From an uncultured Candidatus Saccharibacteria bacterium (lineage in GTDB: Bacteria > Patescibacteriota > Saccharimonadia > QS-5-54-17): DNA of 42,399 nt. Of this stretch, positions 1-42,399 are shown piece after piece (within the stretch, counting starts at the first letter, position 1; each line of letters opens with the position of its first letter). The stretch lies in assembly GCA_964415975.1 (NCBI GenBank), contig CAYQCN010000004.1, positions 1 through 42,399 of the forward strand, in the 5' to 3' direction. The translations under genes and the position numbers were made by a program. The notes under the pieces are model-generated. The model did not search any database. It was not told the DNA's origin and worked only from the letters and a program-made list of their open reading frames with translations.

Positions 1-114
1 TACTAACACCTTTTTTTCGAAACTATACAACCATTTAGTCACGCCGGCAAAAAGTTAAGTCTACCTGCTAGTTTGTAAGCCTTGGAAGCTTAAACCCCTA
101 CAATCTCTGCTTTT

Positions 115-164
115 TTCCTTCATAAAGCCGCTGTCAAGGTCCGACCTTGACAGCGAGAATATTG
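115..164 (+). repeat. REP-like palindromic intergenic element, copy 1 (core GCTGTCAAGGTC-C-GACCTTGACAGC at 130-154)
   Basis: There is a perfect 12-bp inverted repeat around one central base. The flanks TTCCTTCAtaAAGCC and GAGAAT are shared with the copies at 8629-8669 (opposite orientation) and 17297-17358. It lies about 95 nt downstream of the aspS stop. Confidence 0.8.
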
Positions 165-247
165 AACTATGGATTTGTCAGGGCTATTGCTCCTCACACC
201 TGGCACCTCAAACTTAACAACTAACACCTACCCTCTATCAGCCTGCC

Positions 248-1630
248 TTACGCCTCAGTATTGTCTAACTTAATATGGGCGTCTTTAAGGGCCTGAAATC
301 TAGTCTCGCTAGGAGCCCCTGTGAGTGGGTCGCGGGCATCACCGGTTTTAGGAAAGGCCATCACCTCACGAATGTTGGGCTCGCCGGCTAGAACCATCAG
401 TAAGCGATCAAGGCCAAGTGCTATGCCGGCATGTGGTGGCACGCCGTAACGGAAAGCCTCAAGCATATGACCAAACCGCTTAGCCGCCTCTTCCTCGTCT
501 ATGCCAAGTGCTTCAAACACTTGATACTGCAGCTCTTGGTTGCTGATACGGACCGAGCCGCCGCCGACCTCATAGCCATTGAGAGCCAAATCATAGGCAT
601 CAGCTAAGACGTCTAGGGGAGAATCTGTGATTTTATCGACATGTTCAGACTTTGGCGCAGTAAAAGGGTGATGCATAGCTACCGTTTCGCCAGTACTCGT
701 CTCCTTCTCAAACATGGGAAAATCAACTACCCAGCAAAAGGCTAGCTCGAAAGGATTGTCTTTGTCTTTGCGTAAGTCAGGCTTATCGGTGCCGTATTGA
801 TCCATAGCCTCGGCATAGGTCATGCGCGGGAACGGGGCTTGAGTAATGTGATGCTCGGGCATGAGCGTATCGACGAGCTCGACCATCATATTCTCAACTA
901 ACTGCAGAACATCTTCTTGCTCTACAAAAGACATTTCCATATCTATCTGGGTATGCTCTGGCTGCCGATCACCGCGCTGATCTTCATCGCGTAAAGCTTT
1001 GGCTAACTGAAAATACCTGCCAATTCCACCCACCATCAATAATTGCTTAAACTGCTGTGGAGACTGAGGTAATACATAGAACTGGCCCGGGTGCAATCTC
1101 GACGGCACCAAGAATTCACGAGCCCCTTCCGGTGTGCCCTTGGTCAAAAGTGGCGTCTCTACTTCAATAAACTCATTGCTGCTTAAGTGGTTGCGCACAA
1201 ACTGGCTGACATTATGACGCAAGCGTATATTTGCCTGCATACGATCACTGCGCAAGTCCAAATACCTATACTTTAAACGTACCTCTTCATTTATATCCCG
1301 AGTGTCTTTCTTGATCTCAATTGGTAACTCGTCTGATTCCGATAAAATTTCAATTCTATTGGCCTTTACCTCGACCGCACCAGTGGTTAGATTCGGATTA
1401 ACAAACCGCTCGCCCCGCTCCTTGACCAAGCCGCTAACAGCTACCACATCTTCTGGGCTTAAGCGCGGCAGCTCATCGCTACTAATTACCACCTGCACTA
1501 AAGCAGTATGGTCTCTCAAGTCTATAAAAGCCATCTTGCCCATGTCTCTGACTGTGTGCACCCACCCACAAATCTCTACGCTATCACCAACAGTTTCACT
1601 GGTATATTTAATTGGAGTATATTTAGCCAT
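248..1630 (-). CDS. aspS: Aspartyl-tRNA synthetase, bacterial-type core lacking the GAD insertion domain
   Basis: 460-aa ORF with an N-terminal OB-fold. It carries the class II motifs FYVLPQSPQQFKQLLMVGG, RDEDQRGDRQPEHTQIDMEMSF, MHHPFTAP and GGGSVRI...GLDRL. A candidate promoter TTGCAC(1667-1662)-N17-GATACT(1644-1639) sits 8 nt from the ATG. Confidence 0.95.
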   Translation of the reverse strand: MAKYTPIKYTSETVGDSVEICGWVHTVRDMGKMAFIDLRDHTALVQVVISSDELPRLSPEDVVAVSGLVKERGERFVNPNLTTGAVEVKANRIEILSESDELPIEIKKDTRDINEEVRLKYRYLDLRSDRMQANIRLRHNVSQFVRNHLSSNEFIEVETPLLTKGTPEGAREFLVPSRLHPGQFYVLPQSPQQFKQLLMVGGIGRYFQLAKALRDEDQRGDRQPEHTQIDMEMSFVEQEDVLQLVENMMVELVDTLMPEHHITQAPFPRMTYAEAMDQYGTDKPDLRKDKDNPFELAFCWVVDFPMFEKETSTGETVAMHHPFTAPKSEHVDKITDSPLDVLADAYDLALNGYEVGGGSVRISNQELQYQVFEALGIDEEEAAKRFGHMLEAFRYGVPPHAGIALGLDRLLMVLAGEPNIREVMAFPKTGDARDPLTGAPSETRFQALKDAHIKLDNTEA

Positions 1631-1638
1631 TGTAGATT

Positions 1639-1667
1639 AGTATCACTTATCTATTGTCAGGGTGCAA
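1639..1667 (-). promoter_or_regulatory. Candidate sigma70-like promoter of aspS (TTGCAC-N17-GATACT), giving a 1-2 nt leader
   Basis: Both hexamers and the 17-nt spacer were read directly from the sequence. The -10 ends 8 nt before the aspS ATG, and no SD lies between them. Confidence 0.45.
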
Positions 1668-1690
1668 GACCGTCCCTTTTATAGCCACAC

Positions 1691-2236
1691 ATGCTACAAT
1701 ATTTCTTAATGAAATTTAGTTTCAAAAAAGCCCAACAAAAACGACAACAAGCCAAAGCCACTGAAAGACACCGAGTCTTACAGTTCATTCAAAACCACGC
1801 CGCTAAGGCAGACTTTATCAATTGGCTCAATGCCAACTACAAGCAGCAATTTCAAGAGGACAAAGAATGGGATGAAATCATTAAGTCTGTGCGTGCCAAC
1901 CAAAACATAACCACCACCGCATTACACAACTATGCGACAAGCCTCACAGACGAAGAGGATGTCAACAAGCTACTGAAAGATGTCGAAAAAGAAACCGAAA
2001 AGGCTCAAGAAACAGTTTCTAAGTTGTATGATGCAGCAGCTGCAAAAAAGTTACAACCTATAGTCGGTGGGGCCTGTATACTGGGCGGCTTCTTGCTGTT
2101 GATTGCGTCAGCTGGCTTAATTGCAGATATTACCGAGCTAGGGCTCAATGAAGACATTCGTATATATTTATCGGCTATAGCTGGACTTTATGGCCTTCTC
2201 AACGTCCTTAGCGGCTTATTGCTTACCCTAAAGTAA
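1691..2236 (+). CDS. Hypothetical membrane protein (Lys/Gln-rich N-terminal region, two C-terminal TM helices)
   Basis: 181-aa ORF whose C-terminus is hydrophobic (GGACILGGFLLLIASAGLIADI ... LSAIAGLYGLLNVLSGLLL). An alternative start at ATG 1709 is preceded by TACAAT (1695-1700). I recognised no family. Confidence 0.55.
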   Translation: MLQYFLMKFSFKKAQQKRQQAKATERHRVLQFIQNHAAKADFINWLNANYKQQFQEDKEWDEIIKSVRANQNITTTALHNYATSLTDEEDVNKLLKDVEKETEKAQETVSKLYDAAAAKKLQPIVGGACILGGFLLLIASAGLIADITELGLNEDIRIYLSAIAGLYGLLNVLSGLLLTLK

Positions 2237-3619
2237 TAATAAACTGACGCTCACTACACCCACCATTAGCAAAAACAGCATAGCCCCCCATGTCATCAAG
2301 TACAGGCTTTGAGGTGTAATGTGACGAGCCATATAGACAAAATAGCCCAGCAACAGCCATAACACTGTCACTAGCAATGATATCAGGCCAACAAATACCA
2401 ATATTAGTGCCGATAGGGCTATCAGAAATAGAGGCAGCCATGGAAAGAGCGGGGCTCTAAAAGGCCTCTCAAGGTATGGCCGCTGCTTACGAAAACGAAG
2501 CAAAGATAGAGCAATCACAATCATTACTACAAGATATACAGTGCTGCTAATATACGCCACAAATGCTATCGAATTAGTCAAAAGCAAAAACACTGCTAAA
2601 ATCGCCACCGCCAACACAGAGCGGTGGGGAACATCATTGGCATTTAAAGGCGAGAAAGCTCTCTCAAAATAGCCCTGACGGCTAAGCGCATATATTCGCC
2701 TAGAAGAGACCAATGTAGAAGCCAGTAGCGACCCCATAGTAGCGATTAATGCTGCCGGCAATACCACATAAACACCCAAGCTGCCCAGCTGCTCAGCAGC
2801 TAACAGCAAAGGCGAGCCTGATCCAGCAATAGCATCAGCTCCAACTAGATTAACCGCTGTAAACGATACCGATACAAATAGAACCATGGCTGCCAATACA
2901 CTCAGCACCAAAGCACGCGGAATATTCTTTGCCGGCTCTTTAGCCTCTTCAGCAATTGAAGCTATATACTCATAGCCAATATAGGTGCTGAACACAACTG
3001 AAACAGCTGCCAATATTGGCAGAATCTCAAAAGGCATCTGAGAAGCAAACTCTCCAACACCAAAAGCAAACTCACGGCTACCAACACCTAGAGCTACGAA
3101 AGTAAGCAACAATAAAACCAAAACTGACACGATTAGCATCTCTGCCTTGCCGGTGCTGGTAATATTTCGCATATTAACCGCCACTGCTAAACCGATAGCT
3201 CCAAGAGCAATCAACATAGGGTTGATTGGAATGAACAGATTAGCATAAAAAGCCACCCCTAGAGCATTGATCGTCAAATAGCTAACATCACCAAGTAGTA
3301 CCAGCCAGGAGAACATAAATGGATAATATTTTTTTCGGGTAGTGTTAAAAACTAACTCAATACTCGACCCAGAACGAGGAATAGTAGTGCCTAGCTCGGC
3401 ATACAACAAAGACCCTAGCAAAGCTAGAACACCACCAACAATAAATGAAATCGGTAAATATTCACCGGCTATAGCTGCACCAGGACCGATAAGCACAAAT
3501 ATGCCACCACCTACTGTGCCACTCACCCCAATCACAGACAAGGCAAACAAGCCAAGACTACGATTGAGTTTATTTTTGGGTCGATTTACATACATAAGAT
3601 TTATCAAATAGTCTAACAC
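2228..3619 (-). CDS. Amino acid/polyamine/organocation (APC) superfamily permease
   Basis: 463-aa ORF with about 12 predicted TM segments. The N-terminal GLFALSVIGVSGTVGGGIFVLIGPGAAIAG motif is typical of APC transporters. The ORF opens with GTG; an internal ATG at 3595 is also possible. Confidence 0.85.
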   Translation of the reverse strand: MLDYLINLMYVNRPKNKLNRSLGLFALSVIGVSGTVGGGIFVLIGPGAAIAGEYLPISFIVGGVLALLGSLLYAELGTTIPRSGSSIELVFNTTRKKYYPFMFSWLVLLGDVSYLTINALGVAFYANLFIPINPMLIALGAIGLAVAVNMRNITSTGKAEMLIVSVLVLLLLTFVALGVGSREFAFGVGEFASQMPFEILPILAAVSVVFSTYIGYEYIASIAEEAKEPAKNIPRALVLSVLAAMVLFVSVSFTAVNLVGADAIAGSGSPLLLAAEQLGSLGVYVVLPAALIATMGSLLASTLVSSRRIYALSRQGYFERAFSPLNANDVPHRSVLAVAILAVFLLLTNSIAFVAYISSTVYLVVMIVIALSLLRFRKQRPYLERPFRAPLFPWLPLFLIALSALILVFVGLISLLVTVLWLLLGYFVYMARHITPQSLYLMTWGAMLFLLMVGVVSVSLLLL

Positions 3620-3694
3620 GCTGCAGACTGGGTCTATATTGCAGCTGTTATGTGCTTTATAATGTATCAGGCAGGATAAACTAAAGGAGATTTT

Positions 3695-4342
3695 ATGAGT
3701 AAAACATTCTGGATAGTCGTTGCGGCGGTAGTGATAGCCTTGGTGGGGTTATTTGTAGTAACCAATGAACCAAGCGAACCGCGGGAATCGGTAGATGAGC
3801 CGTTAGAGATAACTGATGAAGACCACGCTATCGGTGACGATAACGCTCAGATTGAACTAGTGACATACAGCGACTTTCAATGTCCATCATGCGCAGCCGC
3901 AGACCCAATCGTAAAAGACCTGATAGATGAATATGGAGATGATATCCAATTTATATACCGCCATTTCCACGTAGTTCAGCCGCAAACCACTAGTCACTTA
4001 GCATCCCGTGCAGCTGTAGCAGCTGAAAATCAAGACGCCTTCTGGGAGATGCACGATCTACTGTTTGAACGACAAGATCAGTGGGCACAAAATGCCGACG
4101 CCCCAAACATAATCAATGACTATGCAGAAGAGCTAGGCCTAGACATGGAGCAATTTGAAGCTGATATTGAAGATGCAGATACAGAAAACCGTGTAGAACG
4201 AGACCTAGACATCTCACAGCAGCTAGGCCTGTTTAGTACGCCTACATTCTTCCTCAATGGCGAACAGGTTGAGCAGCCATTCAATGAGCTACCTCAGCTA
4301 GTCGCAAACGAACTAGACGCCACAGAAGACGAACAAGAATAA
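3695..4342 (+). CDS. DsbA-family thiol:disulfide oxidoreductase, membrane-anchored and very acidic
   Basis: It has an N-terminal TM anchor, a CPSC active-site motif in a thioredoxin-fold context (YSDFQCPSCAAADP) and a C-terminal STPTFFLNG motif. The SD AAGGAG lies 7 nt upstream of the ATG. Confidence 0.85.
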   Translation: MSKTFWIVVAAVVIALVGLFVVTNEPSEPRESVDEPLEITDEDHAIGDDNAQIELVTYSDFQCPSCAAADPIVKDLIDEYGDDIQFIYRHFHVVQPQTTSHLASRAAVAAENQDAFWEMHDLLFERQDQWAQNADAPNIINDYAEELGLDMEQFEADIEDADTENRVERDLDISQQLGLFSTPTFFLNGEQVEQPFNELPQLVANELDATEDEQE

Positions 4343-4364
4343 AACCTTAATTCAGCCTGTAACC

Positions 4365-5729
4365 TCAATCTAGCCACTGCTTTTGATACAGTTCGATGTC
4401 AAACTTACGCTTAAGTCCGTTGTAATTCATATACCTGACCTTGCCGAATATATCTCGCTCCGTCCATCCGCGATCGTGCAGTCCAGCTATCGACCAAAGC
4501 AAACCGACATAGCCATTAGGGTCATTGCCATCTAGGCTGTACCGATCGTTTAGATAGATTCCATGCTCCAAAGCTACTTCGGCATTTTCACTCCACTCTA
4601 ATATTTTCTTAGCCCAATACATTCTCATATAGCCATGCATTTTACCTGTCTTTACCATCTGTATTTGGGCGGCATTCCAGGCTGGATCATGAGTCTGAGC
4701 TTGCTCTAATTGATCACGTGAATATATATAGGGCCGCGGATCTACTTCATGGCGTGCGAGCGTATCTTTGGCCCACTGCGAGGCTCCACGCAAAGAGTCA
4801 TAGTCTGGATTGTAATAACAGAAATTATCGCTCAGCTCCTTACGAACGATCAACTCTTCTAGAAATGCTTCTGGCCTGGACTGAGAACGCCTCTCGACTT
4901 CTAAAGCAACCCTTAAGCTCGAAATCTGACCAAAATGAAGATAAGGACTCAAGCCAGAAAGACCATCGGCACTAGGTTCATTTCTAATCTCATCATAAGC
5001 ATCAAGCCGATTGTCTATAAAATCATCCAGCTGCGTATGCGCCGCCGTCTCCCCTGGCGTGAAAATCTGACTATAACTATCTGGCCGCTCAAGCTCATTA
5101 ATCAGGCTTCTGGCCTCATCAAAAGATACGCCTACCCCGCGCTGCTGGCTCAACCGATACGGATGATCTTGTAGCGGTTTCGGTGGCTTAAGGTATTGGC
5201 TCAATTGAGAGTTTATCTTTGGTCGCAAGGTACGGGCTCCCACCTCTTGCTTACCAGAAGCCTGCCATACCGGCACAACATTATGCGTATCTACTACATA
5301 ACAAGGCACCGACAGCTCCCTCGATAGACGACTTCTTAGTTTAGACGGATATCGAAGCGGCGAGAAGTCAAAGTAGACTGCAGATGGCTCTATGCCTTCT
5401 AGCAACCTCTTTATCGACTCAGCCGCGCCTTTAGTGGTATCGATTATAGAAAAGCCGATACCATGACGGCCAAGAGAGACTTTAACTTCTTCTAGTCCCT
5501 CGAGCATGAAGTCGTAGTGGATGGCGGTGCGGTAGCCGCTTCTGGGCTTGAGTCCAAATAAAACCCATAGCCCAACCCCGAGCTTGATAGCTGCCTGCTG
5601 CGCCTCGATTAACGCGTGGTTGTCTTGGGCGCGCTGGTCCCTGCTCATTATATACACAACCGGACCAGATTTGCCGCTCAACAACTTCACGTCGTTCAAT
5701 GGCAGGGAGCGTTTTGAATTGGTAGACAT
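4365..5729 (-). CDS. phr: Class II CPD deoxyribodipyrimidine photolyase
   Basis: 454-aa ORF with an N-terminal VVYIMSRDQRAQDNHAL motif (class II signature YWMSRDQRxQDNWAL-like). The C-terminal FAD-binding region contains HGYMRMYWAKKILEW and NDPNGYVGLLWSIAGLHDR. Its start lies 3 nt after the stop of the upstream antiporter gene. Confidence 0.9.
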   Translation of the reverse strand: MSTNSKRSLPLNDVKLLSGKSGPVVYIMSRDQRAQDNHALIEAQQAAIKLGVGLWVLFGLKPRSGYRTAIHYDFMLEGLEEVKVSLGRHGIGFSIIDTTKGAAESIKRLLEGIEPSAVYFDFSPLRYPSKLRSRLSRELSVPCYVVDTHNVVPVWQASGKQEVGARTLRPKINSQLSQYLKPPKPLQDHPYRLSQQRGVGVSFDEARSLINELERPDSYSQIFTPGETAAHTQLDDFIDNRLDAYDEIRNEPSADGLSGLSPYLHFGQISSLRVALEVERRSQSRPEAFLEELIVRKELSDNFCYYNPDYDSLRGASQWAKDTLARHEVDPRPYIYSRDQLEQAQTHDPAWNAAQIQMVKTGKMHGYMRMYWAKKILEWSENAEVALEHGIYLNDRYSLDGNDPNGYVGLLWSIAGLHDRGWTERDIFGKVRYMNYNGLKRKFDIELYQKQWLD

Positions 5730-5732
5730 ATA

Positions 5733-7406
5733 TTATTTGTGACTAGTGTCCATATATTTCATATGTAGCTTGCGAGAGCGTCTGAAATGATCGTGGGCAT
5801 CAAATCCATGACGTTTGAGCCGCCTAGATATCTCGATGCTGCCCAAGAAATGCGGCATCATCACATATGTGGCGCCCTTTTCGTAAAGCTCTCTAGCCTC
5901 ATCCTCTTCTTCAGCCTTAGCAATCACCAGGGTTTGTGGACTGCGATGTGCGATATGCGACACTACTACATTGTTTGTCTCAAAATCAGTAGCAGTAATA
6001 ATGACTGCCGAGGCGTCTTCTAGCGGCAAATCTTCCAAAAACTCGGCATCATTGGCATCACCATATTGAGCGTTAACTCCTTCTTGTCGCAACATATCCA
6101 CCACCTCCGGGTCATACTCGATTACAAGCATATCTTTACCCAACTTCTCTGCACTATCTAGCAAGCTTCTACTGCCCGACTTCAACCCAAACATTATCAC
6201 ATCATATTTATCTGATGTCTGCTGATCGCTACGGGCGTTACTCCGCTCGAATATTTTCAAGTAAGGAGCCAACCAATCGTAAAGTTTGTCAGAATAAATG
6301 ATCATATAAGTAGAGGTGGCGATAGTAATCATAGCCACCAAAGTCAGCATGGACACAATTTCATCGCCCACATAGCCGCCTTCTCGCACCAATAGTATCA
6401 ATATCAAAGAGAACTCGCTTATCTGAGAGACAGTGAGGCCGGCCTTGAAACCTATCTTTCTTGTAAAGTTAAGCAAGCCCATAATACTCATCACGATGAT
6501 TGGATTACCAATTAAAACTGCAGCAGATAGCAACAATGCTGGGCCGATATTATCACCCAATGCAGCCAAATCTAGCTCACTTCCCAAGACGATAAAGAAC
6601 AGCACTATAAAGAAGTCACGCAAAGGCCGCATCCTGGATGAAATCTCCGATGCATAAGGTGAATTAGCTAGAGCCACACCCGCAGCTAGAGCCCCAATCT
6701 CTATAGTAAAGCCGATGGCATAAGCTGCTGAGGCGACGCCAAACCCCCATCCAATCGCAAACAGAAACAAAAACTCCTGCGAGCGAGCCACGAAGTGTTC
6801 GAGCTTGGGCAACAAGAAGTGAGATAGCAAACCTATTACCACTATAAAGCCTAAACCGGCCAAAGCAGTCTGAGTTAATATAGTCGATATCTCTTGATCC
6901 TGAGCTAAAGCGGCAACCGCAATCAAGGCAGTCACTGCAACTATGTCTTGCACAAGCAGAAAGCCAATTGCCACTTTGCCATACAGACGATGGGTGTCTT
7001 TTTTGTCAGACAACAACTTCAAGATTATGATGGTGCTTGAAAAAGCCATGCCCAAAGCAATGAAGAAAGCCTCTACAGCTGAGAAGCCGAGCCAACTAGC
7101 CAGCAAAAAGCCGATACTGATCGTAAACAGTATCTGCCCCACGCCAGTCAATACAGCTATCTTACCTACTTCACGGATAATCTTTGGATTCAGGCCTAAT
7201 CCGATAATAAACAACAACAACGCAATCCCCATATGGGAAAATAGATCGACCACTTCGGTCGATTGGACCAAATCAAATACTGCCGGACCGACTAAAAGTC
7301 CGGTGATTATATGGCCGATGATGAGGGGCTGACGCAGTAACTGCATTATCGACGCAACGATGGTTGCGATGACAAGCAGAACGCTTACTTCTATAAATAC
7401 ATCCAT
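5733..7406 (-). CDS. CPA2-family cation:proton antiporter with a C-terminal RCK/TrkA-N-like domain (Kef-type)
   Basis: 557-aa ORF. The N-terminal roughly 380 aa are polytopic and Na+/H+-exchanger-like. The C-terminal soluble domain (YDVIMFGLKSGSRSL...VIITATD) resembles RCK_N but has a degenerate GxGxxG motif. Confidence 0.85.
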   Translation of the reverse strand: MDVFIEVSVLLVIATIVASIMQLLRQPLIIGHIITGLLVGPAVFDLVQSTEVVDLFSHMGIALLLFIIGLGLNPKIIREVGKIAVLTGVGQILFTISIGFLLASWLGFSAVEAFFIALGMAFSSTIIILKLLSDKKDTHRLYGKVAIGFLLVQDIVAVTALIAVAALAQDQEISTILTQTALAGLGFIVVIGLLSHFLLPKLEHFVARSQEFLFLFAIGWGFGVASAAYAIGFTIEIGALAAGVALANSPYASEISSRMRPLRDFFIVLFFIVLGSELDLAALGDNIGPALLLSAAVLIGNPIIVMSIMGLLNFTRKIGFKAGLTVSQISEFSLILILLVREGGYVGDEIVSMLTLVAMITIATSTYMIIYSDKLYDWLAPYLKIFERSNARSDQQTSDKYDVIMFGLKSGSRSLLDSAEKLGKDMLVIEYDPEVVDMLRQEGVNAQYGDANDAEFLEDLPLEDASAVIITATDFETNNVVVSHIAHRSPQTLVIAKAEEEDEARELYEKGATYVMMPHFLGSIEISRRLKRHGFDAHDHFRRSRKLHMKYMDTSHK

Positions 7407-7602
7407 TATGAGAGGGGTTTAACTATTGCGTACGAACTGTAACGACTTCTGATTGTGACTGCTGCACTATAGGTATAGCCATGCCTATACTCCTAATCCA
7501 TCACGTAAAGTGTAGATATAGCCCTACAAGCCAATCTCTAACCTGTCCGTGAAAGTTTTTATTTTTTAATAACGCTTATTTTTAGCGTCTATGTAATTAT
7601 TT

Positions 7603-7631
7603 AGTATGGCTATGAGCCAAGCTGTTGTCAA
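7603..7631 (-). promoter_or_regulatory. Candidate promoter TTGACA-N17-CATACT driving a ~190-nt leader, then the antiporter and photolyase genes
   Basis: TTGACA (7631-7626), an exact 17-nt spacer and CATACT (7608-7603) were read on the minus strand. This is the only good promoter-like site between the 93-aa gene and the antiporter start. Confidence 0.45.
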
Positions 7632-7641
7632 TAACAAATCG

Positions 7642-7923
7642 CTACAATTGCCCCCTACTAGCAACTATCTGCCTAGAGCGTAATTTTACTAATTCATACT
7701 CTAAGACCGCCATTATGCTCAAATAAGCTAAACCGCTGCCACACAAACGCAGCAAGCCAACCCCCTCAAAGGCAAGCCCTATACCGGTTGCAACCTGCCA
7801 AAGCCCAGCCAGTGGTATGGATAGCAGTAGCCATTTATATGCAGTCTTTCTCCAGGCAGCCACTCCCCCAACTATTACTAGACCTAAACTTAAAGCCGCT
7901 CCTAATAAATGTAATGTAAGCAT
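7642..7923 (-). CDS. Small hypothetical membrane protein (3 TM helices)
   Basis: 93-aa ORF that is hydrophobic throughout. I recognised no family. Confidence 0.55.
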   Translation of the reverse strand: MLTLHLLGAALSLGLVIVGGVAAWRKTAYKWLLLSIPLAGLWQVATGIGLAFEGVGLLRLCGSGLAYLSIMAVLEYELVKLRSRQIVASRGQL

Positions 7924-8210
7924 CTCAATAATTTTGAATCTTAATCGCTTAAACTTATACGTCTAGTCTAACATCACCCAAAGAAATAGGCGCTAAACAA
8001 ATAATAAAAGTGACATAAAATGCCAAACAATATTATATGAAAGCGCCACGCACCTAGACTGTAAGTTAATCCAAAAAGAGTATTTCTAGGGTAGTTACAC
8101 TCGACAAACAAACTGATATAGCCTGCCAAAATAGAGCAAAATTGGTTTGGGCAAGGCCGGAGTCAGTAACTATACAAGCTCTAACACCAACTCCGGCGTT
8201 GCCACAACAC

Positions 8211-8357
8211 TCAACCTCTGCCGCAGCTAGGACAGGTGCCCTTGCCGCCACAAGGCGAACAGGTCTGAGCTCCTACGCCGAAATGGGATCCGACTTTGCC
8301 ATGCCCGCCGCAAGACTTGCAGCCGCCCTTGTTGTTGCATGTCGAGCAAACAGCCAA
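8211..8357 (-). CDS. 48-aa zinc-finger miniprotein with four CxxC motifs (DnaJ cysteine-rich-domain-like, CxxCxGxG)
   Basis: My own translation is (TTG)M-AVCSTCNNKGGCKSCGGHGKVGSHFGVGAQTCSPCGGKGTCPSCGRG-stop. An in-frame TGA lies 2 codons upstream of the TTG. The SD-like AGGCGGTGA matches 8 of 9 positions of AGGAGGTGA and sits 6 nt upstream of the TTG. The promoter is at 8403-8430. The ORF is absent from the supplied track, whose ORFs are all 60 aa or longer. Confidence 0.7.
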   Translation of the reverse strand: MAVCSTCNNKGGCKSCGGHGKVGSHFGVGAQTCSPCGGKGTCPSCGRG

Positions 8358-8402
8358 GGCTGTTCACCGCCTCTCTTTAGTCGATTGCAAGGTGCCACTT
8401 TA

Positions 8403-8430
8403 TTTATACAACAATTAGCAAAATTGGCAA
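8403..8430 (-). promoter_or_regulatory. Candidate promoter of the zinc-finger miniprotein gene: TTGCCA-N16-TATAAA (or TGtATAAAT extended -10)
   Basis: The hexamers were read on the minus strand. The -10 ends about 45 nt upstream of the TTG start, in an AT-rich stretch immediately before the GC-rich coding block. Confidence 0.55.
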
Positions 8431-8628
8431 TAGTAGATAAGTCTGGATAATTAAAAATAAGCGCTCAGAAGCACAGGAGGTGGGATGAACCTAGCTTAAA
8501 GTTGTAAGACTTGTAAAAAGTTGAAGCACAGCTCTGAGTTTATAATTTATGTCTTTTAACTTTTAGCTTTACAACTAACATCTCAAACCTAAAACCTAAA
8601 ACATAGAACTTGAATCTACACCCCTCGC

Positions 8629-8669
8629 TCTCGCTGTCAAGGTCCGACCTTGACAGCGGCTTGGTGAAG
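8629..8669 (-). repeat. REP-like palindromic intergenic element, copy 2 (core 8633-8657), inverted relative to copies 1 and 3
   Basis: The reverse complement reads CTTCACCAAGCCGCTGTCAAGGTCGGACCTTGACAGCGAGA, matching the copy 1 and copy 3 consensus. It begins 35 nt downstream of the stop of the 2-hydroxyacid dehydrogenase gene. Confidence 0.8.
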
Positions 8670-8691
8670 CCATTAACAAGACCTATTATTG

Positions 8692-9696
8692 TTATCTTAC
8701 GACATTTTGTGGTTCGTGCATGAGATATTTCTTGATATTCTCAGCAGTAGTATGCCTAATCCGTTGCAAGGCTTCTTTGCTGTTAAAGGCGTTGTGGGGG
8801 GTGATCAATACATTCGGCATGCGTAGCAACACATTGTGCTCAGCACTCATGACCAAATCTTTGGTGCTAGCGTCTGGATGAAGTAGCGCTACTTCTTCGT
8901 CAAACCGCAGCAACTGCTCTCCTTCTAGAGTGTCCAGACCGGCTGCCGCTATCTGGCCTGAATACAGGCCATCGATCAAAGCTTGAGCCTCGATTAGTTC
9001 GCCTCTAGCCGTGTTGATAATTACAACCCCTTTACGCATCTTGGCAATAGCCTCAGCGTTTATCATGTGATAATTATCACTATTAGACGGAGCATGCAGA
9101 CTCACAATGTGACTCCGCTCATAAAGTTCGTCTAACTCTACGAATTCAACTATACCGCTGCCGCGAGGCTTAGGGTCATATGCCACTACATTCATACCTA
9201 TCGCATCAGCTATTCTAGCTACATGCTCGCCTATGCGGCCCAAACCAATCAACCCCATTGTCTTACCCTCTAGATCAAAACCGGTAATCTCTTCATGATC
9301 TATTAACCTATCATTGACTTGTTGCATACTTTCACGAAGTCGCCTGGCAAGACTCATCAGCAGCATTATCGTAAACTCCGCCACTGTCGCCTCTCCATAC
9401 TCTGGCACGGTGCTGACTAAGACATGGTTGGCTTTGGCCGTTTTCATGTCTATATGGTCATAGCCGGTTGAGCGAGTCGCTATCATCTCTAGATTGGGCA
9501 GATAACTCAGGCATTTTTGGTTCACATCCGATGTGATAAATACCGATGCTATATCGACATCGCTGTATCTTTTGGCAGTCACCTGAGTTAAAGATTCCTC
9601 AGTGCAAACCACCTCTGCCTCGAACACGTTTTTAAATGTACGCTTAAAATAACGCTTTTCATCTCCATGAACATCAAAGAAAACAATTTTTCGCAT
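8692..9696 (-). CDS. D-isomer-specific 2-hydroxyacid dehydrogenase (D-lactate/glycerate dehydrogenase-like), NAD-binding
   Basis: 334-aa ORF with a GLIGLGRIGEHVA Rossmann motif. The catalytic region shows the family pattern VSLHAPSN...INTARG...D...E...ITPH. Substrate specificity cannot be determined from the sequence. Confidence 0.85.
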   Translation of the reverse strand: MRKIVFFDVHGDEKRYFKRTFKNVFEAEVVCTEESLTQVTAKRYSDVDIASVFITSDVNQKCLSYLPNLEMIATRSTGYDHIDMKTAKANHVLVSTVPEYGEATVAEFTIMLLMSLARRLRESMQQVNDRLIDHEEITGFDLEGKTMGLIGLGRIGEHVARIADAIGMNVVAYDPKPRGSGIVEFVELDELYERSHIVSLHAPSNSDNYHMINAEAIAKMRKGVVIINTARGELIEAQALIDGLYSGQIAAAGLDTLEGEQLLRFDEEVALLHPDASTKDLVMSAEHNVLLRMPNVLITPHNAFNSKEALQRIRHTTAENIKKYLMHEPQNVVR

Positions 9697-9768
9697 CAGA
9701 GGCCTCGCAAGTTTATGTATCTAGATACAGTCTAGCAAAAAGCTTGTGCTTATGCAGAGATAAATCAC

Positions 9769-10050
9769 CTAACGATATGACACATCAACATGGCTTATCA
9801 ATGCCAGCAAATCCTGTATAAAAGGCTCCTCTCTCTGGAGTTGATAGCACGTTCTCTGGCCGAAGCGCTCTCTCCTCACTACCCCTGCAAGTTCAAGCTT
9901 TTTCATATGCTGGGATACAGCCGGCTTCGAAAGCGACACGGCCTCGGCGAGCTCACCAACGCTAATATTTTCATACTGCTCCAATAAAAGTACCAGATTA
10001 AGCCTATTTCTATCGGCCAAGCTTTGAAATATATGCTGGAGTTCAATCAT
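9769..10050 (-). CDS. ArsR/SmtB-family winged-helix transcriptional regulator without the alpha3 metal-binding Cys motif
   Basis: It contains LADRNRLNLVLLLEQ...ISVGELAEAVSLSKPAVSQHMKKLELAGVV. The longest ORF extends to a GTG at 10101; I prefer ATG 10050 (MIELQHIF...) because it gives the usual family length. The start is uncertain. Confidence 0.75.
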   Translation of the reverse strand: MIELQHIFQSLADRNRLNLVLLLEQYENISVGELAEAVSLSKPAVSQHMKKLELAGVVRRERFGQRTCYQLQREEPFIQDLLALISHVDVSYR

Positions 10051-10134
10051 AATTAAGTAGTTGCTTATATGCTTAATAATAAACCATATTCGACCCAACA
10101 CCTCAATACAAAAACCAGGACACTGTGTGGAAAA

Positions 10135-10518
10135 CTAAAGGATGTCCCTGATTGCGCGCTCTACTTCATCAAAGAAATGGTCGAGCTGCTCGTGTCGCTT
10201 GTGGACGGTGTGCTTTACTCCTCGCTTTTTAAGTTTTTGGTTGAATGAGTCTACTGAAGATATAGATATGATTTTTTCTGGGCCGAATTTATCTATATCT
10301 AAGACATGAAATGTCCCGTCTGGCGCATTACGATCTAAAATAATTACATCATATGTTTCTGAGGTGTGCTCATTGACTATTTGCTCTACCTCTCTGCTCG
10401 TAGTGTAAACAGACACTTTAAGGCCATCACCGCAATCAGACTCAATAGCACCAAGCCTACTTAGCAAACCATCTACTATATAGTCTAAATCTTCTAATAC
10501 TAGAATGTGCTTCATCAT
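10135..10518 (-). CDS. Stand-alone CheY-like response-regulator receiver domain
   Basis: 127 aa with the receiver landmarks ILVLEDLD (acidic pocket), DVIILDRNAPDG (phospho-acceptor Asp), IISISS (Ser/Thr position) and VHK (Lys). There is no output domain, and no histidine kinase is present in the window. Confidence 0.7.
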   Translation of the reverse strand: MMKHILVLEDLDYIVDGLLSRLGAIESDCGDGLKVSVYTTSREVEQIVNEHTSETYDVIILDRNAPDGTFHVLDIDKFGPEKIISISSVDSFNQKLKKRGVKHTVHKRHEQLDHFFDEVERAIRDIL

Positions 10519-10581
10519 CTTTTTATTATATAGGCTCTAACTAATCTTGATAAATTTATATTTATATGTTATTAAATATAC
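10519..10581. promoter_or_regulatory. 63-bp divergent region carrying two back-to-back promoters, each with its -10 box 6 nt from an ATG (predicted leaderless mRNAs)
   Basis: Plus strand: TTGATA(10547-10552)-N17-TATTAA(10570-10575)-N6-ATG(10582). Minus strand: TTATCA-N17-TATAAT(10530-10525)-N6-ATG(10518). Neither side has an SD. Confidence 0.6.
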
Positions 10582-11130
10582 ATGGAAAAGCGCCAAGAAC
10601 CCACGCAAGGCAGCCTTCTAAAAACAGAGTTTTACTATCCAGCAACAGACTCAAACTCGTTTCCGGTCGAAGAGTACGCCGTAGCACCAGATGGTCAATA
10701 CGAAACTCACTTGAGCCAAGAAGTAGAAGAAAAGGAAACTGCCTATGATGAGGGGGTGGTGTTGCTTGAAGCGGCAATAGTAAGAAACATTGGTCAAGCA
10801 AGAAAGAGGCGAGGCTTTGTGTCTGAATCGCCCGAGGCCGTAAGAGCACAACACCAATCTGCAGCCGAAAGAGGCATTTCCAGACAGTTAGCTATCGGAC
10901 AGGCTGCAGTTAATGCCAATGAATTTGAAGCTAGAGCCAGGCAACTGTATGAAGAATGGTTTGAACTAAAGAGCGCTGAAATACCTGAAGAGGTAGACCC
11001 ACGCGACTACGTGCCTACCTTCGCTGAACTTGAAGATAAATATTTTGACGAGGATAATTCAAAAAATATCCGGGCTAAACTCTACCAAAAAGCAGAGGAA
11101 ATAAAGCTACGCAATAAACCCACTAGCTAG
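10582..11130 (+). CDS. Hypothetical acidic soluble protein
   Basis: 182-aa ORF in which I recognised no domain. It overlaps the 3' end of the convergent helicase-nuclease gene by 8 nt. Confidence 0.55.
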   Translation: MEKRQEPTQGSLLKTEFYYPATDSNSFPVEEYAVAPDGQYETHLSQEVEEKETAYDEGVVLLEAAIVRNIGQARKRRGFVSESPEAVRAQHQSAAERGISRQLAIGQAAVNANEFEARARQLYEEWFELKSAEIPEEVDPRDYVPTFAELEDKYFDEDNSKNIRAKLYQKAEEIKLRNKPTS

Positions 11131-14100
11131 CACCTGAGTTATTTTCTTTAAGCAAACGAGACTCCAATTCAATTACACCTTCTAAATCATCGCTATAATC
11201 TGAAACATCGGGAAAGTCTAGATTTTGTATGTGCCGCCACACTGTCATCACTAAATCTCTCATATAATCAATATCATCTTCTGATGGCTGATAAGTTTGA
11301 GAGAAGCGTATTTGGTTTTCGCTTTCTAGATAAACCATCTCACCAACAATCCTGTCCTGGCTTTTAGCAATACCGGACTCTAGCGCTAGTAAAGCATAAA
11401 AGATTAGCTGCAGACGATGCTTGCGGGCTTTAAGCCCATCTGACTTGCTGGTTGTCTCAAGGCTAGAAGGAGCGCCACCAGTCTTGTAGTCAATAATTCG
11501 CACCTCACCATCGCCAACACGGACTACATCCAGCTTGCCGCCAATACGCGCCTCGCCGATCCGAATGTCTCTTATGACTCGTTCGGGCTGGTCGCCTTTT
11601 TGCAAGACGATTCTTTGCTGGTCGATTAGCTCATGAAGCAGGCGGTGGCCTTTCTCGCTGTAGCGCTGTTTTTCATCTGGTTCAACCTGCTCATAATCAA
11701 GCTGCTTATCAAAGGCACCTATAGCTCCGTCGACCGAGAGTTTGTCTTGATTGGCTAGATGATGAGCAGCCTCAAGACCAGCATGAATAGCCGAGCCATA
11801 GGCTAGATGGGCAGACTTTTGCGAGGGAACACGAAGTAGATTCTGTTCAAAGAAATACTGCGGACCGCCAGAAGGAATGTCGAGAAAATTCTGTATGTGG
11901 GTTATTGATAGCTGGTAATCCTCTACCACAGGGCCGAGTAGATTGCGCATATCATCAGTATTCAGATGCGGCCAGCGCAGACTTGACTCTGCCGTCTCTA
12001 CAGCAGTCGATGAAGGCTCAGTTGGCACTGGCTCCACGTGCCGTATAAACGATGAGGCTAGCAACTGCTTACCCTGGTCGTTTTGTTTATAGCTAGTCAA
12101 AAAGAGATTTTTGCGCGCTCTAGTCATCGCTACAAACAGTAAACGGGCATAATCGTCTGGGCTGTCACCATGAGGTTGCATGGCATCTAGATTGGCCGGT
12201 GGTTTTTGCCCGCCACTCTTGGGGCTCCACTCCTTTTCAAGGGCGTCGATGATATAGACCTGATCAAACTCCAGCCCCTTGGCCGCATGGGCAGTCATAA
12301 GCTCTACCGGATTGTCTCCGCTTACAAATGTCGAGTGTTCAGATATGGTTACTCCATGACGCTGATTTAGGCGCATAAATTCAACAAATTGGGCCAGTGT
12401 CGGCTCATCCTTAGAAAATTCTGTCACCAAGCTTCTAAGCTTTTGCAAAGCGCTCAAAGACTCCATATAAAGCACGTCTCGCTCGCCGCCCAAATAATAA
12501 GAGCGGACTGAGAATTGGTAGCCCTCAACCTCACGCAGTCCAAGCAGATACTCGACTGTGATGGCAGCCGGCAACTCTCGGCTGACCTGGGTCAATCGGC
12601 TCAAAGCCTTGCCAAGAGCCGAAAACACCTCATATTCACTAGAGATTAAAGCTTCAAGCCAGCCAGATGACCTACGCATATCTACTGCCAATTTATAAGC
12701 TTCCATTGGGTCTGAGTTGAGCGACGGATGAACAATGAGCGTAGCAATCAGCTCATCTACTCTATCTTGCTTGCCTGCAGCGATCGACTCCACCAGCTCG
12801 GCAAGATCTACCAGTAGCGACACTATCGGGTGCTCCAGTATGTTCGAGCTTCGCTCATAACGCACCGGTACTGCATGTTGATGCAAAACGCTAGCTAGCT
12901 GCTCTAGGCTTTTATGACCCCGAGCAATAACTGCAATTGTGCCTACATCTTTAGATATAGACGATTTTACATGTTCGGCCACTCCGCTCAGTTGCTGGGC
13001 ATGAGATTCATATTGCAGATGAGTTATATCGCCAGCAGGGATATCTTGATTCTGAGCAGTAATCGATTTATCGAGATTGGGCCGAGTATCGACCAGCCGA
13101 TGTTCTATCAAGCTTGATACAACCCCAGCCGCATCCAAGACGGCCTGGTTCGACCGGTAGTTATCGGTCAATACTACCTCTTTTGTATCCTTAAACGCAG
13201 AGCTAAATGTGTCGACATTGCTCAGCTCGGCACCCTGGAAACGATATATCGCCTGATCATCATCACCTACCGCCATCACATTGGGCCGTCCTTCATGGAT
13301 AGGATTGTTTGCGATCAAGTAGGCTAGGCGAAACTGCGCGTCATTGCTGTCTTGAAATTCATCTATCATGATGTAGCTAAAACGCTCCTGCACTTCAGTT
13401 AGCAAGTCTTCTTTGTCTTGAAGCTGAGTAATTACCTCCAATATCATATCCGCATAATCAAAATAGCCGGCCTCATGTAGCTGGGACTGGTACTGCTCAT
13501 ATACCTCCGACAGTGCCACTAGACGCTCAGACCTAGCTTCATCTTTAAAGACTCTCTGACCATCCTTGGCAGTAGTCCACTCTTGCTTCCAGGCACTCAA
13601 AGGCTTAGTCGAGTCTTGCCTCTCAGCCTCATCAACTGCCTCAGCTAGCGACATCTTCATTACTTCGCTATAAGGTCGCAGGGGGACGGTGTAGCCACCA
13701 TAGCCCTCATCGGGCAGCTCATCAATCATCTGCCTGTAGCCAGGAATCGTTTTTTTGGACATGCGCTCATTAAGCAGGCCTTGAAACTGCTCTCTCGCCG
13801 ACTCCAAGTAAGCGATATTGGCATGGGCAACAGCGTGTAAGCGTCCGGCATTTAGCCCTGCTTTCTTAGCTTGATCTATGTCGGTCAATATCTCCTTAAC
13901 AAGCGTATAATGCCCTTTAAATTGCAAAGTCATGGGGTCATGTAAGGGGCGCTTGCTTAGAATCCCCTCTACAGTCTGGCGCTGAACAATCTCTGGTGCT
14001 GGCTGCAACTTAGCCCCATTCCAAAAATAGTGCGGGTAACTACTGATCAGCTCAGCACCAAGCCCATGAAAGGTCTTGACCACAATCTTGCGGGCTTCTG

Positions 14101-14338
14101 GGCCGATAAGATCAAGCATTCGGTCTTTCATGTTGGTAGCGGCCTTATCGGTAAAGGTCAGACACAATATATTACCCGGCTCCGCATCGGTATTTTTTAA
14201 AATGTTAGCCGCCCTAGCGCTAAGAAGCTGGGTCTTGCCGGTGCCTGGCCCTGCAATAACTAATAACGGACCATCGATAGTGTCGACTGCTAATTTTTGA
14301 GCTTCATTTAGCTGACTATGGACAGATTCAAAATTCAT
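11123..14338 (-). CDS. UvrD/PcrA-type superfamily 1 helicase fused to a C-terminal PD-(D/E)XK (RecB-like) nuclease
   Basis: The helicase motifs are AGPGTGKTQ (I), TFTDKAA (Ia), DEFQDSN (II), VGDDDQAIYRFQGA (III), DNYRSN (IV), AHAAKGLEFD (V) and VAMTRARKNL (VI). The C-terminal nuclease motifs are GKLDVV...IIDYKTG and QLIFYAL. The track ORF opens at TTG 14350; ATG 14338 is preferred because GAAGG lies 5 nt upstream. Confidence 0.9.
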   Translation of the reverse strand: MNFESVHSQLNEAQKLAVDTIDGPLLVIAGPGTGKTQLLSARAANILKNTDAEPGNILCLTFTDKAATNMKDRMLDLIGPEARKIVVKTFHGLGAELISSYPHYFWNGAKLQPAPEIVQRQTVEGILSKRPLHDPMTLQFKGHYTLVKEILTDIDQAKKAGLNAGRLHAVAHANIAYLESAREQFQGLLNERMSKKTIPGYRQMIDELPDEGYGGYTVPLRPYSEVMKMSLAEAVDEAERQDSTKPLSAWKQEWTTAKDGQRVFKDEARSERLVALSEVYEQYQSQLHEAGYFDYADMILEVITQLQDKEDLLTEVQERFSYIMIDEFQDSNDAQFRLAYLIANNPIHEGRPNVMAVGDDDQAIYRFQGAELSNVDTFSSAFKDTKEVVLTDNYRSNQAVLDAAGVVSSLIEHRLVDTRPNLDKSITAQNQDIPAGDITHLQYESHAQQLSGVAEHVKSSISKDVGTIAVIARGHKSLEQLASVLHQHAVPVRYERSSNILEHPIVSLLVDLAELVESIAAGKQDRVDELIATLIVHPSLNSDPMEAYKLAVDMRRSSGWLEALISSEYEVFSALGKALSRLTQVSRELPAAITVEYLLGLREVEGYQFSVRSYYLGGERDVLYMESLSALQKLRSLVTEFSKDEPTLAQFVEFMRLNQRHGVTISEHSTFVSGDNPVELMTAHAAKGLEFDQVYIIDALEKEWSPKSGGQKPPANLDAMQPHGDSPDDYARLLFVAMTRARKNLFLTSYKQNDQGKQLLASSFIRHVEPVPTEPSSTAVETAESSLRWPHLNTDDMRNLLGPVVEDYQLSITHIQNFLDIPSGGPQYFFEQNLLRVPSQKSAHLAYGSAIHAGLEAAHHLANQDKLSVDGAIGAFDKQLDYEQVEPDEKQRYSEKGHRLLHELIDQQRIVLQKGDQPERVIRDIRIGEARIGGKLDVVRVGDGEVRIIDYKTGGAPSSLETTSKSDGLKARKHRLQLIFYALLALESGIAKSQDRIVGEMVYLESENQIRFSQTYQPSEDDIDYMRDLVMTVWRHIQNLDFPDVSDYSDDLEGVIELESRLLKENNSGAS

Positions 14339-14367
14339 ATATGCCTTCAAGTATAACAGTCACTTAA

Positions 14368-14409
14368 GCCTCAAAAAGACAAATGAGCCACACAAAAGTG
14401 TGGCTCATT
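14368..14409 (-). terminator. Rho-independent terminator after the pilin-like gene
   Basis: It has a perfect 12-bp stem AATGAGCCACAC/GTGTGGCTCATT (14382-14393 and 14398-14409) with a 4-nt loop. On the minus strand it is followed by TGTCTTTTT. Confidence 0.8.
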
Positions 14410-14435
14410 GCAAATCGTCAGACTTTTGACGGCTA

Positions 14436-14681
14436 CTACTCGTCTAGCACTTCGTCTAAGTCACTAGAGTCTAGCTCGCCATCTAAATCTTCAGCCATGA
14501 GCTCATCCTCAGCCCGGTCTAAATCTTCTGCATTCTCAATAGTCACAGGCTCCGATGTTGGCTCCTCAACAGGCTCTTGCTCTGTAGTCCAAAATGCCCA
14601 AACGGCAAAGCCAATCAAAGCCACCAGAAACACCGTCAATAAGACCTCTATAACTGTAAAGCCATTATTCCTACTATTCAT
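14436..14681 (-). CDS. Short type IV pilin-like protein (prepilin N-terminal methylation motif) with an acidic, low-complexity tail
   Basis: It begins MNSRNNG|FTVIEVLLTVFLVALIGFAVWAF, a class III signal peptide with Gly-1, Phe+1 and Glu+5. About 50 Asp/Glu-rich residues follow. AGGAGG lies 6 nt upstream of ATG 14681, and the start overlaps the upstream gene stop by 8 nt. Confidence 0.75.
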   Translation of the reverse strand: MNSRNNGFTVIEVLLTVFLVALIGFAVWAFWTTEQEPVEEPTSEPVTIENAEDLDRAEDELMAEDLDGELDSSDLDEVLDE

Positions 14682-15279
14682 CGCCATCCTCCTCATCGCT
14701 ACTGCCACCTTCTTCTTGGTTGTCTTCGGCAGCTTCAGCGCGCAAGACTTGGATTAATCCTACTAGAGAGTCTCTGTAATTTCGCAGCTCATCTCGGGCC
14801 TCGCCGACAAGCTGTCTGTACCCATCAAGCTGGGCTCCTAGGCCGGGCTGATCGCAGTCTAGTTCCACTTCATAATCTCCAAGCGCATCGACTGCGGCTT
14901 CGGCCTCGGCTTGAGCTTCATCTACCTCGCCCGCACGTTCATCATAATCGGCAACACTCAGTTGGCCGTTATCATAGAAGCCTTCGACTCGCTCAAACAT
15001 ATCATCCATCACGTCTAGAAGCCTGAACGCAGATGTGGCCATTCGCGGCAAGACTTCCTCTAGTCGGTCTTGCTGGCGCTCACATACGTCTTGCCTGACT
15101 TGAGCTTGTCTTTCACTGGCCTCAGACTGAGCCCGTTCTCGCCTCTCTTGAGCACTTTCGCGAGCTTCTGCGCCTCTATCTGGCCCGCCAGCACTATCTG
15201 GTGCCTGGGCATGCAAAGGTGTAGACACCGCTAATGGCAGCATTAAGACTGCCATACTTAAAAAAGCTGTTAGTTTCAT
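14674..15279 (-). CDS. Secreted acidic hypothetical protein (signal peptide, helical/coiled-coil character, two Cys)
   Basis: 201 aa with the signal peptide MKLTAFLSMAVLMLPLAVSTPLHAQA. The body is rich in E, R, Q and A, and the C-terminus is an acidic tail (EEGGSSDEEDGDE). The gene is visibly GC-richer than its neighbours. Confidence 0.65.
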   Translation of the reverse strand: MKLTAFLSMAVLMLPLAVSTPLHAQAPDSAGGPDRGAEARESAQERRERAQSEASERQAQVRQDVCERQQDRLEEVLPRMATSAFRLLDVMDDMFERVEGFYDNGQLSVADYDERAGEVDEAQAEAEAAVDALGDYEVELDCDQPGLGAQLDGYRQLVGEARDELRNYRDSLVGLIQVLRAEAAEDNQEEGGSSDEEDGDE

Positions 15280-15345
15280 TTTAGTATAAGCTCCTTATGC
15301 TTATTATTTATAGCTACATAATACATGCATGAGTATATTTTTCAA

Positions 15346-15993
15346 CTAGCGCTCGCCGTATACGACCGGCATTGAACTCAAATATTTATCGGTTTCTAGA
15401 TTGCTAATCATAAAATCGGCCACATCACCTCGCTTGACCATAGCCTTCATCCTAGGCCGCACATACTCACTGACAGTATAAGAGCCGGTTTTGGGGCCAT
15501 TTGCTAGTTTGAGCGCCCTCACAATAGTCCATTCAAGCTGGCTTTTTTTGATAATATCAGCATGTGCTCGACCGTCATCTATCATCTTCTGAGCCACTAC
15601 ACTAAGCCCCATATTTAGAAGCCTGTCGGTAAAGCCAGGCCTGTCCTCTTCATGTCTTACCCCAGATCCAGTCAAGCTCACTATGCGCTTAACGCCGCAC
15701 TCACTCATAGCATCGACGATATTGGCTATACCGTCCTGGTGCATGGTCGGGTTGCGCCTTATCGTCTTAGGTGAGTGGCCGAGTGCACTTACGACAGCGT
15801 CTGATGATTTTATAGCCCGCCTAACATCATCAATCTTGGTTACATCTCCTACTATTTGAGATAGGTTGTCATGGTCAAAATCAAGCTCAGCATCATACAC
15901 AAACGCAACTACTTCATAGCCCTTACTAAGAGCCTGCTCGACGATGTGTCTGCCCGTCTTGCCATTAGCACCAAAAATCGCAACCCTAATCAT
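15346..15993 (-). CDS. NAD(P)H-binding atypical SDR / NmrA-like oxidoreductase
   Basis: 215 aa with an N-terminal IAIFGANGKTGRHIVEQAL Rossmann motif. The length and layout resemble flavin reductase/BVR-B-like NAD(P)-binding proteins. Confidence 0.75.
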   Translation of the reverse strand: MIRVAIFGANGKTGRHIVEQALSKGYEVVAFVYDAELDFDHDNLSQIVGDVTKIDDVRRAIKSSDAVVSALGHSPKTIRRNPTMHQDGIANIVDAMSECGVKRIVSLTGSGVRHEEDRPGFTDRLLNMGLSVVAQKMIDDGRAHADIIKKSQLEWTIVRALKLANGPKTGSYTVSEYVRPRMKAMVKRGDVADFMISNLETDKYLSSMPVVYGER

Positions 15994-16037
15994 GCATTAA
16001 TCATACGCAACACACTCCGAGTTGAGCAAATAAAGCT

Positions 16038-16066
16038 TTGTGATTAACTAAATGCTTGCGTATACT
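16038..16066 (+). promoter_or_regulatory. Candidate promoter TTGTGA-N17-TATACT, 7 nt upstream of the HAD hydrolase ATG
   Basis: The hexamers were read at 16038-16043 and 16061-16066. The ATG is at 16074 and no SD lies between. Confidence 0.45.
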
Positions 16067-16073
16067 TACTACT

Positions 16074-16646
16074 ATGGTCAAGTCAGTATTTTTTGATTTT
16101 TTCGGTGTTATAATGCCAGATCTGCTGGATGAATGGTTGCTGAAGCAGGGTGTTGCTCGCGACGGCCGCATCGAATCAGCCTCGGTCGAGGCCAATGTCG
16201 GACGGATAGATAAAGAGCGATTTTTCCAAGTCCTAGCCGAAGAAGTAGGCAGCCAGCCTGAGCAGGTCAAAAAAGAGTTTGAGTCTATGGCCTCCCCCAA
16301 TCAAGAGGTGGTTAATATTATATCTAGAGTCAGTCAGTCATATCCGACACTACTGCTGTCAAATGCAGACCACATTCACTTGCGGCAAATTATTGACAAA
16401 TTCAAATTAGATAGACTTTTTGATCACATTATCATATCCGGCGAGGTAGGGTCTGTAAAACCCCACCATGAGATATACCAAGAAGCCCTTAAGCAATCTG
16501 GGTGTGACCCAAAAGATGTAGTATTTACCGACGACAGAGCCTCAAACATTGAGGGAGCTCAAAGAGTAGGTATCACTAACTCATTCGTATACGAAAATCC
16601 TCAGCAACTAGTACGCGAGCTAAGATCTAGAGGGGTCGAGTTTTAA
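16074..16646 (+). CDS. HAD-superfamily hydrolase (subfamily IA-like)
   Basis: Motif I is VFFDFFGVI, motif II is LLLSNA, and the C-terminal motif is DVVFTDDRASNIEGA. The track ORF opens at TTG 16056; ATG 16074 (MVKSVFFDF) fits the family N-terminus. Confidence 0.8.
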   Translation: MVKSVFFDFFGVIMPDLLDEWLLKQGVARDGRIESASVEANVGRIDKERFFQVLAEEVGSQPEQVKKEFESMASPNQEVVNIISRVSQSYPTLLLSNADHIHLRQIIDKFKLDRLFDHIIISGEVGSVKPHHEIYQEALKQSGCDPKDVVFTDDRASNIEGAQRVGITNSFVYENPQQLVRELRSRGVEF

Positions 16647-17179
16647 TTCTGTCTGTGTTTTTTGGGCTTATGATTTTTATAAGATAGCTTGCTCTTGAGG
16701 TTGTTCATGAAGCGTATCTTTCCTTTTGACATTTCGTTATAGAGCTGTGAATATCTATGCTTATTAGGTATTAAAAGCACCTCCAATTTCTTCTGTTCTT
16801 TTAAATACTCAACAAGATTATAAAAATCTCCGTCGCCGCTCACTATGACAGCCCGATTATATTCACTCCATTCTTTCATGACTTGTAGTACCAGTTCAGC
16901 GTCTACATTGCCCTTTACCTCGCCCTCTCCGCTGGTAACAGTCGGCTTAAACACAAGCGTATAACCCATCTCTCGCAGTTTTTGATACATGTCAGCTTGC
17001 TCTTCTATATAACCAATGAACAAAAAAGCTTTCGAGACGTTGTGCCTACTCTGCAGATAGCTTTTAAAACGCTTAAAATCTAGCTTCCAGCCTTGAGCTT
17101 GCACCCCCATGTGCAGGTTTTGGCTATCTATAAAGGCGTAATTATATTTTGGCTTGGTATATTTTTTAGAATTAGGCAT
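16643..17179 (-). CDS. NYN-domain (LabA/DUF88-like, PIN-like fold) protein, putative RNase
   Basis: It contains YAFIDSQNLH, KGNVDAELVLQV and VIVSGDGDFYNLVEYL, which are the hallmark acidic motifs of NYN/LabA domains. It has a basic C-terminal tail. Confidence 0.8.
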   Translation of the reverse strand: MPNSKKYTKPKYNYAFIDSQNLHMGVQAQGWKLDFKRFKSYLQSRHNVSKAFLFIGYIEEQADMYQKLREMGYTLVFKPTVTSGEGEVKGNVDAELVLQVMKEWSEYNRAVIVSGDGDFYNLVEYLKEQKKLEVLLIPNKHRYSQLYNEMSKGKIRFMNNLKSKLSYKNHKPKKHRQN

Positions 17180-17296
17180 TAGTCTTATGTAAAGGTAGCA
17201 CGCAAAAGGACAATATAAAAGGCTTGTAGAGTCAAGATATAATCGATAATAAGCTCATTAACCATTAAGGCTTATACCTCACACCCTTCTCGTTAT

Positions 17297-17358
17297 TTCC
17301 TTCACCAAGCCGCTGTCAAGGTCGGACCTTGACAGCGGCTTGACAGCAAGAATGTGGG
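17297..17358 (+). repeat. REP-like palindromic intergenic element, copy 3 (17-bp perfect stem AAGCCGCTGTCAAGGTC-G-GACCTTGACAGCGGCTT, 17307-17341, plus an 11-nt internal duplication GGCTTGACAGC)
   Basis: This is the longest and cleanest copy. It lies between the divergently transcribed NYN and rarA genes and shares the flanks TTCCTTCAccAAGCC and AAGAATGTGG with copy 1. Confidence 0.85.
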
Positions 17359-17509
17359 TTTTTGGGGATTGGGGTTGCTTGATTAAGGTCTGGGTCTAAT
17401 ATAGACTGAATCCTCGCCTCTTGATAATTTCAAGTACTATTGACCTCGATACTTGCACCTGAAACCTCGCCCCTATACCGCTGCTACTCTCTCCTATATA
17501 CTCAAACTC

Positions 17510-18703
17510 ATGCCAAGCCAACAAGCACCACTAGCCGAACAAATGCGACCACAAACGATTGATGATTTTTTCGGCCAAGAACATCTGCTTGGTGAGGGCG
17601 GATTCATAAGACAGTTGCTGGCCAGTGGCGGTTTGACCTCTTTAATACTCTGGGGCCCTCCCGGCACCGGCAAGACTACACTGGCTCGAATTATTACCAA
17701 AGAAAGTCAAGCTGAATTTGTCGAAATAAGCGCTGTGACTGCAAAGCTCGAAGATGTGCGGCGCATAGTTAAGACGGCTGAAGAAAATCAGCGCCTACAA
17801 ATCCAAACAGTGCTTTTTGTAGATGAGATCCACCGCTTCAACAAAGCCCAACAAGACGCCTTCTTGCCGCACGTTGAGAGTGGCCTGATTATACTAATTG
17901 GTGCCACGACCGAAAACCCAAGCTTTGAAGTCATCCGCCCACTGCTGTCGCGATCCAGGGTGCTAGTACTCGAACCTCTAGCCCATGAGCAAATTAAAAA
18001 AATTATAAACAAAGCGTCCAAGCAGCTTAAAATCAGCTCCAAGCTTTCAAACAAAGCCGTCGATTACATAGTTGAGCTCAGCCATGGAGATGCTCGTACA
18101 GCCCTTAATATTCTCGAATTAAGCTATCAGATCAGTGAAGACAATATTAAACCTAGCACCGTCGCAAGCGCGGCCCAAAAACATGTTCCAGGCTTCGATA
18201 AAGGCGGCGAGATGCACTACAACCTTATATCAGCTTACATAAAATCGCTCAGAGGAGGAGATACAGACGCTGCCTACTACTATTTAGCACGCATGCTAGA
18301 AGCGGGAGAAGACCCAAAATTTATATCCAGAAGAATGCTGATCTTCGCGTCCGAAGACATAGGCACCGCCACCAACGGGGCATTCAATCTAGCTGTAGCC
18401 ACTTTTCAAGCTGTTGATATAATCGGCATGCCAGAGGCAAAATACAGTCTGTTTCACTGTACAAGAGTACTAGCTGCTAGCCAAAAATCAAGGCAGGTAA
18501 CCGATGCTATGAGTAAAGCCATAAAGCTAGCTAGAGAATACCCTGAGTCAAAAATACCACTTCATTTACGTAATGCTCCAACTGAACTCATGAGCGAGCT
18601 TGGCTACAGCAAAGGTTATGAATGGAAATCGGACTTTAAACCAGAGAAAGGATTCATGCCAGACGATATACAAGATGCCTCAATATGGTTAGATCAATAC
18701 TGA
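17510..18703 (+). CDS. rarA: Replication-associated recombination protein A (MgsA/RarA), AAA+ ATPase
   Basis: It contains [22 protein letters not shown], Walker [10 protein letters not shown], Walker [16 protein letters not shown] and the C-terminal MgsA_C-type motifs [19 protein letters not shown] and HLRNAP. The track ORF opens at TTG 17453; ATG 17510 gives the canonical N-terminus. Confidence 0.92.
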
Positions 18704-18719
18704 ATGCCAATAATAAAAC

Positions 18720-19031
18720 TTATAGAGCCCTGCAACAGAAAGGGCAAGGACAAGGCTCTATCGGGCCTGTAAATTCTAATGGAGCCACTTCTGTAGCGGC
18801 AATAGTGTCATAATCATGAAAAATACCGGAGAATTCTTCTCGAAGGAAAGACAGATTGTTATTGGGCTCCGGTGATGAATATGCCCATGCATCTAATTCA
18901 TCGCGTGTCTCTTGCCCTGTAGCTACTAGCTGCCCTAGTCCATAAAATACTATTGCAGCCACAAGCAAACCTAGAGTGGTTGCAGTGGCTGCAGCTGGTA
19001 AGGCTTTTTTAGCTTGGCTGTAAGTTTTCAT
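18720..19031 (-). CDS. Hypothetical membrane-anchored protein with a Cys-rich C-terminus (CPCPFCC)
   Basis: It has one TM helix (AAATATTLGLLVAAIVFYGLG) and an acidic ectodomain. The longest ORF reaches 19088; I prefer ATG 19031 (MKTYSQ), which has TAAAAT 7 nt upstream. Confidence 0.5.
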   Translation of the reverse strand: MKTYSQAKKALPAAATATTLGLLVAAIVFYGLGQLVATGQETRDELDAWAYSSPEPNNNLSFLREEFSGIFHDYDTIAATEVAPLEFTGPIEPCPCPFCCRAL

Positions 19032-19206
19032 ATGTTTTATTTTATAGCATAAGCTAACACAAAAAGAAACATTAATATAATCAAGCAAGATGAATATTAC
19101 TTAATAGCCTCTTTTGCGCTGCCTGCATGAAATCTTAAAGAAGTATTTCAATCTGATGATTTTGTAGTACTGATAGATAACTAGGACTGATTATTAATGC
19201 CCTTTT

Positions 19207-19920
19207 CTATTGGCGCTGCTCATTTACGGTCAGATTTATATTCGTGCCATCACCCTCGACACTTACACTAGCTACTACTTCTAGATTATCCCGACTGGCA
19301 AAGTATGTGGAAAGGACACCATCCTGAAATCCAGACTGCTCTTGGTCTGTCCATCCATCGGCAAAAGCCTGGCCGTAAAACTCATCTACATCTGCAAAGT
19401 CATCATCACTAAATAGCGACACTGTATACACCATCTCATCACCCTCTGAATATGAAGTTGAGGAATTTAACTCAGCTGGCTCATATAGTGGCACTTCGGC
19501 AGGAAAATCCTCCGGAAGCTCACTGCTTATAGAAAAGGACTCTTCGCCGTCTTCGCTTTCTATGCTGATGCCATTACCATCGCTATCAATGTCCACTCCA
19601 GCCTCTTCAGCAAAATCATCAAGAAAATTAAAGAAGTTAGCTGCAAAAAACATAATTCCGGCCACCACCAATATCGATACAAGCGATAAAATTATTCCGG
19701 TAATACTCATGCCTTTAGATTGCTTTTTGCTCAAGGCAATAATACCTAAGATTAGGCCTATTACCCCAAAAACTGCCCCAACTATCAACAGACTTGTCAG
19801 AAGTCCAATAATACCTAGCACCAGTGAGGCGACTGCTAGCCCAGAGCTTGGACTTGCGCTGCCACTTTCTGAGCTAGCTGTATTAGGTTGTTGACTATTG
19901 CTTTGTTCTTCATTGCTCAT
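19207..19920 (-). CDS. DUF4190-like membrane protein with an acidic extracytoplasmic C-terminal domain
   Basis: It has a Ser-rich N-terminus and Gly/Ile-rich helices (LVLGIIGLLTSLLIVGAVFGVIGLILGIIALSKK) typical of DUF4190. The SD AGAGAGG lies 6 nt upstream of the start. Confidence 0.65.
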   Translation of the reverse strand: MSNEEQSNSQQPNTASSESGSASPSSGLAVASLVLGIIGLLTSLLIVGAVFGVIGLILGIIALSKKQSKGMSITGIILSLVSILVVAGIMFFAANFFNFLDDFAEEAGVDIDSDGNGISIESEDGEESFSISSELPEDFPAEVPLYEPAELNSSTSYSEGDEMVYTVSLFSDDDFADVDEFYGQAFADGWTDQEQSGFQDGVLSTYFASRDNLEVVASVSVEGDGTNINLTVNEQRQ

Positions 19921-19938
19921 ATTAAGCCTCTCTTGACC

Positions 19939-20343
19939 TTAGTTAAGTAGCGATATGCCACCGATAAGGGGTAGCTCTTTTTGCTTATCGTTCGCAACGT
20001 TAACGATGCCCATGATTGCCAGCACTAGTCCGAATATCCAACCAAAGAACCAAATTATCCAGCCCAAAATTGGGATAATCGCAATCACACTAATAGCCAC
20101 CCAGTAAAGTAGAAAGGTTAGCTGCTGGTTAGCGTGAAATTTAGCAAAAGGATTGTTCTTTGATTCCTCCATGACTAGCGGCAAGAAAAACAAGATTGGA
20201 ATTATATAACCAATAATTCCAAACGCTTTTGCGCTACCTGCATCTTTAGACTCACCGCCGCCTGCCTTGCCCTCAGATGCCTGCTCTTTATCTTTTTTAT
20301 CTACCTTTTCCTCTTCAGGCTTAGTTTGTTGTTCATCAGCCAT
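19939..20343 (-). CDS. DUF4870-like small membrane protein
   Basis: The start ATG 20343 (MADEQQ) is preceded by AGGAGG at a 6-nt spacing. It has a Lys/Glu-rich N-terminus and then TM helices containing a FAKFHANQQL motif. Confidence 0.6.
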   Translation of the reverse strand: MADEQQTKPEEEKVDKKDKEQASEGKAGGGESKDAGSAKAFGIIGYIIPILFFLPLVMEESKNNPFAKFHANQQLTFLLYWVAISVIAIIPILGWIIWFFGWIFGLVLAIMGIVNVANDKQKELPLIGGISLLN

Positions 20344-20426
20344 GATAAACCTCCTGTATTTATTGATTGGGTTTACTATAGCACAAGGTAGCATACAGCT
20401 TCTAGATGTGCGCTACAATGTACATT

Positions 20427-21848
20427 ATGCAGGCACGATGGCTACATTACGAAGCAGCTCAAGTCGCAACCAAGACTCTCGAGTCTGCCGGATTTGAGGC
20501 TTACATTATAGGCGGGGCAGTACGAGACATACTGCTAGGCAAAACGCCCAAAGATTTTGACCTAGTAACCAACGCCAAGCCTGAAGAGATATTAAAACTT
20601 GACGGTTTTAGCAAATCTAAATATAAAGACACCTCCCAAGCCTATGGCATCACAAGAGTGTATGTGGACCTAAAAGACAACAACGGAAATAGCCACAAAA
20701 TACAGCTAGAACTTGCCACCTACCGTCGTGACATAGAAGCCCACCTAGGCCGAGCCCAGACCAAGATAGCCTTCGCCAATCTAGAAGAAGACGTAAGGCG
20801 CAGAGATTTTAGTGTTAACGCTATAGCCCTTAACCCTGATACCGGACAGGCAATCGACCTGGTAAACGGTATAGAAGATATCGAGCACCAAATATTGCGA
20901 TTTATCGGCGATCCAATTGTGAGAATCCAGGAAGACCCCCTGCGCCTACTAAGAGCCGTCAGACTGAAAAACCAACTCGGCTTTACCTACCAGCCCGAGA
21001 CAGAGGCGGCCATACATCAAGCCGTAGAAGCCGGAGCAGTTGATGATATAGCAAAAGACAGGGTCGGTATCGAGCTCAGCAGCATGCTCATGCACGAAAA
21101 CAGAAATTTTAGCCTTAAAGATCTAGACAGGTTTTCTATTTTAGAAAAGTTAATTCCTGAGCTGACAAGACTAAAAGATGTCGAGCAACCACCCAATCTG
21201 CACGCAGAAGGAGACGTCTGGCACCACACCATGCTAGCTATGCAGTTTTTACCAAGCATACTTAGTCCGCGCTTAGCTTGGGCAACATTGCTGCACGACA
21301 TAGGCAAAGCTGATACGTTTAAGCCTGAAGCCAAGACCGGAGACAGGATACGCTTCGACGACCACCATTCTGTTGGCGCTGAAATCGCAGGCAAGATATT
21401 AAAAAGACTAGGCTTTGGCAAACGGTTCAGGCAAGATGTAGAGTGGATGATTCGACATCATATAGGTATAGATAACCTGCCGCACATGCGGCCCAAAAGA
21501 GCAGATAATTTCATGAGCCACCCTGCCTTTGCTGACTTGCTAGAACTGCACAAAGCTGATGCCCATGCGGCATGGAGTAAAGAATCTGACGGAACTATAG
21601 ACGATACTGAAGCAGACTTCTCGCAGCTAGAGCACTTATGGAATGAATTTCAAAGCAAAAAACATCAACACCCACCATCATTAAAAGACGATTTAGGCAT
21701 AGATGGTGATTGGCTAAAAAAAGAATTCAGCATTGAGTCCGGTCCACAAATGGGTAAGATTCTAAAAGAGCTCAAAGAAAAGCACCTTGACGGAGAGATT
21801 GAGTCGCAAGCAGAAGCTCGCAAACTAATAAAAAGCCTACTGGCCTAA
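20427..21848 (+). CDS. cca: CCA-adding tRNA nucleotidyltransferase (class II) with an HD domain
   Basis: It contains the nucleotidyltransferase core IIGGAVRDILLGKTPKDFDLVT, plus RRDFSVNA, EDPLRLLRAVR and the HD motif LLHDIGK. The start is uncertain; ATG 20427 has TACAAT 7 nt upstream, while the track ORF opens at 20406. Confidence 0.88.
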   Translation: MQARWLHYEAAQVATKTLESAGFEAYIIGGAVRDILLGKTPKDFDLVTNAKPEEILKLDGFSKSKYKDTSQAYGITRVYVDLKDNNGNSHKIQLELATYRRDIEAHLGRAQTKIAFANLEEDVRRRDFSVNAIALNPDTGQAIDLVNGIEDIEHQILRFIGDPIVRIQEDPLRLLRAVRLKNQLGFTYQPETEAAIHQAVEAGAVDDIAKDRVGIELSSMLMHENRNFSLKDLDRFSILEKLIPELTRLKDVEQPPNLHAEGDVWHHTMLAMQFLPSILSPRLAWATLLHDIGKADTFKPEAKTGDRIRFDDHHSVGAEIAGKILKRLGFGKRFRQDVEWMIRHHIGIDNLPHMRPKRADNFMSHPAFADLLELHKADAHAAWSKESDGTIDDTEADFSQLEHLWNEFQSKKHQHPPSLKDDLGIDGDWLKKEFSIESGPQMGKILKELKEKHLDGEIESQAEARKLIKSLLA

Positions 21849-21852
21849 ATCG

Positions 21853-22707
21853 TTAGTCAAAATCCACATTGTCGACACCAACCCAGACAAACTCCCACAG
21901 TTCTGGATCCGGCCCTAGATTGTCGACCCCCTCAGGATAGCTTGGCAAAAAACCAAATTCTCTAGATTTTGCATAATCATCCGCACTCAACCATTCAAAA
22001 GCATTCGTCTGGCCAAAATCCTCAAGACTTGCACCAGCTACACCGTCGGTAACGTCTATCGTGTGGCCACTATGATGCTTAGAATATCCAGGTATAGAAG
22101 ACCGACTTAATATGTCATCAATAATTTCATCGGCCTCGCCATCAAGTATCTGCTGCGAGGTAAAAGGGCGACCTTGCACTTCATCGGCTCTCGCCCGCAA
22201 AGCTGAGTCAAATATTATAGCTTGAGTCTCTATGTCACGGAACGCAGACACCATGCTTAGCGAAATACCCTCTGCACTGGCTGCATCTCGCATATCCCTC
22301 CAGGCCTCAGCAGTTTCTGGCTGCATCTCTTCACCGTCTACTTCTTCTAGCTCTCTAGCAGGTTCAAACTGCAAACGATAGCCTCTATCTTCTGCTATAT
22401 CGCGTATATACTGATCTGCCTGCGGATTACCAGTTATATCGGGTGGATCAGATATTGGTTCAACGCCTGGCAAATCAACTTCATAATAACGCTCAACGAA
22501 CCGTTCTTCTAGGCTTGACTCTGGCTCTGCTGCTTCTTGGGCTTCTCGCTCGGCGGCTTCTCGCTCGGCCTGCTCTTGCGCTTCTTGTTCGGCCAGATGC
22601 TGCTCATACTGCTGCCAGCCAAACCATCCCCCTCCTGCCAAAAGCATGGCTGCTCCAGCTATCAGAGCTATTTTGGGCCAATTTCTAGTTGCTTTATATG
22701 TCTTCAT
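21853..22707 (-). CDS. VanY-like D-alanyl-D-alanine carboxypeptidase (peptidase M15B), membrane-anchored
   Basis: It has an N-terminal TM anchor and a Glu/Ala/Gln-rich linker. The catalytic motifs are SAFRDIETQ and SKHHSGHTIDV, followed by a C-terminal E..W motif. Confidence 0.8.
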   Translation of the reverse strand: MKTYKATRNWPKIALIAGAAMLLAGGGWFGWQQYEQHLAEQEAQEQAEREAAEREAQEAAEPESSLEERFVERYYEVDLPGVEPISDPPDITGNPQADQYIRDIAEDRGYRLQFEPARELEEVDGEEMQPETAEAWRDMRDAASAEGISLSMVSAFRDIETQAIIFDSALRARADEVQGRPFTSQQILDGEADEIIDDILSRSSIPGYSKHHSGHTIDVTDGVAGASLEDFGQTNAFEWLSADDYAKSREFGFLPSYPEGVDNLGPDPELWEFVWVGVDNVDFD

Positions 22708-22784
22708 GTTTAATTCCTAATATTGGTTTTGTAGTAGCAATTATAGCACTGACAATTCAAACTGCTCACGAACAAACCCCAAAG

Positions 22785-23999
22785 CTACTGCCAGGAGAGC
22801 CGAACAATGCCGCCATTTGCGGCTTCTTTGGCTATATATAAAGCACCGTCTTCGCCTCCAACAACGTCGCGTATGCGCCAGCCCCTATCGGCCAACAAAG
22901 GCTCTTGCTCCTTAAGTTCGCCATTATCTAATCTAAAATGGGCCAAATACTCACTTGCCAACCCACCGACAAAAAGGCCGCCCCGCCAATCAGACGTAGT
23001 ATTATTATCATAAAAAGTCATCCCTGCCGGCGGAAACCCGCCACTACCACACTCCCAATAATAGACAGGGTCTACAATGTCATCTCTGTCTTTGGGATGA
23101 TCTCCGAGGGGAGTATCCGTGCCATACTCACATCCGGTGTGAGTTACTGGCCATCCATAGTTGCCGCCTGTTTCAATGATATTTATCTCATCACCATCTC
23201 TTTCCCCGTGCTCGCTTTGCCAAATATCGCCAGTATCAGGATGGATTGCCATGCCTTGCACATTGCGGTGGCCATAAGTATAAATCTCGTCAGCCACAGA
23301 ATCGTCGCCAACGAAAGGGTTATCATCCGGAATAGACCCATCAGACTCAAGACGAATAGTGGAGCCGAGCACGTTTGAAGTGTCTTGCGATAGATGGTCA
23401 GCAAAATTTTTATCGCCCCTATCACCTATGCTCATATATAGATAGCCGTCGTCATCTATAACCACCCTCGAACCGTAGTGTGAAGTCGAATCTAAAAATG
23501 GCTCTGCAGCATACAGCTGCTCAAAATCTCCTAAGTGCAAGCTATTCATATCTAGACTGCCTCGGCCAAGGTAGGTCGAGGTGAGGCCAGCCTCATTTGC
23601 GGCCGAATAAGTCAGGTAAATCAAGTTGTCGTCTGAAAAGGTTGGACTGAGGGTCGCATCCAGCAGACCTCCCTGACCAGCACTATCTACTTCCGGCACT
23701 CCACTTATTTCATCTATATCTCCGCTATCAGCATCTACCAGCAGTAGAGTGCCTTTGTTTTCAGTGACAAGCAATTGATTAGTGGCTGGCACGAAAGATA
23801 AGGCCCAAGGAGTGCCTAAGCCATCCACCACCTTATCTACAGTTAGCTCTAGGTCGACCTCTTCGCCATTGACATTCTGCATAGTATAGGTTTCAGACTG
23901 ATAATCATCACCGGTACTTAGCCATATATAGACTCCGCCGGCCACTGCTATTATTGATGCCACACCTAAGATGCTCAGCTTGACTTTAGATAAACCCAT
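22785..23999 (-). CDS. PQQ-dependent soluble sugar (glucose/sorbosone) dehydrogenase family beta-propeller, membrane-anchored
   Basis: It has an N-terminal anchor and the motifs GTPWALSFVP, GGLLD, YGHRNVQGMAIHPDTGDIWQSEHGERDGDEINIIETGGNYGWP and GGLFVGGL, which are characteristic of the family. Confidence 0.85.
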   Translation of the reverse strand: MGLSKVKLSILGVASIIAVAGGVYIWLSTGDDYQSETYTMQNVNGEEVDLELTVDKVVDGLGTPWALSFVPATNQLLVTENKGTLLLVDADSGDIDEISGVPEVDSAGQGGLLDATLSPTFSDDNLIYLTYSAANEAGLTSTYLGRGSLDMNSLHLGDFEQLYAAEPFLDSTSHYGSRVVIDDDGYLYMSIGDRGDKNFADHLSQDTSNVLGSTIRLESDGSIPDDNPFVGDDSVADEIYTYGHRNVQGMAIHPDTGDIWQSEHGERDGDEINIIETGGNYGWPVTHTGCEYGTDTPLGDHPKDRDDIVDPVYYWECGSGGFPPAGMTFYDNNTTSDWRGGLFVGGLASEYLAHFRLDNGELKEQEPLLADRGWRIRDVVGGEDGALYIAKEAANGGIVRLSWQ

Positions 24000-24023
24000 A
24001 CCTACAGCCTAGCACAAGCTTGC

Positions 24024-26681
24024 TCAGCGCAAATATGGCAACTTGTCGTTTTTCCAGTCACGAAACTTCTCAAGACCCAAGTAGTAATACGGAAAGGTTA
24101 GCAGAACGAGAATTGTACTTGATATTAATCCAAATACTATAGTTGCCGCCAAAGGCTCCCAAAATGGATCGGTCAAAAGCAAGGGCAAGAGAGCCCCTAT
24201 AGTCGTCAGAGTGGTGGTGACTACCGGTCTAAATCTTTGCTCAACAGCACTAGATATGGCCTCCACTCTACTCTTGCCGCTACGGCGTTCTTGATTGGCA
24301 TAGTCAAGCAACAATATAGCGTTATTGACTACTATACCAAAGAGACCCACCAGTCCAACCATTACAAAGAAGCTTAAAGGATTGTCTGTTATCAACAAGC
24401 CACTAAAGACACCGAACAGACTCAAAGGTATAGCAACAAATATAAGCAATGGCTGCAAGAAAGAATTAAATTGCAACAACAACAAGATATACATCAGCAA
24501 CAAGGCTACTCCTAATGCCAGCTGAACACCCTCAAATGACTCAACATTCTGGTCTTCTTGGCCAAGATCAAAACTAATAGCAGACTCATCAAGGCCTCTG
24601 TCGTCTAGCTCTTCGCCATCAAAGCGATCATTTATAAAATCCTGGGCAGCCATAATCGCAGTGGACGTATCTTCATCGCCCAGCCTCAAAGAGACAGATA
24701 GGAACCTGTCACCGTCTTTGCGGCGAATGTCTTCAGGGTCTAGGTCTCTTTGCACTTCCTCGACCACTACGCTACCACCGTCTGGTCGCTCGATTGTCTC
24801 TGACTCTAAGACACTAGCCACATCCTCGCCCAACTCAGCAACCGCGTCCATATCCTCGCCGTAAAACTCAACCGTAAAAGGGAAATCATCTGGAGGTGGT
24901 CCTGCGTCTAGCTGCCTGATGAGTACATCTGCCCTGTCTTCGGCTAGCTCATCTAAAGAATCGCTTAGCTGAGCAATATACTCTTGTGATGTTGTGTCTC
25001 GATCTCTAAATGGCGTCAAGTCGACCTGAGCAAAAGCCGACCGCTCACTTGCCTCATAATAAGTAGCTGAATGTAAATCCTGGCCTATAGCGCCCTTAAT
25101 CTCCTGATTGATTTCATCGACTAATTCTATAGCCTCGTCTATATCGGTCCCGCTGGCAAAATCGATATTGACTATTATTGCATCAGCATCATCAGACTCT
25201 GGAAATATATTGAAGGGCACCTGGCTAGCCAATACACCGGCTAGACCGACAACACCCAAGCTGACAAGCACCATCAAAGAGGCTACCATCTTGCCCAGAC
25301 GAGGCTTGGCAACCAGCAAACGAGGCAGATTTCCTATTGCTCTCTGAGACACCTCTATAGGTCTCTTTAACCAGCCGCCACTTTTCTTAGCTCGAAGCAA
25401 CACTATAGCGGCAAGAAATGGCACCAAAACAATCGCAACAGTCAGAGACAGTAGCAGAGCCAAGATTACCGTAGATGGCAATACTCGGATAAATTCACCC
25501 AATATACCGCTAACGAAAAGTAGCGGTGCAAAAACCAATACAGTAGTAAGCGTACCGGCAATCATGGCAGTGCCTACTTTAGAAAGAGCACTTTCTATTT
25601 GCTTGCGCACACTTTTGCCATTACGGCGCGCTACATCTAGAGCCTCTGTTACCACTGTGGCATTATCTACTATGAGACCGAGAGTTAGTACCAAGGCAAA
25701 AAGGACTATCACATTAAGCGTGTAGCCGAGCAGATATATACCCAATAAAGTACTGAGCATCACAGTCGGTATAAACAAAGACACCAAAAGTGCCGGGCGC
25801 CAACCAATCAAAAGCCCAACTACCAACAGCACTGCCAACAATCCATTGCCGATGCTCGTCTGCAGCTCACTTATTTGTGTGCGAATAATATCAGCAAAAC
25901 CGGCTGAGACTACTGCCTCCACCTCATCATCTCGACTCTCATTCCAGTCTGCTATCTCATCATTTACAGCTTCATCCAGGTCTAGATCATCAACACCGGA
26001 AGCGGCCTCCACGCCGACTAAAGCGCTGTTGTAAAAGTCGATATCATTTTCGCTATCTTTTACTGCTACACGTGAAAAGGAGGTTTGGCGAATTTCAGTC
26101 TGGCCGGTTATAGGGTCTTGCGCTTCAGCAGTCAAAGCAATCCCGTCACTAGACCTTACCTCGTCTACACGGCCAAGTGATTCGGCCAAATCATCTGCCG
26201 CCGACTCTAGATCGTCTAACGTAGAATCGTTTACTACATAGACCGCCGCTAATAGGTCGTATTGATTGTTGAATTGATTGGCAGATATAGACTCGACTTC
26301 ATATTCGACACCATTAACAGACTCAAAATTATCGTCTATCTCACTTCTAGCTAGCGCGGCCCCCTCTGATGAGTTCGTACCCTGCTCGAACTCGACAAAA
26401 AGACTAAAACTATCATTGCGGGCAGTAGACTGGACACTGACTACCTCATCTATATCGACCAATATCTCAGACATCTGTTGAGCTACATCAGCATCTACCA
26501 ATTCGGCATCATCTACGAAGTAAGTGCCAGTAACTACTGCTATCGGCACCTCGACCGGAGGAAATCCCTCTCTGTCTAGCAGGCTAAGGTAGCTAAAAGC
26601 ACCAAACAACAACACGCCTAGCCACACGACTAGCGTGACCCTATATCTCGACAGAGCCTTTAAGCTTAATTTTGCAATCAC
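24024..26681 (-). CDS. RND-superfamily efflux transporter permease (AcrB/HAE-like) with acidic extracytoplasmic loops
   Basis: It has the 12-TM RND layout. The N-terminus reads (GTG)IAKLSLKALSRYRVTLVVWLGVLLFG...FPPVEVP, and GLIVDNATVV appears in TM4. I moved the start from the track's 26879 to the in-frame GTG at 26681, because the extension overlaps the divergent gene and promoter and has no RND homology pattern. TATAAT (26693-26688) lies 6 nt upstream. Confidence 0.85.
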   Translation of the reverse strand: MIAKLSLKALSRYRVTLVVWLGVLLFGAFSYLSLLDREGFPPVEVPIAVVTGTYFVDDAELVDADVAQQMSEILVDIDEVVSVQSTARNDSFSLFVEFEQGTNSSEGAALARSEIDDNFESVNGVEYEVESISANQFNNQYDLLAAVYVVNDSTLDDLESAADDLAESLGRVDEVRSSDGIALTAEAQDPITGQTEIRQTSFSRVAVKDSENDIDFYNSALVGVEAASGVDDLDLDEAVNDEIADWNESRDDEVEAVVSAGFADIIRTQISELQTSIGNGLLAVLLVVGLLIGWRPALLVSLFIPTVMLSTLLGIYLLGYTLNVIVLFALVLTLGLIVDNATVVTEALDVARRNGKSVRKQIESALSKVGTAMIAGTLTTVLVFAPLLFVSGILGEFIRVLPSTVILALLLSLTVAIVLVPFLAAIVLLRAKKSGGWLKRPIEVSQRAIGNLPRLLVAKPRLGKMVASLMVLVSLGVVGLAGVLASQVPFNIFPESDDADAIIVNIDFASGTDIDEAIELVDEINQEIKGAIGQDLHSATYYEASERSAFAQVDLTPFRDRDTTSQEYIAQLSDSLDELAEDRADVLIRQLDAGPPPDDFPFTVEFYGEDMDAVAELGEDVASVLESETIERPDGGSVVVEEVQRDLDPEDIRRKDGDRFLSVSLRLGDEDTSTAIMAAQDFINDRFDGEELDDRGLDESAISFDLGQEDQNVESFEGVQLALGVALLLMYILLLLQFNSFLQPLLIFVAIPLSLFGVFSGLLITDNPLSFFVMVGLVGLFGIVVNNAILLLDYANQERRSGKSRVEAISSAVEQRFRPVVTTTLTTIGALLPLLLTDPFWEPLAATIVFGLISSTILVLLTFPYYYLGLEKFRDWKNDKLPYLR

Positions 26682-26710
26682 CGTTTCATTATACTCTAGC
26701 CCGCGTAAAT

Positions 26711-26761
26711 AAATAAACACCCCAAGGGCGTGATATAATATATTAATAAATACACCCCAAG
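26711..26761 (+). promoter_or_regulatory. Two direct repeats AATAAA(T)ACACCCCAAG flanking an extended -10 (TGaTATAAT, 26731-26739) in the RND / beta-helix-protein divergent region
   Basis: Repeat A is at 26711-26726 and repeat B at 26745-26761, differing by one inserted T. The SD AGGAGG (26764-26769) precedes the ATG at 26773/26776. Confidence 0.5.
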
Positions 26762-26772
26762 TAAGGAGGTAG

Positions 26773-27927
26773 ATGATGAAACATATTGGCTTAGTAATAG
26801 CTGCCATATTACTGCTAGTGGGCGGACTTGGCCTAAGCCGGGTAGATGCAGCCGAATACATAACTGATGAGGTAGCCACAATCGAAGCCGACGAGACAGT
26901 AGAAGATGACCTCTATATAGCCGCTAGTACAGTCAGGATTGAAGGTGTAGTAAAAGGCGATGTATACACAGCTGGATCACAGATTGCAGTCAACGGCACC
27001 ATAGAGGGTGATCTGTTCGCAGCAGCCAACACCATAACTATCAACGGCGAGGTTGAAGGTGGTGTGCGCGTAGCAAGCGCCACACTTGATATGTCAAGCG
27101 CGCAAATTGGCGGTGGTGTAACCCACTTTGGGGCTTCATTTAGCAGCAGCTCAGATACCAATATAGGCAATGGGCTTTTAGTATTTGGCGAGACAGCGAC
27201 AATAGATGGAGCCATAGCAAACGGCCTGACCGCATTTGCCGACAAAGTCACCTTGCTTGGCAGCATCGGCACCGAGACCAAAGTCACATCTACCGAGCTT
27301 AATATCGGCGAGTCCGCTCTTATCAGCGCCGACATAACACACCGGTCAGACCGCGACGCTGAAATAGCTGATGGGGCTGTTATCGATGGTGAACTGATTC
27401 AAAAAGTAGCGCCCGAAAGAGCAGGCCTAGATGCGACCACCATAAAATACAGCTTTTTAGCTTGGAGCTTTCTATCGGTCTTGTTAGCGGGCTTCGTCCT
27501 GCTATGGGTTGGTCGCAACCCATTGCATAGGTCGGCAGAAATGGCCACTACAAGACCTTTGGCTTCTTTTGGTAGCGGCATCCTTGGTCTAATTCTAGTC
27601 GGACCCGTAGCCACGCTGCTAGCTTTCACAATAATCGGCATACCCTTGGCTATACTGCTGTGGGTGGCCGCTCTTGTCGGAGTGTTCTTAAGCACACTAG
27701 TAAGCGCAGTTGCCCTAGGGCGAACAATTCTATCGCGTACTAACCCTAAGCACAGACCTAAGCTTTACGGTAGTTTCGCAATAGGCCTATTAGTTATATA
27801 CACCCTATACATAATACCTATTATAAACGTACTAGTAGCACTAGCTGTTGTTGCTGGCGGATTCGGCTCTTTGCTTTTACATGCAGTGCACAGCATAAGA
27901 AGACAGCACACTACCAAAAAAAGTTAA
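26773..27927 (+). CDS. Exported beta-helix-repeat (bactofilin-like repeat) protein with a C-terminal polytopic membrane domain
   Basis: It has the signal peptide MMKHIGLVIAAILLLVGGLGLSRVDA. Repeated I/V-x-G-x-V-x-GD units follow (IEGVVKGDVYTAGSQIAVNGTIEGDLFAAANTITINGEVEGGV...), and then about 4 TM helices. Confidence 0.6.
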   Translation: MMKHIGLVIAAILLLVGGLGLSRVDAAEYITDEVATIEADETVEDDLYIAASTVRIEGVVKGDVYTAGSQIAVNGTIEGDLFAAANTITINGEVEGGVRVASATLDMSSAQIGGGVTHFGASFSSSSDTNIGNGLLVFGETATIDGAIANGLTAFADKVTLLGSIGTETKVTSTELNIGESALISADITHRSDRDAEIADGAVIDGELIQKVAPERAGLDATTIKYSFLAWSFLSVLLAGFVLLWVGRNPLHRSAEMATTRPLASFGSGILGLILVGPVATLLAFTIIGIPLAILLWVAALVGVFLSTLVSAVALGRTILSRTNPKHRPKLYGSFAIGLLVIYTLYIIPIINVLVALAVVAGGFGSLLLHAVHSIRRQHTTKKS

Positions 27928-27995
27928 GGGCGAACCGATCCTAAATAAAATACGCAACTTGCGCATCTATAAAGTCAATTCGCCCTATTAGGGTA

Positions 27996-28550
27996 TTACC
28001 ACCTGTGGGCCACGTCTACAACCAGGCGGCTTCCATCTCCTGGACCATCCAGAGTGAACACCCTGAAAGGCAGTCGCGCCCTGACGCCCAGGCCCACATG
28101 CGTCTGACCCTCAAACGATCCTGCGACCTCCACATCTCTGAGAGTGCGAAAACTACTTAGAGCTGGCAGGCTGTCTGGTTCGAGAGTCTGGTTGAAGTCC
28201 TGATCATGGGCTGGTGCTTGAATAATGATTTTAAGCTTAGCTCCACCTGCCACGTTGACCGGCAAGCCTTTACCTGGCCCAAAGGCCTGTTCTTGATATT
28301 CAACGTAATATCCAGGAGCTGAACCGCCCAAATCAAAGACCAACCTCTCAAAACACGGATGTTGGCCGACTCGGATGCCGTCAACTGAACCGCTTGAGTA
28401 TGAACTGAGATTTGACAAAGATTGACTACCCCACCAAATATCGCAAAACTTTTTTTGCTCTAACGCAGCTGCTGAATTAGTGCTTAGCAGAACTATTATG
28501 AAGCAGATGAGTGTCAAAATGAGCAGGCGATCTGAAGAGCGCTTGATCAT
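27996..28550 (-). CDS. Secreted hypothetical protein, possibly with an AMIN-like/GerMN-like domain
   Basis: It has a signal peptide and then FERLVFDLGG...YYVEYQEQAFGPGKGLPVNVAGGAKLKIIIQAP, which resembles AMIN-like domain proteins. I made this assignment from memory only. Confidence 0.45.
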   Translation of the reverse strand: MIKRSSDRLLILTLICFIIVLLSTNSAAALEQKKFCDIWWGSQSLSNLSSYSSGSVDGIRVGQHPCFERLVFDLGGSAPGYYVEYQEQAFGPGKGLPVNVAGGAKLKIIIQAPAHDQDFNQTLEPDSLPALSSFRTLRDVEVAGSFEGQTHVGLGVRARLPFRVFTLDGPGDGSRLVVDVAHRW

Positions 28551-28640
28551 GGTTCATGCCTTTTGTCATATGTGCGCTGGAACAACTTCCCGTCGAACCT
28601 GTAAAACTAATAAAAACACAATTATTGAATCTAGGCAAAG

Positions 28641-28970
28641 TCACTCGTGCAGATGCTGCTCATGATTTTTGATGTGATTTTGTGAAGACTGAGCAGTGAT
28701 CCTATCTCCTGCACCTTGAATGATAGCCCTTATAAATATTCCGATTATACCCACCCCTATTAGTACATAAAAACTAGTAAATATTTTACCTGAGTCAGTA
28801 ACTGGAGTGATGTCACCATAACCGACAGTGGTCAATGTCATGATGCTGAGATAAAAAGAGTCCACTATATTCAATCCTTCGACCGACACATAAAACCAAA
28901 CACCAACAGCCAGCGTAAAGATAACGAGTAAAATAAGAGCCGCGTATGACTGTCTAGATGTATGCATCAT
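28641..28970 (-). CDS. Minimal two-TM potassium channel (KcsA-like pore only, no RCK or sensor domain)
   Basis: 109 aa arranged as TM1, pore helix, the selectivity filter TLTTVGYGDITP and TM2. Confidence 0.85.
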   Translation of the reverse strand: MMHTSRQSYAALILLVIFTLAVGVWFYVSVEGLNIVDSFYLSIMTLTTVGYGDITPVTDSGKIFTSFYVLIGVGIIGIFIRAIIQGAGDRITAQSSQNHIKNHEQHLHE

Positions 28971-29022
28971 TATTGGGTTATTTTAGCAGAATAATCAATT
29001 TGCCGTAATTAGAAATTGATAT

Positions 29023-29994
29023 TTATATTTTGCTAATCAATCGCCGCCAGGCATAGCCTATGTGCTGCAATGGATGCGGGTGATGAGAGTGATACATGTG
29101 GACCAGATTGCCATGATGAGGGTGAGAGATTATTACACCGGCTACCACGATAGCTGCCCCTGCCGCTGCAGCTAAATCTAGTCGGTCACCAAGTAATATA
29201 GCAGCAGCTATAACACCAGTCATTGGATCTAAATAAAACAATGGCGCCGCCTCTTCACCCTTAATCTTACGCAAGCTTGTATAGTACATGGTCACGCCAA
29301 TAATCCCCACTATTACAGTTCCGTACAGCAGGGCAAGCCAGGCTTGAGGCTGAGGCTCAAGCGCGATCGTTGTCCCATTCCAGATCAAAACACCTGAGAA
29401 AATGACTATTCCTGCCAACAAAAATCTAATCGACACCACTGCTACAGGCTCGACCCATTTAAATATGTATTTTGCATGAATAATTGAAGCTGCCAGGAAA
29501 AAGTACGCCACAAAAAACAACAAATCTCCGAATACAAAAACTTCACCTGTCACAAGAGGCAGCCCCACCACAAGCGAGGCGCCAACTAGCGCCAAAAGCC
29601 CACCATAAAGAGCCCGCCGAATTATCGGCTCGTGCAAGACAAATACCGACAATACATAAACCGAAACTGGTGTCGTTAGGCTCAAAAGCGAGGCTTTAAG
29701 TGCGCTTGAAAGTTCAAGACCTAAGGCAGCCAGTGATATAAATAGCGTAATGAAAGCTGCGCTAAGAAATAAGTGACGTATAGCTCGCCAGTTACGCAAA
29801 AAGTTAAAGTTTTTGATCAATATCAACAAAGCCAGCCCGATTAGTATCGCCCGCAAGCCGACATAAAACAGCGGATCCATATCAAAATCAATTGCAATCT
29901 TGGTAGAGACTGCGTTAGTGCCAAGTAATATGTTTGCAACTACAGCCGCTGTAAAAGCCGATAATTTTATATGTCTGTTTTTGAATATCGACAT
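29023..29994 (-). CDS. EamA/DMT-superfamily transporter
   Basis: 323 aa with about 10 TM helices and an internal duplication typical of two EamA domains. The C-terminal tail is His-rich. Confidence 0.75.
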   Translation of the reverse strand: MSIFKNRHIKLSAFTAAVVANILLGTNAVSTKIAIDFDMDPLFYVGLRAILIGLALLILIKNFNFLRNWRAIRHLFLSAAFITLFISLAALGLELSSALKASLLSLTTPVSVYVLSVFVLHEPIIRRALYGGLLALVGASLVVGLPLVTGEVFVFGDLLFFVAYFFLAASIIHAKYIFKWVEPVAVVSIRFLLAGIVIFSGVLIWNGTTIALEPQPQAWLALLYGTVIVGIIGVTMYYTSLRKIKGEEAAPLFYLDPMTGVIAAAILLGDRLDLAAAAGAAIVVAGVIISHPHHGNLVHMYHSHHPHPLQHIGYAWRRLISKI

Positions 29995-30103
29995 AGAATA
30001 ATAATAGTCACCTTTAACACAAATTTACAACGCTTAAGCCAATAATTGTCAGCTAGATGTAGCTTGTGCTTAAATGTTTAGAGTATAACTACCACCAAAA
30101 AAA

Positions 30104-31411
30104 ATGGAAATAACAGCACCCAAAATTACTCGCAGTAAATGGTCGTCTGAGAAGGCTTTTATTTATGCTACGGCCGCTGCCGCGGTAGGCCTAGGCAATA
30201 TCTGGCGCTTCCCCTACATTGTGGGCGAAAACGGAGGTGCCGCTTTCATAATCGCCTACATTATAGCCGTTATAGCCCTGGGTATACCGCTCATGATACT
30301 CGAAATAAGTGCCGGCAAGATCGAAAAGGGAAGCCCCGTTAAGACCTTTCGTGCTGCGCATAAGCGAGCGGCAGCTTTTGGCTGGCTTGTCGTGGGGCTG
30401 ACGATGATGATAATGAGTTATTATCTTGTGATTACCGGCTGGTCTATGGGTTATGCCATCGACAGCCTTACTGGTAATGTCAGAGACTTCGCAGTTTTCA
30501 CTAGCAGTTTAGAGCCGCTTATATATTATACGCTAGTAATAGTTATTACAGCTTTTGTGGTCGCAAAAGGGGTCAAATTAATAGAGGCAACCACGCGACT
30601 ACTTATGCCTGTCTTGATTTTTATAATTATCGGCATAACTGCCTACAGCCTCACATTGGATGGAGCCCGAGAGGCGATGTCGTTTCTATTCGACCCAGAC
30701 TTTACCGCTCTAGCCAGTCCGGCACTTTGGATTCTAGCATTCGGACAAGCCTTTTTCTCACTAGCTGTCGGTCAGGGTTATCTTATCACTTACGGTAGTT
30801 TTCTGCCCGACCACGTCAACATTCCCCGCGCTGCCGGTACTGTAGCCGGCATAGAAACCGGAGTAGCCCTAATAGCTGGACTCATGATATTTCCACTAGT
30901 TTTTACTTTTGGATTAAACCCAGCCGAAGGGTCTGAGCTGGCATTTTCTACTTTGCCTATAGCTTTCGGTCAAATACCGCTAGGGTCAATTGTAGGTGCG
31001 ATATTCTTTTGGTTGCTATTTCTTGCAGCCTTGAGCTCGTGCATCGCAGGTATGGAGGTAGTTAAGACTGCCATGCGCGAAGAGTTAAGACTCACTCACA
31101 ACTGGGCAACAGTAGCCGCCTTTTTGCCCATTCTGCCGCTTGGCATCTTAGCGGCTATTAGCTTTACTCCTCTTGAATTTGAGGTTTTAGGCAGGCCTTT
31201 CTTGGAAGTATTAGATATATTTGCCGCCAACCAAACAGTTGTATTGCTTGGTATAGTTGGTGGAGCACTGTTTAGCTGGATGGTGCCTCGCCATGAAATA
31301 GTCAACAAATTCAGCAACCGACACCGCAAACTTGCCTCTAAAACAGTTACCTTCATCCGTTACGCCTGGATCGGCGTGATAGCAATTTTAGCTATAAGTT
31401 TTTTGGCATAA
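30104..31411 (+). CDS. Sodium-dependent neurotransmitter:sodium symporter (NSS/SNF) family transporter
   Basis: The N-terminus W.SEKAFIYATAAAAVGLGNIWRFPYIVGENGGAAF is the NSS signature. The protein has about 11-12 TM helices. Confidence 0.9.
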   Translation: MEITAPKITRSKWSSEKAFIYATAAAAVGLGNIWRFPYIVGENGGAAFIIAYIIAVIALGIPLMILEISAGKIEKGSPVKTFRAAHKRAAAFGWLVVGLTMMIMSYYLVITGWSMGYAIDSLTGNVRDFAVFTSSLEPLIYYTLVIVITAFVVAKGVKLIEATTRLLMPVLIFIIIGITAYSLTLDGAREAMSFLFDPDFTALASPALWILAFGQAFFSLAVGQGYLITYGSFLPDHVNIPRAAGTVAGIETGVALIAGLMIFPLVFTFGLNPAEGSELAFSTLPIAFGQIPLGSIVGAIFFWLLFLAALSSCIAGMEVVKTAMREELRLTHNWATVAAFLPILPLGILAAISFTPLEFEVLGRPFLEVLDIFAANQTVVLLGIVGGALFSWMVPRHEIVNKFSNRHRKLASKTVTFIRYAWIGVIAILAISFLA

Positions 31412-31448
31412 AAATACTATCGCTGAGAAATATGTGACAGGCTGTTGA

Positions 31449-32120
31449 CTAGTTATTCACGTTTATGCCGCCAAATAGACATCTGCCTTTAAGCCGGAGG
31501 GTGGGCGAGTTCTTTTTAATGGGTTGTTTAGTATTATCTTCTACGCCGCCAAACACAGGACTCACCTCGACCTCTACTCGCCAATCTCTAGGCACTCGCA
31601 CCTCAACACCACCAAATATAGCCAAAACCCCCAGCTCAGCTTCAGCTTTAATTTCGGCCTCTCTTAGGTCCAATTCGACACCGCCAAATACAGCCTGAGC
31701 CCGACCCCCCTTGAAGTCACTCGATGCATTTTGCAACTCTACACCGGCAAAAGCGGCCATTGCGTCTACTACATTTTCACTAATCTCACTGGCAGCTCTT
31801 TTTTTAAGACTGCCACTGTCTAACAGGCTGACACCAATTATCAACAACACAAACGGAAACACTAAATCACCGACCCTAATATCGATTACATCCAATATGC
31901 TCATTTGTAGGACTATACCTGCGCCCACAAACATCAACGGCCAAATTAACGACTTAGGGTTGCCCAGGAAGCTTATAATGCCTGCGATTACTATCAACAT
32001 AGGCCACCAGTCACTAAGCAACTGGCTAAAATTAAACACATCAATAGCATCCAAAAACAACCCCAGGCCTATAGCTATAACCACCAAGCCTACGGCATTA
32101 GCATTGACAAACCGCTTCAT
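31449..32120 (-). CDS. LiaF-like / cell-wall-active-antibiotic-response protein (4 TM helices plus a C-terminal repeat domain)
   Basis: The N-terminal membrane domain is followed by repeated FGGVE units (VFGGVELDLREA, IFGGVEVRVP, VFGGVED, LFGGINV), as in LiaF/DUF2154-type proteins. Confidence 0.6.
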   Translation of the reverse strand: MKRFVNANAVGLVVIAIGLGLFLDAIDVFNFSQLLSDWWPMLIVIAGIISFLGNPKSLIWPLMFVGAGIVLQMSILDVIDIRVGDLVFPFVLLIIGVSLLDSGSLKKRAASEISENVVDAMAAFAGVELQNASSDFKGGRAQAVFGGVELDLREAEIKAEAELGVLAIFGGVEVRVPRDWRVEVEVSPVFGGVEDNTKQPIKKNSPTLRLKGRCLFGGINVNN

Positions 32121-32187
32121 AGCAACTCCTATTTTATATACTCTTATTATACTACATAAATACCTTGATGTAGTAATTTATAGCAGT

Positions 32188-33366
32188 TCAAGATCTGTTG
32201 CGAACATTCCAGGCGCTAACCTCTTCACTGAATCTGCTTACAGCCAGCGGGGCTAGTATGCTGGTAACTATCGTCAACCCGACAATTGCCGACAGCAATT
32301 CCTGATCGAGCAGACCCTCTCCGAAACCCAAAAAGGCTACAGCCAAGGCGGTAGAAAGTTGAGGCAAAGCCGAAGCCCCTATCAGCCGAGAAGCCGGCTC
32401 ATTAAATCCGCTCAATTTACCAGCCAGCCAACCGCTCAAGAATTTAGAAGCCAACAAGCTCAATACGATAATGGCCATCACGCTCAGTGCAGCCGGTCCA
32501 TCAAAGAAAACTCCTATATCAGTACTAGCACCCATCGACACAAAAAATACCGGTATGAAAAATCCGTAACTTATAGCATGCAGCTTGGCCTTTAATAAAG
32601 GGTTCTCCAGTGACCTAGCCAGTATCATGCCACCGAAGAAGCCGGCCACAATTGCATGCAAGCCGACAAATTCGAAAAACACCACTAAACCTATCAAAAC
32701 GAGCACAGTAAACTGTAGTTCATTTTCAAATAAATCCTCGCCTTTATTGGTTCGTTTCATGGCCAGCCATTTAAGTTTAGGTAGCACCCAGGCTAGGCCA
32801 CCCAAAAACACCAACGCCACCGGATACAGTGCTAACGATAAGGTCGAAAATCCATCGCCAGTAGCAAATTGCAAAAATACCGACAACAAAATCAAACTAA
32901 CCGCATCAATAATGACTGTACTAGCGATAATGGTTTTTACCAGTTCTGACCGCATAATATTTTGACGTTCAAAAATCGGTACCAACATACCGATCGCTGA
33001 TGACATGAATATAATCCCAACCAGCAAAGCACTAGCCATCTCATACCCCAGTCCCAGACCTACCCCTAACCCAAACAAGGCCGGTAAAAAGCCGATTAAG
33101 GGCGCTACAATTATAATTTTTTTACGTAGCCTTTTCACGTCTGAAAATTTAGACTCTAAGCCGGCAATAAACATCAAAAAGACTAGCCCGATAGTGCCCA
33201 AAAATTCGACAGTATCGGTCGGCATAAACCAACCAAATCCGTTCGGGCCAAGCAATATGCCGCCGATGATTAGCGCCACCACCCAAGGAATTCTCATCTG
33301 CATAAATAGACGCGATAAAACTACAGCAATCAGCAATATCAAAAAGAAAGGTAAAAATGGTTCCAT
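32188..33366 (-). CDS. CPA2-family cation:proton antiporter (Na+/H+ exchanger domain only)
   Basis: 392 aa, polytopic, with an N-terminus resembling the 5733-7406 paralog (GGILLGPNGFGW). It has no RCK domain. Confidence 0.8.
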   Translation of the reverse strand: MEPFLPFFLILLIAVVLSRLFMQMRIPWVVALIIGGILLGPNGFGWFMPTDTVEFLGTIGLVFLMFIAGLESKFSDVKRLRKKIIIVAPLIGFLPALFGLGVGLGLGYEMASALLVGIIFMSSAIGMLVPIFERQNIMRSELVKTIIASTVIIDAVSLILLSVFLQFATGDGFSTLSLALYPVALVFLGGLAWVLPKLKWLAMKRTNKGEDLFENELQFTVLVLIGLVVFFEFVGLHAIVAGFFGGMILARSLENPLLKAKLHAISYGFFIPVFFVSMGASTDIGVFFDGPAALSVMAIIVLSLLASKFLSGWLAGKLSGFNEPASRLIGASALPQLSTALAVAFLGFGEGLLDQELLSAIVGLTIVTSILAPLAVSRFSEEVSAWNVRNRS

Positions 33367-33426
33367 ATAGTGCCTGAGTATAACAGCTAAATCGTCAGTG
33401 CCTACATATTAAAAGACTACAAGAGC

Positions 33427-35448
33427 TCAAACTTTTACTCTACGCAACATTTGAGCATTAATAGCCACAACCACTGTACTGGCCGACATCAACACTGCCC
33501 CGACTGCAGGAGTAAGCAAAACACCCCAAGCTGCCAGTACTCCAGCCGCTAAGGGAATGGCCACGATATTATATCCAGCCGCCAGCCACAGGTTTTGCAC
33601 CATTTTCCGGTACGTCGCACGAGAAAGAGTAAAAATCCGAGCAATATCGCGAGGATCAGACTGTACAAGCACAATATCTCCAGCTTCAACCGCCACATCA
33701 GTTCCGGCGCCAATAGCAACTCCGACATCTGCAGTCGCCAGCGCCGGAGCGTCGTTAACACCATCACCTACCATAGCCACCCTTTTACCTTGTTTTTGCA
33801 GTTCTTTAATCTTGGAAGCCTTATCTTCTGGCAGTACTTGAGCAAAGACTGTATCGATATCAAGCTGATCTGCCACCGATTGAGCGACTGCTGATGTATC
33901 TCCGGTCAACATTGCTATCTCTAGACCTTTATCATGCAAGTCTTCTATGGCAGCCCTGGCCTCCTCGCGAATTGCATCAGCCACTACAAACACAGCCACT
34001 ACCTGACTTTTACGTAGCAAATAGATTGCCGACTGGCCACTTTCCGCCGCCTTATTAGTAACTACTTGTAGCTTGTCTGGCACAGATACCTGATCGGACT
34101 CTATTAATGCTGGGCCACCAATCTTATATTCAACTCCATCTACAGTTGCGACCACTCCTTTTCCAGATATGGATTTAAACTTCTCGGGCCTACTAATAGT
34201 AATCTGCCGCTCTTGGGCTGTCTTAACAATACCCTCAGCTATAGGGTGCTCTGACTCTGACTCTACGCTAGCTGCCATCTTCAGAGCCTCGTCTGCATCT
34301 ACTGCATCTGTAGCAACAAGGTCAACTACCCTAAACTCTCCTAAGGTCAAGGTTCCGGTCTTGTCAAAAACTACCACATCGAGTTCACGCGCCTGCTCAA
34401 GACCTCTTCTGTCGCGCACCAACAGGCCATTGCGAGCGCCTAAAGTGGTTGAAATCGATACCACTAATGGAATCGCTAAGCCCAGTGCATGCGGGCAAGC
34501 AATCACGAGCACCGTCACTACCCGCACTATCGAAAAGTCTATAGGAGCTCCTGTTAGCTGCCAGCCAATGAAGGTAAGAGTTGCTGCCGTAAGTGCGACA
34601 ACCGTCAATAGCCGAGCAGCTCGATCGGCCAGATGTTGCACTCGAGACTTAGAGGCTTGGGCTTCTGCTACAAGTCTCATAATTCCTGACAATTTAGTGT
34701 CATCACCCGTGCCGGTCACTTTTACGCGGAGCGACCCTTCGCCATTAATAGTCCCAGCTATCACCTCGTCACCTATTTGCTTGGCGACTGGGCGCGACTC
34801 GCCAGTAATCATTGCCTCGTTGATATAACTATCCCCACTGTCAATCAGCCCATCGGCCGGAATGCTCTCACCAGGTCGAATCAAAACTATATCAGCCAGC
34901 TTAAGCTCATCGACCGACACCCTCTCTTCCCCGCCACCAAATAGGCGAGTAGCAGTATCAGGCAACAGCTCGGCTAATTCCTGCAAGGCTCCTTGTGCTT
35001 GATCGATGGAGCGCATCTCTATCCAGTGTCCAAGCAACATAATTGTCACCAGAGTAGCCAGCTCCCACCATAGTGCCTCAGCTTCAATCGCCCCAATCTG
35101 TACAGCCCAAGAAAACACAAAAGCCACACTAATAGCTAGGGCAATAAGTGTCATCATTCCAGGCAAGCGGCCTTTTATTTCATGCCATGCACTCTTAACG
35201 AAAACCCATCCACCATAGACAAATACAACTGTACCGAGCAGTGGGCCAATCCATTCAGAGCCATCAAACACTGGCGCCTCATATCCAAGTAACTCCTGAA
35301 CATGAACGGACCAATACACAACCGGCAGTGTCAAGATCAGCGACAACCAAAACCGGCTACGAAACATTTCCGGGCTGTGGCCTTCATGGTTGTCGTGACC
35401 ATCTTGATGACTATGTGCGCTATCAGGCTGCGAGTTATGGCAGTGCAT
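33427..35448 (-). CDS. copB: Copper-translocating P1B-type ATPase, CopB-like (CPH motif, His-rich N-terminus)
   Basis: It contains the His-rich tail MHCHNSQPDSAHSHQDGHDNHEGH, TGES, the TM6 motif ACPHALGLAIP, DKTGTLT, and MLTGD/GDGVNDAPAL. Its ATG shares one nucleotide with the upstream regulator stop (TAATG). Confidence 0.92.
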   Translation of the reverse strand: MHCHNSQPDSAHSHQDGHDNHEGHSPEMFRSRFWLSLILTLPVVYWSVHVQELLGYEAPVFDGSEWIGPLLGTVVFVYGGWVFVKSAWHEIKGRLPGMMTLIALAISVAFVFSWAVQIGAIEAEALWWELATLVTIMLLGHWIEMRSIDQAQGALQELAELLPDTATRLFGGGEERVSVDELKLADIVLIRPGESIPADGLIDSGDSYINEAMITGESRPVAKQIGDEVIAGTINGEGSLRVKVTGTGDDTKLSGIMRLVAEAQASKSRVQHLADRAARLLTVVALTAATLTFIGWQLTGAPIDFSIVRVVTVLVIACPHALGLAIPLVVSISTTLGARNGLLVRDRRGLEQARELDVVVFDKTGTLTLGEFRVVDLVATDAVDADEALKMAASVESESEHPIAEGIVKTAQERQITISRPEKFKSISGKGVVATVDGVEYKIGGPALIESDQVSVPDKLQVVTNKAAESGQSAIYLLRKSQVVAVFVVADAIREEARAAIEDLHDKGLEIAMLTGDTSAVAQSVADQLDIDTVFAQVLPEDKASKIKELQKQGKRVAMVGDGVNDAPALATADVGVAIGAGTDVAVEAGDIVLVQSDPRDIARIFTLSRATYRKMVQNLWLAAGYNIVAIPLAAGVLAAWGVLLTPAVGAVLMSASTVVVAINAQMLRRVKV

Positions 35449-35942
35449 TACTGGTTCTTTCTATTGTTTTTTAAATATTTTCCTAGGTTATTGCTAAACT
35501 GTTGCATACATCCACTTCCGCAAAAATAATACTCCTCGCCCTCATACTGATAACTATCTGCCACTTCAGTTAAGGCCAGCCGCATACCGCAGACCAGGTC
35601 AACAACTAGCGGATACAGGGTTTCTTTGTCGGTGTCTAATACATCGCTATCAAGATAATTATGATCAAGCAAAAAAGCCCGCACCAAACGGCAAGCTTGG
35701 GCAATCCTCGGATCTTTGAGTTGGTAATATATCTCATGCCCATCTCGCCTAGTAGCGACTATGCCTGAACCTCGCAAAACGGCTAGATGCTGAGAGGTGT
35801 TAGTCTGAGATATGCCAAGCATATCGGCCATAGACTTTACCGGTAACTCCTCATGAGTTAAAAGCTGCACAATTTCAAGCCGTTTTTGGCTAGCCAACGT
35901 TTTAAAAACCGCTTCTTGCTGACGAAATGCTGATTGATACAT
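35448..35942 (-). CDS. ArsR/SmtB-type winged-helix repressor fused to a C-terminal YHS/TRASH metal-binding domain
   Basis: The N-terminus is LASQKRLEIVQLL...VKSMADMLGISQTNTSQHLAVLRGSGIV. The C-terminus DLVCGMRLALTEVADSYQYEGEEYYFCGSGCMQQF matches the YHS pattern (CGM...Y.G..YYFCS..C...F). Confidence 0.85.
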   Translation of the reverse strand: MYQSAFRQQEAVFKTLASQKRLEIVQLLTHEELPVKSMADMLGISQTNTSQHLAVLRGSGIVATRRDGHEIYYQLKDPRIAQACRLVRAFLLDHNYLDSDVLDTDKETLYPLVVDLVCGMRLALTEVADSYQYEGEEYYFCGSGCMQQFSNNLGKYLKNNRKNQ

Positions 35943-36132
35943 GATTTAATTTTAGCCTTTATATTCAAATCTTCAAATACTTGCATATTTTTCTTACTAA
36001 AATCAATGATTAAGCCTTGAAAAGTTATAAATACTCAAACAATCCGTTGAACAAAACTACTTTACTAGCCTTTATATTTCTTCAGTTAGCCTATATACAG
36101 CAAAATCAAACCATCTAACTAGGTTATATCTA

Positions 36133-37974
36133 CTAGCCCTGATGCTTGATAGCTCTTTTACGCGCACCATGATCTAATTCGCGCTTTCGCAGGCGAAGAG
36201 CAACCGGAGTCACCTCTAGAAGTTCATCGTTCTCGATAAAATCAAGGCTTTGCTCAAGGCTCAAATCTGTGTAAGGGGTCAGCTGGACTGCACCCTCTGA
36301 GCCCTTGCTGCGCATATTGGTTAGATGCTTAAGCTTACAGACATTCATCTCTATGTCTTCTTGGCGGCTGTTAAGTCCAACAATCTGACCAGCATAAACT
36401 TTCTCAGCCGGTCCGACAAAGCACTCTCCCCGCCCCTCGGCCATCTCTAGAGCATGAGGCGTAGTAGTGCCGGTCTCAAAAGCCACTATCACGCCATTCC
36501 TTAGCTGGTCGAGTGGCGGCGTCTGGTCTATGTAGCCTTTCATTAAGCTATTCATCACCACTGTGCCTTTGGTTTTGGTAGCTAGGATATTCTGCAACCC
36601 CAAAAGCGCCCTGGTGGGTATCTCATACACGAGCTTCGAGCCGCCTCTGCCATCAGCCGACTGTTCTTGTAGCTTGGCTCGACGCTGTCCAAGCTCCATC
36701 TGCACAACTCCCATGTGCTCATCTGGCACCTCGATAGTCAGCTCCTCCACCGGCTCTTCGATCTTGCCGTTATTATCCCTAGTAACAACCTGTGGTCGCC
36801 CCACTTCAAACTCATACCCTTCACGCCTCATCTCTTCAATCAGGACACTCAGGTGAAGCTCTCCTCGGCCTGAAACCAAAAATCCAGGACTGCTGTCCTC
36901 TACCTTGAGGCTTACATTGGTCTCAAGCTCTTTTTGCAAACGTTCACCAATCTGTCTAGAAGTGGTAAATTCACCTTCCTGACCCTTGAATGGGCTGGTA
37001 TTAGGCCCTAGATATATCTTCAAGGTAGGCGCCTCTACAGCCAGTACCGGTAGAGCTTCGGGCTCAGTAGAATCGGCAATAGTTTCGCCGATCTTGGCCG
37101 CACCGACTCCAGTCAACTGAACAATGTCGCCAGCGATTGCATGTTGAATCTCTGACTTAGCCACTCCATGACTCATAAACATATGATCGATTTTAGCCGA
37201 GACTTGGCCGCCGTCTTTCTCACACAGCACAACCTCATCTCCAGTTGACACCTCGCCTCGACGTATACGGCCGATAGCATACTTGCCTTTGTAGTTGTCC
37301 CAAGCTAAGGCAGTTACAAGCATTTGAAAAGGCTGATCAGTTGCCACATCTGGAGCTGGCACGTCTTCGATAATAGTTCTTAATAATGGCTTTAGATCGG
37401 CCGGCTGCTCGATATTATCTGGTGGAGTGTCCCAGGCTTTACCGGTACTGCCCACCGCATAATAAACTGCATACTGTAGCTGATCTTCGTGTTGGGCCAG
37501 CTCTAAAAACAGATCGGCTAGTTCGTTTTCAACCTCTTTTATTCTAGAGCCTGGCTTATCAATTTTATTAATTACTACAATCGGTTGTAGATTGTTGGCT
37601 AAAGCTTGCGATAGCACAAACTTGGTCTGAGGCATCGGCCCTTCTTGGGCGTCAACTACCAGTAGACATCCATCAGCCATATTCAATGTACGCTCTACCT
37701 CCCCAGAGAAGTCGGCATGGCCCGGAGTGTCGACAATGTTAATTCTATATCCATCGTGCTTTATGGCTGTAACCTTAGCGGTAATCGTAATACCTCGCTC
37801 TTTCTCCTGATCGCCACTATCCATTATCAGCTCCTGATCCATTTCGGCTTCATGCTCTGCAAAAGTCTGCGACTGCTTCAGCAGTCCGTCAACTAAAGTA
37901 GTCTTGCCATGATCGACATGGGCAATGATGGCAATATTGCGAATTTGAGCTGGATTCTGTGTGTTTACACTCAT
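36133..37974 (-). CDS. typA: Translational GTPase TypA/BipA
   Basis: 613 aa with G1 [10 protein letters not shown]3 DTPGHADF and G4 NKIDK. The remainder is collinear with BipA domains, including the C-terminal BipA-specific region. Confidence 0.95.
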
Positions 37975-38097
37975 AAAAATACGCCTGCTTTAGCGAAGCA
38001 GACGCTCCTATTAATAACTTTATTGGCTTACAGTATAACAGATAAAGCCAAGATCCCCAGACTGGACATATCCACAGCATGATACTATGGCTATACA

Positions 38098-38910
38098 ATG
38101 AGCAAAACTCCCAACGACAAACCCTCACAACCCTGGCCAAAAATACTACGCCTGAAGCCGAAAACGCTGCTAATGATAATAGGGCTTTGGCTTTTAGTTG
38201 CTTGGAGCCTGTTTTTGGTTATAGATATTGCCGGCTGGATCGATCCTGGGTTAAGTCGACCGGTCTGGATGATACTTTTCAACGACCGACCGGTGGAGTG
38301 GACCCAGTGGCTACTGCTAGCCGTGAGTGCAGGTAGCACCGGCTATTTAGCCGGAAGACTTGATAGCATGGGCCAGACCATGCAGGCTAGATTTTTCTTG
38401 CTGATAGCCATTGCTTTCGGGCTGATGCTGGTAGAGGATGCCGGCGACATTCGCCACACTCTGAACAGAGAGATAGGCCGCCTCACAGGAGATGAGATAT
38501 TTGGAATAAAGCGCGACTTTGTAGTTGAGGCGCCCTACTTCCTGGCCCTAGCCGCCCTGCCGCTATATGCCATCATCCGTTACGGCAAGTACGTGTGGCA
38601 AGCTAGCAATGTTCGACTTTATCTATTTACAGGCTTTGTCTTTTACGCCCTAGCAGCCGGCGGATCAGCTATTAGCAACCTTTTCCACTCTTATGTAATA
38701 GTCGGCGGCTTTATAGACTTGGTGCTGCTGGGCAACAATCTAGAACCCTTACCCGGAAGAAGCCAGGGCTTTACCTATTTTCTATTTACCGACTCAGTCA
38801 TAGAAGAGAGTGTTGAGCTAATAGGCTTAACCCTCATTCTAGCTGCCATTTTAGCTTTCGCTGGAAATTTACGAAAAAACAACAGTCAGCAGCGCCAACT
38901 GTCAATTTAA
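38098..38910 (+). CDS. Hypothetical polytopic membrane protein (6-7 TM helices)
   Basis: 270-aa ORF in which I recognised no family. It sits at the head of the gene string that runs into the atp genes. Confidence 0.55.
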   Translation: MSKTPNDKPSQPWPKILRLKPKTLLMIIGLWLLVAWSLFLVIDIAGWIDPGLSRPVWMILFNDRPVEWTQWLLLAVSAGSTGYLAGRLDSMGQTMQARFFLLIAIAFGLMLVEDAGDIRHTLNREIGRLTGDEIFGIKRDFVVEAPYFLALAALPLYAIIRYGKYVWQASNVRLYLFTGFVFYALAAGGSAISNLFHSYVIVGGFIDLVLLGNNLEPLPGRSQGFTYFLFTDSVIEESVELIGLTLILAAILAFAGNLRKNNSQQRQLSI

Positions 38911-38958
38911 AAAATATGCAATATACTTTACCATAAGGGTAATTACACCTTATAGACT

Positions 38959-39837
38959 ATGATAAAAAACAAAACTAGCCACAACACACCCACACTTAGT
39001 ATCAACAAGCTCGCAAGAGCTGACTATCAAAAATATTTTCTAACCGCTGCAGCACTGTTAGCTAGCGTGTTAATTATAGCCAGCGCAGCTCATGCCAGCG
39101 CAGCCATCTCTAGAACTTACTACACTGATGAAGAGCCCCCGATCGGTTCTATAGTCAGCCTTAAAGACAACACATCTGACAATGTTGAGCTATCTACCCC
39201 AAGCAATGCCGACAATATGCTGGGCGTAGTTGCCAACGAAAACCACTCCATGATTAGCTTGTCCGGCATGCAAGAAGGTGAAGTGCCGGTAGCTAAAAAC
39301 GGCACTTTCGATGTACTAGTTTCTGACATCAATGGCGACGTCAACCGAGGTGATCACATTGCCGCCTCGCCAATTGCCGGTATAGGCATGCAAGCTACCA
39401 GCAACACGAGAGTGGTTGGCATCGCACAAAGAGATCTCACAATAGATAACGGCCGGATGGACACCTACACCGACAGTGACGGCGAGGAGCATGAGGTCTT
39501 GCTTGGAGAGGTGCCGGTTTTGATCAATGTCGCCCATTATTTCGTAGAGCCTGAAAGGACTATTATACCGGCCGCCATCCAAGAGATTAGCAACGCCATC
39601 GCCGGGCGTCAGGTAGAACCACTGCCCATTATTATCAGCACTATCATCTTTATAGTGACATTAATAGCCGTAGCCAGTATCATTTTCTCAATGATACGCA
39701 ACAGCATCATATCTGTAGGACGCAACCCAATGTCACAATCAGCTGTATACCGCAATGTGATGCAGTTGACAGCCCTGGTGCTTGGCATACTGTCAGTAGC
39801 AACAGTGTCAATATATCTAATACTAACGGGGTTCTAG
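38959..39837 (+). CDS. Hypothetical protein: signal/anchor, extracytoplasmic domain and a C-terminal two-helix hairpin
   Basis: 292-aa ORF with the N-terminal anchor FLTAAALLASVLIIASAAHASA. The C-terminal hairpin is IISTIIFIVTLIAVASIIFSMI-RNSIISVGRNPMSQS-VMQLTALVLGILSVATVSIYLIL. Its stop lies 4 nt before the next gene. Confidence 0.55.
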   Translation: MIKNKTSHNTPTLSINKLARADYQKYFLTAAALLASVLIIASAAHASAAISRTYYTDEEPPIGSIVSLKDNTSDNVELSTPSNADNMLGVVANENHSMISLSGMQEGEVPVAKNGTFDVLVSDINGDVNRGDHIAASPIAGIGMQATSNTRVVGIAQRDLTIDNGRMDTYTDSDGEEHEVLLGEVPVLINVAHYFVEPERTIIPAAIQEISNAIAGRQVEPLPIIISTIIFIVTLIAVASIIFSMIRNSIISVGRNPMSQSAVYRNVMQLTALVLGILSVATVSIYLILTGF

Positions 39838-39841
39838 CGCC

Positions 39842-40621
39842 ATGAACGGTCTGCAAATCTTTCTGCTTATAAATATGGTCATGCTCGGCATAGCGGCTAC
39901 CGTCGCAATACAGCACGCCTATGCTCACTACATGCACAAAAAACACCCCGAAAAAGATCACGACTCATTAAAAGACTCGCCCCTGTCTAAAGAATTCAAA
40001 GATCAGCTAATCAAAAGAGCCGAACAAAACTTCCAAGATCGACTAGAAGCTAGCGGCGACAGTCTGCAGCACGACCTTAAAGCAACTTCCGACCGAATAA
40101 ATATTCATCTTGAACAGCTAGGCAACGACATTATTCACAGAGAATCCGAACGACACAAAGCCGAACTTGAAAGACTCTATGCACACGCCGAACAAGAAAT
40201 TAAAAATATAGCCAATAGTCTTTCTGAAAACACCGATCAGCACAAGCAAAAACTCGAAACTTTCTCCCAGCAGACCGACATCGCCATCAAAGACGCAAAC
40301 CAAAACATCGAAAACTACAAACTGCAATTAGGCAGCAAACTGGAAGAGCTATACCAGCAAGCCGAAACTTCGATAGCAACCATCAATCAAGACGTAGAAA
40401 GCCACGCCCAACAAGTCAAGCAGCAGATATCAAAACAGGCCGAAGACGAAAAACAACAGCTCATAGACCAGTTCGAGACAAAACTGGCCGACGCTGCATT
40501 AGCTTTCCTGACAGAAACCCTTGGGCACAATGTCGACCTAGGAGCACAAAGCGAATACCTAACCAAAACACTTGAAAGCCACAAAGATGAATTGATTAAA
40601 GGTATAAAAGATGAAGCTTAA
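39842..40621 (+). CDS. atpF: F-type ATP synthase subunit b-like peripheral-stalk protein (long, 259 aa)
   Basis: It has a single N-terminal TM helix and a long charged coiled coil. The C-terminus LADAALAFLTETLGHNVDL...YLTKTLE resembles subunit b. It overlaps the atpH start by 11 nt, which is the canonical position for atpF. Confidence 0.6.
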   Translation: MNGLQIFLLINMVMLGIAATVAIQHAYAHYMHKKHPEKDHDSLKDSPLSKEFKDQLIKRAEQNFQDRLEASGDSLQHDLKATSDRINIHLEQLGNDIIHRESERHKAELERLYAHAEQEIKNIANSLSENTDQHKQKLETFSQQTDIAIKDANQNIENYKLQLGSKLEELYQQAETSIATINQDVESHAQQVKQQISKQAEDEKQQLIDQFETKLADAALAFLTETLGHNVDLGAQSEYLTKTLESHKDELIKGIKDEA

Positions 40622-41093
40622 ACTTCCAGCCAATGTCGCCTCTTATCAAGACCTAAGCCAGCTATTGCTAGAGCTACAGCATTACAGGCAGTGGCAGACT
40701 CAAGCTCAGGTAAAACAACAAGTCGAAGCTAGTAGCGGCCTAGCCCCAGAACTTTCGGATAATGCAGCAACTATTATAGATGAGTGGCACAACGGCAAGC
40801 AGCCAAGTGTTAAAACACTTGATCAGTTAATAGATAGCGTCCAAGAATTAAAAGATAGTTCTCCTACTATTTCCATTACGCTGGCCGCACCTTCCGGACC
40901 AAAACTTAAAGCCCAACTAGCTAGCTGGTGTCGCGACAACCTAGACCCAAACGCCCTAATCGACTTCAGTTTTGATAGCACTATTTTGGGAGGAATGGTC
41001 GTTAGGTGGAATAGTCATATATATGACTGGTCTTTTAGGACTAAAATCCTAAGCAACAAGAAGAGGTTCACGGAAGTATTGCGGCATGTTTGA
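40611..41093 (+). CDS. atpH: F-type ATP synthase subunit delta (OSCP)
   Basis: The C-terminal region ITLAAPSGPKLKAQLASW...DFSFDSTILGGMVVRWNSHIYDWSFRTKI matches the OSCP pattern (S...L....l......v....vD..liGG..i..g....D.S.r..l). It overlaps the atpA start by 8 nt. Confidence 0.8.
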   Translation: MKLKLPANVASYQDLSQLLLELQHYRQWQTQAQVKQQVEASSGLAPELSDNAATIIDEWHNGKQPSVKTLDQLIDSVQELKDSSPTISITLAAPSGPKLKAQLASWCRDNLDPNALIDFSFDSTILGGMVVRWNSHIYDWSFRTKILSNKKRFTEVLRHV

Positions 41094-42399
41094 CAATACC
41101 ACTTTCCAGCAGCTAGTTACCTCAGGCAACCTCACAGGAGAGGTGGTCGCCTACAATGGGTTTATCGTTGAGGTTAAAGGCCTCGAAGGAGTACGACTTG
41201 GCTCACAGGTCTTATTTTCCGATGGTCAACGAGGACTAGTTCGAGAGGCCTACGGGGATGAGGTTGTGCTGTTCAATGTCGACTCAGAAAGAATAGACAT
41301 CGGCACTCTAGCTGTAGTAGAGCAAGACACCATGAGCGTGCCTGTAGGCAAGGGGTTGATAGGTCGCATAGTATCGCCTACCGGACAGCCCCTGGATGGT
41401 AAAGGCGCCCTTAAAACAACCGCCACATCAGGTATGTTCAACCAAGCACCAGGGTTCACCGACCGCAGTATGCTTAACGAGCAGCTGCCCAGTGGAGTGA
41501 CTGCTGTAGACATGTTCTTTCCGATTGTACTTGGCCAACGTATCGCCGTTTTAGGCGACAGTAAGTCGGGTAAAAGCACCTTACTTAGTCAATTAAGTGC
41601 CAACCAAGATGGTACGGACAGGATTGTTGTCTATGTCATGATCGGCAAGCGCAAAGTCGACATCGAACAACTTCAGTCCCAGCTAGAAGAGTCGGGAGCT
41701 ATGGACCACACTATAGTCGTTGAAGCCAATATCTTCGACTCTCTTACCCAGTCCTACCTAGCCCCATACTCAGCCTGCGCTATGGCGGAACATCTTTGGC
41801 ATCAAGGTCATGATGTAGTAGTCATCTACGATGACTTTAGCAGTCACGCCGAAGCCTATAGGCAGCTATCCCTTTTACAAGAAGTAGACCCTGGACGCGA
41901 CTCGTTCCCGGGCGATATGTTCTACGCCCACTCTAGCCTGCTAGAGCGGGCCGGGAAGCTCGAGAAAAACGGTAAAACCCTCACCGCCTTGCCGATTGTC
42001 ACCACACCCAATGATGAGATAACCTCTTACCTTCCTACCAACATTATGTCGATTACTGATGGACAGATAGTCCTTGATCTCGGCGTCTTCCGCCAAGGCA
42101 TCCGACCAGCCGTCAACGCCGGATTATCGGTCAGCCGTGTCGGTGGCCAAGCCCAAACCGTACGCCAAAAACGGCTCTCGGGCGACCTCTTCAAGCGCCT
42201 AGCCAAATACCACCAAGCTGAGGAATTTACTCACTTCGGTTCCGGACTTTCACCGGAAGCGCAGGCCGATTATGCCATTGGTAAGCAAATCTATGAGGCT
42301 CTAGCCCAGTTGCCTGAACAGCTCTACAACATTGATGAGCAACAGCTACTATTAGAAACCATCATCCTCAGCCAAGGCAGTATCAAACTAGACATTCCA
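41086..42399 (+). CDS. atpA: F-type ATP synthase subunit alpha, 5' partial (runs off the window end)
   Basis: My own translation from ATG 41086 begins MFDNTTFQQLVTSGNLTGEVVAYNGFIVEVKGLEGV...VPVGKGLIGRIVSPTGQPLDGKG. It contains the P-loop GDSKSGKST, then IYDDFSSHAEAYRQLSLL, PGDMFYAHSSLLERA, ITDGQI and SVSRVGG. The frame stays open for 438 codons to position 42399. It is not in the track because it has no stop. Confidence 0.92.
   Translation, partial: MFDNTTFQQLVTSGNLTGEVVAYNGFIVEVKGLEGVRLGSQVLFSDGQRGLVREAYGDEVVLFNVDSERIDIGTLAVVEQDTMSVPVGKGLIGRIVSPTGQPLDGKGALKTTATSGMFNQAPGFTDRSMLNEQLPSGVTAVDMFFPIVLGQRIAVLGDSKSGKSTLLSQLSANQDGTDRIVVYVMIGKRKVDIEQLQSQLEESGAMDHTIVVEANIFDSLTQSYLAPYSACAMAEHLWHQGHDVVVIYDDFSSHAEAYRQLSLLQEVDPGRDSFPGDMFYAHSSLLERAGKLEKNGKTLTALPIVTTPNDEITSYLPTNIMSITDGQIVLDLGVFRQGIRPAVNAGLSVSRVGGQAQTVRQKRLSGDLFKRLAKYHQAEEFTHFGSGLSPEAQADYAIGKQIYEALAQLPEQLYNIDEQQLLLETIILSQGSIKLDIP

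What the first reader, a model, noticed from the sequence alone, without database searches (positions are those of the whole stretch)
8211..8430. Unannotated 48-codon gene encoding a stand-alone four-CxxC (DnaJ cysteine-rich-domain-like) zinc-finger miniprotein
Seen in sequence: the minus-strand frame from TTG 8357 to TGA 8211 translates to MAVCSTCNNKGGCKSCGGHGKVGSHFGVGAQTCSPCGGKGTCPSCGRG. This gives four CxxC motifs, CSTCNNKG, CKSCGGHG, CSPCGGKG and CPSCGRG; the last three also fit the CxxCxGxG spacing of the DnaJ zinc-finger domain (the first has Asn where that pattern requires Gly). An in-frame stop lies 2 codons upstream of the TTG. An SD-like AGGCGGTGA sits 6 nt upstream, and TTGCCA-N16-TATAAA lies about 45 nt upstream. 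An 8-bp GC-rich inverted repeat (8156-8163 and 8190-8197) followed by T-runs lies downstream. The coding block is a visibly GC-rich island inside very AT-rich non-coding DNA. The two track ORFs that cover it (8066-8251 minus, 8142-8450 plus) have no comparable features. Established knowledge: DnaJ-type zinc-finger modules can act as independent small proteins. Examples are the 53-aa Bacillus anti-TRAP protein, which inhibits TRAP, and plant BSD2-type assembly factors. Inference: this may be a zinc-dependent protein-binding regulator, anti-factor or holdase that automatic annotation misses because of its size and TTG start.
Basis: partly seen in the sequence, partly recalled or inferred. Interest (0 to 1): 0.7.

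Follow-up and report, generated by a model that had tools for sequence, protein, structure and literature searches.

The report
Unannotated eight-cysteine miniprotein gene in Saccharimonadales
The 48-codon reading frame is a real, conserved but never-annotated gene of an uncultured Saccharimonadales-type (candidate phyla radiation) bacterium; it encodes a small positively charged protein with eight invariant cysteines that most likely holds zinc, and its cellular role is still unknown.

Summary
The ORF 8211-8357(-) recurs at the same place in four diverged relatives. It is 47-48 codons long in each, always has a TTG or GTG start, and keeps all eight Cys. pN/pS is 0.19-0.40 in all ten pairs, and 44 of 46 third codon positions vary against 22 and 19 for the first two.

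A promoter-like element, a 45-nt leader, a strong Shine-Dalgarno site and a downstream stem-loop are conserved around the ORF, while the surrounding spacer is unalignable.

The family is absent from a library of 1.84 billion representative predicted proteins, matches no Pfam or NCBIfam model, and was missed or mis-framed by every gene caller.

The only similarity found is sub-significant, to the second zinc centre of the DnaJ cysteine-rich domain (hhalign probability 81%; PDB profile E=0.11). The DnaJ and anti-TRAP Pfam models do not match.

The gene always sits next to a roughly 90-aa predicted three-helix membrane protein, and the two are present or absent together. Both evolve several-fold faster than their neighbours, and one allele is a recombinant mosaic.

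Best reading: a new, lineage-restricted, stand-alone double Cys4 zinc-knuckle miniprotein that binds an unidentified partner.

The parts
8211..8357 (-). Coding sequence of the 48-aa eight-Cys miniprotein (TTG start, TGA stop included). Layout: C4xxC7-x5-C13xxC16-x16-C33xxC36-x5-C42xxC45.
   Evidence: Conserved in L046, L044/L045, L056 and L057. pN/pS is 0.19-0.40 in all ten pairs with no stops. Variable columns by codon position are 22/19/44 of 46, chi-square p=3.7e-8.
8364..8375 (-). Shine-Dalgarno region GAGAGGCGGTGA, 6 nt before the start codon. Its TGA is an in-frame stop that fixes the N-terminus.
   Evidence: GAGAGG and GGTGA are invariant in all five loci. This is the only exact match in the window.
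8376..8400 (-). Conserved 5' leader containing GCACCTTGCAATCGA. It could pair with the Shine-Dalgarno region.
   Evidence: Conserved columns in alignment A4. The leader is 98% identical between the window and L056, where the flanking genes are about 87% identical. The predicted pairing shows only one-sided changes and a weak energy.
8402..8430 (-). Promoter-like element: TTGCCA (-35), 16-nt spacer, TATAAAT (-10) preceded by TTG.
   Evidence: The TTG of the -35 hexamer and most of the block TTGTATAAAT are conserved across the five loci, inside otherwise unalignable spacer. Not listed by the consensus scanner.
8145..8208 (-). Stem-loop starting a few bases after the stop codon, followed by short T runs. 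Probable transcript end or stabiliser.
   Evidence: 19-nt arms, 84% complementary. The stem GCGCCGGAGT/ACTCCGGCGC is kept in 4 of 5 loci, and 4 pairs show two-sided changes.
7642..7923 (-). Co-inherited neighbour gene: a 93-aa predicted three-helix membrane protein with no known family.
   Evidence: Present downstream of the peptide in all five peptide-bearing lineages. Absent, together with the peptide, from L047/48, L049, L051/52 and L058-60. No Pfam, NCBIfam or PADLOC family. AF2 gives three helices at pLDDT 63.5.

Best explanation
**What it is (shown).** 8211-8357(-) is a small gene under purifying selection, with its own conserved promoter-like and ribosome-binding signals (consistent with separate transcription). 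It belongs to a Saccharimonadales-type genome (candidate phyla radiation, CPR).

**How the protein is built (inferred).** The 48-aa, net-positive product is two tandem copies of a double knuckle (CxxC-x5-CxxC) joined by a 12-16 residue hairpin. The eight invariant cysteines, with invariant glycines and prolines around them, most likely form two tetrahedral Cys4 metal sites. Zinc is the default metal. The symmetric 5/16/5 spacing, and the resemblance of motif 2-hairpin-motif 3 to zinc centre II of the DnaJ cysteine-rich domain, suggest a nested arrangement: motifs 2+3 hold one metal and motifs 1+4 hold the other.

**What it does (inferred, least certain).** The metal scaffold would display a variable, basic surface made of the xx positions and the hairpin. 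That surface would bind a macromolecular partner, either protein or nucleic acid.

**Genomic setting (shown).** The gene is one half of a two-gene accessory cassette, paired with a roughly 90-aa three-helix membrane protein. The cassette occupies a variable slot between a 2-hydroxyacid dehydrogenase gene and a Kef-like CPA2 antiporter gene. It evolves much faster than its surroundings.

In kind, this is a stand-alone zinc-finger micro-protein. It is not a detectable member of the DnaJ or anti-TRAP families.
For: **Gene status**
- Five distinct alleles at the syntenic position, all 47-48 codons.
- Twenty-three invariant columns, including all eight Cys.
- pN/pS of 0.19-0.40 in the ORF frame, against 1-3 in the overlapping frames.
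- Third-position bias with p=3.7e-8.
- Conserved -35/-10, leader, SD and start-codon position, embedded in unalignable spacer.
- Conserved downstream stem-loop.

**Metal scaffold**
- Cys, Gly and Pro are invariant, whereas His19 and His25 are not.
- The window's other proteins contain only 0.3% Cys.

**DnaJ-like centre**
- The best PDB profile hit is 1exk, the DnaJ cysteine-rich domain, at E=0.11, aligned over motif 2-hairpin-motif 3.
- hhalign gives 81% probability and a pairwise E of 1.2e-5.

**Cassette**
- The peptide and the membrane-protein gene occur together in 5 of 5 lineages and are absent together in relatives whose dehydrogenase is 70% identical or less.

**Cytoplasmic location**
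- The first Cys is residue 4, so there is no room for a signal or leader peptide.
- No exporter or peptide-modifying enzyme was identified among the window ORFs scanned.

**Organism**
- The closest named dehydrogenase homologues are Saccharimonadales / Saccharibacteria.
Against: - No metal binding was measured.
[quoted passage not shown] A stoichiometry of two is therefore an assumption.
- The DnaJ similarity is below significance, and the Pfam DnaJ_CXXCXGXG model does not match.
- The AF2 single-sequence model is uninformative, with pLDDT 50.
- A sequential pairing (motifs 1+2 and 3+4), or iron instead of zinc, is not excluded.
- There is no expression data.
- All alleles come from a few metagenome assemblies, several from the same sample.
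- The partner is unidentified. The cytoplasmic loops of the neighbouring membrane protein are themselves basic, which does not favour a simple electrostatic complex with a basic peptide (my reading).
Confidence: 0.6

Rival explanations
1. Conflict or interaction cassette. The basic Cys-rich peptide is a leaderless toxin or effector (bacteriocin-like or defensin-like), and the adjacent small three-helix membrane protein is its immunity or handling partner.
For: - The two-gene layout, a small peptide followed by a small membrane protein, shows presence/absence polymorphism.
- Both genes evolve 4-10 times faster at non-synonymous sites than the flanking genes.
- The peptide tree is discordant with the flanks, and the window and L056 alleles differ as a mosaic.
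- Net charge is +2 to +7.
- Several alleles coexist in one sample.
Against: - No signal peptide, double-glycine leader, C39 peptidase or dedicated ABC exporter was identified among the ORFs scanned. An AcrB-type RND transporter lies about 16 kb away at 24024-26879.
- The four CxxC pairs with invariant Gly follow the geometry of metal knuckles, not of disulfide-rich toxins.
- pN/pS stays below 0.4, so positive selection is not shown.
- No PADLOC family matches.
Confidence: 0.12
2. Metal buffer or sensor: a metallothionein-like or rubredoxin-like peptide. It would store or shuttle Zn, Cu, Cd or Fe, or sense thiol-reactive stress, possibly in connection with the neighbouring ArsR/SmtB-type regulator or the Kef-like CPA2 K+ system.
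For: - The peptide is 17% Cys in a proteome sample with 0.3% Cys.
- CxxCG knuckles also occur in rubredoxins.
- An ArsR/SmtB-family regulator lies two genes upstream, and a KefC/KefB-like CPA2 antiporter lies downstream.
Against: - There is no match to the bacterial metallothionein or rubredoxin Pfam models, or to their PDB chains.
- There are no CxC clusters.
- Non-ligand Gly, Pro, Thr, Asn, Gln and Arg are invariant, as in structural zinc fingers.
- The ArsR, dehydrogenase and CPA2 genes persist unchanged in relatives that lack the peptide.
Confidence: 0.12
3. Regulatory leader peptide. Translation of a Cys/Gly-rich short ORF, followed by a stem-loop, would control transcription of the downstream membrane-protein gene in response to Cys- or Gly-tRNA supply (attenuation).
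For: - A short ORF with 8 Cys and 10-13 Gly codons is followed within a few bases by a conserved stem-loop, upstream of a co-oriented gene.
Against: - Purifying selection acts on many non-Cys residues, and on the exact length and spacing.
- The gap to the next gene is about 290 nt, and it contains a separate conserved block upstream of that gene.
- No alternative antiterminator pairing was found.
- The downstream gene is unrelated to Cys or Gly metabolism.
Confidence: 0.04
4. Not a gene: a chance ORF in a GC-rich non-coding element, or a non-coding RNA.
For: - No gene caller predicts it.
- The start codon is not ATG.
- RNA folding is slightly better than for shuffled sequence (z=-1.7).
Against: - Codon-position pattern, pN/pS, conserved length and invariant Cys.
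- None of 100 shuffles gives four CxxC motifs.
- No Rfam family matches.
Confidence: 0.03

Closest known systems
Cysteine-rich (zinc-finger) domain of DnaJ/Hsp40 (Pfam DnaJ_CXXCXGXG; PDB 1exk)
   Same: - Four CxxC pairs; motifs 2 and 3 are exact CxxCxGxG.
- Motif 2-hairpin-motif 3 aligns with zinc centre II of E. coli DnaJ: CxxCxGxGxV...QTCxxCxGxGT.
- The symmetric spacing is compatible with the same nested two-zinc hairpin.
   Different: - Stand-alone 48 aa, with no J domain, G/F region or C-terminal domains.
- Spacers are 5/16/5 instead of about 13/18/10.
- Motif 1 has Asn in place of the first Gly, and motif 4 ends in CxR.
- The Pfam model does not match, and the PDB profile E-value of 0.11 is not significant.
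C(P)XCG zinc-finger micro-proteins of haloarchaea (HVO_2753, HVO_0758, Brz)
   Same: - Proteins under 70 aa built almost only of CxxCG-type knuckles, overlooked by annotation and with diverse regulatory roles.
- HVO_2753 has four such motifs in one small protein (PMC11241148; PMC2253796).
   Different: - No detectable sequence similarity; HVO_2753 (PDB 6YDH) is not among the PDB hits.
- Bacterial (CPR) rather than archaeal.
- Much more Gly-rich and compact.
[quoted passage not shown]
Bacillus anti-TRAP (RtpA)
   Same: A small (53 aa) stand-alone protein with a DnaJ-like CxxC...CxxCxGxG zinc site that acts by binding another protein.
   Different: - It has one Cys4 site rather than two, and a C-terminal helix for trimer and dodecamer assembly.
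- hhalign probability is only 12%, and there is no Pfam match.
- The genomic context is different.
Cysimiditide RiPP precursors (two CXXCXGXG motifs binding Zn)
   Same: Short peptides whose CXXCXGXG motifs bind zinc and resemble DnaJ and anti-TRAP (bioRxiv 10.1101/2024.10.02.616296).
   Different: - Cysimiditides need an Asp between the motifs and an adjacent methyltransferase.
- Here there is no invariant Asp and no methyltransferase nearby.

Membership tests
DnaJ cysteine-rich domain (Pfam DnaJ_CXXCXGXG) | Significant match to the family HMM | tested here: not met
   No hit for any of the five members, even at E<=10.
DnaJ cysteine-rich domain (Pfam DnaJ_CXXCXGXG) | Four repeats of CxxCxGxG | tested here: not met
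   Motifs 2 and 3 fit in all five members. Motif 1 is CxTCxNxG and motif 4 is CPxCxR.
DnaJ cysteine-rich domain (Pfam DnaJ_CXXCXGXG) | Profile or structural similarity to a solved DnaJ cysteine-rich domain | tested here: inconclusive
   1exk is the best PDB profile hit, but at E=0.11. hhalign gives 81% probability over 30 columns, covering zinc centre II only. The AF2 model is too poor for a fold search.
DnaJ cysteine-rich domain (Pfam DnaJ_CXXCXGXG) | Two Zn(Cys)4 centres formed by motifs 1+4 and 2+3 | not testable with these tools
   Needs metal analysis and an NMR or crystal structure.
Anti-TRAP | Match to the Anti-TRAP model or sequence; single Cys4 site plus an oligomerisation helix | tested here: not met
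   No Pfam hit. hhalign probability is 12%. The peptide has eight Cys and no helical tail.
C(P)XCG zinc-finger micro-proteins (a motif class, not a homologous family) | [quoted passage not shown] | tested here: met
   The window peptide has CKSCG, CSPCG and CPSCG. Every allele has at least two CxxCG motifs, and some motifs end in N or K instead of G.
C(P)XCG zinc-finger micro-proteins (a motif class, not a homologous family) | Sequence homology to characterised members (HVO_2753 / 6YDH, HVO_0758) | tested here: not met
   They are not among the PDB hits at E<=10 with either the sequence or the profile. No NCBIfam hit.
Bacterial metallothionein (SmtA/BmtA) | Match to the family model or PDB chains; CxC/CxxC clusters with bridging thiolates | tested here: not met
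   No Pfam or PDB hit. There are no CxC motifs.
Rubredoxin | Two CxxCG knuckles about 30 residues apart around an aromatic core; match to the family model | tested here: not met
   No Pfam or PDB hit. The peptide has only one aromatic residue, and it is not invariant.
RiPP or bacteriocin precursor | Leader or signal peptide, and a neighbouring modification or export gene | tested here: not met
   The first Cys is residue 4. The neighbours are a dehydrogenase, an ArsR regulator, a small membrane protein and a CPA2 antiporter. The rest of the window has no C39, ABC-export or RiPP enzymes.

The most novel reading that the evidence does not exclude
The peptide and the three-helix membrane protein form a rapidly diversifying, recombining interaction cassette of an epibiotic CPR bacterium. 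One form would be a leaderless, basic, metal-stabilised effector or toxin with its membrane immunity or receptor partner, used against hosts or competing strains. This would be a previously unseen class of conflict module built on a DnaJ-like double zinc knuckle.
Probability: 0.12. Interest if true: 0.75.

Novelty: new variant of a known kind. Interest (0 to 1): 0.45.

Why it matters
- **A blind spot in protein catalogues.** A strongly constrained gene with clear expression signals is missing from catalogues of billions of predicted proteins. It is under 50 codons, starts with TTG or GTG, and is overlapped by longer spurious frames.
- **A lead in reduced genomes.** Candidate phyla radiation (CPR) bacteria such as Saccharibacteria have very small genomes with many unknown genes. 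A conserved, cysteine-expensive micro-protein paired with a membrane protein, and evolving by allele replacement among co-occurring strains, is a concrete and easily synthesised target. It could help in studying how these epibionts regulate themselves or interact with others.
- **A structural question.** It is a minimal (48 aa) version of the DnaJ-type double zinc centre. That makes it useful for asking how small such a fold can be, and whether both predicted sites really bind metal.

Tried and rejected
**Searches for homologues**
- Word-indexed protein search with the peptide: no candidates.
- phmmer against 1.84 billion representative proteins: no hits at E<=1e-3.
- Exact-sequence look-up: not on record.
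- Metagenome scan with the single peptide: nothing.
Its three 'relatives' (L053-L055) are false positives, an SPCGGKGTCGKC 2Fe-2S-type motif inside 500-aa proteins. Real members in that collection may therefore have been missed.
- Genome-collection scan with the neighbouring dehydrogenase: only relatives at 44% identity or less, with no synteny information.

**Family and structure searches**
- Pfam gave only sub-threshold hits, to DUF7895 (5 of 5 members, best E=0.026) and DUF5351 (3 of 5, best E=0.01). No literature exists on either.
- NCBIfam and PADLOC: nothing.
- Rfam: nothing at gathering thresholds, and one chance miRNA hit on the stem-loop at E=0.49.
- AF2 on the single sequence gave pLDDT 50.
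- AF2 of the membrane partner gave three helices at pLDDT 63.5, too weak for a fold search.

**Readings rejected**
- A DnaJ pseudogene fragment. The in-frame stop inside the SD, and the stop codon, are conserved, and the flanks are non-coding in all five loci.
- An N-terminal extension, for the same reason.
- His as a metal ligand. His19 and His25 are not invariant.

Full report
**1. Observation**

The minus-strand ORF 8211-8357 starts at TTG and encodes MAVCSTCNNKGGCKSCGGHGKVGSHFGVGAQTCSPCGGKGTCPSCGRG, exactly as reported.
- An in-frame TGA lies two codons before the start, inside the Shine-Dalgarno (SD) sequence.
- GAGAGGCGGTGA lies 6 nt upstream of the start.
- TTGCCA-N16-TATAAA lies about 45 nt upstream.
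- An inverted repeat follows the stop codon. It extends to 19-nt arms at 8145-8163 and 8190-8208.

GC is 0.57-0.60 over the ORF and 0.29-0.40 in the flanks. Amino-acid composition explains most of this (GC2 0.71). GC3 is 0.63, against a mean of 0.45 for the window's genes.

The pattern is not a chance product. This is the only stop-free segment in the window with three or more CxxC motifs within 50 residues, and none of 100 dinucleotide shuffles gave four. The other proteins encoded in the window contain only 0.3% Cys.

**2. Organism and neighbourhood**

Genes around the ORF, all on the minus strand:

| Window coordinates | Product |
|---|---|
| 9769-10101 | ArsR/SmtB-type regulator |
| 8692-9696 | 2-hydroxyacid dehydrogenase |
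| 8211-8357 | the peptide |
| 7642-7923 | 93-aa membrane protein with no family |
| 5733-7406 | KefB/KefC-like CPA2 antiporter with a TrkA_N domain |

The dehydrogenase has a graded series of homologues. The named ones are Candidatus Saccharimonadales / Saccharibacteria. The window therefore comes from an uncultured CPR (Patescibacteria) bacterium.

An identical contig exists in ENA assembly ERZ27266004. No gene is called there between the dehydrogenase and the 93-aa gene.

**3. Is it a gene?**

Contigs carrying homologues of the dehydrogenase or of the 93-aa protein gave four further alleles at the same position:

| Locus | Coordinates | Start codon | Length |
|---|---|---|---|
| L046 | 1992-2135 | GTG | 47 aa |
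| L044 / L045 | 6085-6231 | GTG | 48 aa |
| L056 | 3274-3420 | TTG | 48 aa |
| L057 | 154-300 | TTG | 48 aa |

- **Conserved residues.** All eight Cys are invariant, as are V3, T6, N9, G11, G12, G18, G20, G27, Q31, P35, G38, G40, P43 and R47. His19 and His25 are not invariant.
- **Selection in the ORF frame.** pN/pS is 0.19-0.40 in all ten pairs, and there are no stops.
The antisense frame that forms the 102-aa plus-strand ORF, and the +1 frame, give pN/pS of about 1-3.
- **Codon-position bias.** Variable columns number 22, 19 and 44 of 46 for codon positions 1, 2 and 3 (p=3.7e-8).

In the DNA alignment the surrounding spacer cannot be aligned. The -35 TTG, the block TTGTATAAAT, a leader containing GCAC(C/T)T..CAAT(C/T)GA, the SD GAGAGG(C/T)GGTGA and the position of the start codon are conserved. 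A stem GCGCCGGAGT/ACTCCGGCGC follows the stop in four of five loci, and some of its pairs change on both sides.

No pipeline predicted it. It is absent from the exact-sequence index, from the word-indexed search and from 1.84 billion representative proteins. In L056 the caller instead chose a 114-aa ORF in the wrong frame.

**4. What kind of protein?**

The layout is C4xxC7-x5-C13xxC16-x16-C33xxC36-x5-C42xxC45. The two halves (CSTCNNKGGCKSCGGHG and CSPCGGKGTCPSCGRG) align without gaps, so the peptide is an internal duplication of a double knuckle. This is my reading.

Family searches gave no membership:
- **Pfam.** No DnaJ_CXXCXGXG, Anti-TRAP, rubredoxin or metallothionein match for any member. 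There are only sub-threshold hits to two DUFs.
- **NCBIfam and PADLOC.** Nothing.
- **PDB with the five-sequence profile.** The best hit is the E. coli DnaJ cysteine-rich domain, 1exk, at E=0.11. It aligns over motif 2-hairpin-motif 3: CxxCxGxGxV..QTCxxCxGxGT.
- **hhalign.** Against the E. coli DnaJ domain, entered from memory and consistent with the 1exk alignment, the probability is 81%. Against anti-TRAP it is 12%.

So the peptide works like, and may be distantly derived from, zinc centre II of DnaJ. It fails the membership tests.

The symmetric 5/5 spacers fit a nested hairpin, with motifs 1+4 and 2+3 each holding one metal. A sequential arrangement is not excluded.

As a class, the closest known things are the stand-alone C(P)XCG zinc-finger micro-proteins of haloarchaea. 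[quoted passage not shown] That is a caution against assuming two metals here.

AF2 without an alignment gave pLDDT 50.

**5. Context and evolution**

- **Cassette.** The peptide is always followed, 257-327 nt downstream, by the roughly 90-aa membrane-protein gene. AF2 predicts three helices for it at low confidence.
- **Joint presence and absence.** Both genes are absent from relatives whose dehydrogenase is 70% identical or less. There the slot is empty (L047/48) or holds a Na+/H+ exchanger gene (L049, L051/52, L058-60). This was confirmed with a profile search of six-frame translations of all 62 sequences held.
- **Neighbours persist.** The ArsR, dehydrogenase and CPA2 genes remain in those relatives, so the peptide is not an obligate part of their function.
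- **Rate.** The cassette evolves fast. For the window against L056, the flanking genes have pN of 0.019-0.026 (96% amino-acid identity), while the peptide has pN of 0.215 (71% identity). Against L057, CPA2 has pN 0.044, the peptide 0.20 and the membrane protein 0.17.
- **Discordant tree.** L046 has more distant flanks but the closest peptide.
- **Mosaic allele.** Between the window and L056, the leader and codons 1-13 are 95-98% identical, while codons 14-47 are 58% identical. The flanking genes are about 87% identical. This indicates recombinational allele replacement.
- **Charge.** All alleles carry a net positive charge of +2 to +7.

**6. Mechanism**

Shown:
- A translated-looking gene under purifying selection, with its own conserved promoter-like and ribosome-binding signals.
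- An invariant eight-Cys/Gly/Pro scaffold.
- A variable, basic remainder of the sequence.
- Linkage to a small membrane protein.

Inferred:
- The cysteines form two Cys4 zinc sites.
- The scaffold presents a variable surface that binds a partner, protein or nucleic acid.

Rivals:
- **A leaderless toxin or effector with an immunity partner.** The cassette's dynamics favour this. The knuckle geometry and the absence of any export or modification gene count against it.
- **A metal buffer or redox peptide.** Cys content and nearby metal- and ion-related genes favour this. The failed family tests, and the persistence of those neighbours without the peptide, count against it.
- **A Cys/Gly-sensing leader peptide.** Selection on non-Cys residues counts against it.
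- **A non-gene.** Contradicted by the comparative data.

**7. Verdict**

- Gene status and a metal-knuckle nature are supported.
- DnaJ or anti-TRAP membership is not.
- The function is untested.

It is a new, lineage-restricted sequence family of a known kind (stand-alone zinc-finger micro-proteins). Its unusual points are the compact layout, the fixed membrane-protein neighbour and the mosaic evolution. Interest is moderate.

Noticed in passing
window 8211-8402 compared with L056 3229-3420: Mosaic allele. The leader and codons 1-13 are 95-98% identical, while codons 14-47 are only 58% identical. The flanking genes are about 87% nt / 96% aa identical. This implies a recombination breakpoint inside the 48-codon gene.
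   Followed up: partly
L046 2442-2717: The membrane-protein gene next to the peptide carries an in-frame TAG where all other alleles have the invariant Gln43 codon (CAG). The rest of the frame is intact. This could be a recent nonsense mutation, a population variant or an assembly error.
   Followed up: no
L056 3173-3517: The gene caller annotated a 114-aa ORF in a different frame across the peptide gene. This is an example of a spurious long frame masking the true short one.
   Followed up: yes
window 8376-8400 (-) and 8364-8375 (-): The conserved leader segment GCACCUU resembles the 16S anti-SD sequence and could pair with the Shine-Dalgarno region, masking it. Only one-sided changes are seen and the energy is weak at -5 kcal/mol.
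   Followed up: partly
window, all long ORFs: The proteins encoded in the window contain only about 0.3% cysteine, which is unusually low.
   Followed up: no
window 8632-8658: A perfect 13-nt palindrome (CGCTGTCAAGGTC / GACCTTGACAGCG) lies just downstream of the dehydrogenase stop codon (8692-8694), with no T run. A terminator-like hairpin with a T run lies further on at 8461-8474(-).
   Followed up: no
window 33427-35942 (-): A separate metal module: an ArsR-type regulator fused to a YHS domain (35448-35942), directly upstream of a P-type ATPase (33427-35448).
   Followed up: no
L053 933-1019, L054 5001-5051, L055 1561-1611: The C-terminal half of the peptide (SPCGGKGTC..C) mimics the N-terminal SPCGGKGTCGKC cysteine motif of large (about 500 aa) proteins in metagenomes. 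This saturated the pattern-based metagenome scan with false positives.
   Followed up: yes
L049 6307-7464, L051 4921-6090, L058 5062-6252: In more distant relatives, the slot between the dehydrogenase and the CPA2 antiporter holds an extra Na+/H+ exchanger gene, in either orientation, instead of the peptide/membrane-protein cassette. The slot is a variable insertion site.
   Followed up: partly
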